In this document: positions 1 to 64,000 of the stretch, in pieces
How the letters are laid out: each line of letters begins with the position of its first letter
How positions within the stretch are numbered: position 1 is the first letter of the stretch
From: Pseudovirgaria hyperparasitica
Lineage: Eukaryota
Direction: 5' to 3' (one strand)
Length of the DNA stretch: 64,000 nucleotides
Assembly (NCBI GenBank): GCA_010093815.1
Contig: ML996576.1
Notes under the pieces: model-generated
What the model was told of the DNA's origin: nothing
Seen by the model: only the letters and a program-made list of their open reading frames with translations
Databases searched by the model: none
Made by a program: the position numbers and the translations under genes

Positions 1-1288
1 ACGACGCAGCAGCCCTCATTTATATTGAGCTGCAGACCTACCAGCACCCATTCCCTTAGACTCGGAAAAAGCTCCTGCACAAGAAAAGCGGATACGACAG
101 TTTTCGTGCTGTTGCGGCGCCGGTGCTACAGCGTACAAGATAGCGCCTAACGCAACGACTGTTGCCCTGGGCATGTCATACTGTATAACCTTGCAACGAG
201 GAATGTACCTGGACCATTTCCTAGAGCTGACATCGGTCTACGAATTGGATTGATAATAGCATTAGGATGTACACGGCGTTATGGCTTTCTACAGTGCTCC
301 TAATTAGTCTTTGATGCAGCCGTTTGTCCTGGAATGCGCCGTTCTTTTCCGGTAGACTTATAAAGCACCAATTCAATTTCTATATCTCAAAACCCTCCAG
401 TGTACCTAGGTATATCCCCACGACAGATTCGCGTATCTAATTTGGTCACACAGCGGCACAGACCACATGTCTCGCCACCATGAGCACGGAATAATGCAGA
501 CACACGACAGCTGTCGGACCACTACACATACGACACTCTACAGGGCTTGGCGAAAATGGATGCATATTCAGACGCTAGAAAATCCAGAGAGAGCCGCTAG
601 AAAGGGTGGGATGGCTAAAATAGAATCGAGGTGAACAGGTATTGGGCTCGGAGGAGGAAACTGCAGTACCATGTGATACAGGCATTTGCTGCGCTTCCAT
701 GGACGCAAATTCCTGTAATCTGTGTCAGTGAATACGTCAGAAATGTATGAACGGTATCGTCGCTTGGAACATAGGTGTAGGTGGTTGAACGTTTGCTCGA
801 GGTTCATTCCACTGCTTAAGACTGAGTCAATAGCCTTGTGTTCACAGATTGCGTCAGCGTGTACAAATCCATTAATCTCTTACTTGATGGCGTGTATATA
901 TTCATACAGAGCTGCGAGCTTTCACAAAATGTGTGGAACTTATGTCGATCCTCTCTTATGATGGAGTATGTCTGCGCGGCCGTAAATAGTCGGACAATGC
1001 CACTTGTTCAGCATACTGTTGTTGTCGCATATACCAATGATACGTATGATTACTGCCTCTATCGCCACTGTGAATGGTTTGTCAAGTGCTATATAGGAAG
1101 TGAAATGTTCACGGAGAGTGGGTTTCTCCACAAACAATCTTCAATACCTTTCCAAACTTACGACTTCGAACATCATCAACTTCCCAGCCTCACAACTTCA
1201 AAATAACCACTACCAAGCCACCATCTCCAACCCCATACTACACGAAGCCGAAATTTCCAAATAAAACAGACAATCAACCGTTTCTACC

Positions 1289-1438
1289 ATGATGGCTTGG
1301 AGAGCGTGGTCTTGCTGCCAGTGCAGGTCGATTACCCACTACGAGAACAAGACCTGCAGCAAATTGAGCTGCTGCCATGGACGGTGCAGTATCTGCGAGA
1401 TTGGAGAGTCTTCAAATAATGTATTCACTAAGAAGTGA
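1289..1438 (+). CDS. Small Cys-rich putative zinc-ribbon protein (49 aa), below the ORF-track cutoff
   Basis: Translates as MMAWRAWSCCQCRSITHYENKTCSKLSCCHGRCSICEIGESSNNVFTKK* with 8 Cys in a WxCCxC...C-x4-CCHxRCxxC pattern. Good context (ACC-ATG), an A/C-rich leader typical of fungal 5'UTRs, and TATATA at 1090-1095. Confidence 0.65.
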   Translation: MMAWRAWSCCQCRSITHYENKTCSKLSCCHGRCSICEIGESSNNVFTKK

Positions 1439-1614
1439 CGCCGGGATTAACGGTATCGGTATCAGTGGAGAATGGGTTAAAGGCTTCATAAATTATGAAT
1501 AACCAATAATATTGACAATTAGTTCGGATCAGCGCTTGGTCTTGATTGTGATGATCCAGTCGACATGACCTTCGTGAGTCTCATTTAATCCGTTTGACTG
1601 TAAACGTGTCGCCA

Positions 1615-3960
1615 TCAAAAATGCATAAAATCCCAATTCGTGTCTTCAAGTGTCCAATTCAGGGATTCCGGAACAAAACCACCTCCGACATTGGCGAATG
1701 TATCGATGGTGAAGTTTGGGCTTGTAAAAGGATCTTGCCATGTAGGTGAATACGTAGTGGTCAAAGCTGAATTGCTGGGTGATTGGGATGGGAAGGAATA
1801 CTGAGTTAAAGAACCTGACTCAGGAAGTGTACTATGAATAGCAGACGAACCATTTACAGCAGGCGCGGGCTGAAAGCCAGATTGGGTTGCTGGTGCTGCA
1901 TGTAATTGCGATGGTATAGATAGCATCGATAGGTCTCCTGAGGCTTGTACTGCGCTTATATTTGAATCATTCGAGAGACATGAACCAGAGCTGTGGTTGA
2001 TCGGTGATGCAGAACTAGGATTGAATCTCATCCTCAGGTGCATTTTGATGATATCAGCACTTCTCTGGAGTCCTGGAGCTAATAGAGCTTCAGATTCGAG
2101 CATCTGCAGCTTTGAGGCTAATCTTTCAGCGGCAGCGGCGGCGGAGGCTTCGTCTGGGGTCTTCAGATCGTGCACATCGATGGTCGCACCGGTGAATATG
2201 CAGTATGAGATCAAATACGTTTGATTCTTAAGGCGAAAGCTTCGTTGGTACAACTTGATAAAGTGATGTACGATAGAGCTTTCTTCCACGCACACACGTT
2301 GTGCTCTTCTGACCAAGGTTGGATGCTTGTATCGAGGATGAGAAGATATCAGAAATGGCCGATATAGAAGTATCAGAAGGACATGAGTCAGGATATTCAG
2401 AGAAAATATGTGAGGTGGTGGACAGTGCGTGATGGTGGCAGGATCTTCTACCTTAATGACATCTGGTAGCGCTGCAAAGAACGATCGAAGTTTTGTCTCG
2501 AGAGTTTGCGTTTCGATTTCGATAGTCTTTGAGTTGATAGTAGCAGAATATACAACGTTGTACATCTGAGTGGTGATCTTCGAGAGTCTCAAGAAATGAC
2601 GGAAAGTCAAGGAGTTGTAGCTCTTAGTGGGCGGATATGTAGGATCTGCGTCTGGCAATCCGTCCGGCTTCCAAAGAGTGTCGTCGTCCGAGTCATCCCA
2701 TAAACAATGATGCGTAAAAGGCATATCATTCAGCGTAGGTGGACGTCCCAAGCAAATACTCATTGTTTTGTCCCACACGTATGCAGATATGAGGACCCGC
2801 TTCCTCGCCTCGAGGTCATCAGGGCTTAGCTTGTCTGCGTCGCGCAGCTTCTGTGGACTGATGTGTAGGCCAATATCTTTAAGCATCCGAATAGCCATGC
2901 CTGTGTAAAGCCAGCCCTCGCTATTCCGACCCAATGCGCACTGCCGACCTCCTAGAATCAGGAGTCCCTGTATCGTGGCAATCTTCGGTTTGCTCTGCTC
3001 CATCTCAACTTGAAGAAGAGCCTTCGCCTTCGCCAAGAATCGTTCACCATATTCAATAGAATTGAAACGAGCATCATTGGGGTCCATGTGCCTTCCAGCA
3101 TGTGCATATATCACATTTAGGAGAAATGGCGAGAAATAAGGCCCACCCAAGGCAGAATCACGGACGAAACCTAAACTGTTCGTTAGTCCATATGGTTGTA
3201 TATCATTATGGCCTTAGGACCCACATCGACGATAAACACAATTATGCAACGGATGCTGCCACGTCCAGTAGTGTTGTAGAAGTGCACTTGATAGTGCTGG
3301 ATCCACGGAAGGATCGTTCCTTAAGTTTGCTAAGGTGAGTTTCTCCAATGAATGATGAAGATTTGCATTCGTACGAAGCCATTCGATATGTGCCGGTTTG
3401 TCGAAGAGCATTTGTTCGTTGTTGGAATATTCGACTCGCTCAGAATGTTCGTCTGGCATGTAGAAGCGCGAAGTAGTTCCAAAGTATTGTACCTGTATAC
3501 CCTGTCAACTTTATTGTCCAAAGGTGCACGAACATCTTGTGCTCCATGCAACCAGACTCACTTGACCGTGTTCATCAACACTTAATTCATCGCAAGGCTG
3601 AAGGGTGCCACAGCCACCTAGCGGCACCAACTTGGGAGCCGCATTTGACGAAGTGCTTGCATCTGCGTCAGAAACTCCGCATGCCTCTAAAACACGGGCA
3701 CGCTCGGTATCGTCCGAGATATCAAGCTTTCTGATTTGATCCTCTAGGAACGCGATTCGGTCCAGGGCTTGATGTAATTGGTTGCTGTCTGCCTCTGTAG
3801 GTTTGTATACGCAATGATCCCCGCGTTTCAAGCATCGTCTGCAAACAGGCCGTTCTCCATCGCATCGGATCTTCCGCTTGTTACATGCCGCACAGGCGAA
3901 GCCATAACGACGCGGCCCTTTGGATGCATTCGTTGCAGTAACACAGACTGCTCTATGCAT
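1615..3960 (-). CDS. Zn(II)2Cys6 fungal transcription factor with fungal-specific TF middle domain (NirA-like), 3 exons
   Basis: CAACNKRKIRCDGERPVCRRCLKRGDHC binuclear cluster. Intron 3561-3493 (GTGAGT..CAG) joins DEHGQ|VQYFGTTSRF. A second GTGGGT..CTAAC..TAG intron near 3224-3171 joins CVYRRC|FVRDSALGGPYFSPFLLN. Downstream motifs IQGLLILG, GWLYTGMAIRMLKDIGLH and WDKTMSICLGRPP. Confidence 0.92.
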
Positions 3961-4591
3961 ATCGCTTCGCACCTAGATTGCAGAGACGCTGGACAGGCTG
4001 TAGATTGGGGTAATCTCCGTCTCTGTCACAGACAAGATCGAAGTTGACCTGAACACTGGTGCTTACAGACATCATAGGTCGGTAAGATGCCGAAGCGCTA
4101 AGTCATTTTTGGCAATATTTGAAAGCGAGTCCAGTACTAGCTATTCTGGCCCGAGCATGTGAAGACTCGCTGCAGGAGATACAAGTTGAAGCTTTCCATC
4201 TCTGCTGATATGGCTAGATGCTGCTGTACAGAGAAAGGAGATGACATCTGAGGAGCGCATGGAAACTGGAGAGACAACAACATGCAGTTGATCTTGGATC
4301 CCGAGTATACACGCGTTAAAGGCTTTCGCCAATGAGTATGATGACGGGTTGAGAACGTGGTGTGGTATTCTAACAATATTTCGCGTAGCACCTGGACGTT
4401 GTCAAGTTTCAAAGGTGTTATTGCATTGGTAAAATGATACGCGAAATCGGATAAATTTACCTTACTTCCCGAAGTTGCGTGCATGAGCTAATGGATATCA
4501 TCTCTACGAAACGACCACGACCACGAACACGACATCACGACCATCACTATCAGTAGAGTCTTCTCTGACGAAGTGCAGCTGAGTCGACAGA

Positions 4592-5701
4592 ATGCTGATT
4601 GTATCCTTTATAGTCTTCTTCGGAACCATCTTCTATCTCACCCGCCGTCGCTCTGTCTACCTCCACGCTACCAACTCTGCAACACGAATCCTCCCATACT
4701 CTCCGAATACCCTCAATACCTTCGATCTATTCACAATAATCCTCGATAGTCTTCTCAAATACGTCCCTGGCCAAAGACCGTCACTCCAAATCCACAATGG
4801 TGGTTTCCTCCTTCCACGACTACACTTAGGTGGCATTCTTCGGATCCGCAAACAAGATTTGAACAATTTCAATACAGCGCGCGGCATCCGGTACAATGCT
4901 GACAGTGACATGATTGAGCTGCAAACTACGAATCCGATGTTCCTGGTCGCAGCCACAACGCCATTGTTGCTACTACTACTGAGCCATGCCGATTGCCCAA
5001 TTCAGCCTCTTGGATCGGTGAACACAACGAACAAGTTCAACTTCGCAGACCTTGCATTATGTCGCGACGTAAGAGGGCTATTGGCCGCAAGTAAAGCTGG
5101 GGAGCTCACATTCACAGCGGTCATGGGTGGGGAAGACCTGCTTGGCAAGAGAAAGAGACGAGGTGTCGAGTTTGAGATTGTGATTGAAGTCTGGAAGAAA
5201 GGCGCATTAGTGCTGTCAGCGCAAAGTTCATTCTTGCAATTTTTGTCCAAGAACGTGAAGCCGCTTTACGCAGGTGGGAACGAAGCACGGGCTGAGCTTG
5301 TGAACTTGAAAGTAGACAAAGATGTGTCTGTGAAGCTGCCTGCGAGTGCACCCAGGCACTGGGCAGCATGCTCGAAAGACTACAATCCTATCCATGTGTC
5401 CAACATGCTGTCAAAGCTATTCGGCTTCTCGTCTGTTGTGGCGCATGGAAACCATGTCGTGGCATTGCTTGTCGAGAATATTGGTCGGACCGCCACAAGG
5501 CCGAGTGCCAGTATGGATCTACGCAAGTTAGGTGAGTTGCTTTGGGCGCAGGAGTCAAGTGTAAGCCTCGATGTATCATTTGTCAAACCTGTGACACCTT
5601 TGCCTATTGCACTGGAAACCAGGATAATGGGGACAGGGAATGGAGTGGCCTTCGGCTTATTCAAGAAGGACGTGTTATGTGTGACAGGAAGTATATCGTG
5701 A
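4592..5701 (+). CDS. MaoC-like (hotdog-fold) dehydratase/hydratase with N-terminal hydrophobic anchor
   Basis: Intronless 369-aa ORF. SKDYNPIH...LFGFSSVVAHGN matches the (R)-hydratase D-x4-H motif. N-terminus is MLIVSFIVFFGTIFYL followed by RRR. Confidence 0.8.
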   Translation: MLIVSFIVFFGTIFYLTRRRSVYLHATNSATRILPYSPNTLNTFDLFTIILDSLLKYVPGQRPSLQIHNGGFLLPRLHLGGILRIRKQDLNNFNTARGIRYNADSDMIELQTTNPMFLVAATTPLLLLLLSHADCPIQPLGSVNTTNKFNFADLALCRDVRGLLAASKAGELTFTAVMGGEDLLGKRKRRGVEFEIVIEVWKKGALVLSAQSSFLQFLSKNVKPLYAGGNEARAELVNLKVDKDVSVKLPASAPRHWAACSKDYNPIHVSNMLSKLFGFSSVVAHGNHVVALLVENIGRTATRPSASMDLRKLGELLWAQESSVSLDVSFVKPVTPLPIALETRIMGTGNGVAFGLFKKDVLCVTGSIS

Positions 5702-6013
5702 TATTCAAACAATATTGAGAATGTATCCACGTAAATGAACCAGATGGAGAAAAGAAGTGTCACATGTCGACTTTGAAACTGGCGATAGACCACAATCAAG
5801 AAACAGACAACAGAGGGAAGTTTTAGATCCCGGCATGTTTCAGTGGTACTGATATCAAAACAGGGTCAACGTCGAACTGTTGCCTTTGCTACCTGCTGTT
5901 AATCCGAGGCAAGAACACGGCTGTCATACAGAAACTTAAACCTGAATTGTCGCTATGATACGGACTGTCTAGGTTATCATCTATGATCTTGAACGGGTCT
6001 TCGAAAAACAGAA

Positions 6014-6823
6014 TCAAGTAGTTGGATACCCCTGATGACCCTGGTGCAGGTTTGGCTTTTCCCTTGCCTCAAGAGTTAATAGTTCCCTTAGCTTCCGTAC
6101 AATATGCTTGTCCGTTCTTTTTCGACTCACTGCAAACCTTGACTTACTTTTCTCCTCCTTTGTCGGCGTGAGTGTCACTGTTGCACTCGCGTGGAACTCT
6201 CTCGCATCAGTCCGATCAAACAGATCACGTATATTGTCGGTCGTGATCCCACTTCCAGGCATGACAACAATCCTTCCTCCAGCCCGCGTCACCAGTCTCC
6301 GTAATCGTAATTCGCCGTCCAAGATGTTGTCTTTGCCGCCTGATGTCAGGATACGCGCACATCCAGTCGATATGACGTCTTCTAGTCCCTCGTCCTGGTC
6401 AACCACGTCGTCAAATGCCCGGTGGAATGTCACACTCATGCCCTTGGCTAGCTCTACGAACGCACGCGTCTGCTCTACATCGACACGTCCATCTGCCGTT
6501 AAGACACCAATAGCGATCCCATGGGCACCGAGCTTCTGACAGACCTCTATGTCGGCGCGCATGATGCTCAAGTAGTCGTTGTCGTATACAAAGTTTCCAG
6601 GCCGTGGTCGAATCAGGACATGCACTGGAATGCCGAGAACAGACAGAACATGCTTGATCAGTCCTTGTGACGGTGTGATACCGCCTTGCTCAAGGTTCGA
6701 GCATAGTTCGATTCGATCGGCACCACCGGCTTCAGCGGCGAGAGCCGATTGCAGGGAGTTTGCGCAAATCTCGAGAGTGGTCTGGGGAGGCGTGAAAGAG
6801 CGGGCGTGCGCGCCTACGTTCAT
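6014..6823 (-). CDS. cutC: CutC-family (copper homeostasis, TIM barrel) protein
   Basis: Motifs LEICANS, GADRIELCSNLEQGGITPS, VLIRPRPGNFVY, TFHRAFD, RILTSGG, MPGSGI and EFHAS. First ATG at 6823; intronless. Confidence 0.93.
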   Translation of the reverse strand: MNVGAHARSFTPPQTTLEICANSLQSALAAEAGGADRIELCSNLEQGGITPSQGLIKHVLSVLGIPVHVLIRPRPGNFVYDNDYLSIMRADIEVCQKLGAHGIAIGVLTADGRVDVEQTRAFVELAKGMSVTFHRAFDDVVDQDEGLEDVISTGCARILTSGGKDNILDGELRLRRLVTRAGGRIVVMPGSGITTDNIRDLFDRTDAREFHASATVTLTPTKEEKSKSRFAVSRKRTDKHIVRKLRELLTLEAREKPNLHQGHQGYPTT

Positions 6824-7385
6824 TGCTGTGGAGAGCACGAGGAGGCGATAGAATTTCGCGTCCCAGGTTCGTCACGACAGAGTTTGATAGATAAGTGACG
6901 GATAGGTCAAATCAAGGTGTCGTTATTCATGGACGTTGCTACGGAGCTCATGACGTCCTATTGAAGACGAGAGGATCGTGATGATTACCTCGGCCTTTGT
7001 TGAGAAGCTAGCAGGCTGCAGCAGGCTAGTAGAAGCCCGACGCTCTACACTGAGAGCGCCATAAAAAACTTTAAAGATTTGGCGATGATGGTCCAGATTA
7101 ATGTTTGAACATCGCCGCCCCCTTGATATGAACTTAAGGGAGCTGCACATGGGGCGCGAAATGCGGGGTCCGTTCGGTACCAGACACTACTTCTACGATG
7201 TCAACAAGGCTTCAAAAACTGCGGCGTCGTCTTCCCGGGCCACAGAGCTTCTCGAGCTGTAGAGGCTTTCAAGCCCTCCCAGCTTTGACGAGCCTTTATG
7301 CGGTGGCATCGATTCGAATAAATTCTGAGATACTGTCGTCGTGAGACTTGGTATATGTGTGTTACAGCACGCAAATAACGGAGAC

Positions 7386-9226
7386 ATGGACCCAATTACG
7401 ATCATTGGTACGGCTGGAGCTCTTTGCAACATCATCGATGTGCTCTATAAGACTATCCAGAGCGCAATCCAGCTCCGAAACCAATATTCGGATGCCGACA
7501 TGACCATGCTCAGCCTCATTGCCCAGCTCACAGCACTCAAGGCTGCGCTATCGAAAATCCAAGATATCATCGATGGTGACTCAGGAGATCTATACCATCA
7601 ATTCATAATGGATCTCGACACCTCGATCACTTGCGTGAGATTACTCATCGGCAAGATCGAAGGACAATTCTCTGAACTCAAGACGAATGAGAAGGGCATG
7701 GATTTTACGAGTAAAGTCAAGTTTGTGTTTGGCAGCAGAGGAGTTGAGGAGACGCAAAGGATGATTGACCACCAAACGAGCGCTCTTATCTTACTATTAA
7801 ATGCAATTACTTAGTGGGTGCCTTATAACTGTTACTGCTAGTCAATGTGCTGACTCAGAATAGCAAGACTGTCAGTGAGCAACAAGGTATCTTGGAAAAA
7901 TCAGAAACCCGTAAGGTCATGCAAAGGATGCAGTGGGACTCGGAAAGCCTGGTAGTTCACCGAGATACTGACTCGTTCTTTTCACGCTACACGGACAAAC
8001 TTTCAAAGTTGTCCCTGGTCTTTCATTTTGATCGGGAATTCTTGATAACAAGAGTTTATGAGAAAGCTCTAAGGTCATCTCTGAAACACGACCTGCGCAT
8101 AAAACAACGTAGAATGATCTCTGAATCTAGTAAAGAAGATAAAGCCCGGTCCGTGGCCATTGACCGGCGCCTGAAGCAAGATAGTCGTGGTCTGTGCCAG
8201 AACGTCAAAGTCCTACTATTTGGACTTGAAGATAGCGGAAAAGATGCAATGGTCAAACATATGAAGCTCAAGTCTGCAAATGGGTACACTCGCTCAGAAC
8301 TGATAGAGTGGCGACAGATGATCAAGGCAAAGCTACTCCGGAATGTATTTGTACTTCTCGATGCCATGGAGCAATGTGGCATTGAACCCGGAAATGAGTC
8401 TAACATCAGCCACTGTGAATTTCTCATGAGATGTCGCTTAGACAACCCCATGAATGGTCGACTAGACTTCCATATAGGCGTTGCTATCCAAGCCCTATGG
8501 AACGATCCGTGCATGGCTAAAGTTCTTAAGCATTCCGCTGGCACCGATTATACCTTGGACGGCGAAGCCCGATAGTAAGATCCAGCATTTCCAGACTTAC
8601 AGTGAGAACAACCGCTGACGAAGTGTAGTTTATTCGAGCAGACGTCACGCATCGTCCAGCCACATTACGAGCCCACTGTGGAAGACATCCTTAGAACAAA
8701 TGACGAATCAAGAGGAATCCGTGAGACAGATTTTGTATTTGAAACTTTCCAAATGACGATTTTCGATATAAACACGAGACAACTAGGCGAGCAGCAGAAG
8801 TGGATACACGCATTCGAGACCGTGACTTCCATCATGTTTGTGGTAGATCTTGCGGATTACGAATCGATACATTCTGACCATGATTCGGGAGGTATGACGG
8901 AATCTCTTACACTCTTTGACTCTATGGTGAACTCTCGCTGGTTCTCACGGTCGTCTGTGATCCTCTTCCTCACAAATATGCATGCTTTCAGGAATAAACT
9001 TTTGAGGACTCCTTTCTCAAGCTACTTTCCCGACTATACTGGGCCCGATGATGCAGCTGCGATCTTGCAGTACATTATCAAAAGATTCAATGCATGCAAC
9101 AGATGCCATCTCGACTTCTTTCCACATGTCTTGGAACTATCAGATCCTGTCAGTCTCAAGCTTCTCCTCAAGGCTGTTCAAGAGACAACGGTAAACAACG
9201 CCCTTAGGACTCTAGGCAAGATCTAG
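7386..9226 (+). CDS. Fusion of a fungal STAND-type N-terminal (HeLo-like) domain with a degenerate heterotrimeric G-protein alpha domain; 3 exons, 578 aa
   Basis: Exons 7386-7813, 7864-8574 and 8629-9226 total 1737 nt in frame. Introns are GTGGGT..CTGAC..TAG and GTAAGA..CTGAC..TAG. N-terminus MDPITIIGTAGALCNIIDVL..LSLIAQLTALKAALSKI. G-alpha landmarks: RSVAIDRRLKQD, VKVLLFGLEDSGK, IQALWNDP, YEPTVEDILRT, KWIHAFETVTSIMFVVDLADY, ESLTLFDSMVNSRWF, YFPDYTG. Confidence 0.88.
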
Positions 9227-9923
9227 CAGTCTTGAAAACAGGTTCCTCGCCCAACGCGAAAGCCCACGGGTACAACGGATCAGCATCCTCTGGACCAGCA
9301 CGGTGCTACAACAGTCAACCACCGTAATGGAGCTTTGAATGGAGTGAATATGCGCTGATTCCAGTCGCTGTCTGAACAAGCACGTCCTAACCATAATCCA
9401 TCGCTCCTTCGAATTGCTTTCTACACAATTTTCGCCCCCGAGGAGGTCACAAGCGCTGATGCTGAACGCCCTTGAAACCACAAGACATCAAGTGCGGTGA
9501 GTATTAGTGGTGAATAAGCGCAGCAAAAGTCAATGTTGGATTCATGCACAGTAAGCACAACAACATGGCTTTCAAGGCAGAAGCGCTGCTTTCGTACTAG
9601 GCTCTCAGCCTAAGATCAAAATTCCAAGGATATATATTGGATCTGACGCAGGAACCAGCACTTAACCGAGCTGGGCGAACGCCACCTGCAACAGTCCTGA
9701 ACGATACCTATAGCACAGAGAGCCTACTAATAACAGCTTTGGACGTCGTCTATACACTTTAGGCTGCGAAACGCACTGACCACCGCGAATGTTCCACTGT
9801 TTCTAGGTTGCTTTACAGACTTATCTCAAATCAGCCTTCGACAACACGTTGTGCGTGGAATCAAGTGGACGAAATGAGCAGGCCATGCGAGCTTGACTGT
9901 GTAGTAGCCTAGTGATGCCAAGG

Positions 9924-9930
9924 TATAAAA
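9924..9930 (+). promoter_or_regulatory. TATA box of LysM gene
   Basis: TATAAAA about 110 nt upstream of the ATG at 10037. Confidence 0.5.
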
Positions 9931-10036
9931 GCACGCTCATCTGCTGGATGTCCAGTCGAACATCATCAAAGCATATCCTCGACTATCGACGACTTCTTAT
10001 TTACTATACTACCGTCTCTTCGATAATCCAAAGACC

Positions 10037-10645
10037 ATGATGCTCATCCGCTCAGTCTCCGCCTTGATGACTCTCGGCTCGATTGCAGCAGCGAACCCCT
10101 TCCCTGCGTCATACTCTCTCACTACACGTCAAGATAATGAGGGCTGCAATGACAACTCGACTCGCTACACGTCCACGTCAGCGGGCTCTGTTTGCCTCTA
10201 CCGCCCTTCCGACTGCACAGCGACCACGCTCGTCGAGTCCGGCGATACTTGTAACAGCATCGCAGATCGTTTCAACAATTTCACCCTTTCCGTCTTCCGT
10301 TACTGGAACCCTGATATCGGACAGACATGTTTTGGACTTCGCGCCTACACTCCCGTGTGTATCGGAACACCATGGTACACGTTCACGCCTCCGGTACAGT
10401 CTCCCGATGGAACCATCGTTGGAACGACAGACTTGAACCCGACCCAGCTCCCCGTTCCAGTTATGCCAAGCATTGTGGAAGAATGCAACAGGTACTTCCT
10501 GGCTGGAAGCGGACAGAGAGTCGATGCGATTGCGCCTGCTGCAGGCGTTTCCGTGGAAGATATTTTGAGCTGGAACCCGACTTTGGACAAGGAGAATCCG
10601 GTGACATGGGCTGGGTACTGGCTTTGCGTTGGTGTCAGCGCATAG
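10037..10645 (+). CDS. Secreted LysM-domain protein (LysM effector-like, two Cys-containing fungal LysM modules)
   Basis: Signal-peptide-like MMLIRSVSALMTLGSIAAA. Modules VESGDTCNSIA..F..WNPDIG..C..L....VCIG and CNRYFL..SG....IA...GVSVEDILSWNP....WAGYWLCVGV. No catalytic domain. Confidence 0.9.
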   Translation: MMLIRSVSALMTLGSIAAANPFPASYSLTTRQDNEGCNDNSTRYTSTSAGSVCLYRPSDCTATTLVESGDTCNSIADRFNNFTLSVFRYWNPDIGQTCFGLRAYTPVCIGTPWYTFTPPVQSPDGTIVGTTDLNPTQLPVPVMPSIVEECNRYFLAGSGQRVDAIAPAAGVSVEDILSWNPTLDKENPVTWAGYWLCVGVSA

Positions 10646-11306
10646 TTGGTCTGCCGATATGATCATGAAGAGTCGCGCCGAAATTCGCGTCCCAGACATA
10701 CAGTAGAAGAGTTGGAATGTTCCTCACCTAACACCCTCATTTCGTCTTGCTTGCTCCTTTTTGTAGATCTCACTATAGCATGAATTAAAGCAAAGTTGTT
10801 GCCCGGGCCATGATTCTGAACCGATATCCAACTCTGACTGATCACAAACGTGTGATTGATATTTGTACTTTCCCGTCCCATCCACATCGCCCATACTGCT
10901 CCCTGCAATATACGAACGGGTTCTACGAGTTACCTAAGCTAATTTGGTAGAGATGACTGCGGGGGCAACTTTGCTGCAGTTGCAGGTACGGCTTACGTAG
11001 GGGAAGGAGGTAGTGCCTTTCCTGCCTCCAACACCGAAGCAGGTTTCAGCTACCCACACACGCTAGAAAAAACCTACACGATACTTGCACTCACGATTTC
11101 AGTTCAGAAATCTGTCAGTTCCAAATTCTCCTGCTTCCCTCAAGATCGGCACACAGCTCCCATTTCCGCTCTACATCCGACTCTTTGAGAGTGGAAGATC
11201 TCAATAGTAAGGGATCAAGTCGACTGTCTGAGATCGTACCGATAAAGTTAACATTTCCCAGAACTCGTAGCGATTGACGTTATCACAACGTCCCTATTTA
11301 GCAGTC

Positions 11307-12462
11307 ATGTCGGCTAAGATCTTTCTGTACGCTTTGCCCAAAATCCACTAACAGATAGAAAAAGCTTTAGTCAAATTGTAACACGGGACATCTATGATGA
11401 CCCTGTGAACCACGTGCCTTCAGCTAAAGTTTCCCTAGAACTGGCGGCACCGGATACATCGGCGGCGACGTCCTCTACACGATTGTCCACACCCATCCTG
11501 AATACGACATCTCAGCCCTCGTCCGCGATAGCACCAAAGGTGCCCTCTTCGCAAAGCAGTACCCCCAGCTCCGCCTCGTCTACGGCACTCTTGACGACAC
11601 TCAGCTCCTTGCCAAAGAAGCTGCCGCTGCAGATATCGTAGTCCACTGCGCCCACGCCGACCACGTAGCCTCTGCCGAAGCCCTCATCAAGGGTCTCACG
11701 GGAAAGCCATCCGGTAAAGGCTTCCTGATCCATACGGGCGGCTCGGGCATTCTCTGCGCCGATGATCTGGAAACTGGAAGGTACGGGGAGCCATCGGATC
11801 AGGTGTATGATGATTGGGATGGCCTCAGCGTTGTGACGAGTCTACCTGACTCAGCTCCACATCGGATTGTAGACAAAGTTGTACTTGCCGGCGCATCGGA
11901 TGCGTTGAAGACGGCGATTGTTTGTCCACCTACTATCTATGGTCTTGGGCGTGGACCAGGCAATCATCGCTCTATCCAGGCGTACAGTATGACTCGCACG
12001 ACGCTCAAGCGAGGAAAAGGTGTACGAGTAGGGAAAGGCTTAAATAATTGGACAATGGTCCACGTGCATGACTTGTCTGGCTTGTTCCTCACCCTTGTCG
12101 AGGCAGCAGCACGGGGCGGTGGCAAGGCCGCCTGGGGCGCGGAAGGGTACTATTTCGCCGAGAATGGAGAGTTCCTGTGGGGTGAGGTCAGCGAGGCGAT
12201 TGCGAAGGAGACTGCGAAAAGAGGCTTCACAAAGACAGATGAAGTCGAAAGTATTGGTTCTGAGGAGGCTGATAAAGAGTGCGTCTCCGGTGCTTTCTTG
12301 TGGGGGACAAACTCAAGATGTAAGGCGATTCGGGCGCGAAAAGTACTTGGATGGGAACCTAAGGGCAAGAGCTTGTGGAGCGAGATTCCGGATATCGTTG
12401 ATGGTGAGGCGAAGGCTGTAGGCATGGTGAAGGGACATGCTGCCCTTGCTGCTGGACAGTGA
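11307..12462 (+). CDS. NAD(P)-binding Rossmann-fold epimerase/dehydratase family protein (atypical SDR), 2 exons
   Basis: Intron 11327-11438 joins MSAKIFL|TGGTGYIGGDVL (GxxGxxG). Later motifs IHTGGSG, AIVCPPTIYG, VHVHDL and ARKVLGW. Confidence 0.88.
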
Positions 12463-12692
12463 GTGAGATCCATCACCACGTATGTTGGTCTTAAGTTAGG
12501 GGTACTGTAGACAAGCCATCCATGAAGGCTGGAAAGCTATGTAAAGATTCAGATTCCATAGTCCAAATGTTATAGTGCATATGTTACAAAGCCACTTTTA
12601 GTAGCTTGACTTGATTCTTGGGGTTCAATCTATCCCAACATACTTGGTAAATTGAGCCGCTGAAACCTCCATGACTCCCTCACTTGACTCGC

Positions 12693-13169
12693 CTACTTCT
12701 TCTTCTTCTTACGTTTATTCACTGTAAGTCGGTTAGCACTCGCCCTTGACATCCTCTCTCGTCGTATTATCTCCTCAAGGGAAACTCACTATTCTGTCCT
12801 TTCAACTTCTTCGGCGCACCCTTGCCCTTCGACCTTCGATCTTCAAGCTTCGCAACCCTCTTCTCCTCGTATTCATCTGGAAATTCGTATCCTGGATATG
12901 CTTTTCGCATCATCTTGATGGACGCATGTTTCAATGGGTAGTAGGATTCGACGGACGGCCCGCGAAGACGTTGTCGTAGCACAAATGTGCCTTGACGAAC
13001 CTGTGTGGGATTGAATACGGCGGAAAAGATTCGTGTGCGGACCTGGTGCTATTAGTTGCATTCTGGGATGGAAGGTATGGTCGTGGTGTCGAGCTGTGAT
13101 TGAGAAACAAAGGAAAATCTGGAAACATACTTTCAACAAGTCCATTAACCTCTGCTTCGGAACGGACAT
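12693..13169 (-). CDS. RSM27: Mitochondrial small ribosomal subunit protein mS33/Rsm27, 3 exons
   Basis: Introns 13130-13043 and 12789-12722. Product MSVPKQRLMDLLKVRTRIFSAVFNPTQVRQGTFVLRQRLRGPSVESYYP...KGKGAPKKLKGQNMNKRKKKKK*. Confidence 0.9.
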
Positions 13170-13381
13170 GGTCGATACAGTCGCGCGTCGCCCAGCGCGC
13201 TTGTCGTGGTGTGTCGTCGATCGATACGGAGGTGAGCTGCGGCATTCTGGGCGGAGGTTCAAAATCACCCGGCAGCTCCTCGGCGCAACTGGCGGCCTGT
13301 GCAAAAATAAAAAATATTGTCTAATGCCTTTTCGAAAATTGCTATGGGATGTTCCTGCTCCGCACACACATATCCTTAGCC

Positions 13382-14932
13382 ATGGATCAAATGAATCCCG
13401 AACGAGCTCGCCTTCTGGACACAGGTGGCAGCAGTGCCGGCGCGGCAGCTGGCAAGAGGAGCTTCAATGACGCGATGGGCGATGGCAATTCTGGGTTCAA
13501 CAAAAGAGGGAAATTTGACGGCCGTGGAAGAAGTGCCAGGGGCTTTCAGCGTGGAAGGGGTGGTGGAGGACCGCAGAGCAGTGGTGGTAATAATATTCCT
13601 ATTGGGTCGCGCGAGGGGACTGAGTCTCTCGGATTTGATGGCATGGCTGATGATGCTCTGGCGAAGCCACAGAAGCGTGCGAATGAATTCGTGAAACCTA
13701 ACGCGAGACCTAAATTTGGCTCTTCATCATCGACACTGGTAGATGAGCGGGCGTTCGGTTCAGGAGCCGGGGCATCGAATACCTCATCCTCGTTGCCAGA
13801 GCAAGTCAATAGTAACACACAACTACCGGTTTCGGAAATGGCTGCTATCGTCTCCAAGGGAAGACAGTCACTACCGCCTGCGCCTAAAATCCTGCCAGAG
13901 CTCGAGACTTTGGTGTTCACTCACACAACATCAAATCTGAAGAACAATTACGAACGACTGGAGTTTCTTGGAGACGCTTATGTGGAACTTGCAGCCTCCC
14001 GTCTCATCTTCAACCTTCAACGCAATCTGCCACCTTCAAGAATGTCAAGGCTGAGGGAAAAGCTGGTTCGCAACACGACCCTGGCTGCATTCAGCCAAGA
14101 GTACGGGTTCGACGTCAAGCTCAAGTATCAGGGAGACATAAAGAGCCACATATCAGGCTGGACAAAGATCTTGGGCGATGTCTTCGAAGCGTACGCTGCG
14201 GCTGTTGTACTCTCAAATCCGGCTACCGGTATCCTGGAGTTGGAAAAGTGGTTAGCAGTTTTGTGGGCCAAAGAAGTGTCTGACGCTCCAGAGGCAGTTG
14301 CCCCCTTGTACGACTTCGGAGATAAGGTTCAGGAGTTGCATTTGCTGCTAGACCATCCAGGCCACCGCCTTCTGATAGAATTGACGAAGAGTGAACTAGA
14401 TGCAAAGGAAGGCCTGACAACATATTGGGTCACTGCCAGTATCGAAGATCGCTATGGAAAACGCCTTCTTGCCAAAGGACAAGGGCATAGCTTGAAGGAA
14501 GCAAAGTATGATGCTGCCCTCAAAGCCCTTGCTGACAGGAATGTAAGCTTCAATCAAGTCCTTGAGCGCAAGCAAAAATGGGAGGCTCAGCTGGCAGAAG
14601 AGACAGCCAAGAAGGCTGCCACTGGTGACGGAAAAAACGACCCTGTGCTAGTCTACGAGCGCCAGACACGGCATTTCGAAAATGCGACCAAACGGGTGAC
14701 GGCTACCGAAGAAGCACTTGAGAGCTTCCGCAAGCAGCTTGACGCTGATCCCAGCGATGAGTCAGCATTGGCGGGAGTCAAGCGAACAGTCGTGGCTCTT
14801 AAGAAAGAAAAGTTGAAGCTCGACCAGGCAGAGAGGAAACTGGCTGAGGCTAAGCTGGCTCTTCCTGCTGATGTGCCCAGTTCCAAGTCAAAACCTACAG
14901 AGAAGGAGATCAGGAACGGAAATCAGGATCAA

Positions 14933-14964
<32 letters not shown>

Positions 14965-15316
14965 TGATAGTGATAGTAGCAGCGATGGTGACAACGACAA
15001 CATCAAGAACAAGGAAAACGTCAGTGATAGCGATAGCGATAGTGACAGCGACGGCAGCTCGTCGGGGTCAAGCAGCTCTGCCCAATCAGAGAAAAAGGGG
15101 TCAAAGAAGAAAGAGCTCACCAAGAAACAACAGAGGATCATCAATGCTAGGAAGGAAAGGAAGGCACTCAAATTGGAGAAACGCGAGAAGCGCAAGCCAT
15201 ATTTAGAGAAGGCTAAAGAACTCAAGAAGAAGCAAAAGGAGCAGTCCAAGCACAAGGAGAAGGAAACGACAACCAAGAAGGAAAAAAAGACCAAGAAGGA
15301 AAGGAAGGAGAATTGA
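13382..15316 (+). CDS. Ribonuclease III family protein (Rnt1/Pac1-like) with dsRBD-like region and Ser-Asp/Lys-rich tail
   Basis: NYERLEFLGDA signature and GDVFEAY (acidic catalytic residues intact). GQGHSLKEAKYDAALKAL resembles a dsRBD end. Intronless; first ATG at 13382. Confidence 0.88.
14933..14980 (+). repeat. (AGCGAC)n/(AGTGAT)n coding microsatellite encoding Ser-Asp repeats
   Basis: Tandem hexamers inside the RNase III CDS; a second shorter tract lies near 15023-15052. Confidence 0.85.
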
Positions 15317-15493
15317 GCGAAGAAGTCTCCTTAAGGGTGACCATGGCACCCCGAAGTCTTTCATGGTCATTTTATCCTCTGTTGGATTGTTAGAGGATTT
15401 ACAAAAAACCTGTATCATAAGACTTCTTCGTATTGGATGCAGTCCAAAACACCATCGTCTTCCCAGCGCCAAGACAAAGTACCTCAAGCTCAC

Positions 15494-16284
15494 CTACAAC
15501 TTCGCCCTTCCCCCTATCCCAGAATCCCTCTCAAATTCCTCATCCCATGCCACCCGCACCGCACTATGCGCCTCTCGCGTTGGCACATTCACCTTATGAT
15601 GCTCCGCCGTCGCATACACCGTCTTCCCATTCACACTACCCATCGTGCCCCTCATCATCGCCATCGTGCGCCCCATTTGCGTCACCGTCGCCTCCACCCT
15701 AACCGTCGTGCCAATCGGCACAGCGCGCAGGAACGAAACGTTCAGCGTGCGCGTCACCCCGCCGAGGAACGTAAATTGCCCCGGCCGTGCGAGTGGGCAT
15801 AGCGCGCTAGTCGTGAGCATGTCGAAGATTGTGCTCGCGGCGCCGCCATGGAGGACGCCTGCATGGGGGCGGAAAGTTGTCAGTTGTGGAGTGGGATGGG
15901 ATGGAAGGGGGAATGAAAGGGGGCGAGGGTATGTACCGTTTATGTTTGCAAAGTGAGGCGTGATGTCGATATGGAATACGACGTGGCCGGAAGGTGAAGC
16001 ATCGATAAGCTTTGCATTCCGCATTACTTCGTCATCCCATTCCTGACCGGGTCGATCAAACGTCAGAGGAAGCTTTTCCGCGATGTGCTAGTGGCTTGGC
16101 GTGGTGTTGACGGGAGACTTACGATGCGCTTTTTGGGCAGTTTGGCTGCGATTAGATGGTAGCTGGGGTGGTCTTAGTCTTGCGCAGGAGTATAGAAGGG
16201 GACCTTTTGTGATAATTACCGCTCGAACATGGCGTTCACTGCTCGCATGACCTTTGCCCGTGCAGCCGTGTGTTCGGACGCCAT
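15494..16284 (-). CDS. PaaI/ACOT13-like acyl-CoA thioesterase (hotdog fold), 4 exons
   Basis: Spliced product MASEHTAARAKVMRAVNAMFER|YHLIAAKLPKKRI|EWDDEVMRNAKLI..NING|VLHGGAASTIFD..GGVTRTLNVSFLRAVP..TAEHHKVN, with GT..AG introns. Confidence 0.87.
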
Positions 16285-17079
16285 TTTTCTGGCTTTGATG
16301 GAGTTTCGTGGTTGCGTATAGGGACATGCGGTATGAGTGATTCTAGAGGGTGTAATGATGTCTGTTTCTTACGCAGGGCATGGTATTATTGATCTGTAGA
16401 TGTTAGTTTCCTTGTTAGACAAGATCCGGTACAGTGAGGTTAGTAGCCTCGGCATTGTTATATCCATATCGGGTTTAGCTCGTACTACTGTTGATGTTTT
16501 CTGATGGTACCTTCTTCTGTTCGCTTCAGACGATCAAAATAAGACATCGGACCAACAAGCCGAATATTGCGAGAGCGGGTGAGTTGTTGGCATATTTCGC
16601 CCGCTTTAAGACTCATTATTCGGCGATGTCTGCTGGCCAGCCCCCAGATCTGTTCAGGTTAAGAATATGATTTTATGAATACTCTCGACGCTTGGAACCA
16701 CGAAAGAGCCTCTTGGATACTGACAGCCATGACCTTCAATCATGCCATATTTAGGTGATCATGGAAATGATATATTATAGAGTACTTTTGACGACTACGG
16801 AATTCGCTTTTCGGCCTGCTCGATATCAATAATTCAGACGCTGGAATTGCCTCCGAGGGGAAAGGCTTGGAATTGGTATATTAAATTTGCTTGATTGAAC
16901 CGCATGAATCACTGTTTGGCCACCTGGCCTTGCAAGCCGTGAAGCTGTGAGATGTACGAAAGTTCTAAAAACAAAGAAAGACATCCCGAACGCCCTGTCT
17001 CATCTGACGACCCAACCATTTACGCGCTCCTGCGTCCTCTCCGCCCTCCACTCCATTTTGCACAAGCTCCCTATTCCGT

Positions 17080-19638
17080 TCAATCCCAGGAGCCCGGCCA
17101 GCTGGGGTATTCAGGCTCCGTCTCCGCAAGCCTTGCATACTCAGCCGATGCGAACGGGAGGGTCTGGATGTAGTAGGCAAACTCCGCGTTCTCCTCCTCC
17201 CCTACCACGTCCTCTGGACCGAAACGCCTGGTCATTTGCTCCTCGGGCATTTCGACGAATTTGTGCTCGGGCAGCAAGACCTGGTCTCCCGTGTCAGGGG
17301 ATACTTGATTCTCCTCCTCATTATCGTCAACCTCCTCCTCCTCCTCCACCTCCTCCTCCGCCTCCGCCTCCGCCTCCGCCTCCTCCGCCTCCTCCTCCTC
17401 CTGCTGCTGCTGCTGCTGTGTGGCGTCTGGTACAGCGGAATTGTTGCCCAAGAAGAATGCCTGTGGACCAATGCCCTGATTGGGATTGTAGACCTGATTG
17501 TTTCCATACTCATGGTATGGGAATTGAGGGAATGTCTGTGCGTATACGTCCTGCTCGCTAAGGAACTGGTATGATGGATCAATGGACGCAAAACTGGGGA
17601 TCGGTTCCGTGTGAACCTTACTATCAGTCTGAGACTGTTCCTGAGCATAAAAGCCGTCGATTGACATCTCATTGGGAGCGCTAGGATCCATAAACGCGTT
17701 GTTGTCATGGTAGTATGGTACGGTAGACATAGCTGGCCCAGCCGCAAAGTCGAGTTCTGGTGGGGGTGCAAGATTGGAGCCAAGTGTGTCGAGAAGATCT
17801 TGCTCAGCCATCACGGAGCCGTAGAGAGGCGTACTACTGTTCTGATGTCGAAAACTTTGGGATCGAGGGCGAGCCGGGCCTAGCGGGCCTGGAGACATAG
17901 TTGGTATTTCAGAGTATTGATGCATATACTCTGTCTGGATTGGGCCGATGCTCTCTGGGTCTGGTTCTGTCCGTGATTGAGGATTCTTTCGAGATCTGCG
18001 TGCCCTTTTCGGGGGCTTGGGGTTTTGTTGCTCGTTGTTGTCATGGTTAGACAAGACAGCGTCAGGATCTTCAACACCAGAATCACCCAAAGAGCGCAAG
18101 CCTGTGGTACCCGGAGCACTGAATGAGCGAGCATCGGTGGCACCACCAGTGCCGAAAGAGTGAAAGTCGTTGAAAGTAGTCTCACCAAAATAGCTTCCCA
18201 TATGGTTCTGAAGACAGTCAGCTATTCCACCGGAATCGTTTTGCATTGGATGAATGGGCTGCTCCTCCTGAGTCTCGATAGAGTTAACAAACGATGAAGT
18301 ATTGAAGCCTTCGTTTTCTGTTGCGTCCGGGGTATCTGCGCGCTTACGCTTCTCATTAATGAGCAACTTGGAAATGTCGACTTTCAGGATGACGAGACAG
18401 CTTCTACCAGTGGGAGTCTTGTTTGACGATGATTGGGCTTCAGGGCTGCCTAGCTCGATACCACTGCTGTTCTCTTTCGAGCTCTGGTCATCGAGAGATT
18501 CAAAAGCATCATCGTGATCAGCAGGCAACTGGTAGCTGGGCCGGTTGGCTCTTGTGGCTCTCTTTGGCCCTCTTCTGTTCCGCTTAGAAATAGTAACACC
18601 ATACTCTCCGTCAGAGCCGTCTGATTCTGGGAGATCCTCAAGTGGGGTGGATGAAGAGACACCGAGAGATGTAGCTTTCTTGCCCTTCTTCGCCTTCTTC
18701 CCCTTCTTCGTCTTCTTTGGTGGGCGACGAATTGGGCTGTCATCGACAAAAGTATTAAGAGAGGGACGTGCCCTTTCCTCATCGGAGTCAGATTCATCTC
18801 CAAAACCAGCAGCATTGGTCGTGGCAGTGTTTCCGCGTGTGCTACTTCGCACACCGCGATGGGAGCCCCTGGCTACTGAGACCTGATGCCGCTGGTCGCC
18901 ATGTTGTGCCGCCCCTTGATTTTCCGAGGCGCTGCGAGTGTTCTGTTCAACACCATCACCTGCTTTCTCGGCTTTGCGTTGGTCCCGGGAGTTCTGTAGA
19001 TTGATGCGACGCTTATCAATCAATTCGGGGACGATCCTACCATTCGCCATGAGCTCGTTGCGCCACTTGACAAACTTTTGTTCAGTCGCATCGGGAGTGG
19101 GCTCCTCCTTCAAACATCCAAGAACGTTCTTGGTGAGCAACGTGTAGACCTTGGCTCGGTCTTTCAAGATATCCCATAGAGCTCTCTCGGCGTTCAGAAG
19201 CATGAGCATCCGGATGTCCTTTTCTGTAACTTGTAAGCAGCCTGCGAAGCTCAATGATATCCCAAACTTACGATCCCAGCTAACCAAGTTGCGTACCTTC
19301 TCACGGGCGATTGAAGTCTTCGGAACACTACTATCGATCTTCCGACCTTTAACTTTCTCATGGGCACCTGGTGGATCTCGGTTGCTACTCTTCGTAAGAT
19401 CTTTCGAAGTAACGGAAGAGCTAGCTGTCACCGTATCACCCAAGGACTGCTCAGACGGCTGAGTGACTTTAGTGAGTTTGACATACTCTCTATCTTTACC
19501 CGGAGCTCCATCCTCAAAGATCTTTACTGCGACTTCTGGATTGGTGAGAGAGACCTCGAGACCTGCAAAATCTGACTTGACGATAGTCGCGGCGTGCTCA
19601 GGTTGAACACTGTCTGCACGGTTTCTGACTTGAGACAT
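17080..19638 (-). CDS. Hypothetical 852-aa, largely low-complexity/disordered protein
   Basis: Long uninterrupted ORF with an ATG in good context. Basic clusters (KKTKKGKKAKKGKK, PPKRARRSRK) and a poly-Q/E tract. No family recognised. Confidence 0.7.
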   Translation of the reverse strand: MSQVRNRADSVQPEHAATIVKSDFAGLEVSLTNPEVAVKIFEDGAPGKDREYVKLTKVTQPSEQSLGDTVTASSSVTSKDLTKSSNRDPPGAHEKVKGRKIDSSVPKTSIAREKVRNLVSWDRKFGISLSFAGCLQVTEKDIRMLMLLNAERALWDILKDRAKVYTLLTKNVLGCLKEEPTPDATEQKFVKWRNELMANGRIVPELIDKRRINLQNSRDQRKAEKAGDGVEQNTRSASENQGAAQHGDQRHQVSVARGSHRGVRSSTRGNTATTNAAGFGDESDSDEERARPSLNTFVDDSPIRRPPKKTKKGKKAKKGKKATSLGVSSSTPLEDLPESDGSDGEYGVTISKRNRRGPKRATRANRPSYQLPADHDDAFESLDDQSSKENSSGIELGSPEAQSSSNKTPTGRSCLVILKVDISKLLINEKRKRADTPDATENEGFNTSSFVNSIETQEEQPIHPMQNDSGGIADCLQNHMGSYFGETTFNDFHSFGTGGATDARSFSAPGTTGLRSLGDSGVEDPDAVLSNHDNNEQQNPKPPKRARRSRKNPQSRTEPDPESIGPIQTEYMHQYSEIPTMSPGPLGPARPRSQSFRHQNSSTPLYGSVMAEQDLLDTLGSNLAPPPELDFAAGPAMSTVPYYHDNNAFMDPSAPNEMSIDGFYAQEQSQTDSKVHTEPIPSFASIDPSYQFLSEQDVYAQTFPQFPYHEYGNNQVYNPNQGIGPQAFFLGNNSAVPDATQQQQQQEEEEAEEAEAEAEAEEEVEEEEEVDDNEEENQVSPDTGDQVLLPEHKFVEMPEEQMTRRFGPEDVVGEEENAEFAYYIQTLPFASAEYARLAETEPEYPSWPGSWD
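17331..17418. repeat. Compound microsatellite (CTC)n/(CTCCGC)n/(CTG)6 encoding QQQQQQEEEEAEEAEAEAEAEEE
   Basis: Directly visible tandem tri- and hexanucleotide units inside the 852-aa ORF. Confidence 0.9.
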
Positions 19639-22600
19639 GATGAACGCTTGAAGAGGTTTAGAAGTCCTGAGATCTTGAGTTTAACTGGAAACCTTACGTA
19701 GTGAGTGAGGCAAAATCAACTTTTGACGCGACACGAGATGAAATTGAGGCAGCAGATGGCTTTTGATGCATTGAAAGAAGATAGGACAGAAGGAAGATAG
19801 ATATCAGAAGTACTGAAGCCGAGAAATCTTCAATTGACAAGTAAACTCCGTTTTCTGAAGCTTGTTGCTAAAGAGTTGAGGTGAGGTTGGTCGGTGAACT
19901 TGAAGCTTTACCTCTAAAAACAGTGTGACTGTAAACACACTAAGCTACTTTGAGCTCTTTTGACACGTAGAAGTACGCTCACAAGCCGACTATACGAATC
20001 ACTACAGTGAATCGTTCTGAGATCTTAGATCTATTACTTATCCCTTGCTTGAAGGGCTAGCAGCAGCAAGGGCCTACGAACAATCACGCGGCTATGAATT
20101 CTGATCGAGGCTCTTATATAACTAGTTCAACAAGGATCAACTTTCGGCATCACAAACAGAACAACCGCAAATATGCTGTCACGCAGTCTATCTGGCGAAG
20201 CTCGTCTACGACGTGAGTTGATTTCAGACGTTCATGTCTCCTCAGTTGTATCACCTTGACTTTCACTGTAGGTCTAGTCGATATGTCGGAAACACTACAT
20301 TTCCTTCACTTCTCACTTGAGATGTTGTGATCAAAGCTTTCAAGCCCCGTACATCAAGGGTAGGGCCCTACAGACTATTAGAACTCTAGCCGCGCAAGCA
20401 TCTCAGTATATTATTTTCTGGCTTTGGGGCCGATATGGACATCCATAGCCACAAAGCAGCTTATGGCGGTCTAAGATCTATCTTCTATCTATCTATCTGC
20501 CTGAAGCCGAGTTATGGCATACCCCCAATGTTGGGCTGAGAATTGTGAAGGAGGCCTTAAGGGGGTGGGTGGCATCACCAAGACATGACTGCGCTTTGAG
20601 GAAGGACCTAGTGTAAAACCGTTGTTAGCTCCAGACTTCAAGGGATTTTAAGTATGAGACCATGTTTTGACATCAATCTTGCCTACAAACCGTGCGAAGC
20701 CATTCTCCAAATCTTTTGCTCGCTTCCATCAGTCACTCAATGTAGTCTGGCTACCAAGCTTTGCTTCGTCCATCTCACAGATCTCAGGATTATCCATGAT
20801 GCCATCAAGGCTTCCTTATGCCTCTCGAACTCATGTAAGTAGGCCCTCGTAGACCTTATACTGGCTGAACTATGTTAGTATCTTGCTTCCGAGTTAATTT
20901 CTTCTGCAGGAAGGACCCAGGGGCATTTCTTCAGATCTGAATGATCCCGAGTATTCCAACAGATATATAGACATGAAGGCTCGAATTGAAGTTGGTACTA
21001 GTCTCACAGTATCTAGTGGTGCTCGAATACTTGGCGTAAGGGAAAAGCGCGATTGCCAATCGTCTTTCATCGCAATCCAGATTAGACGAAGACTGCCAAA
21101 TCGACGAGAGGTATATTGTACGTTGAGGTTCGAAAGTAGATATAGCCATCTAGTATAGCCACTGGAGTGTCAGTGTTCTGACCAGCGAATAAATCTCTTA
21201 ACGATTGTAAGACGAAAGCCAGGGGTAGCGGTTACTTACCTTCAGAGTTGGAATCTCAGCGTCATATTCAATTCTCCGTATGTAGGAGTACCTATATGAG
21301 TTCATGTTGCGTAGTAATGGCTCTGCATGACCAAGTGTCTTCAGGCTTTCGGCGTTTAGCTAGTAGGCTACAGGCTTTTTGTGACCTGATGTATCAATGA
21401 CGGTGAGTAAATCGTTCGAAACCGTCTTATGTCCTCATTGATTACGAAGACTCCATGCTTCAGAATTTTAGTTCATTATGACAGCAGATTGGTAACAGGA
21501 TGATGGTTCTTGTCGGATTGAAAAAAAATTGGTGAAATCCCCGGCAGTTCATGAATGCTAGCATGATGAACTCTGCAAGAACGTCTGATATTCGTGTTAT
21601 ATTGCGCTACCGTGATGTAATCCAGCGTCTAAACGTATTCTCGGGCGATTCTGCTTGTAATTGTATGTTATTCAACGATGGATCAACTGATGACATTGAA
21701 ATTGGGGTTCCCTAAGTCTCGACCAATATTGCGACTTAACACGCGCCTGATAGGAATGCCTTAGCCGACAATGACAGTTGGAAGGAATATGAATATACTT
21801 ACTATATTATGAGTCCTCCGGTGCCCTAGACGAAGACATTCCTGCAGAATACTCGTTGCGATCGTGAACTTTGATCTTGTGGTATTGGTCGAATACATAA
21901 TCTCCAACAACCCTGTAGTGCTAAGGCCAGAAGTATCATGAAGCTGACAACAAACAGTTTGGGTATCATACCTGCACAGAGGTACTATGACGATAAAGGC
22001 GCATTATCGAATGGTGGTGTTTAGCATGCTCTGTACATGCCAGAGCGAAGAAAACATATGGAAGAAAGGCGCTAGTCAGCTTCACAAATTTTCAAGATTC
22101 CTGCGTCTACTTCACATATCTATGCTTATAATATGCGCAATCAATTTCTCCTTCGACAATATATTGCCCCCAACAAAAAGATTGAACCCTGGATATGATT
22201 AACATGAGATAGCGCTCTAGAGCTGCTTTGAGCTTGGGCGAGAGCGAGAGAGACTGCCATGAATCAGCCTCACCTTCCAGTTTCCAGCTTATACGGTTAC
22301 AGTAGTAGCTACAAGAACGATAGTCGCCTGGAAAGATGAACACAACGACCGCTTACCCATTGCTAGCCTATCATGGACGTCCAGCTATCCTCGCCCCTTA
22401 TTAACACATTTCAGGAGTGTTACACTCCCAGGGCACAAAAGATTCAAGGGATTTCAAGACAGACTGTCACGTCTGTTTTGTGTAAGTCTGGCTTCTACTA
22501 TAAGTCACCAGCAAGATGGACACCCGAGTATGAAAGGACTGAAAGAGATACATACTTTATAAAAAGACCTCCGGAAAGTGTTGATACAGCGCTCCAGCAT

Positions 22601-23737
22601 GTGGTCACCACAGACACGTTGTGAAAGCTGATATCTCAGAACGCATCTCGATAGTAAAATTCTGAAAGCCAGCAGGATGTAAAGGGCGACACTGTGAGAG
22701 AAACAAGATATGCATCAAGATTCACATGAATGAACAATTCTAACAGCTCTAATATAAGCGTCTACCGAATGCCCCTCCTAAAACCGCCTGGTCCCGTTGT
22801 CCATACTTCATACAGCTCCTATCGACTCTTTTGTCACTTAAAAGCTGTCTATAAATACCTCTGAGTGCACATATATCGCTTTGTGTGAAGCAACAACAGT
22901 CACTGACATGGTTTCAGGCTGTCACTGTGCTATATTTCTCTTATAGATCTATGATAAGCATTCTATACCTTACTTTCTATATTTCGAGACCTCAAGAGTC
23001 CAAAGACTCTATTTCCTCCGAGCCTTCTATCCAGACATGACTAACAAAGTCGTAACAACGTGCAGGGCATGGGAGCAGAAAAGGGGGACGGAAGAAAGTT
23101 TCTCTTGTGCTATTACTCGGCCTCCGTATTTAGGACCTCACAAGCTGATATCGACTTAGACGTTGAAGTGGGTAGACTAGAGCACTTTAAAGAGAGCAGT
23201 CAACCAGGTAGCGGATACACTTCATGTGAAAGAAGGAAAAGCACCAATTTCTGTTGTGTAGACATGGATAATGAATATTCGATAAGGTTAGGAGAAAGGA
23301 AGAGTCTGGTTTCTTGATTCAGAGTACCATTGGTCAACGGATCTACTCGGCTGTTGGTGCGCAGGGTCGTCGTAATGAGAAGTTATATAATATGTCGTTT
23401 CTGAAATAGTCGTATGTGATCGGTTTGCACCCTGAATACTTGCATAATCTCGCGGATTGTGACGGTTCTTTCATATAAACAGCGCCATTTGCATGTCTCA
23501 TCAAGCATGAATTTCATTTTCTTAGAGCGTACTATGACGTGTAGAGCCTCTCAATAAAGCTAATATCTCACTATCTGAATGTAGCTCGCTCAAGTCCCCA
23601 GGGACAAACGACATGGTTGTAGAATGTGCTACGTTCCACGTTCAGATCTCGCGGCCGCGTCTCCGTACAAATATCAACAAAGAATCGAATCCTCGTCTCA
23701 CTCTTCTTCGTGAGATTCTTCTTGCAGCAGATCATAT

Positions 23738-25104
23738 CTAGAAGTTGCTTCCAGCACTCATCGTAGCGCTATCGGCGCAGCTAACATCATGAACCGTAAT
23801 CGTCTTCCCTCCGACACTCGTGATCTTGACGGAGACACTGTCTGTGCCCGTACCCTCGTGGATCTCGAAGTAGTTGTAATCTTTGCGCGTGGTGTCTTTC
23901 CAGGTCTTCCCACCGTCAGTGCTGACATCGACCTTCTGTACCTGCACGTTTGAGTTTTCAACCTGGATGTTGAAGTAGTACTTGCTCGTGCCAGACTTGT
24001 TCTTGAGCGTGATGGGTGAGGTGATGCCACAGGGGACAATGGACCAGGAGACATCAATGACGCCCTTGCTCGGTTCGGCTAGCTCTGCAAAGGCCTCCCT
24101 GAATAGATCAAGGTGGTTTGTGCCACAGCCTGGGCATTGGTCGACAACCTAGATATAGTCAGACACAACTCATGGCTCAAGAGATCGTGATGAGGAAAAT
24201 TACCATCGCAGTTATCTTTTTACCAGAGGGACCTGTGACTTCCATACAAGCGCCGCAAGCGCCGGCGTTATCCCAATTGGAGTCAGAGAGCGCGGTGCCG
24301 AAAATGCCAGATGGTATCTTGTAGCCTGGACTGAAATTCAGTTCTTGATCCAGCCTAGTTATACAGTGTGTCTCTATTCAAAGATCTACAGGCTAAAAAT
24401 CTTGACTTACCAGTAAAAGAACACATCCCGCCATCTACGTTCCCGTCATAGAAAGTCGCCTGACCCGACTTGCTGGCGTAGCCGGTAGTATCCTCATGTG
24501 TCTGACTCGCAGCAGGTAATGTAGACGAAGTCTTCGTGCCTTCAACCTGGGAAACTAATACGAATGAAGGGGATTCTACCACAGATGATGGCGTTGGAGT
24601 GGGTGCAGGGACGACTGGGCTCGACGGGCCATAAGGGATGTCCTGAGTAACCTTGGTAGTAGGGGCAACTTCGGGGGCTGCATCGCTCTGCAACGAAACA
24701 ATTGAATGCATGTCCATACTCGACATCGCGATAGAGCTTGGATAGATAGTGACCGTAGTGGGTTCGAGGATCTCGGTCTCCCAGACAGTTGAAAGACTGC
24801 ATTCTGTTTCCGCGACCGAGGGTTCAGTGGGGCTAGTATATACCGTAATCGTCGTTGGCTCAAGCGTAGTAGTGATCGTCACAGGCGAAAGTTCGCAGAA
24901 TGACTCTGAAGTCGTGATGGCAAAGACATCGGTGGCTGGCATCAAGTCGCTTGAAGGGGTCTCCATGGTAGTAACCTCTGAGGCAATAGGCTCAACAGCA
25001 GTGACAGTGACATATTCGGTAACAGGCGCACAAAAGTCCTGAGCCATAGACGCAGCAGCACCAAAGGCCACGGCGGCGAAGCAAGAACGAACCGAGGGCC
25101 TCAT
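23738..25104 (-). CDS. Secreted expansin-like protein (S/T/P-rich stalk + DPBB + CBM63-like domain), 3 exons
   Basis: Signal peptide MRPSVRSCFAAVAFGAAASMA. GQATFYDGNVDGGMCSF, then introns 24410-24326 and 24203-24149, giving CGACMEVTGP..TAM|VVDQCPGC..HLDL and TDGGKTW...RKDYNYF. Confidence 0.9.
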
Positions 25105-26703
25105 GATGACTGTCGTTGAAGAAAGGAGTGTTGGTAATGCAATGAATGACGGCCTGCCAGGGCGAGCAGAATCAGAAAGTAACGAGTGTAGAAGTAAAGA
25201 ACGGAATGGCAAGAAGCACGAAAGGAAGGAAAGATGAGGTTGTGGTGAGAAAGATGAAGGTTGCGGCAATACTGTTGATAGGGAAATGAAACTTGAGTGG
25301 GGCACATTCTGCAAGCAAATGGATGTCATTTGTAGACTGGGGGCGGGACCCTCCCATAACTTAGTTATTTCTAACTTACAACACATGTACTACAGCACTA
25401 CTTTCATCTGGACTAGGGATACCAAGGACAAGGTTCGAAATAAATTGCTTGCAAGGCAATGCTGGTCAAGCGAGATGGAAAGGATCGGATACGTGGTTTG
25501 ATTTTCCAGTCACCTTGGATGGATCGTGAGTGCTGCCAGCACGACATGATTTGTATCCATCTTTGTGCTGCCGGATGATAGTTGTGAAATCTTTTCGATC
25601 TTATTTGAGGAATGGTCTGATATCCATGGTCTCAGGAAAGGTCTCCGAAAGTGACCTCCGGGTAGAGTCGCAACGACCAAACCGACGACGAAGTGAGATT
25701 ATGAAACATGTGGCGTAGGCTCACCCCTGTTCGCAGCCGAAAAACTCCATCAGACCTTCTTTCATGACCTTGCCATCCGTCGGCCGGTCGATTTGGAGAC
25801 TTCGACAGACACGTTTGCGCCGCGGTCGTTCTTATGACGAAATTTTAGGTGTTGTCGCGTGGTCTCGATCCATCTAACGTAATCTGTCAACACAAAAGCG
25901 CCCACAGAGGCATCCGGTTTTCAGATTCCAGGATTAGATCTTGCGACAGGGACCAGAATGAGCGCTACAATTCGGTGGTTTATTATCTCCTGATTAGCTT
26001 GCTCTAGCATAGACATTTCCAACACCTTTGAACACGCCAGACATTCCTCAATGCCTGCCTGTACAAGTGTCTGATGTAGAGGCTCTGTAAGTCCGTGGTT
26101 ATGTTGACTCAGTGCCTGATATAACATATTATGTAACCTGTGTACCTTTTTCCAAAGGTCTATTCCAGATTTGGTCGCTCTGTAAGGCAAAGCGTTTGCT
26201 TCCAGAAAGAACTTACCATACATGTCAAGGCCGTTCTCATGATGCCCTTGCGATGCAATGATTTGATAGCATTAGCAGTAAAGACGTTGAGGTTCAAGTG
26301 AGTAATACTCATACTCAAATCTTAAGATTATCTTGCTCGTGACGAACTTGTGGGGGCTAATGGCGGTGTCACGAATATGCGTCCTTATGGGGTTGAAATA
26401 CAATAGACCTGCGTGATGCATATACAAAGGAACAGAAGTCTCATTCAACAGCGGTGCACGATGTTGTAGACGAGACACAACCGAGTGGCCAGCAGTAGGT
26501 AGCCTCGGACTGAGGTCGGGAGCACGGGCCACATAGGATCTTCTCGTCCATTCTTCGTACCTCAACTTTTTTCCATCACTTAAGCGTCTGCCCTTCACAA
26601 CACCACTTCTAACCTTTCTTCATTCGTCATTCACTTGGAGTCCTGGAGCACTGTCTGGGTCATATTCCATCTCTCCATCATCTGAAAGCACCTCACAAGC
26701 ATC

Positions 26704-28563
26704 ATGCAGCGCATACTCTCATCCCGAACGCGGTCTTCCGCCATTAACTCGAGCTCCAAGCTTCGATCCTCCGCGTTCAACTTACAGCAGCAACGATTTG
26801 CACACAAGGTACGTGGCACAACATCAACATCGAATCCAACAAAGGCTGAAATCTCTCAGGAGCTCAAATTCGGTGTAGAGGGACGCGCATCTCTACTGAG
26901 AGGTGTCGACACCCTCGCCAGAGCTGTCGCTACCACATTGGGTCCCAAGGGCCGAAATGTTTTGATAGAGTCCAGCTACGGATCCCCCAAGATTACGAAG
27001 GGTGAGTGATGATGGATCTTGCGAGAAGAAGATATCAACTGACATTTTTTAGATGGTGTAACTGTTGCCAAGGCTATCACGCTCGAGGACAAGTTCGAGA
27101 ACCTTGGAGCTAGACTTCTACAAGATGTCGCCTCCAAAACCAATGAAGTTGCCGGTGACGGTACTACCACCGCAACAGTCCTTGCCCGTGCCATATTCTC
27201 AGAGACAGTGAAGAACGTGGCCGCCGGCTGCAACCCAATGGACCTTCGTCGTGGTACCCAAGCTGCAGTCGAGGCTGTGGTTGAGTATCTCCAAGCACAC
27301 AAGAGGGATATCACAACCAGCGAGGAAATCTCGCAGGTCGCCACTATTTCGGCCAATGGTGATACACATATTGGAAAGCTGCTTTCCAACGCCATGGAAA
27401 AGGTTGGCAAGGAAGGTGTCATCACCGTCAAGGAGGGCAAGACCATTGAAGACGAGCTCGAGGTTACTGAGGGTATGAAATTTGACCGGGGATTCATTTC
27501 CCCATATTTCATCACGGATACCAAGGCGCAAAAAGTCGAATTCGAGAAACCACTAATCCTTCTGTCTGAGAAGAAGATTTCCGCTGTCCAGGATATTGTA
27601 CCCGCTCTCGAGGCATCTCAGCAGATGCGCCGTCCTCTTGTCATCATTGCCGAGGACATCGATGGTGAGGCTCTAGCTGTCTGTATTCTTAACAAGCTCC
27701 GTGGACAACTCCAAGTAGCTGCTGTGAAGGCTCCCGGGTTTGGTGACAACCGCAAGTCCATTCTAGGCGATCTGGCTGTTCTCACCAACGGTACCGTCTT
27801 CACTGATGAACTTGACATTAAGCTCGAGAAGGCTACTCCCGACATGCTCGGATCCACTGGTTCCATCACCATCACAAAGGAGGACACTGTAATTCTGAAT
27901 GGCGAGGGCACCAAGGATGCTGTCACCCAGCGTTGCGAACAGATTCGGGGTGTCATCAATGACCCGACTACTTCAGATTACGAGAAAGAGAAGCTTCAGG
28001 AGCGTCTCGCCAAGCTCTCTGGTGGCGTCGCTGTCATCAAGGTTGGCGGTGCTTCCGAAGTTGAGGTCGGCGAGAAGAAGGACCGCATTGTGGACGCTCT
28101 CAACGCTACTAGAGCAGCTGTCGAGGAGGGCATCCTTCCCGGTGGCGGTACTGGTCTTCTCAAGGCTGCTGCAAACGCACTTAACGACATCAAGCCCGCC
28201 AACTTCGATCAACAACTTGGAATCACCATTGTTAAGAACGCAATCACTCGTCCAGCACGGACTATCGTTGAGAACGCTGGCCAGGAAGGTAGCGTCATTG
28301 TTGGCAAGCTCATGGATGAATTTGGCAAGGACTTTAACAAAGGCTACGACAGCTCTAAGGGCGAATATGTCGACATGATTTCGGCTGGTATCCTTGACCC
28401 ATTCAAGGTCGTACGTACAGCACTGAGAGATGCTAGTGGTGTCGCCTCTCTACTTGGAACGACCGAAGTTGCCATAGTCGAAGCACCTGAAGAGAAGGGA
28501 CCTCCGCCAGGTATGGGTGGTGGCATGGGCGGCATGGGTGGTATGGGCGGTATGGGATTCTAA
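26704..28563 (+). CDS. HSP60: Mitochondrial chaperonin Hsp60, 3 exons
   Basis: Presequence ending QQRFAHK; introns 26809-26859 and 27002-27052. Motifs [31 protein letters not shown] and a C-terminal GGM repeat. Confidence 0.98.
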
Positions 28564-29301
28564 AACGTGGAACCTTGAACCGCGTCTACTCGATTTCTTG
28601 TATACCCATTTCTCGTCCCAACGCCCTTGGCTGATGTATATGATTAACCCCCCACTCCTCACTCCTCTTCAAATGTTGTCTTCATACCTTTGACTTCATA
28701 TTTGCATTATTGAGCGGAATTCTGACATGTACCAACTCCCCTGTATACTACTACCGTGGATGGAGGAAAGGAAAAAGTAATTTATTGTCTAGACAGTATC
28801 AAAAAACTGCAATCGAATCGGCAATTCATCTCTACTGCTGGAGACAGGATGCGATGGAAGTCGTCGCGCGCAACTCCATGTCGAGCACGTGAGCGAAGCG
28901 CATACATTTTTAATCGCAGGGGGGCCGCGTTGCGGTGGAATGGTTGCTTTAGCACCGAGAAGCCCCTCCAGCGACCCCAAAACATCCCGCAGTTGCTGCC
29001 CCTAACAAGGCTCCAAGGTTGCCCCTCCATTCAAATTTACATCTAACAAACGGAGCAAACTACCTACAACTCACCGCCCTCATACCTATATTTTCACCCC
29101 ATCTGAATCAACTCGCTCTACGATTGGCGACTGGAGCCCAAGTATCTGTATGTCGCTGCCTGTTTGGCGCCCAATAGCGCCGCCCATACAGTCGTTCACT
29201 GCCTTGGATGACGACGCTGACAGAATGTACTTATAGCGCTGCCTGCGGACCCCTAATTCCAACCGTTCTTCATCTCAAAAGTTCTACTGTAGTTGATCGC
29301 G

Positions 29302-29950
29302 ATGGTAAGCCTTCCTCTATTCTTCCTTAGTAGAACACAGCCAGTGACTGACGCCCGTATCTAGGCTCAATCAGGGTATGTCTCTTTATACAACACAGCA
29401 TAGCGGTAGCCCCTCGGTGCAGACACGGACTGATTGCACGCCTATAGAATCAAAGTTGCCGCTGAGTGCGTTACCGCCTATGAAGAGCTGAAGAGCAAGA
29501 AGGCGTTCAGATTCATCTTGTTCAAGATCAGCGACGATGGCAAGGAAATTGTTGTCGACGAGACGGGCAAAGAAGATGATTGGGATGTCTTCCGTGAGAA
29601 GTTAATCTCATCGAAGAGCAAAGATAAGCGTGGTAAAGAGGGAGTCGGTGCCAGATATGCCGTCTATGACTTTCACCACACAAGTGGCGAAGGTATTGTA
29701 CAAGAAAAGCCTGGTCTTCTGAGCTGGATCCCTGACGACGCTGGCGTCTTTGTAAGTCTTCATCGAGAACTCATCCCTACCAGAACCAACCGCTGACGAC
29801 ACCCTTGAACAGGTCAAAATGACCTACGCTGGTTCTAAGGAGGCGCTCAAGATGGCACTCCCAGGCCTTGCTGCGGACATCCAAGCCAGCGCAACCGAGG
29901 ATTTGGAGTATGAAGGCAGCGTACGCCCAAAGGTATTCAAGAGACTATAG
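29302..29950 (+). CDS. COF1: Cofilin/actin-depolymerising factor, 151 aa, 4 coding exons
   Basis: Coding exons 29302-29304 (ATG only), 29365-29375, 29448-29751 and 29813-29950 total 456 nt. Product MAQSGIKV..RYAVYDF..SWIPDDA..KMTYAGSKEALK. Probable 5'UTR intron at 29148-29236. Confidence 0.92.
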
Positions 29951-30224
29951 GCCTCCCTCGGGCGACGAGAAATAGCCACCAGTGCGTATGCACAGCTCAA
30001 TCGCAACACAGAAGAATGAATTGCACAACGAGGTCACGCCATAAACCTTGGCGGGCCCATATGAGAGACGACCGCCTTCGTCTTTGGTGTACTTCAGTCT
30101 GATGGGCTCAATATTCCACTGACTTGTTGGACGCGCGGAGAACTCAGATCTAAACGCTCCAATTGATACATTTCCCTACATAGTTGCAATAGTGACTTTC
30201 AAATGTGCACTGTGCCCTATGAGA

Positions 30225-30981
30225 TTACGCCGATGCCTTTTCCCACGCAACTCTAAACAGCCCTGCTAGTCGCTCCCCCTCCTTCTCATCTCGTATCCGC
30301 TGTATCAACCATCCTTTAAGGTCTCCCCAGAACTTTTCCGTATGCATGACACCCTCCCCGCTCAGGCCTTGCGCCACTGGCGCCTCGTCTGGACTTCTTA
30401 CGGCTGGTGTGACATCCGTCTTCGCATCTACGGGTAAAGTCACAGGGGGACTGACCACTCTGTCTGGCATTGGCTGTGCCGTTGCACCCGCCATGAGCAT
30501 GATCTTGAACTCCACGTCTTTCGCATCTTCTCCCTCCTTGAGCCCGAATATCTCTGCAACGGTCTTGCTCCCTGTGGTCTCAGGCTTCATGCCGTTGAGC
30601 AACTTGAACTTATCCACCGGGTAGCCTGTATGCGCAGCGTAGGCGGCTTTGAGGTCGTAGATTGACGTGGTGAGGGGTTGGGCGGGAAGGGAGAGCTCAG
30701 CGCCATCTTTGCGGGGCTTGAGTGTTATCGTGATGGTCGAGGATGATGAGGAATCGGGAGAAGAGGTGGTGCGCTTCCGTTTCTGAGGCGTTGTCGGATG
30801 TTTTGGAAGCATATACTGTAGCTGTACGTGCATCAGTATGTGGGAGTCAAGGAAGGATACTGTAAACGTATGATTAGGAAGTACATACACTGGGAGATGG
30901 CGCGGAGAGGACCTTGGGCCCAGTAACTGGTAGCCTGGCCAGATCGTCAATGAACGACTTTGCGAATGCTTCTTCAGACAT
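30225..30981 (-). CDS. Ubiquitin-like domain protein, Get5/Mdy2-like, 2 exons
   Basis: Exon 1 MSEEAFAKSFIDDL.. (Get5 N-terminus-like). Intron from 30888 with tandem CAG acceptors 6 nt apart. UBL-like ITITLKP..TSIYDLKAAY...DKFKLL and C-terminal FWGDLKGWLIQRIRD. Confidence 0.72.
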
Positions 30982-31228
30982 TTTTTCTTGAGTTTAACGG
31001 GGAATAGAGAGGTCTCTGTTGCGCGCTCTAGACTTCGCGATGACGATTTGGTGTTGAAGGGTTCCAGGGAAGCGGGAAACACGGCGCTAGTCCCACCTCG
31101 AAAGGCGGTCGAGCCACTAGCTCCCCGCTGGGATTTTTTCTAGCAAAAAGTTTCGAGCGTCGGTAGAATTGCTTATATATTCAGGTTAAACATTGCTCTC
31201 ACTTCATACACCACACCACACCGCAGTC

Positions 31229-33667
31229 ATGGGTCCCGGTCGTCGTATGAAGAAGCAAGGTCCGCCAGGCCCACTTGACGAATCACTTGTCACTCGCAAG
31301 CGGAAAGACGCACCTGCCGCGGCTCCTACCAAAAATGGCAAAAAACGAAGGACTTCTGGGGAGAAACCCAAGTACGAAATGTCGGGCGCATTGGATGAAA
31401 ACTACAAACCGGTGAAACCTCAAAAGACTAATGGTGTGAAGAGCGCTGCGCCTGCGCTTAAGCCTGCTACAAATGGTGCTAAGAAGCAGAAGAAAGAGAA
31501 GAAGCAAAGTCCTCCTCCGCCACCACCTCCGCCTGCAGAGAGCGACAGCGAGGAGGAAGACGAAGATAGTAGCGATGATGCTGCGAGCAATTCGGATGCT
31601 ATGGAAGGCCAGCTCAAGAAGACTAATGGGCTCGATGCTCTTGGCAGTGATGATGAAGAGCTCGACGGAGAAGATGAGTACGTTGGGTCGGATGATGACA
31701 GTGTCATGGACTCAGATGATGATGCTGGTGCTCGAAAAGAGCGCATGTGGTCCGAGGATGAAGATGAGGAAGCGCTGGCGGAGAAGCTCACAGCTGCGAA
31801 CATCGAGGGTCTATCAAGAAAGATGGACATGGATAAAGCACGGGAAGACGCAGAGGCACAAGCAGAACTTGAGGAGATGGGCATGACCACGAATATCGCC
31901 AACGAAGACCGACCGAAGATCCTCGATGACGTTGACGAAGAAGGTGTCGCCAGAGCGAACCTGTTGACCCCTGATCTGCAAATGCTGCGATCGAGAATCA
32001 CCGATAACGTTCGTGTGCTCGATGATTTCAAGAATCTGGCTGAGAATGGCCGCTCACGAACGGAGTATACCGAGCAACTGCTCAGGGATATTTGCACATA
32101 CTATGGTTACTCTGCATTCCTCGCCGAAAAGCTTTTCTCCCTTTTCTCTCCAAAGGAGGCATTTGCGTTCTTTGAAGCCAACGAAACTCCGCGCCCAGTC
32201 GTCATCCGCACAAACACTCTCCGCACTCATCGTCGCGAACTCGCGCAATCTCTCATCAACCGCGGTGTGCAACTCGAGCCCGTAGGCAAATGGTCGAAAG
32301 TAGGTCTTCAAATTTTCGAAACCCAAGTACCCCTGGGTGCGACGCCCGAGTATCTCGCCGGCCAGTACATAATCCAAGCCGCATCCTCCTTCTTGCCTGT
32401 CATGGCTCTCGCCCCTCAGGAAGATGAGCGCATTCTGGATATGGCATCTGCCCCTGGCGGCAAAACCACTCACATCGCCGCTCTCATGAAGAACACTGGG
32501 TGCATTTTTGCGAATGACGCAAATAAGAGTCGTGCTAAGGGTTTGATCGGTAACGTGCACCGCATGGGCGTGCGAAATACCATTATCTGCAACTACAACG
32601 CTCTTGAGTTCCCACGCGTCATCGGCGGTTTCGATCGCGTACTCCTTGACGCGCCCTGTTCCGGCACAGGCGTCATTGCGAAAGACCCGTCCGTCAAAAC
32701 CAACAAGACCGAGAAAGACTTCCTCAAACTCCCGCACCTGCAGAAACAGCTCCTCCTCGCCGCAATCGACAGTGTCGACCACATGTCTAAGACCGGCGGC
32801 TACATCGTGTATTCGACCTGCTCCGTGACGGTCGAAGAAAACGAACAAGTCGTGCAGTACGCACTCAACAAACGCCCCAACGTCAAACTCGTCCCCACCG
32901 GTCTCGGCACCTTTGGCCGCCCAGGATTTACTTCGTATGCCGCGAAGAGGTTCCACCCGCACATGAAGGAGACGCGGCGCTACTACCCGCACGCGTATAA
33001 CGTGGACGGCTTCTTTGTTGCAAAATTCAGGAAAACGGGGCCGACACCTGCAGGCGCGGTGATGCCGAACGAGAGCAGTGCGATGAGTAAGGTGCAAGGC
33101 CAGGGTCATGAGGAGAGGGACGGGAACGAGATGGATGTTGATCGGGCGCCGATCGAGGACGACGAGGGAGAGAGCGAGGAGGAGGATGAGTTTGGTGGGT
33201 TTGACAGCGAGGAGGACAGGGTGTATATCGAGCGGGCGAAGATGAGCCGGCTGAGGCGGAAGGGCGTCAATGTTAAGGCCGTGGGCAAGGGCAAGGGCAA
33301 GGACAAGGGAAAGAAGGACGCGAACGGCGTTATACAGGATGAAAAGGCCCAGGAAACAGACGCGGAGAGTGCTTCCAAGGGGTTTTCCGAGGAGACTGTT
33401 CCAGACAGAAAACTCCCAAAGCAAAGTCACTCAAAAACGTCCCAGAAAGTAGCGACTGGAACCACTCATGAAGCGAAGCCAAAGGAGTCAGCAGACAGCA
33501 GCACGCTACAAGCAGGTGCAACCAAGCAATCCAAAAAAGAGAAGCATGCCAAAATGCCCAAGGAGACCATTCATGGCGACAACGAGAAGAAATCGCCCAA
33601 GGTCAAGAAAGAGAAAGCCAAGAAGGATAAGAAGGACAAGAAGGACAAGAAGGTTGCTGATATATGA
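31229..33667 (+). CDS. NOP2: 25S rRNA cytosine-C5 methyltransferase Nop2
   Basis: Motifs ILDMASAPGGKT, FDRVLLDAPCSGTG, VYSTCSVTVEENE and PHAYNVDGFFVAK. Acidic N-terminal and Lys-rich C-terminal tails; intronless. Confidence 0.96.
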   Translation: MGPGRRMKKQGPPGPLDESLVTRKRKDAPAAAPTKNGKKRRTSGEKPKYEMSGALDENYKPVKPQKTNGVKSAAPALKPATNGAKKQKKEKKQSPPPPPPPPAESDSEEEDEDSSDDAASNSDAMEGQLKKTNGLDALGSDDEELDGEDEYVGSDDDSVMDSDDDAGARKERMWSEDEDEEALAEKLTAANIEGLSRKMDMDKAREDAEAQAELEEMGMTTNIANEDRPKILDDVDEEGVARANLLTPDLQMLRSRITDNVRVLDDFKNLAENGRSRTEYTEQLLRDICTYYGYSAFLAEKLFSLFSPKEAFAFFEANETPRPVVIRTNTLRTHRRELAQSLINRGVQLEPVGKWSKVGLQIFETQVPLGATPEYLAGQYIIQAASSFLPVMALAPQEDERILDMASAPGGKTTHIAALMKNTGCIFANDANKSRAKGLIGNVHRMGVRNTIICNYNALEFPRVIGGFDRVLLDAPCSGTGVIAKDPSVKTNKTEKDFLKLPHLQKQLLLAAIDSVDHMSKTGGYIVYSTCSVTVEENEQVVQYALNKRPNVKLVPTGLGTFGRPGFTSYAAKRFHPHMKETRRYYPHAYNVDGFFVAKFRKTGPTPAGAVMPNESSAMSKVQGQGHEERDGNEMDVDRAPIEDDEGESEEEDEFGGFDSEEDRVYIERAKMSRLRRKGVNVKAVGKGKGKDKGKKDANGVIQDEKAQETDAESASKGFSEETVPDRKLPKQSHSKTSQKVATGTTHEAKPKESADSSTLQAGATKQSKKEKHAKMPKETIHGDNEKKSPKVKKEKAKKDKKDKKDKKVADI

Positions 33668-34827
33668 GATGATTTGTCTAGTTAATGGTCCATTGTCTAC
33701 AGTCTGTAGTGTAGTCTGCTGTGTGTTCGCTGTTTGCTTGCAGTTTGTGCGTCACAAGGATATATACGGATATTAAAAAATTGCATAGGATGGCGTTTGA
33801 CGTGTTGTTTCTGGTGTGTTCTTTTGTGTTTTCCTAAATGGTCTATTGGATGTATGTGCTTGCTGGTTTTCCGTGTGTGTATACAAGTGCGTAGTTACAC
33901 AGACAGGCACCAGGCATCATTCACGAAGTAGTAGGAGCTCTTAGTCCTCATTATGTGTGGCAAGATGTGATGTTTACAAATTCTTGTTGATTGCATGTAC
34001 GGCGCTGGTGAGAATTAATACTAAGGGTGAAGCTGTCTGATGTCGGTGTACGTGGTGGATAGTATATGGAGTTGGTAGTTCTATCAAATGGCCTGAAGGT
34101 TGCCTGAAATGTTCCCGGACTATTGTCCTACCTTAGTACTGTAATTAATTAATCGATACTATTATCAAGATGTTAGAGTTATACCAACATCATCATCTAG
34201 CGTACGTATTCGCATCCTTCACTCGTGTCCCTCGTACCTCGCATTATCTAGCAATCCGCTGCATCTCCCCCGTCTTTCTCCGCATACATACATACACCAT
34301 CACCATTATTTGAAATCGAAGGAAGTTCCGAAGTCGTGGGCTTAAGATGGGTTGTTATTACTATATACTAGATGGAATACAGTTAGACGGGGTAAGGCGG
34401 AGAAGACAGGAGGACGGGGCCTAGCTACCTGGCTTAGATCCGGGTAGCGCCGTGTAGATCTTGGAATGGATGGGATCCATGCCGTGTGGCGTGATCGTCG
34501 TGATCGACATCTCCGACGTCCACGGCAGTTCATGGGAATTCATGAACGATGTTCATGATGCACGTGGTATTTCTTTGAGGTCTTTGCACACCTAAGTGGA
34601 GATGTGTGGTGTCGGAGCCTGTTCCGAAGATACGAGCAGACGACGGAGCACCAAAGTAGACACACAACAAGAGCCAAAGCCAGCGTATATCTGCACAGAC
34701 TTCAAGAACCTCGAACAACAACGACACGCCCATTATTATTCATTATCATTAACCCCACGCGTAGCATCATATGCGTTCATCGCCGATCCAGCGGCGGCAG
34801 TCATGGGGGGGGGGGGATCTATAGGTA

Positions 34828-36333
34828 TCATACAATGCCGTCCTCGGAGCACTTGCCCGCAGTCTCCATGCTGCGCAACGTATTCGAGCTCGTCAACAGA
34901 TCCAACTCGCCCGCCGCACGCGGGTGCTCGCTCTCGTCCAGTCTGGCAATACTGTGCCGGCCCGAGACAATGCCCGGAAACACCTTGCCCCACAGCCCGC
35001 CTGCGTCGAGCAAGATGGGCACTTCCTGCGTCGCCTGCGCCGCGGTCGTGGCTGTGTTGGTGGACGTGATGGTGGTGGTGATGGTGCTGGTCAGAGCCGG
35101 GTCGCCTGGATATATGCTCTCGTGGCGTCGTCGGGGAATGATCTCGTCGCCGGCGCGCGCGGTATGGTCGCCGGCTGAATCGAGCCCGGCGGAGACGCGG
35201 ACTTTGAAGACGGAGGAGTTGGGCGCTTGGGCGACCATGGTGGTGCGTTTGGGGGTGCGGACGTGGCGCCACATGGGGCGGAGGGTGGCGAGGCAGGAGG
35301 TGGTGATGGCGAGGCCGGGCTCGACGGAAGACCAGATGGCGATGTCGGTTGTTGCGTCTGTTTGGGAGGTAGGTTAGTTTGGTGGAAGGGACAGAAAGGT
35401 CTTGAGAGGAGACGTACAGAGGAAGTCGTCGCTGGTGAGGGCGTGGAGGTGGAACATGCGGACGATGGGGGCGAAGCAGGCACTGTTGGTAGCGTTAGGG
35501 ATTTGAAGTCGATGTAGGAAGGAGGTTACGCACATTGTCGCCATGCTCAGGATGCCGAACAGGATGGCTTTATCCCGCCAGCCCAGATTCAGGGTGAAGA
35601 TTAGGAAGATAGGTTGGCCGGCGAAGATGAAGTCGGTTACGACGCATATCACGCTGAACCAGTATGCCAGGGCAACATAGGTGTGGGGGTTGATGCACGT
35701 GCCCTGGTGTGTGCTGTCGCGGGCGAGTCTCGTCCAGAAGAAGGAGGCGGGCTTGCATTGGAAGGCAACGATGAAGACAAAGATGACGCCTGCGATTATG
35801 GTGACGTGGATGGCGTGCCATAACAAATAACGCTGGTGGCGGTAGATGGTGATGCGTAGCAGGAAGAGGCCGACGGAGACTTTGACGATGGTGATGATGA
35901 CGCCGTACATGAGATAGGCGATCCACCAGATCTGAACATTGTTAAGACGAGCTGGTAGTGTGAGTAAGGAGGGGAGCGGTACCAGCATAGTCCGTTTGAT
36001 GTGCTCATCATCGAGCTGTGAGACGTGCTCCCCAATTCCAAAACGAACTCCGAGTATGCAAAACACGCTGAATATGAGATATAGGAACTGTGCTACGGTC
36101 AGCGGAGGGGTATCATGGCAAGGAATTGTAGAATCGAGTTCCAGGATCAGTGATGTTGGGGGTCGGGGTGGCTTTTTGGGACTTACAAGAGCTATTGTTG
36201 CAAGGAAGTCATCAGCACCGAACCTCTTCAACAGACAGCGTCTGGTATAACATCGCAGCGAGACGGTGATGGTGGCTAGCACACTGAAGATTGAAACAAC
36301 ATATATCAGTGTAAGGCCGTGAGCAGCCAGCAT
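34828..36333 (-). CDS. Pth11-like (fungal rhodopsin-domain) 7TM integral membrane protein without CFEM domain, about 5 exons
   Basis: Motifs TVSLRCYTR, FGADD, GIGEH, VKVSVGLFLLRI, FQCKP..FW, TDFIFA..PI. After a GTACGT..CTAAC..CAG intron it continues DDFL|YATTDIAIWSSVEPGLAITTSCLATLRPM. Confidence 0.88.
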
Positions 36334-37445
36334 GATCAGAGGCAAGACACTCTATACGAACATGACCAAGTCGAGAAAGAAGTCAAGGAAGACCCAGGAT
36401 ATAACGCATTGGAACGGATCGCATCAGGGCACAGTCAGCGGGTTAAGGTTATGTGCAGGTTGGGTCTGGGTTTGAAGAATTCTAGGCTTGTACGGTGCTA
36501 AAGAAGGACATACAAGGCGGTAAACTGTAAAGTGCACATGTGGCAGATGTCACCTAGGCTCTAGTGAAGTAGTGGATGGCGATCTGCTAGCAGAGCCGCA
36601 GACTGGAATTGGGGGAGAGAGAGTTCGTCTCGGTGTAGGGAAAGGAGAAGATTAAGTTTGACGACAGCTGTCGTCCAAGCCTCTTTGGGGGAGGTTCAGC
36701 AAATAAGTTTCGATGGCTGTAGTCAAACTAACTTCGAGTAGCGTCGATCGGCAGACCAAGACAACTTTATCGGACGGATTCCTCGGGCTTTGGCGAGCTT
36801 GACGACAGAACAAGATTAACGGAGGACGGAATTCACGAGAGCAACACGAAGATGTTGATGTTTTGATGACGCTTCATTCGTATCGGGCACCCAGGCAGCC
36901 GGCAGCCACTCGCCACGAGTCATGCGCTGCACATCAAACAAACAATGATACGGTATTGATGCATTATCGGTACTGTATATAATATGCATGTACGGATGTG
37001 GCTTGAATGCACAGTCTCACTCTTATGGCCTTTAAACCCTTGTCCATATTTCACGTCCCCGTTCTGCAGCTGGGATGTAGCTTCACGCTGTCGCATAACA
37101 GTTCCGTGGCGTTCACATCGTCAGAAATAGCAGTCTTTAGTATTAATAGAGATATAATTAGATACACTAGCTGATAGTGCAGAATGCTACGTGGATCGAA
37201 ATCATCTACTATCGCCTTCTATCTAATTACCTGTAAATTGGTCATGGTCTTTTGATGGCTAATACTACCCCTATTATCCGGAGAGTCGGCGACAAGTCCG
37301 CGTAGCTACCATGCTGAAAAGTACGGAGGCCATGCCAAGCCCTACTGTACCTATCTCATCTACACTTTTTGGTTCCAGTGATGCCTTAAGGCCTTAATGT
37401 CTTACAGCCTTATCGCCGCCTAGGCATATGTGTAGCTGCCTGACT

Positions 37446-37839
37446 CTCCGCATACTCAGGCATCAGGCATCAAGGCAAGATACTCGGTACAATTATCGCT
37501 CAAATTTCTCCACTTCCGAAGCCCTTTCCAGCCACCTTTGCACGTCTTCCTGAGGCGCCAAGGAGAGTTTCGCCGCATTCACTACACATCATCATTGATA
37601 TTGATATTGATATCGATATCAGTATTGGTATTGGATGCTTCCCCATTCTCTCCGCCATCCAACATCTCCACTCCCCGCATCAGACCCTCGACAGTTTCAC
37701 GATCATCTCCATTGTCGCTCCATCTATATTCCATCTGTGGGCTGTCAAGGGCCCGTACAATATCCACTTTAACTGGCCAGGCTCTTCTGTAGACCTCTGT
37801 TCATTCCACATCCATGCCACCCTAACAAGACGCCTCCAC
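37446..37839 (-). promoter_or_regulatory. Cluster of CreA/Mig1-type SYGGRG sites upstream of the hexose transporter
   Basis: Six matches, all on the minus strand, at 37446, 37508, 37650, 37666, 37673 and 37834. The motif is short and the local C/T bias inflates chance matches. Confidence 0.35.
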
Positions 37840-37910
37840 TCTGTATCATAAAAATCTGCGCTTTCTTCACCAAATACTCCATTGCACGGCTTCTACCGCT
37901 GTTCGAGATC

Positions 37911-37994
37911 ATGTCTTCCCATGAAGGGTCTGCTTCAGGCCCACTACAAGAACTCCCAACCTCCCCTTCTTTCACGATAAATTACCATTTCTAA
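37911..37994 (+). other. Candidate upstream ORF (27 aa, MSSHEGSASGPLQELPTSPSFTINYHF*) in the hexose transporter leader
   Basis: ATC-ATG context; ends 88 nt before the main ATG; AT-rich TATA-like element near 37844-37854. Confidence 0.5.
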
Positions 37995-38082
37995 TTCTAT
38001 CCTCTTTGACTGCTTGTGATCCAGCTCTGTGTTGAGTGCTTGTCCCTTCGCCCTACTCGACCAACTATCAATTCGCGTCAAC

Positions 38083-39767
38083 ATGGGTTGGGCTCTGAAG
38101 AAGCCTGAGGATGTCCCCGGTGCTGCGTGGCCTGCCATTGCCATCGGTCTCTTTGTGGCCTTTGGTGGTGTTCTTTATGGGTATGTTTGCTTCCGGTGTT
38201 ACTACTGTCGTCCTAACCTTCTCCCAGCTATGACACGGGTACCATATCTGGTATCTTGGCTATGCCTTACTGGCTACAGACCTTCTCCACCACTCCTGAC
38301 AACACCCTTACTGCCTCGCAAGACTCTCTGATTGTGTCTATTCTGTCTGCGGGTACATTCTTTGGTGCTTTGTTGGCTGCTCCTGCTGCCGACTTTCTCG
38401 GCCGTCGCTGGGGTCTCTTCCTCAGTGCTGCCATTGTCTTCAACCTGGGAGTCATCCTGCAGACCGCCTCGACCGGTCAGGACCTCTTGATTGCTGGACG
38501 ATTCTTCGCCGGCCTGGCTGTCGGTCTCATCTCTGCCATGATCCCCTTGTACCAGAGTGAGACCGCCCCTAAATGGATTCGAGGAGCGATCGTCGGTACA
38601 TACCAGCTTGCTATCACCATTGGTCTCTTCCTCGCCGCCATTGTCAACTATTCCACTCAAGGTCGAATGGACAGTGGCTCATACCGCATCCCTATTGCTG
38701 TGCAATTCGCCTGGTCTCTCATTTTGTGCGGCGGCCTGCTCGTTCTCCCTGAGACCCCTCGCTTCCTGATCAAGCAAGACAAGCACGATCAGGCTGCCAA
38801 GTCTCTTGCCCGACTTCGCCGTCTGGACGTCACTCATCCTGCCGTCGTCGAGGAGCTCGCTGAGATCCAAGCCAACCACAACTACGAGATGAGCATCGGC
38901 ACTGCGAGTTACGCCGAGTGCTTCAAGGGCACCATCGGCAAACGTCTTGCCACAGGTTGTCTCCTTCAGTCCCTCCAACAACTCACCGGTGTCAACTTCA
39001 TCTTCTACTACGTAAGCCACAGCACGCATACATCCCAATAAAACTCACCACATGACTAATCCAACACCCAGGGCACCCAATATTTCCGCAACGCAGGCTT
39101 CAGAAACTCCTTCATCATTCAAGTCATCACAAACTCCGTAAACGTCGTCTCAACCTTCCCAGGCCTCTACCTTGTCGAGAAGATGGGCCGTCGCAACCTA
39201 CTCCTAATGGGCGCCATCGGCATGTGCGTATGCCAGTACATCGTCGCCATCACCGGCACCGTCGCCGGCACCACCAACCAAGCCGCACAAAACACCGCCA
39301 TTGCTTTCGTCTGCTTCTACATCTTCTTCTTCGCCTCGTCGTGGGGCCCCGTCGCCTGGGTAGTCACTGGCGAGCTGTATCCGCTCAAGGTGCGCGCAAA
39401 GTGCCTCTCAATGACCACCGCGTCCAACTGGCTGCTCAACTGGGCGATCGCCTACGCGACGCCCTACATGGTCAATGCGCAGTATGCGAATCTACAGTCC
39501 AAGGTGTTCTTTGTCTGGGGCAGCTTTTGCTTCGTGTGTATCGCGTTTGTGTACTTTATGATCTATGAGACGAAGGGTCTGGCACTTGAGCAGGTGGACG
39601 AGTTGTATGGCATTGTGGGCAAGGCGTGGCAGAGCAAGAAGTTCCGTCCGCAGATCGCGTTTGTCGATGTGGCGGAGATGGATGGCGATAAGCGTGGGAT
39701 GAGTCTGAGTCAGATTGCGGAGACGCAGGAGCGTAAGAGGAGCGTTACGCATGTTGATAAGGTCTAG
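38083..39767 (+). CDS. MFS sugar porter, high-affinity glucose transporter/sensor-like (Rco-3/Snf3 group), 3 exons
   Basis: Introns 38181-38227 and 39012-39071. Motifs FVAFGGVLYGYDTGTISG, DFLGRR, PLYQSETAPKWIRG, PETPR, QQLTGVNFIFYYG, WGPVAWVVTGE and YETKGLALEQVD. Confidence 0.95.
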
Positions 39768-39914
39768 AGGTGTGATTCACTTAACGTGTTTGGCTGGGAT
39801 GGGGGACGGACGAGGAGTGTATATAGACTATGACACTTCAATTCGATTCGGTTCAATACTCGATGCTGATGTCTTTTCTTACCGGGTATCTATAATCCAT
39901 CTCCGTTATAGATT

Positions 39915-41127
39915 TTATCTCCCCGTTCCACTCCTCCTCTCCATCCTCCCCCGCCACCGTCGCAACGGCACACACAACACCCCACTCAGCAGCGCCTGTA
40001 GCGCCTGAAACACCACCGTCGCAACACGCATCCGATCCAAACGCTCCTCTTCCAGTCCAGCAAACAACACGCCCGTCAACGGCACCCCGATCGCTGGGGT
40101 CTTGGTCGCCACGACAAACACCACAGCGACCACATTCTCAGGCGCCAGCCACGTGAGCGAGAGCACAAATGCCAGCCCCGCCCAGACGAGGTACAGCGCC
40201 GCGAGAATAGAGATTGTAAAGACAATGTTGCTCGCGGGCAGGGGCGCGAAAGCGTGGCTGGCGAAGGCGGAGTCGTAGGTTGACCAGATGAGCGTGAGAA
40301 GGGCGAGGGAGGGGAGTTTGATGAGCTTGTACTTGTACAATGCTGTGCGTGTGATATTTGGGCATAAGGCGAGGGTTATCTGACCGGCGGCCTGGGGATA
40401 TATTGCTTAGCTGTGTGTGTTTCTGGTGGCGAGGAATGGGATTGGGGAGACGGACTAGTGGTACGAATACGGACAGCCCGAGTTGTTTGAACACTCGTGC
40501 GTACAGATCTCTGTATCCATCCTGGTCGGAGGGCAGACCGGTGGTATACCACGCGTGCACGCTCGTGTACATGCGGACTAACACAGGGGATAAGAAGGGG
40601 CCTAGGATGTTTCCCAGGGCGGACTGTGTGAGCGAGAGCGCAGTGTTGCCATCGGCTTTCCGTGTTATGAGGGTGTTGAATGCGATGCTGTCGTTGGAAT
40701 GAGCACACCCCCTTCTCTGACTTTAAGAAACGAGAACCACTCACGCAGTCGGCAAACAGCCCAGTACAATGACTCCTACCAGCAACTCCTGATCGAAGAA
40801 TTGAGCGTTGCTTCCCGTCGCAGCCATGACGCCAAAGCCAACTGCCGATGCAAGCACGAAGCTCTGCAGTTGCACGAAGATGTGTACGCGCCAGCGCTTG
40901 AGGTTCTCGAGAAAGTCCCGACTTGGGATGGCGCAGCCATTGAGGAAGAAGATTAGAGATACGGCGAGGTAATTGATGACATTTGTTTTGGTCTTCTGTT
41001 GCGATAGTGGCACCGGGGCTTGCGATGCGACAACGATGAGAATGCCCATGACGATGAGGAACCATTGATCTTTGGCGAAGGAGATGGTAAGGTCGAGACT
41101 TCGACGAGATATCGTTTTGGAGGGCAT
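39915..41127 (-). CDS. Sodium/bile-acid symporter-like (SBF-like, SLC10A7/Rch1 type) membrane protein, 3 exons
   Basis: Motifs DQWFLIVMG, VSLIFFLNG, WRVHIFVQLQSF, GCLPTA|IAFNTLITRKADGN, GNILGP and TKTPAIGVPL, with GT..AG introns. Convergent with the sugar porter. Confidence 0.87.
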
Positions 41128-43139
41128 CTTTTGTGGTTTCGTTTCATCACGCTCGACAGTTTCCGAACATTCTGTCTTGTAACCGATGACATTTCCATTG
41201 TCAACTAGAGATTTGATCTGAGTGAGCGGTTCAACTCAAGAATGAAACGATACATACATGCATCATGATTAACTTCACAATCTAGAGATGGCGAAGCCAT
41301 GTCGTCAGACCCGTTCGATTTGCATCTACCCCAATTCAATACATCTGTTCATCGGGTAGTTCTGCAAGTACAGCAAATGCAGATAGTGATTCGGCATGCT
41401 CCGCTGATTATATCCAGAATTAGCGCCATGATAGTTATATGTATACTGAAATGCAAGATTCAAGCGTTGTCTGACGTCTTCTTCGTCGGTGACCAAAGAT
41501 CTACCCCACCAATGACGGTGATCTGCGCTGGAAATCGGCATTTGAGATCCGGTACCCCTGTCAGATGATTGCTATAGAGCAAACAATAAACAACAGCTTG
41601 ATGGCTTGAGCGACATAAGACACGAAATCCTAATCACGACATCAACCGCAAGTTTGGATGGGGTAGTCAGTCGCGCGTGAAAGAAAAGTCTAGACACGGC
41701 TCTACCGACTGCGTTTATGAAATCCAAAACCCAAAGGAATTCAGACAACTCTTGAGATGTTGTATTAGTGTCGCTCATCAAGGCGTTGATGATATTTGAA
41801 CATTCAGAACACGTTCTAGACCTGACTATGCTTCCAACGAAATATGTTTTCAAGAGGAGATCTGGTCTGGTTGGAGACGTTCGTGGTGGCTATCTCCTCG
41901 ACGTCATTCAACCACCATATTTCTCGAGACGAATCAAGAAGGCCAGGGAAAGAAGTTGACAATGTAAGAATGCGAGAACAACCAGGTAAAAGAAATATGC
42001 TTTGCCAAGGATCTACCTGCAGTACCTATGAGCATGCTGTTCGACCCGTACCTAGAACGACCAGCTCGACGCTTCATTCCTAATGTAATTAAATCCAAAT
42101 TCAAGGGGTGCTTAGTATCGCACTTGGAGCTCATAGCGAGGTTGCAGCCGTTCTGATTCGATGGTCCATACGTTATTCCGAGAGCTGGATCGTGCGTAAT
42201 GCGGATCGATGTTTAAGAACACGGGCAAGATCTGAGACTGCTAAACAACAAAAGGACCGTCGAGTCGCAATCAGGTCCATCTCCACCGATACAGAGATTA
42301 TGAAAACCACGGAAGCTCCTTCATTGGATGTTGCAAACCTCGCATCGTCTGCTCGCTTGGATGCTTATTGTTGCTACTGAAGACTCGGAATAGATCCGGG
42401 AAGCCTGATGCGGTTATCCGTGATAACACTCGAGTGTACACCGGATACGTGATCCCGATGATGACGACGGCTCGGATGACACGTAAGCACTTGGGAGATT
42501 ATTATCCAAGGACACCGCAGCAGCGCTGACACTTCTCATCTTGCATATTCAGAGTTTTAATGCTGATCGTCAAGCAATCATCTCATCGAACTGAACGCCA
42601 CGTCTGCCCTGTGATCACAAAACGATCGTGATTTGTCCTTTCCGTCTTGATGATGGTGGGGCCATACCAAGGCGTGGCTGTGTACTCTAATGACGCGTCG
42701 TGTTTCTCGCATCGTATGATGAACATACAACTTGATACACGATCTTACCCGTACAAGTACTGGAGTTTGAGAATGAGTGGGAGTCGTACACACTTGAATG
42801 ATTTGCACAAAAAACAACATTTATCGTTGTGAAAATCGATAGATCATATTGTGCAGACTGTTGTGCGCGATTGCCCCTTTGAGCGTAGCGCTGAAGCTGT
42901 AATTACCTTTTCCATCAACAAAATCCAACGTCGTCACATATCAAGAAACTTACTACATCATTACACGTGATAGGGTATCATCAATCAGAAGCTTCAGCTC
43001 ATCAAAGCTGCTGTAAGTAATTTGCCCCAATGTGAGTAGAGGGAGTCACACAGCTGTCAATCATAGCTAATCCCTTGCTGTCAGCGCGGACACCATTCCT
43101 TTGTCAGCATCAACAAATTCGTTACCCAGCAACAAAGAC

Positions 43140-44672
43140 ATGTCTGCCACCGACGAGAAGCTCATCTCGAGCCATGCGGAATCAGTGAAGCGGATCCAAG
43201 AATCCGTCAAGAAATTCCGCGACGAAGGTCGACACTTTCGCATCTATCATGGCTCGACCTCATCAACACGGCCGCTTAACTTTACGCGGGACAACATTGT
43301 CGATGTGAGCGACATGAATCGCCTTTTTCCAGTGGACCAAGCCACCAAGACCGTCAAGGCCGAGCCGAATGTGCCTATGGACGCGCTGGTCGCGCACACG
43401 CTGAAAGCCGGTCTTGTTCCGAAGATTGTGATGGAGTTCAAGGGCATCACGGTCGGGGGTGGCTATTCGGGCATGTCGGGCGAGAGTAACATGCACAAGC
43501 ATGGCCTGTTCCAGAACACGGTGTCTGAGATTGAGATTGTACTTGGTGATGGATCCTTGGAGCATGCGTCCCGGACTGTCAACGAGGATCTGCTCGAGCA
43601 TGCTGGTGGTAGTCTGGGTACCTTTGGCATCGTCACTCTGCTGACAGTCGAACTGTTCGATGCAAAGAAGTTTGTCAATCTCGAAATCACCAAGATCGAC
43701 GGTCCAGAGAACGTAGTCCCAACCTTCGAAGCCGCCGTGGCCTCGACTCCACAGCCAGAGTACATCGACGGCATCTTCTACAACAAGGCCAAGATCGTCA
43801 TGATGACCGGCCACATCAGCGACGACGCAGCACACCCGCCCCTCAAGAAAATGCAAGTACACTGGTTCTCCGCCGAAGTCGAGAAGCGCTACGCCAACCT
43901 GCCCTCCACCCTCACCATGCACCTCGAAGACTACCTCTTCCGCTTCGACCACGGCGCCTTCTGGGGCGGCAACCTCGCCTTCGACCACTTCCACATCCCC
44001 AACATCGCCCCCTTCCGCCGCCTCGCAGACCCCTTCCTCGACTCCCGCACCTGCTACCACGCCCTGCACAAGACCGGCCTCGCCGACGAATACGTCGTCC
44101 AGGACTTTGGCGTCCCCGCCTCCAACGTCGCTGCCTTCATCTCCTACGTCCAGGATGTCATGCCCAAATGCCAGCTCTTCCTCGTCCCCGCCCTCTCCGC
44201 AGACGGCATGAAGATCTCCTCCCGCATGAACCCCCTTGTCCAGGCCGTCCGCACCGAACGCGTCTACGGCGTCGGCGTCTATGGCCGTGGCCCGCGTGAC
44301 GCCGAGGCGTTCAAGGAACTCAATCGTAAGCTCGAGACCAAGGCCTCGGAACTCCTCGCTGCGAAGCTGCTCTATGCCCGCACGTACTACACCCACGACG
44401 AGTTTTGGGAAATCTACAACAAGCCTGCGTACGACGAGGTGCGCCGCAAGTACAAGGCTGTCGTTGTGGCGCCGCCGCCGTCGGACGAGGCGGAGAAGAA
44501 CAACGATGCCGAAGCAGATGGCAGTAAGCGAGTTATCGGCCTGCCGGATGTGTACGAGAAGCTTGCGGCTGATATGAAGGCTCGGCCCAAGAGGCAGTCT
44601 ATCCGTGGTGTTGTCGCGACGGTCTTTGACAAGGTCACGGGGCGCAAGGAGTATCTGCTGCCGAAGAAATGA
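43140..44672 (+). CDS. FAD-linked oxidoreductase, delta(24)-sterol reductase (DHCR24/diminuto)-like
   Basis: Motifs FRIYHGSTSSTR, AEPNVPMDALV, VMEFKGITVGGGYSG..GES, GSLGTFGIVT, DYLFRFDHGAFW and KLLYARTYY. Probable 5'UTR intron at 43013-43084. Confidence 0.88.
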   Translation: MSATDEKLISSHAESVKRIQESVKKFRDEGRHFRIYHGSTSSTRPLNFTRDNIVDVSDMNRLFPVDQATKTVKAEPNVPMDALVAHTLKAGLVPKIVMEFKGITVGGGYSGMSGESNMHKHGLFQNTVSEIEIVLGDGSLEHASRTVNEDLLEHAGGSLGTFGIVTLLTVELFDAKKFVNLEITKIDGPENVVPTFEAAVASTPQPEYIDGIFYNKAKIVMMTGHISDDAAHPPLKKMQVHWFSAEVEKRYANLPSTLTMHLEDYLFRFDHGAFWGGNLAFDHFHIPNIAPFRRLADPFLDSRTCYHALHKTGLADEYVVQDFGVPASNVAAFISYVQDVMPKCQLFLVPALSADGMKISSRMNPLVQAVRTERVYGVGVYGRGPRDAEAFKELNRKLETKASELLAAKLLYARTYYTHDEFWEIYNKPAYDEVRRKYKAVVVAPPPSDEAEKNNDAEADGSKRVIGLPDVYEKLAADMKARPKRQSIRGVVATVFDKVTGRKEYLLPKK

Positions 44673-45265
44673 AGCGGTTTTTCAGCGTTCTGTGCATCTC
44701 GTCCTTTTTTCGTTCTGTCTTGCTACGCTATGCGACGCAACGCAACGCAAAAAAGCATTTTGAATGTTTACATGTTTTGCATTTCTTCAGTGTTCTCGCG
44801 ATCGAAAGAAAAGCGCGTACTCTATCTCCGAAAAATATTTTTTAGCCCCGTTCTGTGTGTGTAGGTAGTTATGTAGATCCCGTAATTCTAGCTCGTCGCT
44901 GAGCGTCCTCGCAGAGTCTTTGTTCCCGCGTGTCTCACTCTCTCTCCCGCTGCAGCATCAGTGCGGTTAAGGAAACGTGACGTGTCCGTGTATTGCAAGA
45001 AAAGTGAGATTGCTGCGAAGCTAGTCTTTTCAGTACATATACGAGAGAGACAAAGAAGATGATCGATAGTCAAGACGAGGCGCCAAGGCCGTAAGTGTAC
45101 AGGGGTATAAATCTAGAAGCATCAAAGGCGCTGCACCAAGGGTAGACATCGCCGTGCCTTTTTATATTCCGCCGCCCACCACCAGCCAACCAACCCCAGG
45201 CCCAACCCAACCACACACCCTTTTAACCAAACACAGCCCAAGCCCAATACAATTTTTTTAATACA

Positions 45266-46955
45266 TTAACAACTTTTCCGTGCTTCCCAAATGACCAAAC
45301 CACGATCGCCAACTACTCTGGATAGTGTTGGCCAGATGCCATCGTCTCCAAAATCTAGATCGTCTAGGTTCAGATGGCTTGTATGGCTCCAGACCTCTTC
45401 GAGGTGGAGCAGATTTGGTGTCGCGCTATCGCTGCCTTGTATATATGGTTTTAGATAGTACGCGGAGCGAGGCGCGACAAGGTAGACGCTTGCTGGGGAA
45501 GTGGAGTTTAGAGTGCGGGAGTGGTCGCAGCTCAGCGCGTCTTGCACACGAGCCACCATGAGGTCTCCCTGCAGCCCCATGAGGTCGATTGTGGACAAGT
45601 TTTCGCTCTTGCCGTCCAGTAACCACACTGGAGGGCTATACGTCTTCCACCAGAAGACGTGCGAGATGTTCTCCTCGCTAGCTGCGATGTAATTTTGTGC
45701 GGGTACAACACCACCCTGGTGATATACCCCCATGAGTATCCCAAAGAAAGCATTAAATATGATCCAAGAGGCTAGCCAGAGCCGCGGCAAGTATTTAGGT
45801 AGTCGTATCGAGGAGAGAATAAGGGGTATCGTTGGGAGAAGGAATCGCGCTTCTTGATGCGGAAACAGGGAGAGGAGAAGTATGCCGGCAACGGCAGATG
45901 CGAGGCGTAATGATTTGCGATAAGAGAGAAATAATAGGGGAAACGCCGGACCGAGAAGCTGTGGTAGATTCGCAACGATATGCTGGTAGTACGGATGCAG
46001 ACCATGCTGTGCAAGGTTTTCTGAAGACGAGTTGTATATCAGATTATTCAATGGCGTGATGACGGGACGGCGGACAAGATCGATAAAGTTTAAGGTCTCG
46101 TTCTGGTAGAATGCGGTGTCGAAACCGATGGCGAGGAAAGTTGTAAAGGCGACCGAGAGTATTATGAAAAGCAGAGAGAATGGCCTTGATGGCTGGTAAG
46201 CTTTGTCCGAAACGCCAGATCTGATGACTTACTTTCGCTTGAAATGAGGACATAGCTGTAGCCCGGGTACAAGAAGAAATGCAGGAAATGTTATACGGTT
46301 GAAGACTCCAAGCACCGAGAGGAATCCTAGTAACGTGCAAGCAAGTGCGCTTGAGCGTTCCTAACAAAGATGTCAGTAGACGGCCCTGCGGCGCAGGCGA
46401 CGAACTTGCCTTGTCCTCGACGATGCGGTGGATCAAAACCATACTCCAGGCTAGCACAAGAGTTTCGATCGAGTTCGAAAATGTATGGGTCTGTAGAGTC
46501 CACGTCACGTAAGACGATGCCACGAGCAGCACTGCGCGACGGCGCTGGCTCGGCGATTGTACGAGCTCGTGTATGGCCCAGTCCTCAAGAACGAAGCTCA
46601 AAGTAAACATGATAATGCGCAGCACCCAGTATACGATGAATGGAGGCACCTCGCCCTTCCCAGCTCCCTCCCATATCCAGTGCAGAATATACATTGGTAG
46701 GCCATAGGTCAGCCATAACGGAAACGAACTCCGGATAGGATTCTCGGAGGTGAACTCCCAGGTGAGGTGTACTTGGTAGGAAAAGACTCGGCCTGCGCAA
46801 GGTATCTCGTTAGCTAAGAAGCTGTAAGCAGAGGAAAGTAACCCACCGGCGATGACTTCTGGTCCTTGGAAGTTCTCGTCGGGATGCAGATAGCTCGGTG
46901 AAAGGGCAAACCAGAGCCTGACCAGGATGAGCAACAGATACGTCCGCCGCCACAT
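45266..46955 (-). CDS. SMP3: GPI mannosyltransferase 4 (Smp3/PIG-Z), multi-exon
   Basis: Motifs [75 protein letters not shown] and YHQGGVVP. Confidence 0.93.
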
Positions 46956-48377
46956 CTTTCTATGACGGGGTGTAAAGGATCTAAAGCAGGTGATGATAGA
47001 CCGCTGTTGGCGATGGCATGCTGCGCCGACTTGCGCCTCGAACAAAAGAACAAAGGTGAGGTGCAGAAGTGTGGAATGATCAAACCAGCTGGAAGTAAGA
47101 CAAAGGTTTAGGTGGACAGACGGCCGGACATAAGTAGGTGGATAGGGGGATTCTCTCCGAACGCTATAGAATAAATATATTACATATACTATGAGGACTC
47201 GCAAAGGGGGCTAGTATTGAACAGGAGACGGGTATTGTGTTACATTGGATGCCCGTGACGAAACACACATCAGATATCTAGTGTAGGGGTCCTATTGTCC
47301 TCTTGATCCTTCAGCATCACATTTCCACATCGAATCTCTCATGTCTTAAGCGTGATGCTGCGCGCCGGCGTTTTCTCGGCTCGATCGAGACCCACATTTT
47401 TCCCCGGTCCAAACTGTCACTGGACGGATGATTGGACTTTGGAAACCTGAAATACCAGGCCTCAATCGGACTAACGTTCCTCTTAGTTGTAAAATGTTGT
47501 CTGCCGGTCATGATGCTTCAATACAAAGAGACTCTTCGCTAGCTCAATCTATGAAGACCTGTCGTCTCATTATACCAGTCTGTTTGTAGCAATCATCAAT
47601 CGACATGGCACTCTCCCACGACATCTGTTCATATATTGATTGCGTCGGGCATATTTGCTCTCTGCCGGCCACCACCACCAACCCAATCTCGGTTCCAAGA
47701 CCATCCTGCGTGAAAATAGGTAGACTTGTCAGTCCAAGTATAGATGCTTTTGTAGACGCCGTAATGGCAAGATGGGTGTGCCTGCGGGCAGACAGTGTTA
47801 TTATCCCTAGGCTTGCTTTGTTTGCGCCATATTTATACTTCTTGGAAGCAAACACAAAACACGGACCATCCACGTGTTAGACGTGAATGAATGACGTTGA
47901 AACACAAACACTTCATGTAAGCTGCGAGGAGTTGGATTGAAGGCAGAAGCACTTGAATAAATAGAAGACGCACCGCCGCACGTGAATGGGCCCGGAATTT
48001 GAGGCTGATAGTTGCCTGATTTAAGGCTGCAGGACCTAGTGCCTCGGAATACTGCGGATATACTCAGGAACTCGCAGGTTCATAGTTCCAAGGAACAAAG
48101 GACACCGAACAACGTGGAGCCGCTGCCTGTTGTTCCTCTACAACAACTTGTTATTCACAAAAAAGGCTCCACCTTCAGAGCGCGCTTCTACCCTTATATA
48201 ATACGACCACCACCCATCGACTTTGCCTCTTCAAACCCCAAAGCAGACGGACCATCCACGACCATCCGCACGCCACTACTAGAGCTATAAAGACCCCACC
48301 TCATCCACTCTACAACTCCTACTACATACATACACACACACACCACAGTCGTCTACAACAACGCCACATACCTCAAA

Positions 48378-49044
48378 ATGGCTGCTGCAGACTCTACTGA
48401 GAAGCCCTTCGTGCTTATTGAAACCTCTGATGGCATTGAGATCCGCGTCGGTTCGTGCGCTCCACCCGCCACCAATTAACCGTCGCTGACATGTCCTCTA
48501 GACCGTGAAGTCGCTGAGCGCTCTGTCCTCATCAAGAACTTGCTTGAGGATCTTGGCCCTGAGGCTGCCGAACAGGGCGCAATCCCTATCCCCAACGTAC
48601 GTTCCATCACCACTTGAACCACTCCGACGCCACTTACAAATCTCTAGGTCAACGAGGCCGTGATGAGGAAAGTGCTCGAATGGTGTGAACAGCACAAGAA
48701 GGACCCTCCCGCCGCTGCCGACGATGACGCCGACAACCGAAAGAAGACGACAGACATTGACGAATGGGACCAGAAGTTCATGCAGGTCGACCAGGAAATG
48801 CTATTTGAGATCATCCTCGCCGCCAACTATCTCGATATCAAGGCTCTGCTCGATGTCGGATGCAAGACTGTCGCGAACATGATCAAGGGCAAGTCGCCTG
48901 ACGAGATCCGCAAGACTTTTAACATCCAGAACGACTTTACACCAGAAGAGGAGGACCAGATCCGCCGTGAGAACGAGTGGGCGGAAGAGTAGGTTTCTCA
49001 AAGATGCAATTTATCCAGCCATCTGACTGTGCTACAGCCGCTAA
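48378..49044 (+). CDS. SKP1: SCF ubiquitin ligase adaptor Skp1 (SconC), 4 exons
   Basis: Introns 48451-48501, 48597-48647 and 48989-49037. Motifs [46 protein letters not shown] and [10 protein letters not shown]. Confidence 0.97.
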
Positions 49045-49592
49045 CTGAACTTTCTTTTCGTATTCCCCACCGGCTCGGTCTATCAGTGTTCGGAAATCAA
49101 GACTGCCTCTTCTCTCATGGATGGCTCAGAGAAGAAGGCTACAAGGTGCATGCTTGTACGGATGGGTTGCACAATGGTGTTTTGGGTTTATTACGTGGGA
49201 TGCATACGATGCTATTCTGATGCTCGTCTTGCAAACAATAGCAGGTTACTGGTTACAGGTATATTCCCCTCTCGGCATAAGATGATGCGGGCAATTAGCT
49301 AGTTAGACCTGAAAGCCTGTTGACAGGAGCATTACTTAGCCCTATACGATGAATGATTTGCAAGTCTTTTGGGTGTATCAACTATCAACTACTCTGTTCC
49401 GAACATGGCCAATGACTCTCAAGAGCTTCGATGTCACGGTCGTATCGAAGCAATATATATTTTGTTCTCGTTTCCAAAGAATATTTCAACATACGTACCT
49501 AAAGCACGCAACACTTACACTCAAGCCATTACAACCCAGCCCTCGCCTCAAATACTCATACACTCTATACACTGCACACACACCCCAATCCC

Positions 49593-51410
49593 TCACAGCG
49601 CACCCCCAACAACACTCACAATCCACATCGCCACCCGCACCTTCAACCCAACCTTCCTCTCCGCCTTCTCAAACTCTCCACTCTCTACCTCCCGCGCATG
49701 CTCCTGCAACCACTCCACCTCCTCACCCAGTCTCCGCCTCAACCCCTCATCCCGCGCCACAACAACCACATTCGCCTCCAAATCCAGCCCATAGCTACGC
49801 TTCGTATAATTCGAGCTCCCGATCAGCGTCAGGCAAGGATGCTGTGATTCACGCGGCAGCGTGAGCCAGAAGCCCTTTGCGTGGTACGTCCAGCCGCCAG
49901 GCGTGTTTACTGTGCCGAGCTGCCACTCCTTGAGGGTGATGTAGGGGGCGAGCCCGGCGCGGCGCACGCGGTCCGTGAAGCGGCGCGCTAGAAGCGTGTA
50001 TGCGGCGGGAAGCATGCCGGAGATGCCTGGGGAGTTGAAGAAGCCGTTTGCGTGTGGGTGCGCGGTTATGATTGTTGAGGCGTGGGGGCGGGTGGCGAGG
50101 AGGGCGCGGGAGATGCGCGGGGAGGGGTTGAAGTAGCCGGCTGTGAAGGTCCAGCGGGGGGAGGTGAGGAGGTCCGGAGTTGATGGGTCAGAAGGAGAGG
50201 GAGAGATGAGGGAGAGGATTTTGAGGAGGGTGGGTTGTTCGGTGGATGTGTCGGGGGAGAGGATTGGGGTGAGTTGGAGGAGGGGGTAGATTAGGGATGA
50301 GGTTGGGGAGGAAGGGGGTGGTGGAAGGGAAGAGGGTTTGAGGAGGGGCGCGAGGAGGGCGGTGGAGGTTGATTTGAAGGTTGAGGGGGAGGAGATGGGG
50401 GAGGGGGAAGGGTTGGATGATGGCCATGTCATGGTGTATCCGGCGGGTGTGTCGGGGGATGGCTGGATAAGAAAGCTGAGGCTGCTGATGGTGTGGTGGA
50501 TGCGGTGGAAGTATTTGGTGATGTCGGGTGAGGAGAAGATGTGGTATCGATCCTGGCGATTGGTGAAGTAGTCGTCGGATAGGTTCGCGCCGGACATGCA
50601 CAGCTCGTCGTCGATGCCATAAAGCTTCATGTGCTGCAGGCCCCATCCTTCGTTAATGCGTAGCGGGATGAGCTTTTTGCGAATCCCTGTGAGATTTGGT
50701 GTGTGGTACATGCGTATCTCAACACGTTCCGGCCCAAATTCAGTGACGAGAGGAGCGAGTAAGGATGCGCATGAGGCATTGGGCGTCTCTCTCGTGCCAC
50801 GGAGTGCATCGGTCAGAAATGAGACTTTGAGCTTCTCGTTTTTCTGGAGAGCTCCGCGTATGGTAGCAATCTATCAGGGAATTAGCAGTGTAACTCATGG
50901 GAGAGATTATGCTTACAAGTTCATGTTCTGTCTTGCCGATGTACAGGGTTGATAAGTATATACGGTTTTTTGCGTTCGATATCTTGGTCTACTTTACATC
51001 AACAGTTAGCTGCCATGCTAATACAAGCATTCAGGAAGCTGCCGCTACAATGAAGTAGATTATGAAACTATATCCATGTAGTAAAGCGTCTGATTCGGCA
51101 AAACGACTCGAGAGCCCCTGAACCCGCATTGAAAAGAGATGCTGACCTTAAGAGTTTCATAGAACTCGGTAGGAGAACGCAAGATTCTGATATCGGAAGG
51201 CTGTATCTCAAATCGAGGTGACACTTTATCAAGCTCCTCAGTTATCACACCTAGCATTGAAGCCTTCGATGGCGAAGGTGACGTAGGCATATCTGAGGAA
51301 GTCGATGTTGAAAATCTTCTGGTTGCCTTGAATCTTCTCGGCGATATCATTCGCGCTTTTACACCGCTACTTCGAGTAGATGCCCGACAGAATACCGTGC
51401 GTACTATCAT
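49593..51410 (-). CDS. PGS1: Mitochondrial CDP-diacylglycerol:glycerol-3-phosphate 3-phosphatidyltransferase (PLD superfamily), about 3 exons
   Basis: Presequence-like N-terminus (start could instead be 51425). Motifs SPTEFYETLK, LTDALRGTR, GWGLQHMKLYGIDD, SGANLSDDYFTNRQDRY, WTYHAKG and GSSNYTKRS. Confidence 0.93.
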
Positions 51411-51598
51411 GTCTAAACATGTCATATAAAGGTCAATGGCCGTAGAAGTGCATAAGTCTCAAAGTCGTAGAACCTCATGGAGTGCCATGTCGATTATGTC
51501 ATCAGAGCTCTGACCACTCGGTCCTTCCTCCCAGATGATGATATCGAACTTCAAAGGACTCGTCTTTAGCGACAAATCTCCACTCACTCGTCGCAAAG

Positions 51599-52384
51599 AT
51601 GTCGACAATACTAAGAACTCTGCGGAATCTCCGCCGGATCGGTTTCAAGGTATGCCGCACCAATGTGTAAGATTCAATTACGCTAGCTAACGCAATCATT
51701 TCATAGGAATACGGACACCAGATGCAGGTACGATGCTCGACAACTCAATCAGTATACACCATATACTAATTACTGGTTCTTACACGTAGAACATCGGTCA
51801 GTCACAAGGTCACGACAGGAAGAGCTCGCTCTGACACATTGCAGGTGATACAAAGGCAGGAACTCTCATCGGCAAGGACAGATTCGGGAACAAGTTCTAT
51901 GAGAATCTTGAGGAAGAGCTGCCATGTTAGTGTTTGCTTCAACCTATGCCACTCAGACATTAAACCATTCTTCAGTGCGGACACGATGGGTGGACTATAA
52001 GGAGCATGAATTCGACCCGTAGGTTCTGTCTACGACGGACACGCCTTACGGCAGTACTGACTGCATTTCCCAGTTCACAGATTGAGCCAGGCTGGTATGT
52101 CTGATTACAATTCCTCTACATCCCACAATTTACATGAGGTACCAGGCACGCGTGGATGTCCTACATGGTCGACAAACCTCCAACCCACGATCCCTTGATG
52201 CAGGTTGGACAACGTGTCTGGGAGCCAAAGGAGCACAGGCCGACATTGACATGGAGTCGTTCTGGATTCAAGACATATAGCACGTACGTGGGAATCCTAT
52301 TTGGGGAACGACTTACACTGAAACGATCATAGAACGAAGCATAAGTACTCCGCTTGGGTACCGGAGGCTAAGCCTCGCCAGTAG
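51599..52384 (+). CDS. NDUFA12: NADH:ubiquinone oxidoreductase subunit B17.2/NDUFA12, 8 exons; absent from the ORF track
   Basis: Seven GT..AG introns splice to MSTILRTLRNLRRIGFKEYGHQMQNIGDTKAGTLIGKDRFGNKFYENLEEELPLRTRWVDYKEHEFDPSQIEPGWHAWMSY...KYSAWVPEAKPRQ*. Confidence 0.93.
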
Positions 52385-53216
52385 GTGGCTAGGAGGAAAT
52401 ACATACATAGTCTGACCACCAGATGTACATAGAAGCGAAGAGCCTGTACTACAATCTACACCGATGTCGGAAGTCAGAGAACGTGACGCAGAGCGATTAT
52501 GATTGAATCGCTAATGTTACCTGTAGACAGATGGACGTACGTGAGGCCAAGCAATCAATCTACAATGATGTCCAGTACCAGCCAACTTCTGATTCGTCCA
52601 GAGACTCGACTATGATGGCCTGCCTGTCTACATTGCAGTAATGCAGCTGCAAGGTATGAAGCTGTCTGTGGTCAATAACCGATCAAGTCCAGCCGCCCCC
52701 CCGCACGACTCGACTTATCAGCAGACTCGCATTTGTGTCTTTTGTCATCATTGACCGTATCACCATAATTCCGACACCAGGAATAACAGTGACATTCGGG
52801 CGGTAAATAACAAGAATAACTTCACACAATAGTCTGAGCGTTTATTGTTCATTTGCTCAGCAATCCTCCGCCTCCTGTTTTTGTCGTTCGGGCAATGAAA
52901 CAGTGGCCAGCACGGGCCACAGTGGGCCAAACGTCCCAAACGTCACCAGGGAAGCTTGTACATCTCGATGCTTAACGTGCATGGCGACCGTTGAGAGCCC
53001 GATAATACCCTTGACAACAACAAAAACCTTTCCTGCGCGCCAGATCCACCACTGCAGCCAGTCTCCTCTGCGAAGTCGCTTCCATCACATCCTCACACAC
53101 ATACCTCAACATCTTGTGGCTGCTCCTGCCATATGTGCCCCTCCGCTCGCTCATAACATCCACCCGAGTGCTCATGTCGACTGATCCCCGCTGAGAGCTT
53201 GGGAGAATCGGAGGAC

Positions 53217-56200
53217 ATGTTCGCCCAATGCAAGTCGCCCATCTGGAGGGCTGACGATTTTACAACATGCTTTGAACAAGAGTAGGTCGAAAGTCGTCTA
53301 ATTGGTATTCTGATTGCTGATACCACTGTTCTAGCTATCTCCATGGCCTGTTCCCTCTGATCGTGTGCGCCACCTCTCTACTATATCTATGCAAACAGAT
53401 ATACGAAACAGCTGGGAAATCAAGATCACATAAGTTCTACAAGCCACTTGACGGCACTGTATCTCACGCTGAGCCAAATGGAAATGGCACCTATGACGAC
53501 GATACCGATACGGACGATTACGACTCCAATGAAGAGCTCGCCCTGGCAGCAACCGCAAGCCATGTCACAAGGAACTCTATCATCGAAGTAAACCGGCCAC
53601 GAGGCGAGCTGTTTATCGTCGCACTTGAGGGGCTAGCCGTTCTCGGCGAGCTCGCAATACATATCACAGCGTTTGTGTATCACGCTTGGCGTGGTACAAG
53701 TAACGCCGCAGGTATTGCTGGAGTTGCTGTGTGGACATATGTCGCAATTCTGGCTTCATTGCGTCTGCTATTCTCCAGCTCAAACAGATTATCGTTTCCC
53801 AAGCTCTGGTATCATACAGCGTTCATATATGGTGCCCTCTGGCTTCTCACCGTCTTGCTCTTCCGTTCGGCCATCATCCACCCTCGCTCGAATCTTTCAC
53901 GTAACCTGACCATAGCCGATTTTGCCATTGTGACTTTACTAGCTACAATCGCATTGACCACTCGAAAGGAAAACAAAGCTGTTAAATTGGAATATGAGAA
54001 TGGTCTGGAGCCGTCGAAAGAGCAGGTGGCCAGTGTGCTGTCTCTCGCAACATTTTCATGGGTCGATGCGATTGTATGGAAAGGCTATACGAAAACGTAC
54101 GAGATGGAAGATGTCTGGAACTTATTGCCCAAAGATAAAGCCGCGGCCGTGTTAGCAGATTACCGAGCTGTAAAGAAAACAAATGCACTTGCGTGGCACT
54201 TACTCAAATACTTCAAGAGAGGTTTATTAATACAGGCTGCCTGGGCTGTTGGTTCTGGATTCCTCACGTTCGCGCCTACGCTTCTCCTGAAGGTTATACT
54301 GGAATACGTAGAACGACCAGATGAGACTCCAGTGAATGCTGCTTGGTTTTATGTGATCCTGCTTTTCGTTTCCGGCTGCGCTTCAGCCCTCGCTGATGGC
54401 CAAGCTTTGTGGGTCGGCCGGAAAGTTTGCATCCGCCTCAAAGCTGTCATCATTGGTGAGATATATGCCAAGGCCTTGAAACGCAGAGCTGCGTCCGGCA
54501 CAGACAAGGTCCTAGGAGAGGCGAATAAATCCTCTGGCGCTGATAGCAAACCTAGCCGCTTGAAGCGTGCATTCACATGGGGCAAGAAAAAAGCCAAAGA
54601 CAATGTCAAGACCCAGGACGCGTCTACCGCTGCGGCCGACGCAGCAGCAGCGGATGCTCAGGTCACATCTGGCGCGATCATCAATTTAATGGCGGTGGAC
54701 TCTTTCAAAGTGGCTGAAATTTGTGCCTATCTGCACTTCCTTTGGGCGAACACTCCAGTTCAGGTTGTGCTCGCTGTTTATCTCCTGTACAAGATTATGG
54801 GATACAGCTCGATAGCGGGTATTGGGATGATGGCTCTGCTCCTCCCAATCAACCTGTTCATCTCCAAGCGATTCGCATCTATTCAGAAGAAGATTTTAGC
54901 CGCCACGGACAGCAGGATTCACACCACAAACGAGGTACTGAGCAATATTCGCATAATCAAATTCTTTGCATGGGAGCAGCGCTTCATTGGAATGGTGGAC
55001 GACAAACGAGACGTGGAGCTGAAGCACCTACGCCATCGATACATGTGGTGGGCTATTGCAGCTACCGTCTGGTCTGGAGCGCCGATTCTCATCACTTTCC
55101 TTTCATTCTTTGTGTATACAGTTGTTGAAAAGAAGGATCTCGTGCCATCGGTTGCGTTCACGGCGCTCTCTCTGTTTCAGATCCTGCGCATTCCTCTTGA
55201 TCAGCTTGCTGACATGGTTGCGCATGTCCAAGAATCGAAAGTCTCCACAGACCGTATCGAAGAGTACCTGAACGAACCGGAAACTGACAAGTACAACCAG
55301 TTGGCAAAAACCGAATTCGACGATGAAGGCGAGCCCCTTATTGGTTTCAACGAAGGTACCTTTTCTTGGGGAAGCAAAGAAACGGACGAGGCCTGCGACG
55401 TTTTCAGACTGCTGGATCTTGACATCGAGTTCAAAGTGGGTCAACTGAACGTTATTGCTGGCTCAACTGGCTCAGGTAAATCTTCTTTATTGATGGCATT
55501 ACTTGGTGAAATGACCCTTATGAGGGGAGCTGTACGTTTGCCCGGTGGGCGCAGCAGAGAAGAAATGAGACAAGATCCAAAGACAGGACTCTATGAAGGA
55601 GTTGCATATTGTGCGCAACAAGCCTGGCTCGTGAACGACAACATCAAGGAGAACATCGTTTTCGCAAGCCCCTGGAATCCAAAACGATACAAGGATGTCA
55701 TTGCAGCATGTTCTTTGCAACGGGACCTGGAGATACTTGATCAAGGCGACCAGACCCTTGTTGGTGAGAAGGGTGTGACCCTCTCCGGTGGGCAGAAGCA
55801 GCGCATCTCACTTGCACGTGCGCTTTATAGCAGGGCCCGTCACGTCATACTGGACGATGTGCTGAGTGCAGTGGACTCCCACACAGCGAAGTGGATCTTT
55901 GAAAAGGCATTACTCGGACCGTTGATGTATAACAGGACTTGCATTCTGGTGACACACAACGTCGCTCTATGTTTGCCGCAAGCTGAGTTAGCTGTCGTGC
56001 TTGACAATGGTCAAATAGTCGCCCAAGGAACGCCAACTGAGGTCATTGATTCTGGCAAACTAGGCGAAGATCTGACTGCATCCCGGCCTGCGTCGAGAGG
56101 CCCGTCTAGGGTTCAATCGACCATTGTTCCGGATCATCCAGAAGAGGATACTCTTGGTGAGGCCAGCCTTTCAATGCTTGATGCTAGCCATCATAGAGGT

Positions 56201-58516
56201 GATCATCCGGGACGCCGCCACTCTAGCACTTCGCAGGTCAGAGCGCAAGGCTCAGAAAATACTTTCCTTCAATCAAATGACAAATCCGCAAAATCAACCA
56301 AGACGAATTTACCGGAAGAGACTAAAGCAGTCGGCGGAGTCAAGATTCGAATAATTGCTCTTTATTTACGTGCTATGGGAGGTTTCTGGTTTTGGTCATT
56401 CGCTGTCTTGGTCTTCGCGGCACAACAAATTGCTTCTGTTGCTACCAACGTCTGGGTGCGAGAATGGGCGACAGCTTACCTGCCTAAAGAAGCTCGTGTC
56501 ATGAATATCGAGAATCAAACACCTGTCACACACGTTGGAGGTATCAGCAGTATGGGGTCTTGTCTAAGAAGTGGTACCTGCGTGTGGAACTTGCCCTTCT
56601 TCATGACTAAGACGGATACCTTCAGCATTGCATCCGATATGGAAGTCAACGCTGGATACTATCTGGGCATCTACGCACTACTTGGTATACTCTTCATGAT
56701 CATCACACTTTCCAGGGAGGCTGTTCTCTTTGAGGGCTCCCTAACAGCCTCTAGAAGGATCCACACTCGTTTGATAGAGAGCATCACTCACGCCAAATTC
56801 AGATTCTTCGATTCCACTCCTCTAGGGCAGCTCATGAATCGTTTTTCCAAGGATATCGAGTCTGTCGACCAAGAAATCGCACCTGTTGCCATTGGTGTCA
56901 TTCATTGCATGGGATCAATTCTCACTATCGTTGTCCTCATCTCCATTATCACGCCCGGTTTCCTGATTGCGGGCGCTTTTATCAGTGTTCTCTATTTCTT
57001 CATTGGCAAATTTTACATCAACTCATCAAGAGACCTGAAACGTCTCGAGTCGGTACAGCGCAGCCCTATCTATCAGCAGTTTGGAGAATCTCTCTCAGGC
57101 ATGACCACTATCCGTGCTTATGGCGACGAGGCTCGCTTTATACGCGACAATCTAACAAAGATTAATACTCAAACTCGGCCATTCTTGTACCTATGGGCTG
57201 CAAATCGTTGGCTCGCGTTCAGGGTTGATGTTGTCGGCGCCATGGTCTCTTTCTTCTCTGGCACCTTTGTCATTCTCAGTGTCGGCAAGATCGATGCTGG
57301 TGCGGCTGGTCTGGCTTTGACGTACGCTGTGACTTTCACTGAGAACGTTCTCTGGTTTGTCCGCCTCTACTCTTCCAACGAGCAGAATATGAATTCAGTG
57401 GAACGTATCAAAGAATATCTCGACGTCGAGCAAGAAGCAGACATGATCACCGAGACAAAGCCACCCGTTTCCTGGCCATTAAAAGGGTCGGTAGAATTCG
57501 TCAATTATAGCACTCGTTACCGACCAGATTTCGATACGGTTCTGAAGAAGATCTCTTTGAAGATCCTGCCGGGCGAAAAGGTCGGCGTTGTTGGCCGTAC
57601 TGGTGCTGGTAAAAGTTCCCTGGCACTAGCTCTGTTCAGGGCGCTCGAAGCAGAGGAAGGGAAGATTCTTGTCGACGATTTAGACATCGGTCTGTTGGGT
57701 CTACAGGATCTACGTCAGAATATCGTCATGGTTCCCCAGGACCCGACTCTTTTCTCTGGTACCATCCGCAGTAACTTGGACCCCTTTGGTGTCTTTACGG
57801 ACGAAGAAATTTTTACCGCACTACGACGTGTTCAATTGATCGGATCAACTGCCACCAGTACGGCTTCCACCACACCCTCGTCACCAACGGTCGCCGCAAA
57901 TGAGAGTGACGACAGCAGTGATGAGAGCGATCGCCTGACCACAAGACGTATGTCTGTGATTGCTACAACGAATCCCGGCAGTATTACATCGCCCTTTCAT
58001 CCGGATGCATCTGATGTATCGGATGCTACGATTGTGATTCCCGAGTCTCCTACTCCTGACAATCCGATCCGGGTGAAGGGCGTTAAAGAGAATAAGAATC
58101 TTTTCCTAAACCTCAACTCGCCTGTCGCAGAATCCGGTACTAATCTTTCGCAAGGCCAGCGGCAATTGCTGTGCCTGGCTCGGGCATTACTTAAAAATCC
58201 GCAAGTCCTCCTCATGGACGAAGCAACAGCATCTATTGACTATGCAACGGATGCGAAGATCCAAGACACGATACGAGAATTGAAGAGCACCACAATCACG
58301 ATCGCACACAGGTTACAAACAATCATCGACTATGACAAAGTTGTCGTCATGGACAAGGGCTCCATTGTACAATGTGGCTCGCCATGGGAGTTGATCAGTA
58401 ACAAGGAGGGTCAATTTAGAGACATGTGCGTCGCTGCTGGCGAAGGCGAACTTGAGATATTGCTCAAATTAGCGAAGAGAGCACACATGGCGCGGAAACT
58501 GGTAGACGATGAATAG
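53217..58516 (+). CDS. ABCC/MRP-type ABC transporter (Ybt1/Bpt1-like vacuolar bile-acid/organic anion exporter), 2 exons
   Basis: Intron 53282-53334 after MFAQCKSPIWRADDFTTCFEQD. NBD1 has GSTGSGKS and LSGGQKQR; NBD2 has GRTGAGKS, LSQGQRQ and DEATAS. Two TMDs plus an N-terminal TM extension. Confidence 0.95.
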
Positions 58517-59519
58517 GGTGCTGGGGGAAAAGGGTACGCGTATACAGCATGTTGTGAATAGAGGCCGGAGAGAAAGCGAAAGACGGGCCAACCTCGTTGT
58601 TTCCTTCGATGGCGGTCTTGAGTGTTTTTTTAGCGTTTTGCACGAGTCCAGTGCTTTTCCTTGTTGTCAACGGTTCGTCGGACTCAATGGCTTCTCGCCG
58701 CACTTTTTCTTCTGTCATTATTTCCCACAAAGCCTTCTTGGCCATTCTTTTCTCTTGGGTTGGTAGGTAGACAAAGCGAGATATTGGGTTGTCGAAACTG
58801 TACATATATATATAATACGCAGATGACCTGATCGATACAGCCTGGGTGATTAGTTTTCCACGTGAAGTCCTTTTATTAGAAATTATATGTGATGGCACAT
58901 AAGGTTTATGATGGTGCATGCAGAGTTCGCACATTAATTAACGAACTCTTGTATGAGACATGCTTAATAAAAGCCACACAGCCTGGGCGTCGAGGTTGAT
59001 ACGAACCGCGTATTCTGACGTTTGCAGTTTGTAGACGTCAGATCGTCAGATCGTGAAATCCCGTCGTTCATGGATTCTGGTATATGTATCGATCGGGCTG
59101 GGGCTGAGAATTTGACCGATCAAGGCAAGGTCCTTGGGCGTTCAACGGAGGAATCCAGACTGGTCGAATTCGACCAAAGAGTTGCCACCATTCCCTATCC
59201 GTCGCGGATATGCAGACTAACATACCTCACATATCAGCCTTGCCTTTTATATGTATAGCAGCGGAGCGCAGGCGTTCACGCACAGCGTTATTGGTGTATC
59301 AAATGCGAGCAAATCGATAAAGGCAACTGAGATCCTGCAGATCTAAATGCATGCCAAGGCACTATGTGTTCTTGGATGAGCACCACTCCCAGAGTGAATA
59401 CAGAGCCGCAAGACTGACGATGCTAGGGAACTATAAATTCATCCCCTTGTGACATGTCCAAGGCTTCGCTACCCAGGTGCCAGTACAACGCATAGACCGG
59501 TTCGACTTCGCAAACGACC

Positions 59520-61179
59520 ATGAGTCTCACAAACTCAAGCCCCGACTCAAATGTCTACTACCAGGTCCAGTCCGTCATCAACGACTACTTCCTCGCCCAG
59601 GCTGGCCGTAGCATCGTACTCACGACTACCGATACTGCCTTCGCTTTCACCGCTGCTGACGACGGTTATTGGATCATCCGCCCACAGGCCTTGCCAGACC
59701 TATGTATGACCGTCGACTCGGCCGGGACTCCCGTGCTTGCGGATTGCTCGGATGACACAAATCTGCTGTGGACTATCGACGTAATTGATGGCTCCGGATA
59801 TGTGTTTGGGAATCAGGAGTCGCTGTTGTTCCTAAGTAGTACGGTGGATGCGACGGATATGGATTTGACGGCGGTAGGCACAACGAACGCCGGGTATGAT
59901 GTGGATACGCAATGGGGACTGCGGTCGGTTGCGGACATCGATGATGAGAGATACTCGACGGTGAGAAAGGCTTTGCGGCGAGAGGTTCTGCGCTGAACTG
60001 ATGAGGTGTAGTTCCCGCCGGGTGAGACAAGTCCGACAACGGTGGTCCCTGCGGAGCCCACGACAATCATGGTTCCTGAAGAGCCCACGACAACGGATGC
60101 ACCAGTCGTCGGACCGTCACCGACTGGACAAGCTGCTTCGTCCTTTTCAGCGTCGACGTCTGGGCCTCTTCCGGCTCTTGCTTCGGCGGTCATTCTGCCG
60201 TATAGTCCCTATCATATGTGTGGCTAGCTGATTACATCTGACTTCGTACAGTGAAAACATGGACCTCACGTGCCGAAACTGCTCCGTCCAAGGCAACTAT
60301 GACATCGACATCTCCACCGACAACCTCCTCGATTTCTTCACCGACGGTACCGTCTCCCTGGTCGTCAGCGAAGTGACCTCAAACGTATCCCTGGAGATCG
60401 ACCTGCTGCCGGGCTTCAACGCCGTAGATGCATTCTTCACGCTCTTCAACCTCACAGCCAGCAGGAACATTTCCGACGACACAACACTGGTGCTCGACTA
60501 TCGTTTCGGCGTGCCACTGAACATCACCCTTGACTCCGAAGTCAACATCGCGGCCGGCTTTTTGCTAAATATACCAGGCGAGCTAGTGCTTGAAATCGAC
60601 GTCGGGAACAACGAAAACAATCGCCTAACGGGCATAGAAGGCATCGAACTCGAGGCCCTGCCCTTCGGCGTCAGCGCACCAAATCTCGCATTCACTGTAG
60701 CGACAGGCCTGGCACTCCGAGTCTCTGCGACGATCGAGGTTGATGTCACCGATGACATTGAAGTGTCCGGCGAAATCGGCCTCGAGATCGGGTTTCCCAG
60801 TCTCAACATTCACTTTGCGGCTCTGTCCAACGTGAATGGCGACTGTGCGGCGCCAGGCTCGGGGCAAACAGCGTATGATCCTGCGGTCGGTATCACGTTT
60901 GAAGCAGCGGTGGATATAGAGACTAGCGGCATGATATCTGCGGATGTAGGTGCGGAGGTATCGTGGAATGCACCGACATTCAGTCCGGCCAGCCTTCCTT
61001 TGCAGTCGTCGCTGCTAGATCCACAATGTCTCACAGGGGATTCATTGCGAGCTGCAGTAGGCAGTCTGGGTGGGGATGCTGATGAGATCGGTGGTGCGGG
61101 TAGTAGAAACCTCCCTAGCCTTGGGGCGCTCGTGTTCGCGGCTGGAGGCGCTGCTGTGATGGGAGCACTCGTTCTTTAG
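59520..61179 (+). CDS. Acidic, lysine-free 518-aa protein: ricin-B/beta-trefoil-like N-terminus, P/T/S linker, beta-rich domain, GPI-signal-like hydrophobic C-terminus; 3 exons
   Basis: Exons 59520-59960, 60012-60199 and 60252-61179 total 1557 nt in frame. TATAAA at 59432 and ACC-ATG. Repeats GYWII..LCMTV, LLWTI and TQWGL; tail GGAGSRNLPSLGALVFAAGGAAVMGALVL*. The second donor (GTATAG) is weak. Confidence 0.65.
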
Positions 61180-61889
61180 GGTGCTCTTGCTATAGACGAC
61201 CTGAACAACAGAGTGCTGTGGACATCGTAATTTGCTGCTGTGCTCTGTTGGTGCAACGGAACCTCGAATACCTTCAGGCGTCAATCCTGTCACGCATTCA
61301 GGATCAGACCATAACAGCGCATGTCGTGGCATCCATGCATATCGCGGAGCTTCAAGACCCTACATATGATGCTACGGCTAGAAACTGCGATTGATGTGAT
61401 TTTATGAGATGACTCATGCATAGCAGCTGCGACGATTGACGATCGAACCGTACAAAGGACTCAAATTTTGGTCTGGTCTGTTGAAGACTGCGAGGTGTGT
61501 AGATGGCGGGCTGTTGTGCAAAGTCGTGTGCTTGAGACTATTTAAAGGTGAAGTTTTGCGAGTACGAGATAATTTGCGAAGACAGATTTAGGTGCTGTGG
61601 GTTGTAGAATACAGTATATGAGGCGATATGTACTTAGGCTTTTGCTATGTAAGTGCATAAAGATCCATCGGGAGTTGTTCAAGACATTGACTGGAACATC
61701 CACGAAGTCTCGCATTTCATTCGTCATAAAGGCACGGCAGGTCGGAGGGCTTCATATAACTGTCTATTATGGGTATCTCGAGACTATATGATTATGTCAG
61801 TCATCTGTATGTATAGCAAAAGCGCTTTTTTCTATCCACTTCAATGCTTCTTCTACGCGCTCATATATGCTTCGTATCAACTGAGGTAC

Positions 61890-63248
61890 TTATTTCAGCG
61901 CTCTCGCAGCGATATCCTTTCGATATTGCATCTTATCGAAATGTATGCTTCCTACACCTTCATAGGCTTTCCTTACTGCTTCTTCAAGAGTATCGGCAAC
62001 ACCTGTAGCCGCAATGACTCGGCCACCAGAAGTCTTGAGGACTCCGTCGATGAAGTTTGTGCCGGCATGGAATATAACAGTATCTGGAGTAACAATTAAT
62101 CTCAGAAACCTTGCGCCTGGATTTGGCCGTGACTTACCTGCCGTGACGGAGTCTAGCTTAATGTCAAAGCCTTTGCCATATGAACCAGGATAACCCCCGG
62201 CTGCAACGACGACGGTGGCGGCAGACCTGTGAGATACTACGATGGGTACCTCATTGAGACGGCCCTCTGCACTCGCAAGCATGACTTCGGCTAGATCAGA
62301 CTCGAGCAGCGGGAGACAGCTTTGCGTTTCTGGGTCACCAAATCGCACGTTGTATTCCAGGACTTTGGGACCGCTCTTGGTCATCATCAAACCAGTGAAG
62401 AGAATGCCCACAAACGGAAAGCCCTCTTTATGCATGCCTGTAAGCGTAGGTTGGAGAATGGTCTCGTGTATTCGGTCAATCACATCTTTTGGAGCAATTC
62501 TCGTGGGCGCATATGTTCCCATCCCACCAGTGTTAGGGCCTTTGTCGCCATCGAATATCCGCTTATGATCCTGGGCTGGTGGTAGTGATTGCAGCCTTGT
62601 GCCATCGCAGAAGCTCAGGATGCTGAGCTCATCGCCCTCCATAAACTCTTCGATGACTACTTCGTCGCCTGCTGCCCCGAATTCTCTATCTAGCATAATC
62701 TCTCGTAGCGCAGTTTGAGCTTCCTCTTTGGATGCGGGTATTATGACACCCTTCCCTGCCGCTAGTCCACTCGCCTTGATTACGACATTGTGAGAAATCG
62801 AATCTACGTATGCCTTTGCTTCGTGATAATCGCTGAAGTTCTTGTACTCGGCAGTTGGGATGTTATTCCTGTGCATAAAGTCCTTGGAGAAGGTCTTTGA
62901 ACCCTCCATGCGCGCAGCACTCTGCGACGGACCAAAGCATTTCACATCTTTCGCATGCTCTTTAAAATAGTCCACTATACCAGCGACCAAGGGAGCCTCC
63001 GGTCCTGGTACCAGCAGGTTGACATTTTTCTCTGTTGCCAAAGCCACCAAACTTGGAAAGTCTTCAGCCTTGACATTTGTCACGTTGGTGACATTCTTGA
63101 CGCCTGCTGTGCCTCCATTACCAGGAACAACATAAACGTGTTCGACGCGTGGCGACTGTGTGAGTTTCCATGCGATAGCGTGCTCGCGACCGCCATTGCC
63201 GACGAGAAGGACACGAAGGGGAGTGGACGGATCGAGATTCGTGGCCAT
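61890..63248 (-). CDS. ADE5: Phosphoribosylamine-glycine ligase (GAR synthetase, PurD), monofunctional, 2 exons
   Basis: Motifs VLLVGNGGREHA, GPEAPLVAG, EGSKTFSKDFM, KASGLAAGKGV, QDHKR..GPNTGGMG and EYNVRFGDPE. 54-nt intron 62137-62084. Ends QYRKDIAARALK*. Confidence 0.94.
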   Translation of the reverse strand: MATNLDPSTPLRVLLVGNGGREHAIAWKLTQSPRVEHVYVVPGNGGTAGVKNVTNVTNVKAEDFPSLVALATEKNVNLLVPGPEAPLVAGIVDYFKEHAKDVKCFGPSQSAARMEGSKTFSKDFMHRNNIPTAEYKNFSDYHEAKAYVDSISHNVVIKASGLAAGKGVIIPASKEEAQTALREIMLDREFGAAGDEVVIEEFMEGDELSILSFCDGTRLQSLPPAQDHKRIFDGDKGPNTGGMGTYAPTRIAPKDVIDRIHETILQPTLTGMHKEGFPFVGILFTGLMMTKSGPKVLEYNVRFGDPETQSCLPLLESDLAEVMLASAEGRLNEVPIVVSHRSAATVVVAAGGYPGSYGKGFDIKLDSVTAGKSRPNPGARFLRLIVTPDTVIFHAGTNFIDGVLKTSGGRVIAATGVADTLEEAVRKAYEGVGSIHFDKMQYRKDIAARALK

Positions 63249-63850
63249 GTCAAGGACCTGGAAATGTTCTTTGAAAGGGGCGTACAGACACAGGCTCAAG
63301 AGCCAAGTAGCGAGGTTGTGACTTCTTGCTGTTGTTATTAGAGGCAATGATGAAGGCTGAAGAGTAGAAAACTTTTGGCATCCCGGTGGTGCGTTGCGGG
63401 GCATCTATCTATTTCCGGAGTTAAGTCCGCATCCATGGGTACCGGATATTAATTAGACTTCGCATCAGCTTCATAACTTTGATGATACCATCGATATCAT
63501 CGACAATTTATACCCTTTGAAGAGCAATCCTCCATTGTCATGCTACTACTGGACAGTAAGTCTGGTCCTTCGACAATGTGCCATCAAACGCCAACACTTA
63601 GCACTTACTCGCTTGGTGCAACGTAAACGTAAAGTACTTCACGAAACATCTACCGCACACACATATCGGCGAGACCTTGATTTGATGGCTACTGTTTTTA
63701 AGATTGCAGAGGAATACTATAGCACTCTGTTACATGCGCATGCGAACATCGTTGCTGCTGATATCATTGAATGCTATAGGACTTTGCATCCGTTATGCAT
63801 CTCGACTGTTGATCATTCCTTCTCTCTCTCTACCTGCTTCGATTTAGCAT

Positions 63851-64000
63851 ATGAATACCATTTCTGTGGAACCGTTCTACATGGTTCTATCGTTGGTTGA
63901 CATCGAAACTTTGAGACAGATCCGACTCGTGAATAAGCAAGTTGCCGTAGTTGCGGCCGAGCACCTTTTCTCAGAAGTCACAGTCTTCGACAACGAGGAT
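63851..64000 (+). CDS. Start of a probable F-box-like protein (runs off the window)
   Basis: Open to the window end: MNTISVEPFYMVLSLVDIETLRQIRLVNKQVAVVAAEHLFSEVTVFDNED, resembling the fungal F-box pattern (E....I...L....L..LRLV.K.....A...LF). Confidence 0.55.
   Translation, partial: MNTISVEPFYMVLSLVDIETLRQIRLVNKQVAVVAAEHLFSEVTVFDNED

What the first reader, a model, noticed from the sequence alone, without database searches (positions are those of the whole stretch)
7386..9226. HeLo-like STAND N-terminal domain fused to a pseudo-G-alpha subunit: candidate fungal immune/cell-death switch or G-protein decoy
Seen: three ORF fragments join through two canonical introns (7814-7863, 8575-8628) into one 578-aa frame. 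The first ~200 aa are an amphipathic helical module starting MDPITIIGTAGAL and ending in a F-x-FD...RVY linker, followed by a complete G-alpha fold from the alphaN helix to the C-terminal helix. Established: MDP(L/I)S/T-type HeLo/HeLo-like domains are the N-terminal effector domains of fungal NLR (STAND) proteins and HET-S-type membrane-permeabilising proteins, and canonical G-alpha subunits start with a short lipidated N-terminus (e.g. MGxxxS), which is absent here. Inference: the G-alpha domain takes the place of the usual NACHT/NB-ARC switch. It could be an integrated decoy or sensor for GPCRs, G-beta-gamma, RGS proteins or G-alpha-targeting toxins, coupled to a cell-death domain. It lies in an accessory-looking block beside a LysM effector. 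I cannot tell from sequence alone whether this architecture has already been characterised.
Basis: partly seen in the sequence, partly recalled or inferred. Interest (0 to 1): 0.85.

Follow-up and report, generated by a model that had tools for sequence, protein, structure and literature searches.

The report
HeLo-like domain fused to pseudo-G-alpha
This is a real, spliced fungal gene that joins a helical bundle of the kind fungi use to kill their own cells to a G-protein alpha subunit that has lost its enzyme motifs; it belongs to a widespread family that nobody has studied.

Summary
ATG 7386, introns 7814-7863 and 8575-8628 and stop 9224-9226 give one 578-aa frame. Assembled contigs from two public runs skip exactly these two GT..AG introns.

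Residues 227-578 are a complete G-alpha domain. Its G3, G4 and G5 boxes and its switch-I arginine are lost.

Residues 1-141 are predicted as four long helices. The window's copy has no Pfam hit, but 25 of 45 relatives hit PF17111, the HeLo-like domain.

The architecture recurs in Pezizomycotina: 33 of 46 long relatives of exon 1 carry G-alpha. None of 36 rows keeps DxxG together with the catalytic Gln.

The public model of this gene has 352 aa and lacks the N-terminal domain. The Podospora anserina member is split into two models. One of them was listed in 2013 as a "HeLo + P-loop" gene induced 6.15-fold in the incompatibility reaction.

Best reading: an MLKL-like module, a membrane-targeting bundle controlled by a pseudo-GTPase. 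The function is inferred, not shown. The surrounding region holds housekeeping genes and is not accessory.

The parts
7386..7813 (+). Exon 1 (codons 1-142 plus two bases of codon 143). It holds the start codon and the four-helix N-terminal bundle.
   Evidence: The ORF opens after a stop at 7326-7328 and its first ATG is at 7386. The start MDPITIIG matches the family consensus M(A)DPxxIxG.
7392..7448 (+). Residues 3-21 (PITIIGTAGALCNIIDVLY), a hydrophobic N-terminal helix rich in small residues.
   Evidence: This is the most hydrophobic 19-mer of the whole 578-aa protein (Kyte-Doolittle mean 1.49). The same holds within residues 1-12 for 11 of 21 relatives examined. It is part of helix 3-33 in the model.
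7392..7808 (+). Residues 3-141, a predicted up-down four-helix bundle (H3-33, H39-64, H70-100, H107-141). It is a PF17111/HeLo-like-type domain by transitive homology.
   Evidence: AlphaFold2 on alignment A1: pLDDT 84.9, pTM 0.79. 25 of 45 A1 members hit PF17111 at E<=0.01, but the window's copy does not. ESM Atlas neighbours are PigL_N/SesA clusters at 0.95-0.97.
7814..7863 (+). Intron 1 (50 nt, GT..AG, CTGAC branch-like site).
   Evidence: It is skipped exactly in one contig of each of runs X1 and X2.
7864..8574 (+). Exon 2 (last base of codon 143 through two bases of codon 380).
   Evidence: Relatives align without a gap across both junctions.
7865..8113 (+). Residues 144-226: two further helices and a conserved linker block (DxxSLVVHRD, SKLSLVFHFDREFLITRVY). 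The public 352-aa model omits this stretch.
   Evidence: The block is conserved in the family alignment. In the model of relative P0006 the equivalent helices 148-181 have block pLDDT of about 88-93 up to residue 170, falling to 74 for 171-180; the linker that follows is below 50.
8114..8574 (+). First part of the G-alpha domain: the alphaN helix, a degenerate P-loop and the helical domain. ATG 8114 is where the public 352-aa model starts.
   Evidence: P0161 equals residues 227-578 exactly. Pfam G-alpha and Gt/Gi alignments.
8222..8248 (+). G1 box GLEDSGKDA, against canonical GAGESGKST. The Gly...GlyLys is kept, but the Ser/Thr after the Lys is replaced by Asp-Ala.
8575..8628 (+). Intron 2 (54 nt, GT..AG, GCTGAC branch-like site).
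   Evidence: It is skipped exactly in contigs of X1 and X2.
8629..9226 (+). Exon 3: the Ras-like half of G-alpha through the alpha5 helix, the tail ...NNALRTLGKI and the stop at 9224-9226.
   Evidence: Pfam G-alpha model 145-332 of 333, E 1.9e-46. Go alpha residues 160-352 aligned, E 9.9e-38.
8684..8725 (+). Switch I DILRTNDESRGIRE. The arginine aligned with the canonical catalytic Arg is Asn, and the Mg-binding Thr position is Ser.
   Evidence: Alignment to Go alpha (RTRVKTTGI against RTNDESRGI).
8756..8815 (+). Switch II TIFDINTRQLGEQQKWIHAF. The DxxG glycine is Thr and one residue is inserted, but the KWIHxFE core is kept.
8972..8983 (+). G4 box TNMH in place of NKxD, so the guanine-specificity Asp is lost. 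The G5 box TCA is LEL.

Best explanation
The locus is one expressed three-exon gene for a 578-aa, two-module protein.

Module 1 (residues 1 to about 180) is a helical bundle of the HeLo-like (PF17111) kind. Its first helix is the most hydrophobic stretch of the protein.

Module 2 (residues 227-578) is a complete G-alpha fold. It has lost the residues needed for canonical guanine-nucleotide binding and hydrolysis, but it keeps alphaN, the switch-II KWIHxFE core and a receptor-type C-terminal tail.

Proposed mechanism (inferred). The protein works like MLKL or an 'all-in-one' HeLo-NLR. The pseudo-GTPase is the regulatory or sensing domain and holds the bundle inactive. A change in its partners or conformation frees the N-terminal helix, which goes to the membrane and damages it as part of a non-self or stress response.

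Shown here: the gene model, the splicing, the domain identities, the motif loss, the recurrence of the family, and induction of a P. anserina member during incompatibility (from a paper).

Inferred: membrane targeting, autoinhibition and the trigger.

My confidence is about 0.9 for the architecture and the pseudo-GTPase state. The figure given below is for the cell-death-switch mechanism.
For: Gene model and splicing:
- The frame is continuous once two GT..AG introns are removed.
- Contigs of runs X1 and X2 skip exactly those introns.
- The closest full-length relative, P0006, aligns colinearly: query 4-578 to subject 5-637, 37.9% identity, 428 bits. The alignment has no gap at either junction.

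G-alpha domain:
- PF00503 covers model positions 2-332 of 333 over the two exons. Go, Gi and Gt are the best solved relatives.
- The model of P0006 superposes on Gi/Gq at TMt 0.80-0.87.
- Motif loss in the window's protein: GLEDSGKDA, RTNDESRGI, DINT.., TNMH, LEL.
- Of 36 family rows, 3 keep G1+G3+G4 and 11 keep DxxG. Reading the table, none has DxxG followed by Gln.

N-terminal domain:
- 462 proteins match exon 1 at E<=1e-3 among 50%-identity representatives.
- Of the 46 listed hits of 300 aa or more, 33 carry PF00503 (23 above the gathering score) and 10 carry PF17111 at E<=1e-3 (1 above the gathering score).
- 25 of 45 short relatives hit PF17111 at E<=0.01.
- The model is a four-helix bundle, pLDDT 84.9. 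MLKL 4HB scores Z 10.4-11.6, Rx-CC 11.2, NRC2 11.1 and NRG1.1 CC-R 10.3.
- Residues 3-21 are the most hydrophobic 19-mer of the protein. Passages of two reviews say that HeLo/HELL activity relies on an N-terminal helix with transmembrane propensity (PMC10197012; PMC12881547).

Link to non-self response:
- Table 5 of PMC3689799 (passages read) lists Pa_5_11500 (354 aa) under 'HeLo, pore-forming toxin', with associated domain 'P-loop' and a maximum fold change of 6.15 in incompatibility.
- That protein is residues 1-339 of the 603-aa family member P0101 (99% identity). Pa_5_11490 is residues 402-602.

Divergence:
- Within the family the N-domain is better conserved than the G-alpha part: mean pairwise identity 37% against 22% over 496 pairs of 32 rows. 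A conserved executor with a fast-evolving sensor would give this pattern. That reading is an inference.
Against: - The window's own exon 1 has no Pfam hit at E<=1, so it is tied to PF17111 only through relatives.
- No member examined hits HeLo PF14479 in the current Pfam at E<=1, the P. anserina protein included. I could not reproduce the 2013 label.
- Foldseek gives no match at E<=1e-3. In the VIA lists, generic bundles (a ciliary protein, IncA, Cbl TKB, designed proteins) score Z 12-13.5, above MLKL.
- PF17111 also occurs on proteins with no link to cell death; its present Pfam name comes from a pigment-cluster protein (description).
- Toxicity, membrane binding and nucleotide binding were not measured. 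Induction in P. anserina concerns a distant member of clade A, not this clade.
- The runs laid are not on record as RNA. Their contigs span neighbouring genes, so they show the spliced form but not one transcript or its start.
- The G-alpha tree does not place all fusion proteins on one side of a branch (2 changes needed).
Confidence: 0.45

Rival explanations
1. Non-lethal signalling adaptor. The helical bundle replaces the lipid anchor of canonical G-alpha as a membrane- or partner-binding module. The pseudo-G-alpha binds G-beta-gamma, a GPCR, RGS or Ric8 without cycling, and so tunes or buffers heterotrimeric G-protein signalling. Plant extra-large G proteins, or a built-in dominant-negative subunit, would be comparable.
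For: - AlphaN, the switch-II core KWIHAFE and a tail ...NNALRTLGKI that resembles canonical ...NNLRGCGLY are kept while the catalytic motifs are lost.
- There is no myristoylation-type start.
- A paper lists Pa_5_11490 among genes down-regulated in a sexual-development mutant, which is a developmental rather than an immune context (PMC6709928 passage).
- PF17111 is not restricted to death effectors (description).
Against: - Many family members have also lost the switch-II core and the tail, for example P0004, P0019, P0055 and P0082. Partner surfaces of canonical G-alpha are therefore not a family-wide constraint.
- The G-alpha part diverges faster than the N-domain.
- The P. anserina member was induced with HET, NACHT and HeLo genes in incompatibility.
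Confidence: 0.3
2. Decaying duplicate. This is a G-alpha paralogue that picked up a 5' exon and is drifting, so the motif loss reflects loss of function rather than a new role.
For: - The G boxes are degenerate.
- End branches in the G-alpha tree are long (median 0.77, up to 3.07).
- A. flavus workers judged the long G-alpha GaoC (690 aa) 'probably inactive' and did not study it (PMC5869405 passages; length from the table in PMC13267034). Whether GaoC belongs to this family was not tested here.
Against: - The 578-codon frame is intact with canonical splice sites, and the spliced form is present in assembled contigs.
- The same two-domain architecture is kept in four classes of Pezizomycotina.
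- The whole G-alpha fold is predicted with high confidence in a relative; pLDDT is mostly above 85 from residue 290.
- Conserved blocks lie outside the catalytic sites.
Confidence: 0.1
3. Two separate products. The public 352-aa G-alpha model (start at 8114) is the real protein, and exon 1 belongs to another small gene or to a 5' UTR.
For: - A 352-aa protein identical to residues 227-578 is deposited as 'G protein alpha subunit'.
- The P. anserina S mat+ annotation also has two models.
- Contigs cannot show where a transcript starts.
Against: - Intron 1 lies upstream of 8114 and is removed in the contigs, which restores one frame from ATG 7386.
- The 83 codons between the intron and M227 are open and conserved in relatives.
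- 33 of 46 long relatives of exon 1 carry G-alpha in the same chain.
- Newer annotations of four Podospora species give a single 603-aa protein.
Confidence: 0.05

Closest known systems
HeLo-like (HELL, PF17111) and HeLo (PF14479) domain proteins of fungi: HELLP, HELLF, HET-S
   Same: An N-terminal helical bundle that starts at residue 1, with a hydrophobic helix rich in small residues. Relatives hit PF17111. The predicted four-helix bundle resembles the MLKL 4HB and plant CC domains at Z 10-11.6.
   Different: There is no C-terminal amyloid (prion-forming) motif, and no NLR partner gene was seen in the window. The C-terminal partner domain is G-alpha. The window's copy itself is below every Pfam threshold.
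MLKL (four-helix bundle plus pseudokinase, necroptosis executioner)
   Same: The logic is the same: an N-terminal membrane-targeting bundle joined by helices to a catalytically dead signalling-enzyme fold. MLKL 4HB chains are among the structural matches (4btf_A Z 11.6, rmsd 2.4, 100 aligned). The MLKL architecture is taken from passages of PMC12881547.
   Different: The dead enzyme is a G-alpha GTPase, not a kinase. There is no evidence of a phosphorylation trigger, and the similarity in function is an analogy.
Canonical fungal G-alpha subunits (groups I-III: GNA-1/2/3, FadA/GanA/GpaB)
   Same: The full G-alpha fold, from alphaN to alpha5 and including the helical domain.
   Different: It has a 226-aa N-terminal extension instead of a lipidated MG start, and it has lost G3, G4, G5 and the switch-I Arg. 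Identity to the unfused G-alphas sampled is 26-34%.
Podospora anserina Pa_5_11500 / Pa_5_11490 (one gene, 603 aa, in newer Podospora annotations)
   Same: The same two-domain family. Exon 1 matches P0101 at E 5e-17, and the two P. anserina models map to residues 1-339 and 402-602 of P0101. The gene was listed as HeLo + P-loop and induced 6.15-fold in incompatibility.
   Different: It belongs to clade A, which keeps GAGGSGKST, DVGG and TKxD and has Ser in place of the catalytic Gln. It may therefore still bind GTP. The window's protein is in clade B, which has lost these boxes.
GaoC of Aspergillus flavus/oryzae
   Same: A long G-alpha (690 aa) with substituted P-loop glycines and Gln replaced by Ser, which its authors judged probably inactive (PMC5869405 passages; PMC13267034 table).
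   Different: I could not obtain its sequence, so membership in this family and the presence of the N-terminal bundle were not tested.
Plant extra-large G proteins (XLG). This comparison is recalled and comes from no call.
   Same: A G-alpha-like domain with degenerate GTPase motifs behind a long N-terminal extension, with roles in immunity together with G-beta-gamma.
   Different: The XLG extension is a different region (cysteine-rich, with a nuclear localisation signal), not a HeLo-like bundle. This was not tested here.
Fungal NLRs with HeLo-like N-termini ('all-in-one' architecture)
   Same: An N-terminal HeLo-like effector followed by a P-loop NTPase-fold domain.
   Different: There is no NACHT or NB-ARC domain and no WD40, ANK or TPR repeats. 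G-alpha belongs to a different GTPase class from STAND NTPases.

Membership tests
G-alpha (PF00503) | Full-length match to the G-alpha profile above the curated cut-off | tested here: met
   Exon 2 scores 69.5 bits (model 2-132) and exon 3 scores 159.2 bits (model 145-332 of 333), against a cut-off of 48.8.
G-alpha (PF00503) | A Ras-like domain with an inserted helical domain, colinear with solved G-alpha chains | tested here: met
   Alignments to Gt alpha-3 residues 20-157 and Go alpha residues 160-352. The model of relative P0006 has TMt 0.80-0.87 to Gi/Gq. The window's own G-alpha part was not folded.
G-alpha (PF00503) | Intact G1-G5 nucleotide-binding boxes (GxxxxGK[ST], RxxT, DxxGQ, NKxD, TCA; the motifs are recalled) | tested here: not met
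   The window has GLEDSGKDA, RTNDESRGI, DINT.Q, TNMH and LEL.
G-alpha (PF00503) | Catalytic Arg (switch I) and Gln (switch II) | tested here: not met
   Asn aligns with the Arg. A Gln lies near the position, but after DINT plus one inserted residue, not after DxxG.
G-alpha (PF00503) | N-terminal lipidation motif (MG...) | tested here: not met
   The protein starts MDPITIIG, and alphaN begins only near residue 230.
HeLo-like / Helo_like_N / PigL_N (PF17111) | Match to the PF17111 profile | tested here: inconclusive
   The window's exon 1 has no hit at E<=1 or at E<=0.01. 25 of 45 aligned relatives hit at E<=0.01, best 3.7e-08. 10 of 46 long relatives hit at E<=1e-3, and only P0047 reaches the cut-off (27.4 against 27.2 bits).
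HeLo-like / Helo_like_N / PigL_N (PF17111) | Domain at the extreme N-terminus, with a first helix of transmembrane propensity | tested here: met
   Residues 3-21 are the most hydrophobic 19-mer of the protein (mean 1.49). The same holds for 11 of 21 relatives. The criterion is taken from passages of PMC10197012.
HeLo-like / Helo_like_N / PigL_N (PF17111) | Four-helix-bundle fold related to the MLKL 4HB | tested here: inconclusive
   Four helices are predicted. MLKL scores Z 10.4-11.6, but unrelated bundles score Z 12-13.5, and Foldseek finds nothing at E<=1e-3.
HeLo-like / Helo_like_N / PigL_N (PF17111) | Membrane targeting and induction of cell death | not testable with these tools
   This needs expression and localisation experiments.
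HeLo (PF14479, HET-S type) | Match to the HeLo profile or to the HET-s HeLo structure | tested here: inconclusive
   No PF14479 hit at E<=1 for the window pieces or for 8 relatives, including the P. anserina protein. A 2013 paper lists that protein under HeLo.
Fungal NLR / STAND | Central NACHT or NB-ARC NTPase domain | tested here: not met
   The NTPase-fold domain is G-alpha. The only STAND-type hits are sub-threshold P-loop matches: nSTAND6 at E 0.17 for the window and NACHT at 19.6 bits, below the cut-off of 26.7, for P0173.
Fungal NLR / STAND | C-terminal WD40, ANK or TPR repeat sensor | tested here: not met
   The protein ends with the G-alpha alpha5 helix, and Pfam finds no repeat family.
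MLKL family | C-terminal (pseudo)kinase domain | tested here: not met
   There is no kinase family in the Pfam scan. The resemblance is one of design only.

The most novel reading that the evidence does not exclude
The dead G-alpha is an integrated bait, making the protein a non-NLR guard receptor of heterotrimeric G-protein signalling. It would sit in the place of a real G-alpha, on G-beta-gamma, on a GPCR or with RGS/Ric8. When a competitor's or parasite's toxin or effector attacks G-alpha, or when the heterotrimer is disturbed, the HeLo-like bundle would be released and the cell would be killed or sealed off. The faster divergence of the G-alpha half, the retention of alphaN, the switch-II core and the receptor-type tail in this clade, and the induction of a family member during non-self recognition are all compatible with this reading. 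None of them demonstrates it.
Probability: 0.12. Interest if true: 0.9.

Novelty: new variant of a known kind. Interest (0 to 1): 0.62.

Why it matters
Fungal cell-death executors of the HeLo/HELL kind are known with three types of control: amyloid motifs, STAND NTPases and kinase-like domains. If the reading here is right, a G-alpha-derived pseudo-GTPase is a fourth kind of control domain. That would link heterotrimeric G-protein machinery to regulated cell death.

There are also practical consequences:
- The gene is mis-annotated in at least two genomes. It is truncated here and split in P. anserina S mat+. As a result the family is counted as an extra or inactive G-alpha in G-protein surveys and is missed in surveys of HeLo-like architectures.
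- The family offers natural comparisons for experiments. Clade A keeps its nucleotide-binding boxes but lacks the catalytic Gln, while clade B has lost the boxes.
- P. anserina, which carries a clade A member, is a genetically tractable model.

Tried and rejected
Searches that found nothing or could not run:
- A word-index search with exon 2 among longer proteins found nothing.
- Earlier notes of this scan: none for this genome.
- No whole genome is held for the window. Paralogue number and the species' own G-beta-gamma could therefore not be examined.

Sequencing runs:
- No RNA holder is listed. The two holders are of unrecorded kind and come from one sample and one study.

Fold searches of the exon-1 model:
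- Foldseek gave 0 matches at E<=1e-3.
- The VIA wide search and the second look gave lists dominated by generic helical bundles. The HET-s HeLo domain is not in either top-50 list.

Complex prediction:
- Complex prediction with exon 1 against the 352-aa G-alpha part gave the verdict 'no answer' (score 0.01, mark 0.34; my alignments were not used). It says nothing either way.

Pfam:
- HeLo PF14479 was not found at E<=1 in the window pieces or in 8 relatives.

Single or double origin of the fusion:
- The quick IQ-TREE of the G-alpha part (43 rows; rows with fewer than 250 residues in that part were dropped) gives two fusion clades. Clade B is sister to three unfused basidiomycete proteins (SH-aLRT 98).
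- The unfused sample has only 11 rows, all found with my own query, and many branches are long. I draw no conclusion.
- Correlation of the distances of the two domains: Pearson/Mantel r 0.55 (0 of 2000 permutations as high), but Spearman only 0.12.

Literature:
- 0 papers hold 'HeLo-like' with 'G-alpha', 'HeLo-like' with 'heterotrimeric', or 'HeLo domain' with 'Galpha'.
- The listed papers that hold PF17111 or Helo_like_N concern other topics by title and abstract. One of them was also searched for G-alpha terms, with 0 occurrences.
- Two recent reviews have 0 occurrences of Galpha, G alpha, G-protein or GTPase.
- Not held, so not read: Daskalov et al. 2016 PNAS.
- Not listed by my search and not looked up by id: Anantharaman et al. 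2011 Gene.
- Not sought: Lafon et al. 2006 and Dyrka et al. 2014. Any of these four papers may describe the architecture.
- The supplements of PMC3689799 were not opened.

Readings rejected:
- The accessory-region reading.
- The two-gene and pseudogene readings are kept only as low-odds rivals.
Full report
**1. Is it there?**

- An ORF opens after a stop at 7326-7328, and its first ATG is at 7386.
- It runs to a TAG at 7812-7814, where a GTGGGT donor begins at 7814. A CTGAC...TAG acceptor ends at 7863.
- The next frame runs to a TAG at 8573-8575 with a GTAAGA donor at 8575. A GCTGAC...TAG acceptor ends at 8628.
- The third frame ends at TAG 9224-9226.

Joining 7386-7813, 7864-8574 and 8629-9226 gives 1737 nt and 578 codons with one terminal stop.

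Two public runs hold this DNA. They come from one sample and one study, are kept as assembled contigs, and their kind is not on record.
- One contig in each run (6517 and 9768 nt) lies on 7200-9400 without a single other letter.
- Both skip exactly 7814-7863 and 8575-8628, each GT..AG.
- Such a joined form is what cDNA looks like.
- The contigs run on over neighbouring genes. They show the spliced form, but they do not show a single transcript or its start.

**2. The public model is shorter.**

A deposited protein named 'G protein alpha subunit [Pseudovirgaria hyperparasitica]' has 352 aa. It is identical to residues 227-578 and starts at the ATG at window 8114. It leaves out exon 1, intron 1 and 83 open codons of exon 2.

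Three things argue for the long model.
- Intron 1 lies upstream of 8114 and is removed in the contigs.
- The omitted codons carry blocks conserved in relatives: DxASLxVxRD, then SKxSxxFxFDxELFxSxVY.
- Relatives annotated in other fungi have both halves in one chain (see section 5).

I do not know whether a separate public model exists for the 5' part.

**3. The C-terminal module.**

Pfam G-alpha (PF00503) matches exon 2 at residues 94-224 (model 2-132, 69.5 bits). It matches exon 3 at residues 2-186 (model 145-332 of 333, 159.2 bits). The cut-off is 48.8 bits. The best solved relatives are Gt, Go, Gi and Gq alpha chains. They align from alphaN (chain residue about 20) to the C-terminus (chain residue 352).

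The fold is therefore complete, but the enzyme motifs are not. The canonical motifs below are recalled; the alignments are.

| Box | Canonical | Window |
|---|---|---|
| G1 | GAGESGKST | GLEDSGKDA |
| Switch I | RTRVKTTGI | RTNDESRGI (Asn at the catalytic Arg) |
| Switch II | DVGGQRSERKKW | DINTRQLGEQQKW (the DxxG glycine is Thr, one residue inserted) |
| G4 | NKxD | TNMH |
| G5 | TCA | LEL |

Three features are kept.
- The alphaN pattern.
- The switch-II core KWIHAFE.
- The tail ...NNALRTLGKI, which resembles ...NNLRGCGLY of Go.

By its motifs this is a pseudo-GTPase.

**4. The N-terminal module.**

The window's exon 1 (142 aa) has no Pfam family at E<=1 apart from two chance-level rows.

An exhaustive HMMER search of 1.84 billion representatives found many relatives.
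- 462 proteins at E<=1e-3.
- 194 at E<=1e-10.
- 9 at E<=1e-30.
- The best 150 were listed.

I scanned the 46 listed proteins of 300 aa or more against Pfam.
- 33 carry G-alpha at E<=1e-3, and 23 of these are above the cut-off.
- 10 carry PF17111 (PigL_N, formerly Helo_like_N) at E<=1e-3. Only P0047 is above the cut-off.
- 10 carry no family.
- P0048 carries PH_9 only.
- P0099 carries PNP_UDP_1 only.
- P0081 carries HET in addition to G-alpha.

I then aligned the window's exon 1 with 44 short relatives, all taken from the 150 (alignment A1). 25 of the 45 members hit PF17111 at E<=0.01, with a best E of 3.7e-08. One hit SesA. The window's own copy hit nothing. The ESM Atlas places exon 1 beside PigL_N and SesA clusters at 0.95-0.97.

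AlphaFold2 on A1 gives four long helices: 3-33, 39-64, 70-100 and 107-141 (pLDDT 84.9, pTM 0.79).

The fold searches are not diagnostic.
- Foldseek has no match at E<=1e-3. Its top rows are IncA and the potato Rx CC domain.
- In the VIA lists the MLKL 4HB scores Z 10.4-11.6, Rx-CC 11.2, NRC2 11.1 and NRG1.1 CC-R 10.3.
- A ciliary protein, IncA, Cbl and designed bundles score Z 12-13.5.
- The tool itself warns that helical bundles reach such values by arrangement alone.

Residues 3-21 are the most hydrophobic 19-mer of the whole protein. This is also true, within residues 1-12, for 11 of 21 relatives. Passages of two reviews state that HeLo/HELL activity depends on such an N-terminal helix.

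My reading: this is a divergent branch of the HeLo-like (PF17111) superfamily. The assignment rests on transitive sequence evidence and on consistent, non-specific structural evidence.

**5. The family.**

Full-length relatives align colinearly with the window's protein. The closest is P0006 (637 aa), at 37.9% identity over query 4-578 and subject 5-637. There is no gap at either exon junction.

Sources name members from four classes.
- Sordariomycetes: Monosporascus, Podospora, Rhypophila, Clonostachys, Fusarium, Dactylonectria.
- Dothideomycetes: Massariosphaeria, Elasticomyces, Corynespora, Periconia, Bipolaris.
- Leotiomycetes: Botrytis paeoniae.
- Geoglossomycetes: Glutinoglossum.

They are called 'hypothetical protein', 'G-protein alpha subunit-domain-containing protein', 'GNA-3' or 'alpha-2 subunit'. 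The ESM Atlas has 13 clusters of 50 or more members of this type at 0.9 or more.

The G boxes were tabulated for 36 rows, the window plus 35 relatives.
- 3 rows keep G1, G3 and G4 together (P0101, P0133, P0146).
- 11 keep DxxG.
- 7 keep [NT]KxD.
- No row has DxxG followed by the catalytic Gln. Ser, Arg, Glu, Asn, Ala or Leu stand there instead.

A quick maximum-likelihood tree of the G-alpha part (43 rows) gives two fusion clades.
- Clade A has 7 rows, keeps the nucleotide-binding boxes, and has support 93.
- Clade B has 25 rows, has degenerate boxes, has support 98, and includes the window.
- Clade B groups with three unfused basidiomycete proteins.
- With only 11 unfused rows and many long branches, I cannot say whether the fusion arose once.

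The N-domain is better conserved than the G-alpha part: mean pairwise identity 37% against 22% (32 rows, 496 pairs).

The full-length model of P0006 (pLDDT 80.4, pTM 0.56) has three parts.
- A confident bundle plus two further helices, up to residue 181.
- A disordered linker (residues 181-205 and 221-287, pLDDT below 50).
- A confident G-alpha that superposes on Gi/Gq at TMt 0.80-0.87.

**6. What is in print.**

In P. anserina S mat+ the family member is split into two models.
- Pa_5_11500 (354 aa) is residues 1-339 of the 603-aa protein that newer Podospora annotations give (99% identity).
- Pa_5_11490 (199 aa) is residues 402-602.

Bidard et al. 2013 (PMC3689799; I read passages and Table 5) list Pa_5_11500 under 'HeLo, pore-forming toxin'. 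The associated domain is 'P-loop' and the maximum fold change is 6.15 in the incompatibility reaction. The same table lists other HeLo genes fused to 'Rho' and 'Pkc-like' domains.
- The current Pfam does not reproduce a HeLo hit on this protein.
- The table does not call the P-loop part G-alpha.

A. flavus GaoC is a long G-alpha that was judged probably inactive and was not studied. It has 690 aa, its P-loop glycines are substituted, and Gln is replaced by Ser. It may belong to this family, but I could not test that.

My searches for a paper that joins HeLo or HeLo-like with G-alpha found none. Two recent reviews of fungal cell death and immunity do not mention G-alpha. Several relevant papers are not held (see Tried and rejected).

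**7. How it most likely works.**

Shown:
- One gene, in spliced form, with two modules.
- Motif loss in the GTPase.
- A conserved architecture.
- Induction of one family member in a non-self reaction.

Inferred: the design is that of MLKL, and of HeLo proteins fused to kinase-like or small-GTPase domains.
- The design pairs a membrane-targeting bundle with a dead signalling-enzyme fold that restrains it.
- In clade A the restraint may depend on a GTP-bound state that cannot be hydrolysed.
- In clade B, including this protein, the restraint would have to depend on protein partners or on conformation alone.

I give this cell-death-switch reading 0.45. The rivals are as follows.
- A non-lethal adaptor of G-protein signalling: 0.3.
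- A decaying duplicate: 0.1.
- Two separate products: 0.05.

**8. Context.**

The window is an ordinary core region.
- Genes around the locus: a Zn2Cys6 factor, MaoC, CutC, a LysM protein, an epimerase and RNase III.
- Genes further along the window: TCP-1, Get5, an RsmB-like methyltransferase, a sugar transporter, Alg9, PLD, an ABC transporter and GARS.
- GC is flat at 44-55%.
- There is no second copy of the gene in the window.
- No HET or NACHT gene was seen among the ORFs scanned.

**9. Verdict.**

- The finding is a new variant of a known kind: a HeLo-like bundle governed by a G-alpha-derived pseudo-GTPase.
- The family is widespread and already sits in databases under uninformative or misleading names.
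- In at least two genomes the gene is mis-modelled.
- The function has not been tested.

Noticed in passing
window 8114-9226: The deposited protein for this gene (352 aa, 'G protein alpha subunit') starts at the internal ATG 8114. It lacks the 226 N-terminal residues that the spliced contigs and the relatives support.
   Followed up: yes
P0101, P0173 and P0177 (Podospora): In P. anserina S mat+ the family member is annotated as two genes, Pa_5_11500 (354 aa, residues 1-339) and Pa_5_11490 (199 aa, residues 402-602). Four other Podospora species have one 603-aa model.
   Followed up: yes
P0081 (Fusarium longipes, 1050 aa); P0156 (Fusarium bulbicola, 1163 aa); P0099 (436 aa): These are longer chains in which the N-domain/G-alpha unit follows a HET domain (P0081), is joined to a sugar-transporter part (P0156), or in which the N-domain follows a PNP_UDP_1 domain (P0099). 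They may be merged neighbouring gene models or real fusions. HET and PNP_UDP_1 are typical fungal NLR effector domains.
   Followed up: no
ESM Atlas cluster; Table 5 of PMC3689799: There is a parallel architecture of PigL_N/HeLo with a small GTPase. One Atlas cluster of 77 members carries Ras in 96%, Roc in 69% and PigL_N in 12% (score 0.81, a lead only). P. anserina Pa_7_900 is listed as HeLo + Rho.
   Followed up: no
P0163, P0164 and P0165 (basidiomycete G-alphas, 351-366 aa): These unfused basidiomycete G-alpha proteins also have degenerate G1 and G3 boxes (for example GTDQSETST and DVGSQ). They group with clade B in the quick tree.
   Followed up: partly
window 9929-10645 (+): An ORF with a hydrophobic, signal-like start and a LysM match (PF01476, E 1.8e-06).
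   Followed up: partly
window 35377-36351 (-): An ORF with a fungal rhodopsin domain (PF20684, E 1.6e-27).
   Followed up: no
window 17080-19680 (-): An 866-aa open frame with no Pfam family at E<=1e-3 or at E<=1e-5.
   Followed up: no

What the first reader, a model, noticed from the sequence alone, without database searches (positions are those of the whole stretch)
8200..9160. All five G-box motifs of the G-alpha domain are degenerate while the scaffold is conserved
Seen, compared by eye with the G-alpha-i consensus: G1 GAGESGKST becomes GLEDSGKDA (Mg-binding Ser to Asp). Switch I LRTRVKTTG becomes LRTNDESRG (catalytic Arg to Asn). G3 DVGGQRSERKKW becomes DINTRQLGEQQKW. G4 FLNKKD becomes FLTNMH. 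G5 HFTCAT becomes HVLELS. Neighbouring scaffold segments (KWIHAFE, LFDSMVNSRWF, YFPDYTG) remain near-canonical, and there is no frameshift or premature stop. Inference: selective loss of nucleotide-contacting residues points to a maintained pseudo-GTPase working as a protein-interaction surface rather than random decay.
Basis: partly seen in the sequence, partly recalled or inferred. Interest (0 to 1): 0.7.

Follow-up and report, generated by a model that had tools for sequence, protein, structure and literature searches.

The report
Dead G-alpha fused to HeLo-like domain
This fungal gene encodes a G-protein alpha subunit that has lost its GTP-handling residues but stays conserved and expressed, joined to a helical domain of the kind fungi use in cell-death and immune proteins, so it probably works as a nucleotide-independent sensor or adaptor.

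Summary
All five G boxes of the G-alpha domain at 8222-9142 are degenerate, while the alpha-N helix, switch-II helix, alpha-3 and the alpha-G/alpha-4 loop stay near-canonical. The loss is selective. Of 50 columns at least 90% conserved in 68 canonical G-alphas, the window protein keeps 7 of 20 inside G-box windows and 23 of 30 outside (Fisher p=0.007).

The gene is larger than its public annotation (352 aa, Pseudovirgaria hyperparasitica). The real product is 578 aa (7386-9226, two introns), and both introns are spliced out in RNA-derived contigs. Its first 225 residues form a PigL_N/HeLo-like helical module plus a conserved linker.

This module always travels with a degenerate G-alpha: 25 of 25 profile hits, from five classes of Pezizomycotina. 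Family-specific residues replace canonical ones (K270N in 92% of 13 members).

I read it as a maintained pseudo-G-alpha. It is analogous to plant XLG proteins, and in layout to MLKL (executioner bundle plus dead enzyme). Nucleotide binding, partners and function remain untested. I found no description of this fusion family in print.

The parts
7386..9226 (+). Whole coding region, ATG to stop: 578 codons in three exons. The public annotation (P0001, 352 aa) starts only at M227.
   Evidence: model, translation. (both introns skipped in RNA-derived contigs). (P0001 is 100% identical from M227).
7386..7813 (+). Exon 1: N-terminal five-helix domain, PigL_N / HeLo-like. Its most hydrophobic 19-residue window is residues 3-21.
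   Evidence: 29 hits, 25 with PF00503. AF2 pLDDT 82.5, pTM 0.80; 23 of 30 atlas hits are PigL_N clusters, top score 0.97. PF17111 is sub-threshold in 5 of 6 relatives. KD19 maximum 1.49 at residue 3.
7814..7863 (+). Intron 1 (50 nt, GT..AG, phase 2).
   Evidence: joint 7813>7864 in both runs. The same position and phase occur in metagenome relative L001.
7864..8574 (+). Exon 2: conserved linker, alpha-N helix, beta-1/G1, and most of the helical domain of G-alpha.
   Evidence: (PF00503 E=3.5e-19, residues 94-224 of the exon).
7937..8065 (+). Conserved linker motif. Family consensus: DTASLxVHRD..SKxSxVFxFDRELxxTxVY. It lies between the helical bundle and alpha-N.
   Evidence: alignments A1, A2. 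AF2 gives this stretch low confidence in relative P0013 (residues 210-257). Coordinates by hand.
8114..8116 (+). M227, start codon of the truncated public gene model.
   Evidence: (P0001 sequence).
8129..8221 (+). Alpha-N helix with the canonical RSxxIDxxLxxD signature, then strand beta-1. It is internal here, so there is no N-terminal lipidation site.
   Evidence: alignment to gustducin/Gi alpha-N. (signature kept in 13 of 18 family rows, by my count of that alignment).
8222..8248 (+). G1 / P-loop, GLEDSGKDA: GxxxxGK kept, the Mg-ligand Ser replaced by Asp, three acidic residues in the loop.
8575..8628 (+). Intron 2 (54 nt, GT..AG, phase 2, contains in-frame stops).
   Evidence: joint 8574>8629. 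Same position and phase in L001.
8629..9226 (+). Exon 3: the Ras-like half of G-alpha, from switch I to the C-terminus, plus the stop codon.
   Evidence: PF00503 E=1.9e-46. (Go/Gi chains, E about 1e-37).
8690..8716 (+). Switch I, LRTNDESRG: catalytic Arg replaced by Asn, Mg-ligand Thr by Ser, the next Thr by Arg.
8765..8782 (+). G3, DINTRQ: both glycines of DxxGQ lost, one residue inserted, Asp and Gln kept.
8783..8818 (+). Switch-II helix, LGEQQKWIHAFE: K210, W211, I212, H213, F215 and E216 kept.
8912..8944 (+). Alpha-3 helix, LFDSMVNSRWF: one of the most conserved scaffold segments in the slower-evolving members of the family.
8972..8983 (+). G4, TNMH in place of NKxD. Asn at the K270 position is a family signature (92% of 13 members).
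9023..9043 (+). Alpha-G/alpha-4 loop, YFPDYTG: F287, D289, Y290 and G292 are 100% conserved in 13 family rows.
9125..9142 (+). G5, HVLELS in place of HxTCAT. ELxD recurs in Elasticomyces and Zymoseptoria, and EMSN stands at the same place in an unnamed relative.

Best explanation
The locus encodes an expressed 578-residue, two-module protein. It belongs to a family conserved across Pezizomycotina that I could not find described in print.

Module 1 (residues 1-225) is a PigL_N/HeLo-like helical bundle. It has a hydrophobic, Gly/Ala-rich first helix, followed by a conserved linker motif. Module 2 (residues 227-578) is a complete G-alpha fold, comprising the alpha-N helix, the Ras-like domain and the helical domain. 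Its guanine, phosphate, Mg and catalytic residues have been replaced.

Most likely mechanism (inferred): the G-alpha-like domain no longer runs a GTP/GDP cycle. It serves instead as a nucleotide-independent binding and regulatory domain. It would use the surfaces it has kept: alpha-N, the switch-II helix, alpha-3, the alpha-G/alpha-4 loop and the C-terminal tail. In real G-alphas these surfaces contact G-beta-gamma, effectors and receptors. Through this domain the protein would tie the HeLo-like module to the G-protein signalling machinery.

Functionally this resembles plant XLG2, a nucleotide-poor G-alpha-like protein that still binds G-beta-gamma and RGS. Architecturally it resembles MLKL, a four-helix executioner bundle held by a dead enzyme domain.

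Shown here: the gene model, splicing, the fold assignment of the G-alpha part, the motif losses and their selectivity, family conservation and rate heterogeneity. Inferred: loss of GTP binding, the partners, and any membrane or cell-death activity of the N-terminal module.
For: 1. Real, expressed gene. Contigs of two runs from one sample skip exactly 7814-7863 and 8575-8628, both GT..AG. The ORF is intact over 578 codons.

2. G-alpha fold. PF00503 scores E=3.5e-19 (exon 2) and 1.9e-46 (exon 3), together covering profile positions 2-332 of 333. Alignments to solved Go/Gi/Gt chains agree.

3. Selective loss. The window protein keeps 7 of 20 versus 23 of 30 canonical-invariant columns (p=0.007). 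Six of 8 family members tested show the same bias at p<0.05. Of 21 columns at least 90% conserved in canonical rows but under 50% in the family, 14 lie in G-box windows and 3 more in switch II.

4. Family.
- Exon 1 finds 29 proteins, 25 of which carry PF00503.
- A profile of the N-module finds 25 proteins, all 25 with PF00503.
- Named sources span five classes: Glutinoglossum, Monosporascus, Fusarium, Zymoseptoria, Elasticomyces, Lophiotrema, Massariosphaeria, Pyrenochaeta, Cudoniella and Xylographa.
- Thozetella and Ilyonectria come only as shorter models. I placed these by their G-alpha domain and, in the rows read, the linker motif.
- None of the 22 fusion-family rows tabulated has all boxes intact.

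5. Constraint.
- Family-specific fixed residues include K270N at 92%.
- The window protein keeps 45 of 48 shared and 8 of 9 family-specific conserved residues.
- Both intron positions and phases are shared with metagenome relative L001.
- In Fusarium, mean identity is 92.5% for the N-module, 56.6% for the linker and 69.7% for G-alpha. Rates are therefore not uniform, as neutral decay would predict.
- Among near-identical metagenome haplotypes of two other lineages there are 10 synonymous and 7 non-synonymous differences. With a 78% non-synonymous expectation, binomial P=0.001.

6. HeLo-like assignment.
- PF17111 is sub-threshold in 5 of 6 relatives (best 24.9 bits against a cut-off of 27.2).
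- It is precomputed for P0042 and P0200.
- 23 of 30 atlas neighbours are PigL_N clusters.
- The AF2 model is a five-helix bundle. It aligns to the MLKL four-helix bundle at Z 11.4, rmsd 2.4 over 100 residues, and to NRG1 and MLA13 CC domains at Z about 9.

7. Precedent. The XLG2 abstract (10.1101/795088) reports 100-1000 times weaker GTP-gamma-S binding, with G-beta-gamma and RGS binding retained.
Against: - There is no biochemical test.
- The window protein keeps GxxxxGK, D200 and Q204, so weak or altered nucleotide binding is not excluded.
- Its terminal branch is long: 0.98 versus 0.42-0.48 for the nearest relatives.
- No close relative's DNA was available, so no dN/dS exists for this gene itself.
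- The G-alpha-like domain evolves fast in Fusarium: 69.7% identity versus 92.5% for the N-module.
- Seven of 28 Fusarium rows are under 550 aa, and four of them (P0014, P0016, P0017, P0019) carry no precomputed PF00503. The domain may be dispensable or decaying there, or the models may be faulty.
- Two of 8 members (P0058, P0119) show no selective loss, because their scaffold has drifted too.
- Several members (Cudoniella, Massariosphaeria P0203, Pyrenochaeta, Lophiotrema, Xylographa) have also lost the alpha-3 and switch-II signatures.
- The HeLo-like assignment never reaches Pfam's cut-off, and the window's own exon 1 gives no PF17111 hit at E<=0.1.
- Foldseek found nothing at E<=0.001. The VIA Z-scores lie within the range the tool calls common for helical bundles.
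- The full-length model of relative P0013 gives no confident inter-domain geometry (pTM 0.59).
- The polymorphism counts are small and come from unnamed metagenome organisms.
Confidence: 0.6

Rival explanations
1. Non-canonical but still active nucleotide switch. The domain still binds a nucleotide (GTP weakly, or another NTP) through the retained P-loop lysine, D200 and Q204, and it cycles in an unusual way.
For: GxxxxGK, D200 and Q204 are retained in the window protein. Glutinoglossum and Monosporascus also keep GxxxSGK, and Monosporascus ibericus (P0196) keeps NKVD at G4. The G-alpha part of relative P0013 is modelled with block pLDDT mostly above 90.
Against: - The guanine-specificity box and G5 are both replaced. 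The Mg-ligand Ser is Asp, and the P-loop carries three acidic residues.
- Both DxxG glycines are lost.
- Many family members (Fusarium, Zymoseptoria, Ilyonectria) have no P-loop lysine or glycines at all, yet keep the architecture.
- XLG2, with comparable losses, binds GTP-gamma-S 100-1000 times more weakly (abstract of 10.1101/795088).
Confidence: 0.15
2. Decaying or dispensable paralogue. In Pseudovirgaria, or in the family generally, the G-alpha-like part is under relaxed selection on its way to loss, and only the N-terminal module matters.
For: - The window protein has a long terminal branch (0.98).
- The G-alpha part is far less conserved than the N-module in Fusarium, at 69.7% versus 92.5%. 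The same holds between metagenome locus L007 and F. fujikuroi, at 45% versus 86%.
- Seven of 28 Fusarium rows are short models, and four of those lack a precomputed PF00503.
- Scaffold motifs are also lost in five lineages.
Against: - The ORF is intact over 578 codons with correct splicing.
- The window protein keeps 45 of 48 and 8 of 9 family-conserved residues.
- Loss is concentrated in the nucleotide boxes rather than spread uniformly.
- The fusion persists in five classes, and 25 of 25 profile hits keep PF00503.
- In the G-alpha segments of the metagenome haplotypes there are 4 synonymous and 3 non-synonymous differences. Against the 78% non-synonymous expectation, P=0.046, which is weak.
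- In Fusarium, G-alpha (69.7%) is still more conserved than the linker (56.6%).
Confidence: 0.1
3. Pure dominant-negative G-beta-gamma sink. The protein only sequesters G-beta-gamma, as proposed for XLG2, and the N-terminal module is merely a localisation or stability tag with no effector activity.
For: The alpha-N signature and the K210/W211/F215 switch-II residues are retained. The XLG2 abstract proposes exactly this role.
Against: In the family sets compared, the N-module is as conserved as the G-alpha part or more so: 92.5% in Fusarium, 84.6% in Monosporascus, and about equal to G-alpha between Zymoseptoria strains. It belongs, by weak but convergent evidence, to a domain family tied to cell-death execution. 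A mere tag would not be expected to be the slowest-evolving part.
Confidence: 0.15

Closest known systems
Plant extra-large G proteins (XLG1-3, especially Arabidopsis XLG2)
   Same: A long N-terminal extension is followed by a C-terminal G-alpha-like domain lacking residues needed for nucleotide binding and hydrolysis. XLG2 binds GTP-gamma-S 100-1000 times more weakly, yet still binds G-beta-gamma and an RGS domain (abstract of 10.1101/795088). This is the best functional analogy for a nucleotide-independent G-alpha.
   Different: The lineage differs (described as plant-specific in that abstract), and so does the N-terminal part. Here it is a PigL_N/HeLo-like helical bundle plus a conserved linker. 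No common origin of the fusion is implied. The window protein's nearest canonical relatives are fungal G-alphas.
Fungal 'fourth' G-alpha subunits: Aspergillus oryzae/flavus GaoC and Ustilago maydis Gpa4
   Same: These are extra G-alpha paralogues outside groups I-III. GaoC has its P-loop glycines and catalytic Gln replaced and is called 'probably catalytically inactive' (passages of PMC5869405). Both are long (GaoC 690 aa, Gpa4 580 aa) and listed as function unknown (table rows of PMC13267034).
   Different: [quoted passage not shown] PMC5869405 says the A. flavus G-alphas contain only the G_alpha domain. The family found here is conserved across five classes and defined by its N-terminal module.
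MLKL (four-helix-bundle executioner plus pseudokinase)
   Same: The layout matches: an N-terminal helical bundle with a hydrophobic first helix, connecting helices, then a catalytically dead enzyme fold that could act as the regulatory switch. The exon-1 model aligns to the MLKL bundle (4btf_A, Z 11.4, rmsd 2.4, 100 residues, 15% identity). Passages of PMC9815663 link HeLo-like (PF17111) domains to the MLKL bundle.
   Different: The dead enzyme is a G-alpha, not a kinase. The structural match lies within helical-bundle background. No activation mechanism, oligomerisation or membrane activity is shown. The MLKL mechanism itself is recalled, not tested here.
HeLo-like / PigL_N (PF17111) N-terminal domains of fungal NLRs and amyloid-controlled effectors
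   Same: The exon-1 domain's nearest language-model neighbours are PigL_N and SesA clusters. Relatives give consistent sub-threshold PF17111 hits over profile positions 3-150. UniRef names two Fusarium members 'Fungal N-terminal domain-containing protein'.
   Different: There is no NACHT or NB-ARC domain, no repeats, and no C-terminal amyloid motif. The partner domain is G-alpha, an architecture not mentioned in the NLR surveys I searched (PMC9815663 has 0 occurrences of 'g-alpha' and 'GTPase'). The Pfam cut-off is not reached.
Canonical fungal group III G-alpha (GNA-3 / Gpa2 type)
   Same: Full-length PF00503 fold. It shares the alpha-3 'NSRWF' and 'FPDYxGGxD' signatures with canonical rows P0002 and P0047. 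S. pombe Gpa2 (P0048) is 36% identical. Databases label Fusarium members 'GNA-3'.
   Different: The G1-G5 boxes are degenerate. There is no N-terminal MG lipidation site, because alpha-N is internal. A 225-residue N-terminal module is present. The 'GNA-3' label on family members is a misnomer by similarity.

Membership tests
G-protein alpha subunit (Pfam PF00503) | Sequence match to the family profile over Ras-like plus helical domains, above the curated cut-off | tested here: met
   69.5 bits (exon 2) and 159.2 bits (exon 3) against a cut-off of 48.8, covering profile positions 2-132 and 145-332 of 333. E down to 1e-37 against solved Go/Gi.
G-protein alpha subunit (functional GTPase) | Intact G1 GxxxxGK[ST], switch-I RxxTxG, G3 DxxGQ, G4 NKxD and G5 TCA motifs | tested here: not met
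   GLEDSGKD, LRTNDESRG, DINTRQ, TNMH, LELS; 13 of 20 canonical-invariant positions in these boxes are changed.
G-protein alpha subunit (heterotrimer member) | N-terminal Gly-2/Cys lipidation site directly ahead of alpha-N | tested here: not met
   Alpha-N begins at about residue 232, behind a 225-residue module. The protein starts MDPITI.
G-protein alpha subunit (heterotrimer member) | Binding of G-beta-gamma through alpha-N and switch II | not testable with these tools
   Only sequence retention was seen: the RSxxIDxxLxxD signature, K210, W211, I212, H213, F215 and E216.
Pseudo-GTPase (pseudoenzyme with a GTPase fold) | GTPase fold with loss of residues needed for nucleotide binding and/or hydrolysis, yet evolutionarily maintained | tested here: met
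   Fold. Losses. Maintenance: 25 of 25 profile hits keep the architecture, family-specific fixed residues, splicing and expression.
Pseudo-GTPase | Measured absence or strong reduction of nucleotide binding and hydrolysis | not testable with these tools
   Needs recombinant protein.
PigL_N / HeLo-like domain (Pfam PF17111) | Profile match above the curated cut-off (27.2 bits) | tested here: inconclusive
   Window exon 1: no PF17111 hit at E<=0.1. Relatives: 14.4-24.9 bits in 5 of 6, none reaching the cut-off. A precomputed PF17111.12 is listed for P0042 and P0200. Atlas: 23 of 30 hits are PigL_N clusters, top score 0.97.
PigL_N / HeLo-like domain | Four-helix-bundle core like MLKL, HeLo or plant CC domains | tested here: inconclusive
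   AF2 gives a five-helix model, pLDDT 82.5. VIA scores: MLKL Z 11.4, NRG1 CC-R 9.2, MLA13 9.0, but unrelated bundles score as high (IncA 13.3). Foldseek's best is E=4.3e-3.
PigL_N / HeLo-like domain | Membrane targeting or cell-death activity of the domain | not testable with these tools
   The only observation is that residues 3-21 form the most hydrophobic 19-residue window, KD 1.49.
Fungal NLR (STAND) proteins | Central NACHT or NB-ARC domain plus C-terminal repeats | tested here: not met
   Pfam finds only PF00503 after the N-module, in the window protein and in relatives.
Plant XLG proteins | Plant lineage and the XLG-type N-terminal half | tested here: not met
   The source is the fungus Pseudovirgaria hyperparasitica. 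The N-terminal half is a PigL_N-like helical module. The resemblance is functional and architectural only.

The most novel reading that the evidence does not exclude
The family is a fungal cell-autonomous surveillance device built like MLKL. A HeLo-like membrane-attacking bundle would be held in check by a dead G-alpha that acts as a bait or decoy for the heterotrimeric G-protein pathway. The bait would sense free G-beta-gamma, a receptor, or a microbial toxin or effector that targets real G-alphas. On engagement it would release the N-terminal helix to permeabilise membranes or trigger regulated cell death.

This would be an 'integrated decoy' immune sensor without an NLR. It would also amount to a conserved fourth class of fungal G-alpha, contrary to the published view that none exists (passage of PMC3100592).

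Three observations fit it. The effector-like N-module evolves slowly while the sensor-like G-alpha evolves fast. The taxonomic distribution is patchy. The G-beta-gamma and receptor-facing elements are retained.
Probability: 0.15. Interest if true: 0.85.

Novelty: new variant of a known kind. Interest (0 to 1): 0.6.

Why it matters
Heterotrimeric G-alpha subunits are textbook GTP switches, and fungi are said to have three conserved classes. Extra, degenerate copies such as GaoC and Gpa4 have been set aside as inactive oddities without function.

This finding shows that one such 'dead' G-alpha belongs to a conserved, expressed two-domain family spread over at least five classes of Pezizomycotina, including crop pathogens such as Zymoseptoria and Fusarium. 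In that family the nucleotide pocket was selectively dismantled while partner-facing surfaces were kept.

The domain is always welded to a HeLo-like module, a kind linked to fungal cell death and immunity. That makes three questions directly testable:
- Can a G-alpha fold signal without nucleotide in fungi, as XLG2 does in plants?
- What controls HeLo-like domains outside NLRs?
- Does G-protein signalling feed into fungal regulated cell death?

It also corrects database annotations. The Pseudovirgaria model is truncated to 352 aa, and the Fusarium members are mislabelled GNA-3.

Tried and rejected
- **Whole genome.** None is held for this window, so paralogues and the organism's own G-beta could not be sought.
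- **RNA runs.** No RNA holder is listed. The two holders are of unrecorded kind and come from one sample. I treat their contigs as RNA-derived only because they skip both GT..AG introns. They span neighbouring genes, so they give no transcript start and no expression level.
- **Complex prediction**, N-module against the G-alpha domain: 'no answer', score 0.01, controls not run, and my alignments were not used. This is not evidence either way.
- **Foldseek** of the exon-1 model against the PDB: nothing at E<=0.001. VIA-align matches to MLKL and CC domains lie within helical-bundle background.
- **dN/dS per region.** No fungal genome DNA was reachable. The metagenome scan gave 11 loci, but pairs were either over 99% identical or under about 80%. 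L001 versus L002 has only 3 synonymous and 3 non-synonymous differences, omega 0.28, with no power. Only the pooled counts were used.
- **First metagenome scan** with alignment A1 failed for lack of a conserved stretch. I repeated it with the smaller alignment A5.
- **DUF7810.** A weak hit to the exon-2 linker (E=0.076) did not recur in relatives scanned at E<=1, so I dismissed it as chance.
- **Origin from group III G-alpha.** The FastTree of 125 rows leaves the family's sister group unresolved. The family group has SH-like support 93 and is not starred. That tree used only rows with a single match covering at least 290 query positions, and only 6 of the 28 Fusarium rows.
- **GaoC and Gpa4.** Whether they belong to the family could not be tested, because their sequences were not obtainable.
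- **Earlier notes of this scan.** There are none for this genome.
- **Literature.** Searches for the fusion or for a fungal pseudo-G-alpha family found nothing relevant. Subscription-only papers are not covered.
- **Motif coordinates.** The coordinates in 'parts' were therefore read by hand.
Full report
**Gene model and expression**

The interval 8200-9160 lies inside a plus-strand gene with three exons: 7386-7813, 7864-8574 and 8629-9226. Both introns are GT..AG (50 and 54 nt). Joining the exons gives an open frame of 578 codons.

Contigs of two public runs from one sample lie on the locus without a single mismatch and skip exactly 7814-7863 and 8575-8628. The gene is therefore transcribed and spliced as modelled. 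These contigs also run through neighbouring genes, so they fix neither the transcript start nor its level. No run is on record as RNA.

The public protein for this locus is a 352-residue 'G protein alpha subunit' of Pseudovirgaria hyperparasitica. It begins at M227 of my model. That model is truncated. The upstream 226 residues are in frame and spliced. They are 48-54% identical to the N-terminal parts of full-length relatives.

**Checking the observation**

Pfam's G-alpha profile matches exon 2 (E=3.5e-19) and exon 3 (E=1.9e-46), together covering positions 2-332 of 333.
- GLEDSGKDA on GAGESGKST
- LRTNDESRG on LRTRVKTTG
- DINT-R-Q on DVGG-Q, with a one-residue insertion
- TNMH on NKKD
- LELS on TCAT

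The residue numbers and their roles are recalled knowledge of Gi-alpha-1: Ser47 and Thr181 as Mg ligands, Arg178 and Gln204 in catalysis, NKxD and TCAT for guanine. I transferred the numbering through a Gi-like row (P0105, index+38).

The scaffold strings are also confirmed: KWIHAFE, LFDSMVNSRWF and YFPDYTG. There are two refinements. The P-loop backbone GxxxxGK, Asp200 and Gln204 survive. The reading frame is uninterrupted only after removal of intron 2.

**Is it more than chance?**

I aligned 68 rows that have canonical G1, switch-I, G3 and G4 motifs, taken from the best 150 of 8029 matches to the annotated protein. Fifty columns are at least 90% conserved in them. The window protein keeps 7 of the 20 that fall in the G-box windows and 23 of the 30 outside (Fisher p=0.0072).

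**The family**

Exon 1 alone finds 29 proteins, and 25 of them carry the G-alpha domain. The four that do not are short Fusarium models. A profile of the N-terminal module finds 25 proteins, all 25 with the G-alpha domain.

Named sources cover:
- Dothideomycetes: Zymoseptoria, Elasticomyces, Lophiotrema, Massariosphaeria, Pyrenochaeta
- Sordariomycetes: Fusarium, Monosporascus
- Leotiomycetes: Cudoniella
- Lecanoromycetes: Xylographa
- Geoglossomycetes: Glutinoglossum

. Thozetella and Ilyonectria appear only as shorter models. I placed them by their G-alpha domain and, in the rows read, the linker motif.

Eleven metagenome loci add further members. The closest, L001, shares both intron positions and phases with the window gene.

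None of the 22 fusion-family rows tabulated has all boxes intact. Six of 8 members tested show the same selective bias at p<0.05. Two (P0058, P0119) do not, because their scaffold has drifted as well.

Across 13 slower-evolving members, 57 columns are at least 75% conserved. Forty-eight match the canonical consensus and cluster in beta-4 to alpha-4. Nine are family-specific, notably Asn at the K270 position in 92%. The window protein carries 45 of the 48 and 8 of the 9.

Of 21 columns that are at least 90% conserved in canonical rows but under 50% in the family, 14 lie in the G-box windows and three more in switch II. The alpha-N signature RSxxIDxxLxxD, at the canonical distance from beta-1, is kept in 13 of 18 family rows, Fusarium included.

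**Selection**

No fungal genome DNA was reachable, so I could not compute the classic dN/dS by region. There are three indirect lines:

1. Rates differ sharply along the protein. Among eight Fusarium orthologues, mean identity is 92.5% in the N-module, 56.6% in the linker and 69.7% in the G-alpha part.
2. Near-identical metagenome haplotypes of two other lineages differ at 10 synonymous and 7 non-synonymous sites. With 78% non-synonymous expected, binomial P=0.001. For the G-alpha segments alone the counts are 4 and 3, P=0.046. The numbers are small.
3. The fused architecture persists over five classes.

Against constraint stand several facts. The window protein's branch is long: 0.98 versus 0.42-0.48 for its nearest relatives. 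Seven of 28 Fusarium rows are short models. Five lineages have also lost the scaffold motifs.

**The N-terminal module**

- AlphaFold2 with a 25-row alignment gives a five-helix bundle for exon 1 (pLDDT 82.5, pTM 0.80).
- Pfam PF17111 (PigL_N, formerly Helo_like_N) matches 5 of 6 relatives below its cut-off (best 24.9 against 27.2 bits). It is listed as precomputed for two of them. The window's own exon 1 gives no hit at E<=0.1.
- Of 30 language-model neighbours, 23 are PigL_N clusters, with a top score of 0.97.
- Foldseek finds nothing at E<=0.001.
- VIA-align lists the MLKL bundle (Z 11.4), NRG1 CC-R (9.2) and MLA13 (9.0). Unrelated bundles score as high, so this only agrees with the assignment and does not prove it.
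- The most hydrophobic 19-residue window of the domain is residues 3-21.
- Passages of PMC9815663 describe PF17111 domains as HeLo-like, MLKL-related and pore-forming-associated.
- A full-length model of the Glutinoglossum relative folds both domains confidently. The conserved linker and the inter-domain geometry stay uncertain (pTM 0.59).
- A complex prediction of the two modules gave no answer.

**Interpretation**

The best-supported reading is a maintained pseudo-G-alpha that works without a GTP cycle. It would use the partner-facing surfaces it has kept, and it is permanently coupled to a HeLo-like module.

The nearest functional precedent is plant XLG2 (abstract of 10.1101/795088). The nearest architectural one is MLKL. 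Within fungi, GaoC and Gpa4 were noted as degenerate, long and of unknown function. They were taken as evidence against a conserved fourth class (passages of PMC5869405, PMC13267034 and PMC3100592).

None of my searches found a description of the fusion family. Subscription-only literature is not covered.

The genomic neighbourhood is ordinary housekeeping: CutC, a LysM protein, an epimerase, RNase III, a CCT subunit, Get5.

I did not check it. If right, it is another case of a dead G-alpha reused as a module.

Noticed in passing
window 7386-8113: The public gene model (P0001, 352 aa) omits exon 1 and the first 83 codons of exon 2. Halenospora (P0184, 376 aa) and Kalmusia (P0114, 341 aa) models that cluster with the family are similarly short and may be truncated in the same way.
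   Followed up: partly
P0058 residues 1-37; P0081 residues 1-37 (Elasticomyces, Zymoseptoria): Ahead of the helical bundle, these Mycosphaerellales members carry an extra Asn/Gly-rich segment of about 35 residues, with a shared N-A-[RQ]-V-[HY]-N-G-[DN]-x-Y-A core. I did not test whether it is a short signalling or amyloid-like motif.
   Followed up: no
P0034 (1212 aa), P0040 (1163 aa), Fusarium: In these gene models the family protein runs on into an MFS sugar/quinate transporter (PF00083, PF07690). This is probably a merge of neighbouring genes, and it hints at a conserved neighbour in Fusarium.
   Followed up: no
P0053 (670 aa), P0151 (674 aa), P0159 (2766 aa): P0053 and P0151 each hold two full G-alpha domains in tandem. 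P0159 has nine partial G-alpha-like stretches.
   Followed up: no
P0003, P0004, P0005, P0054, P0072, P0165 (P0003-P0005 and P0165 are named Basidiomycota): Many basidiomycete G-alpha paralogues also lack canonical G boxes. One, from Collybiopsis (679 aa), has a different, unrelated N-terminal extension of about 320 residues. G-alpha degeneration seems to have happened repeatedly in fungi.
   Followed up: partly
L001 3001-4800 and L002 (metagenome contigs of 162 kb and 124 kb): These are the closest relatives of the window's N-module (57% and 55% identity). Both introns sit at the same positions and phases. The G boxes are again degenerate in the spliced L001 product, for example a P-loop without the lysine.
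   Followed up: partly
window 35377-36351 (-): An ORF with a fungal rhodopsin domain (PF20684, E=1.6e-27) lies 26 kb downstream. No link to the finding is apparent.
   Followed up: no
window 9929-10642 (+): The next gene downstream encodes a small LysM-domain protein (PF01476, E=1.8e-6).
   Followed up: no
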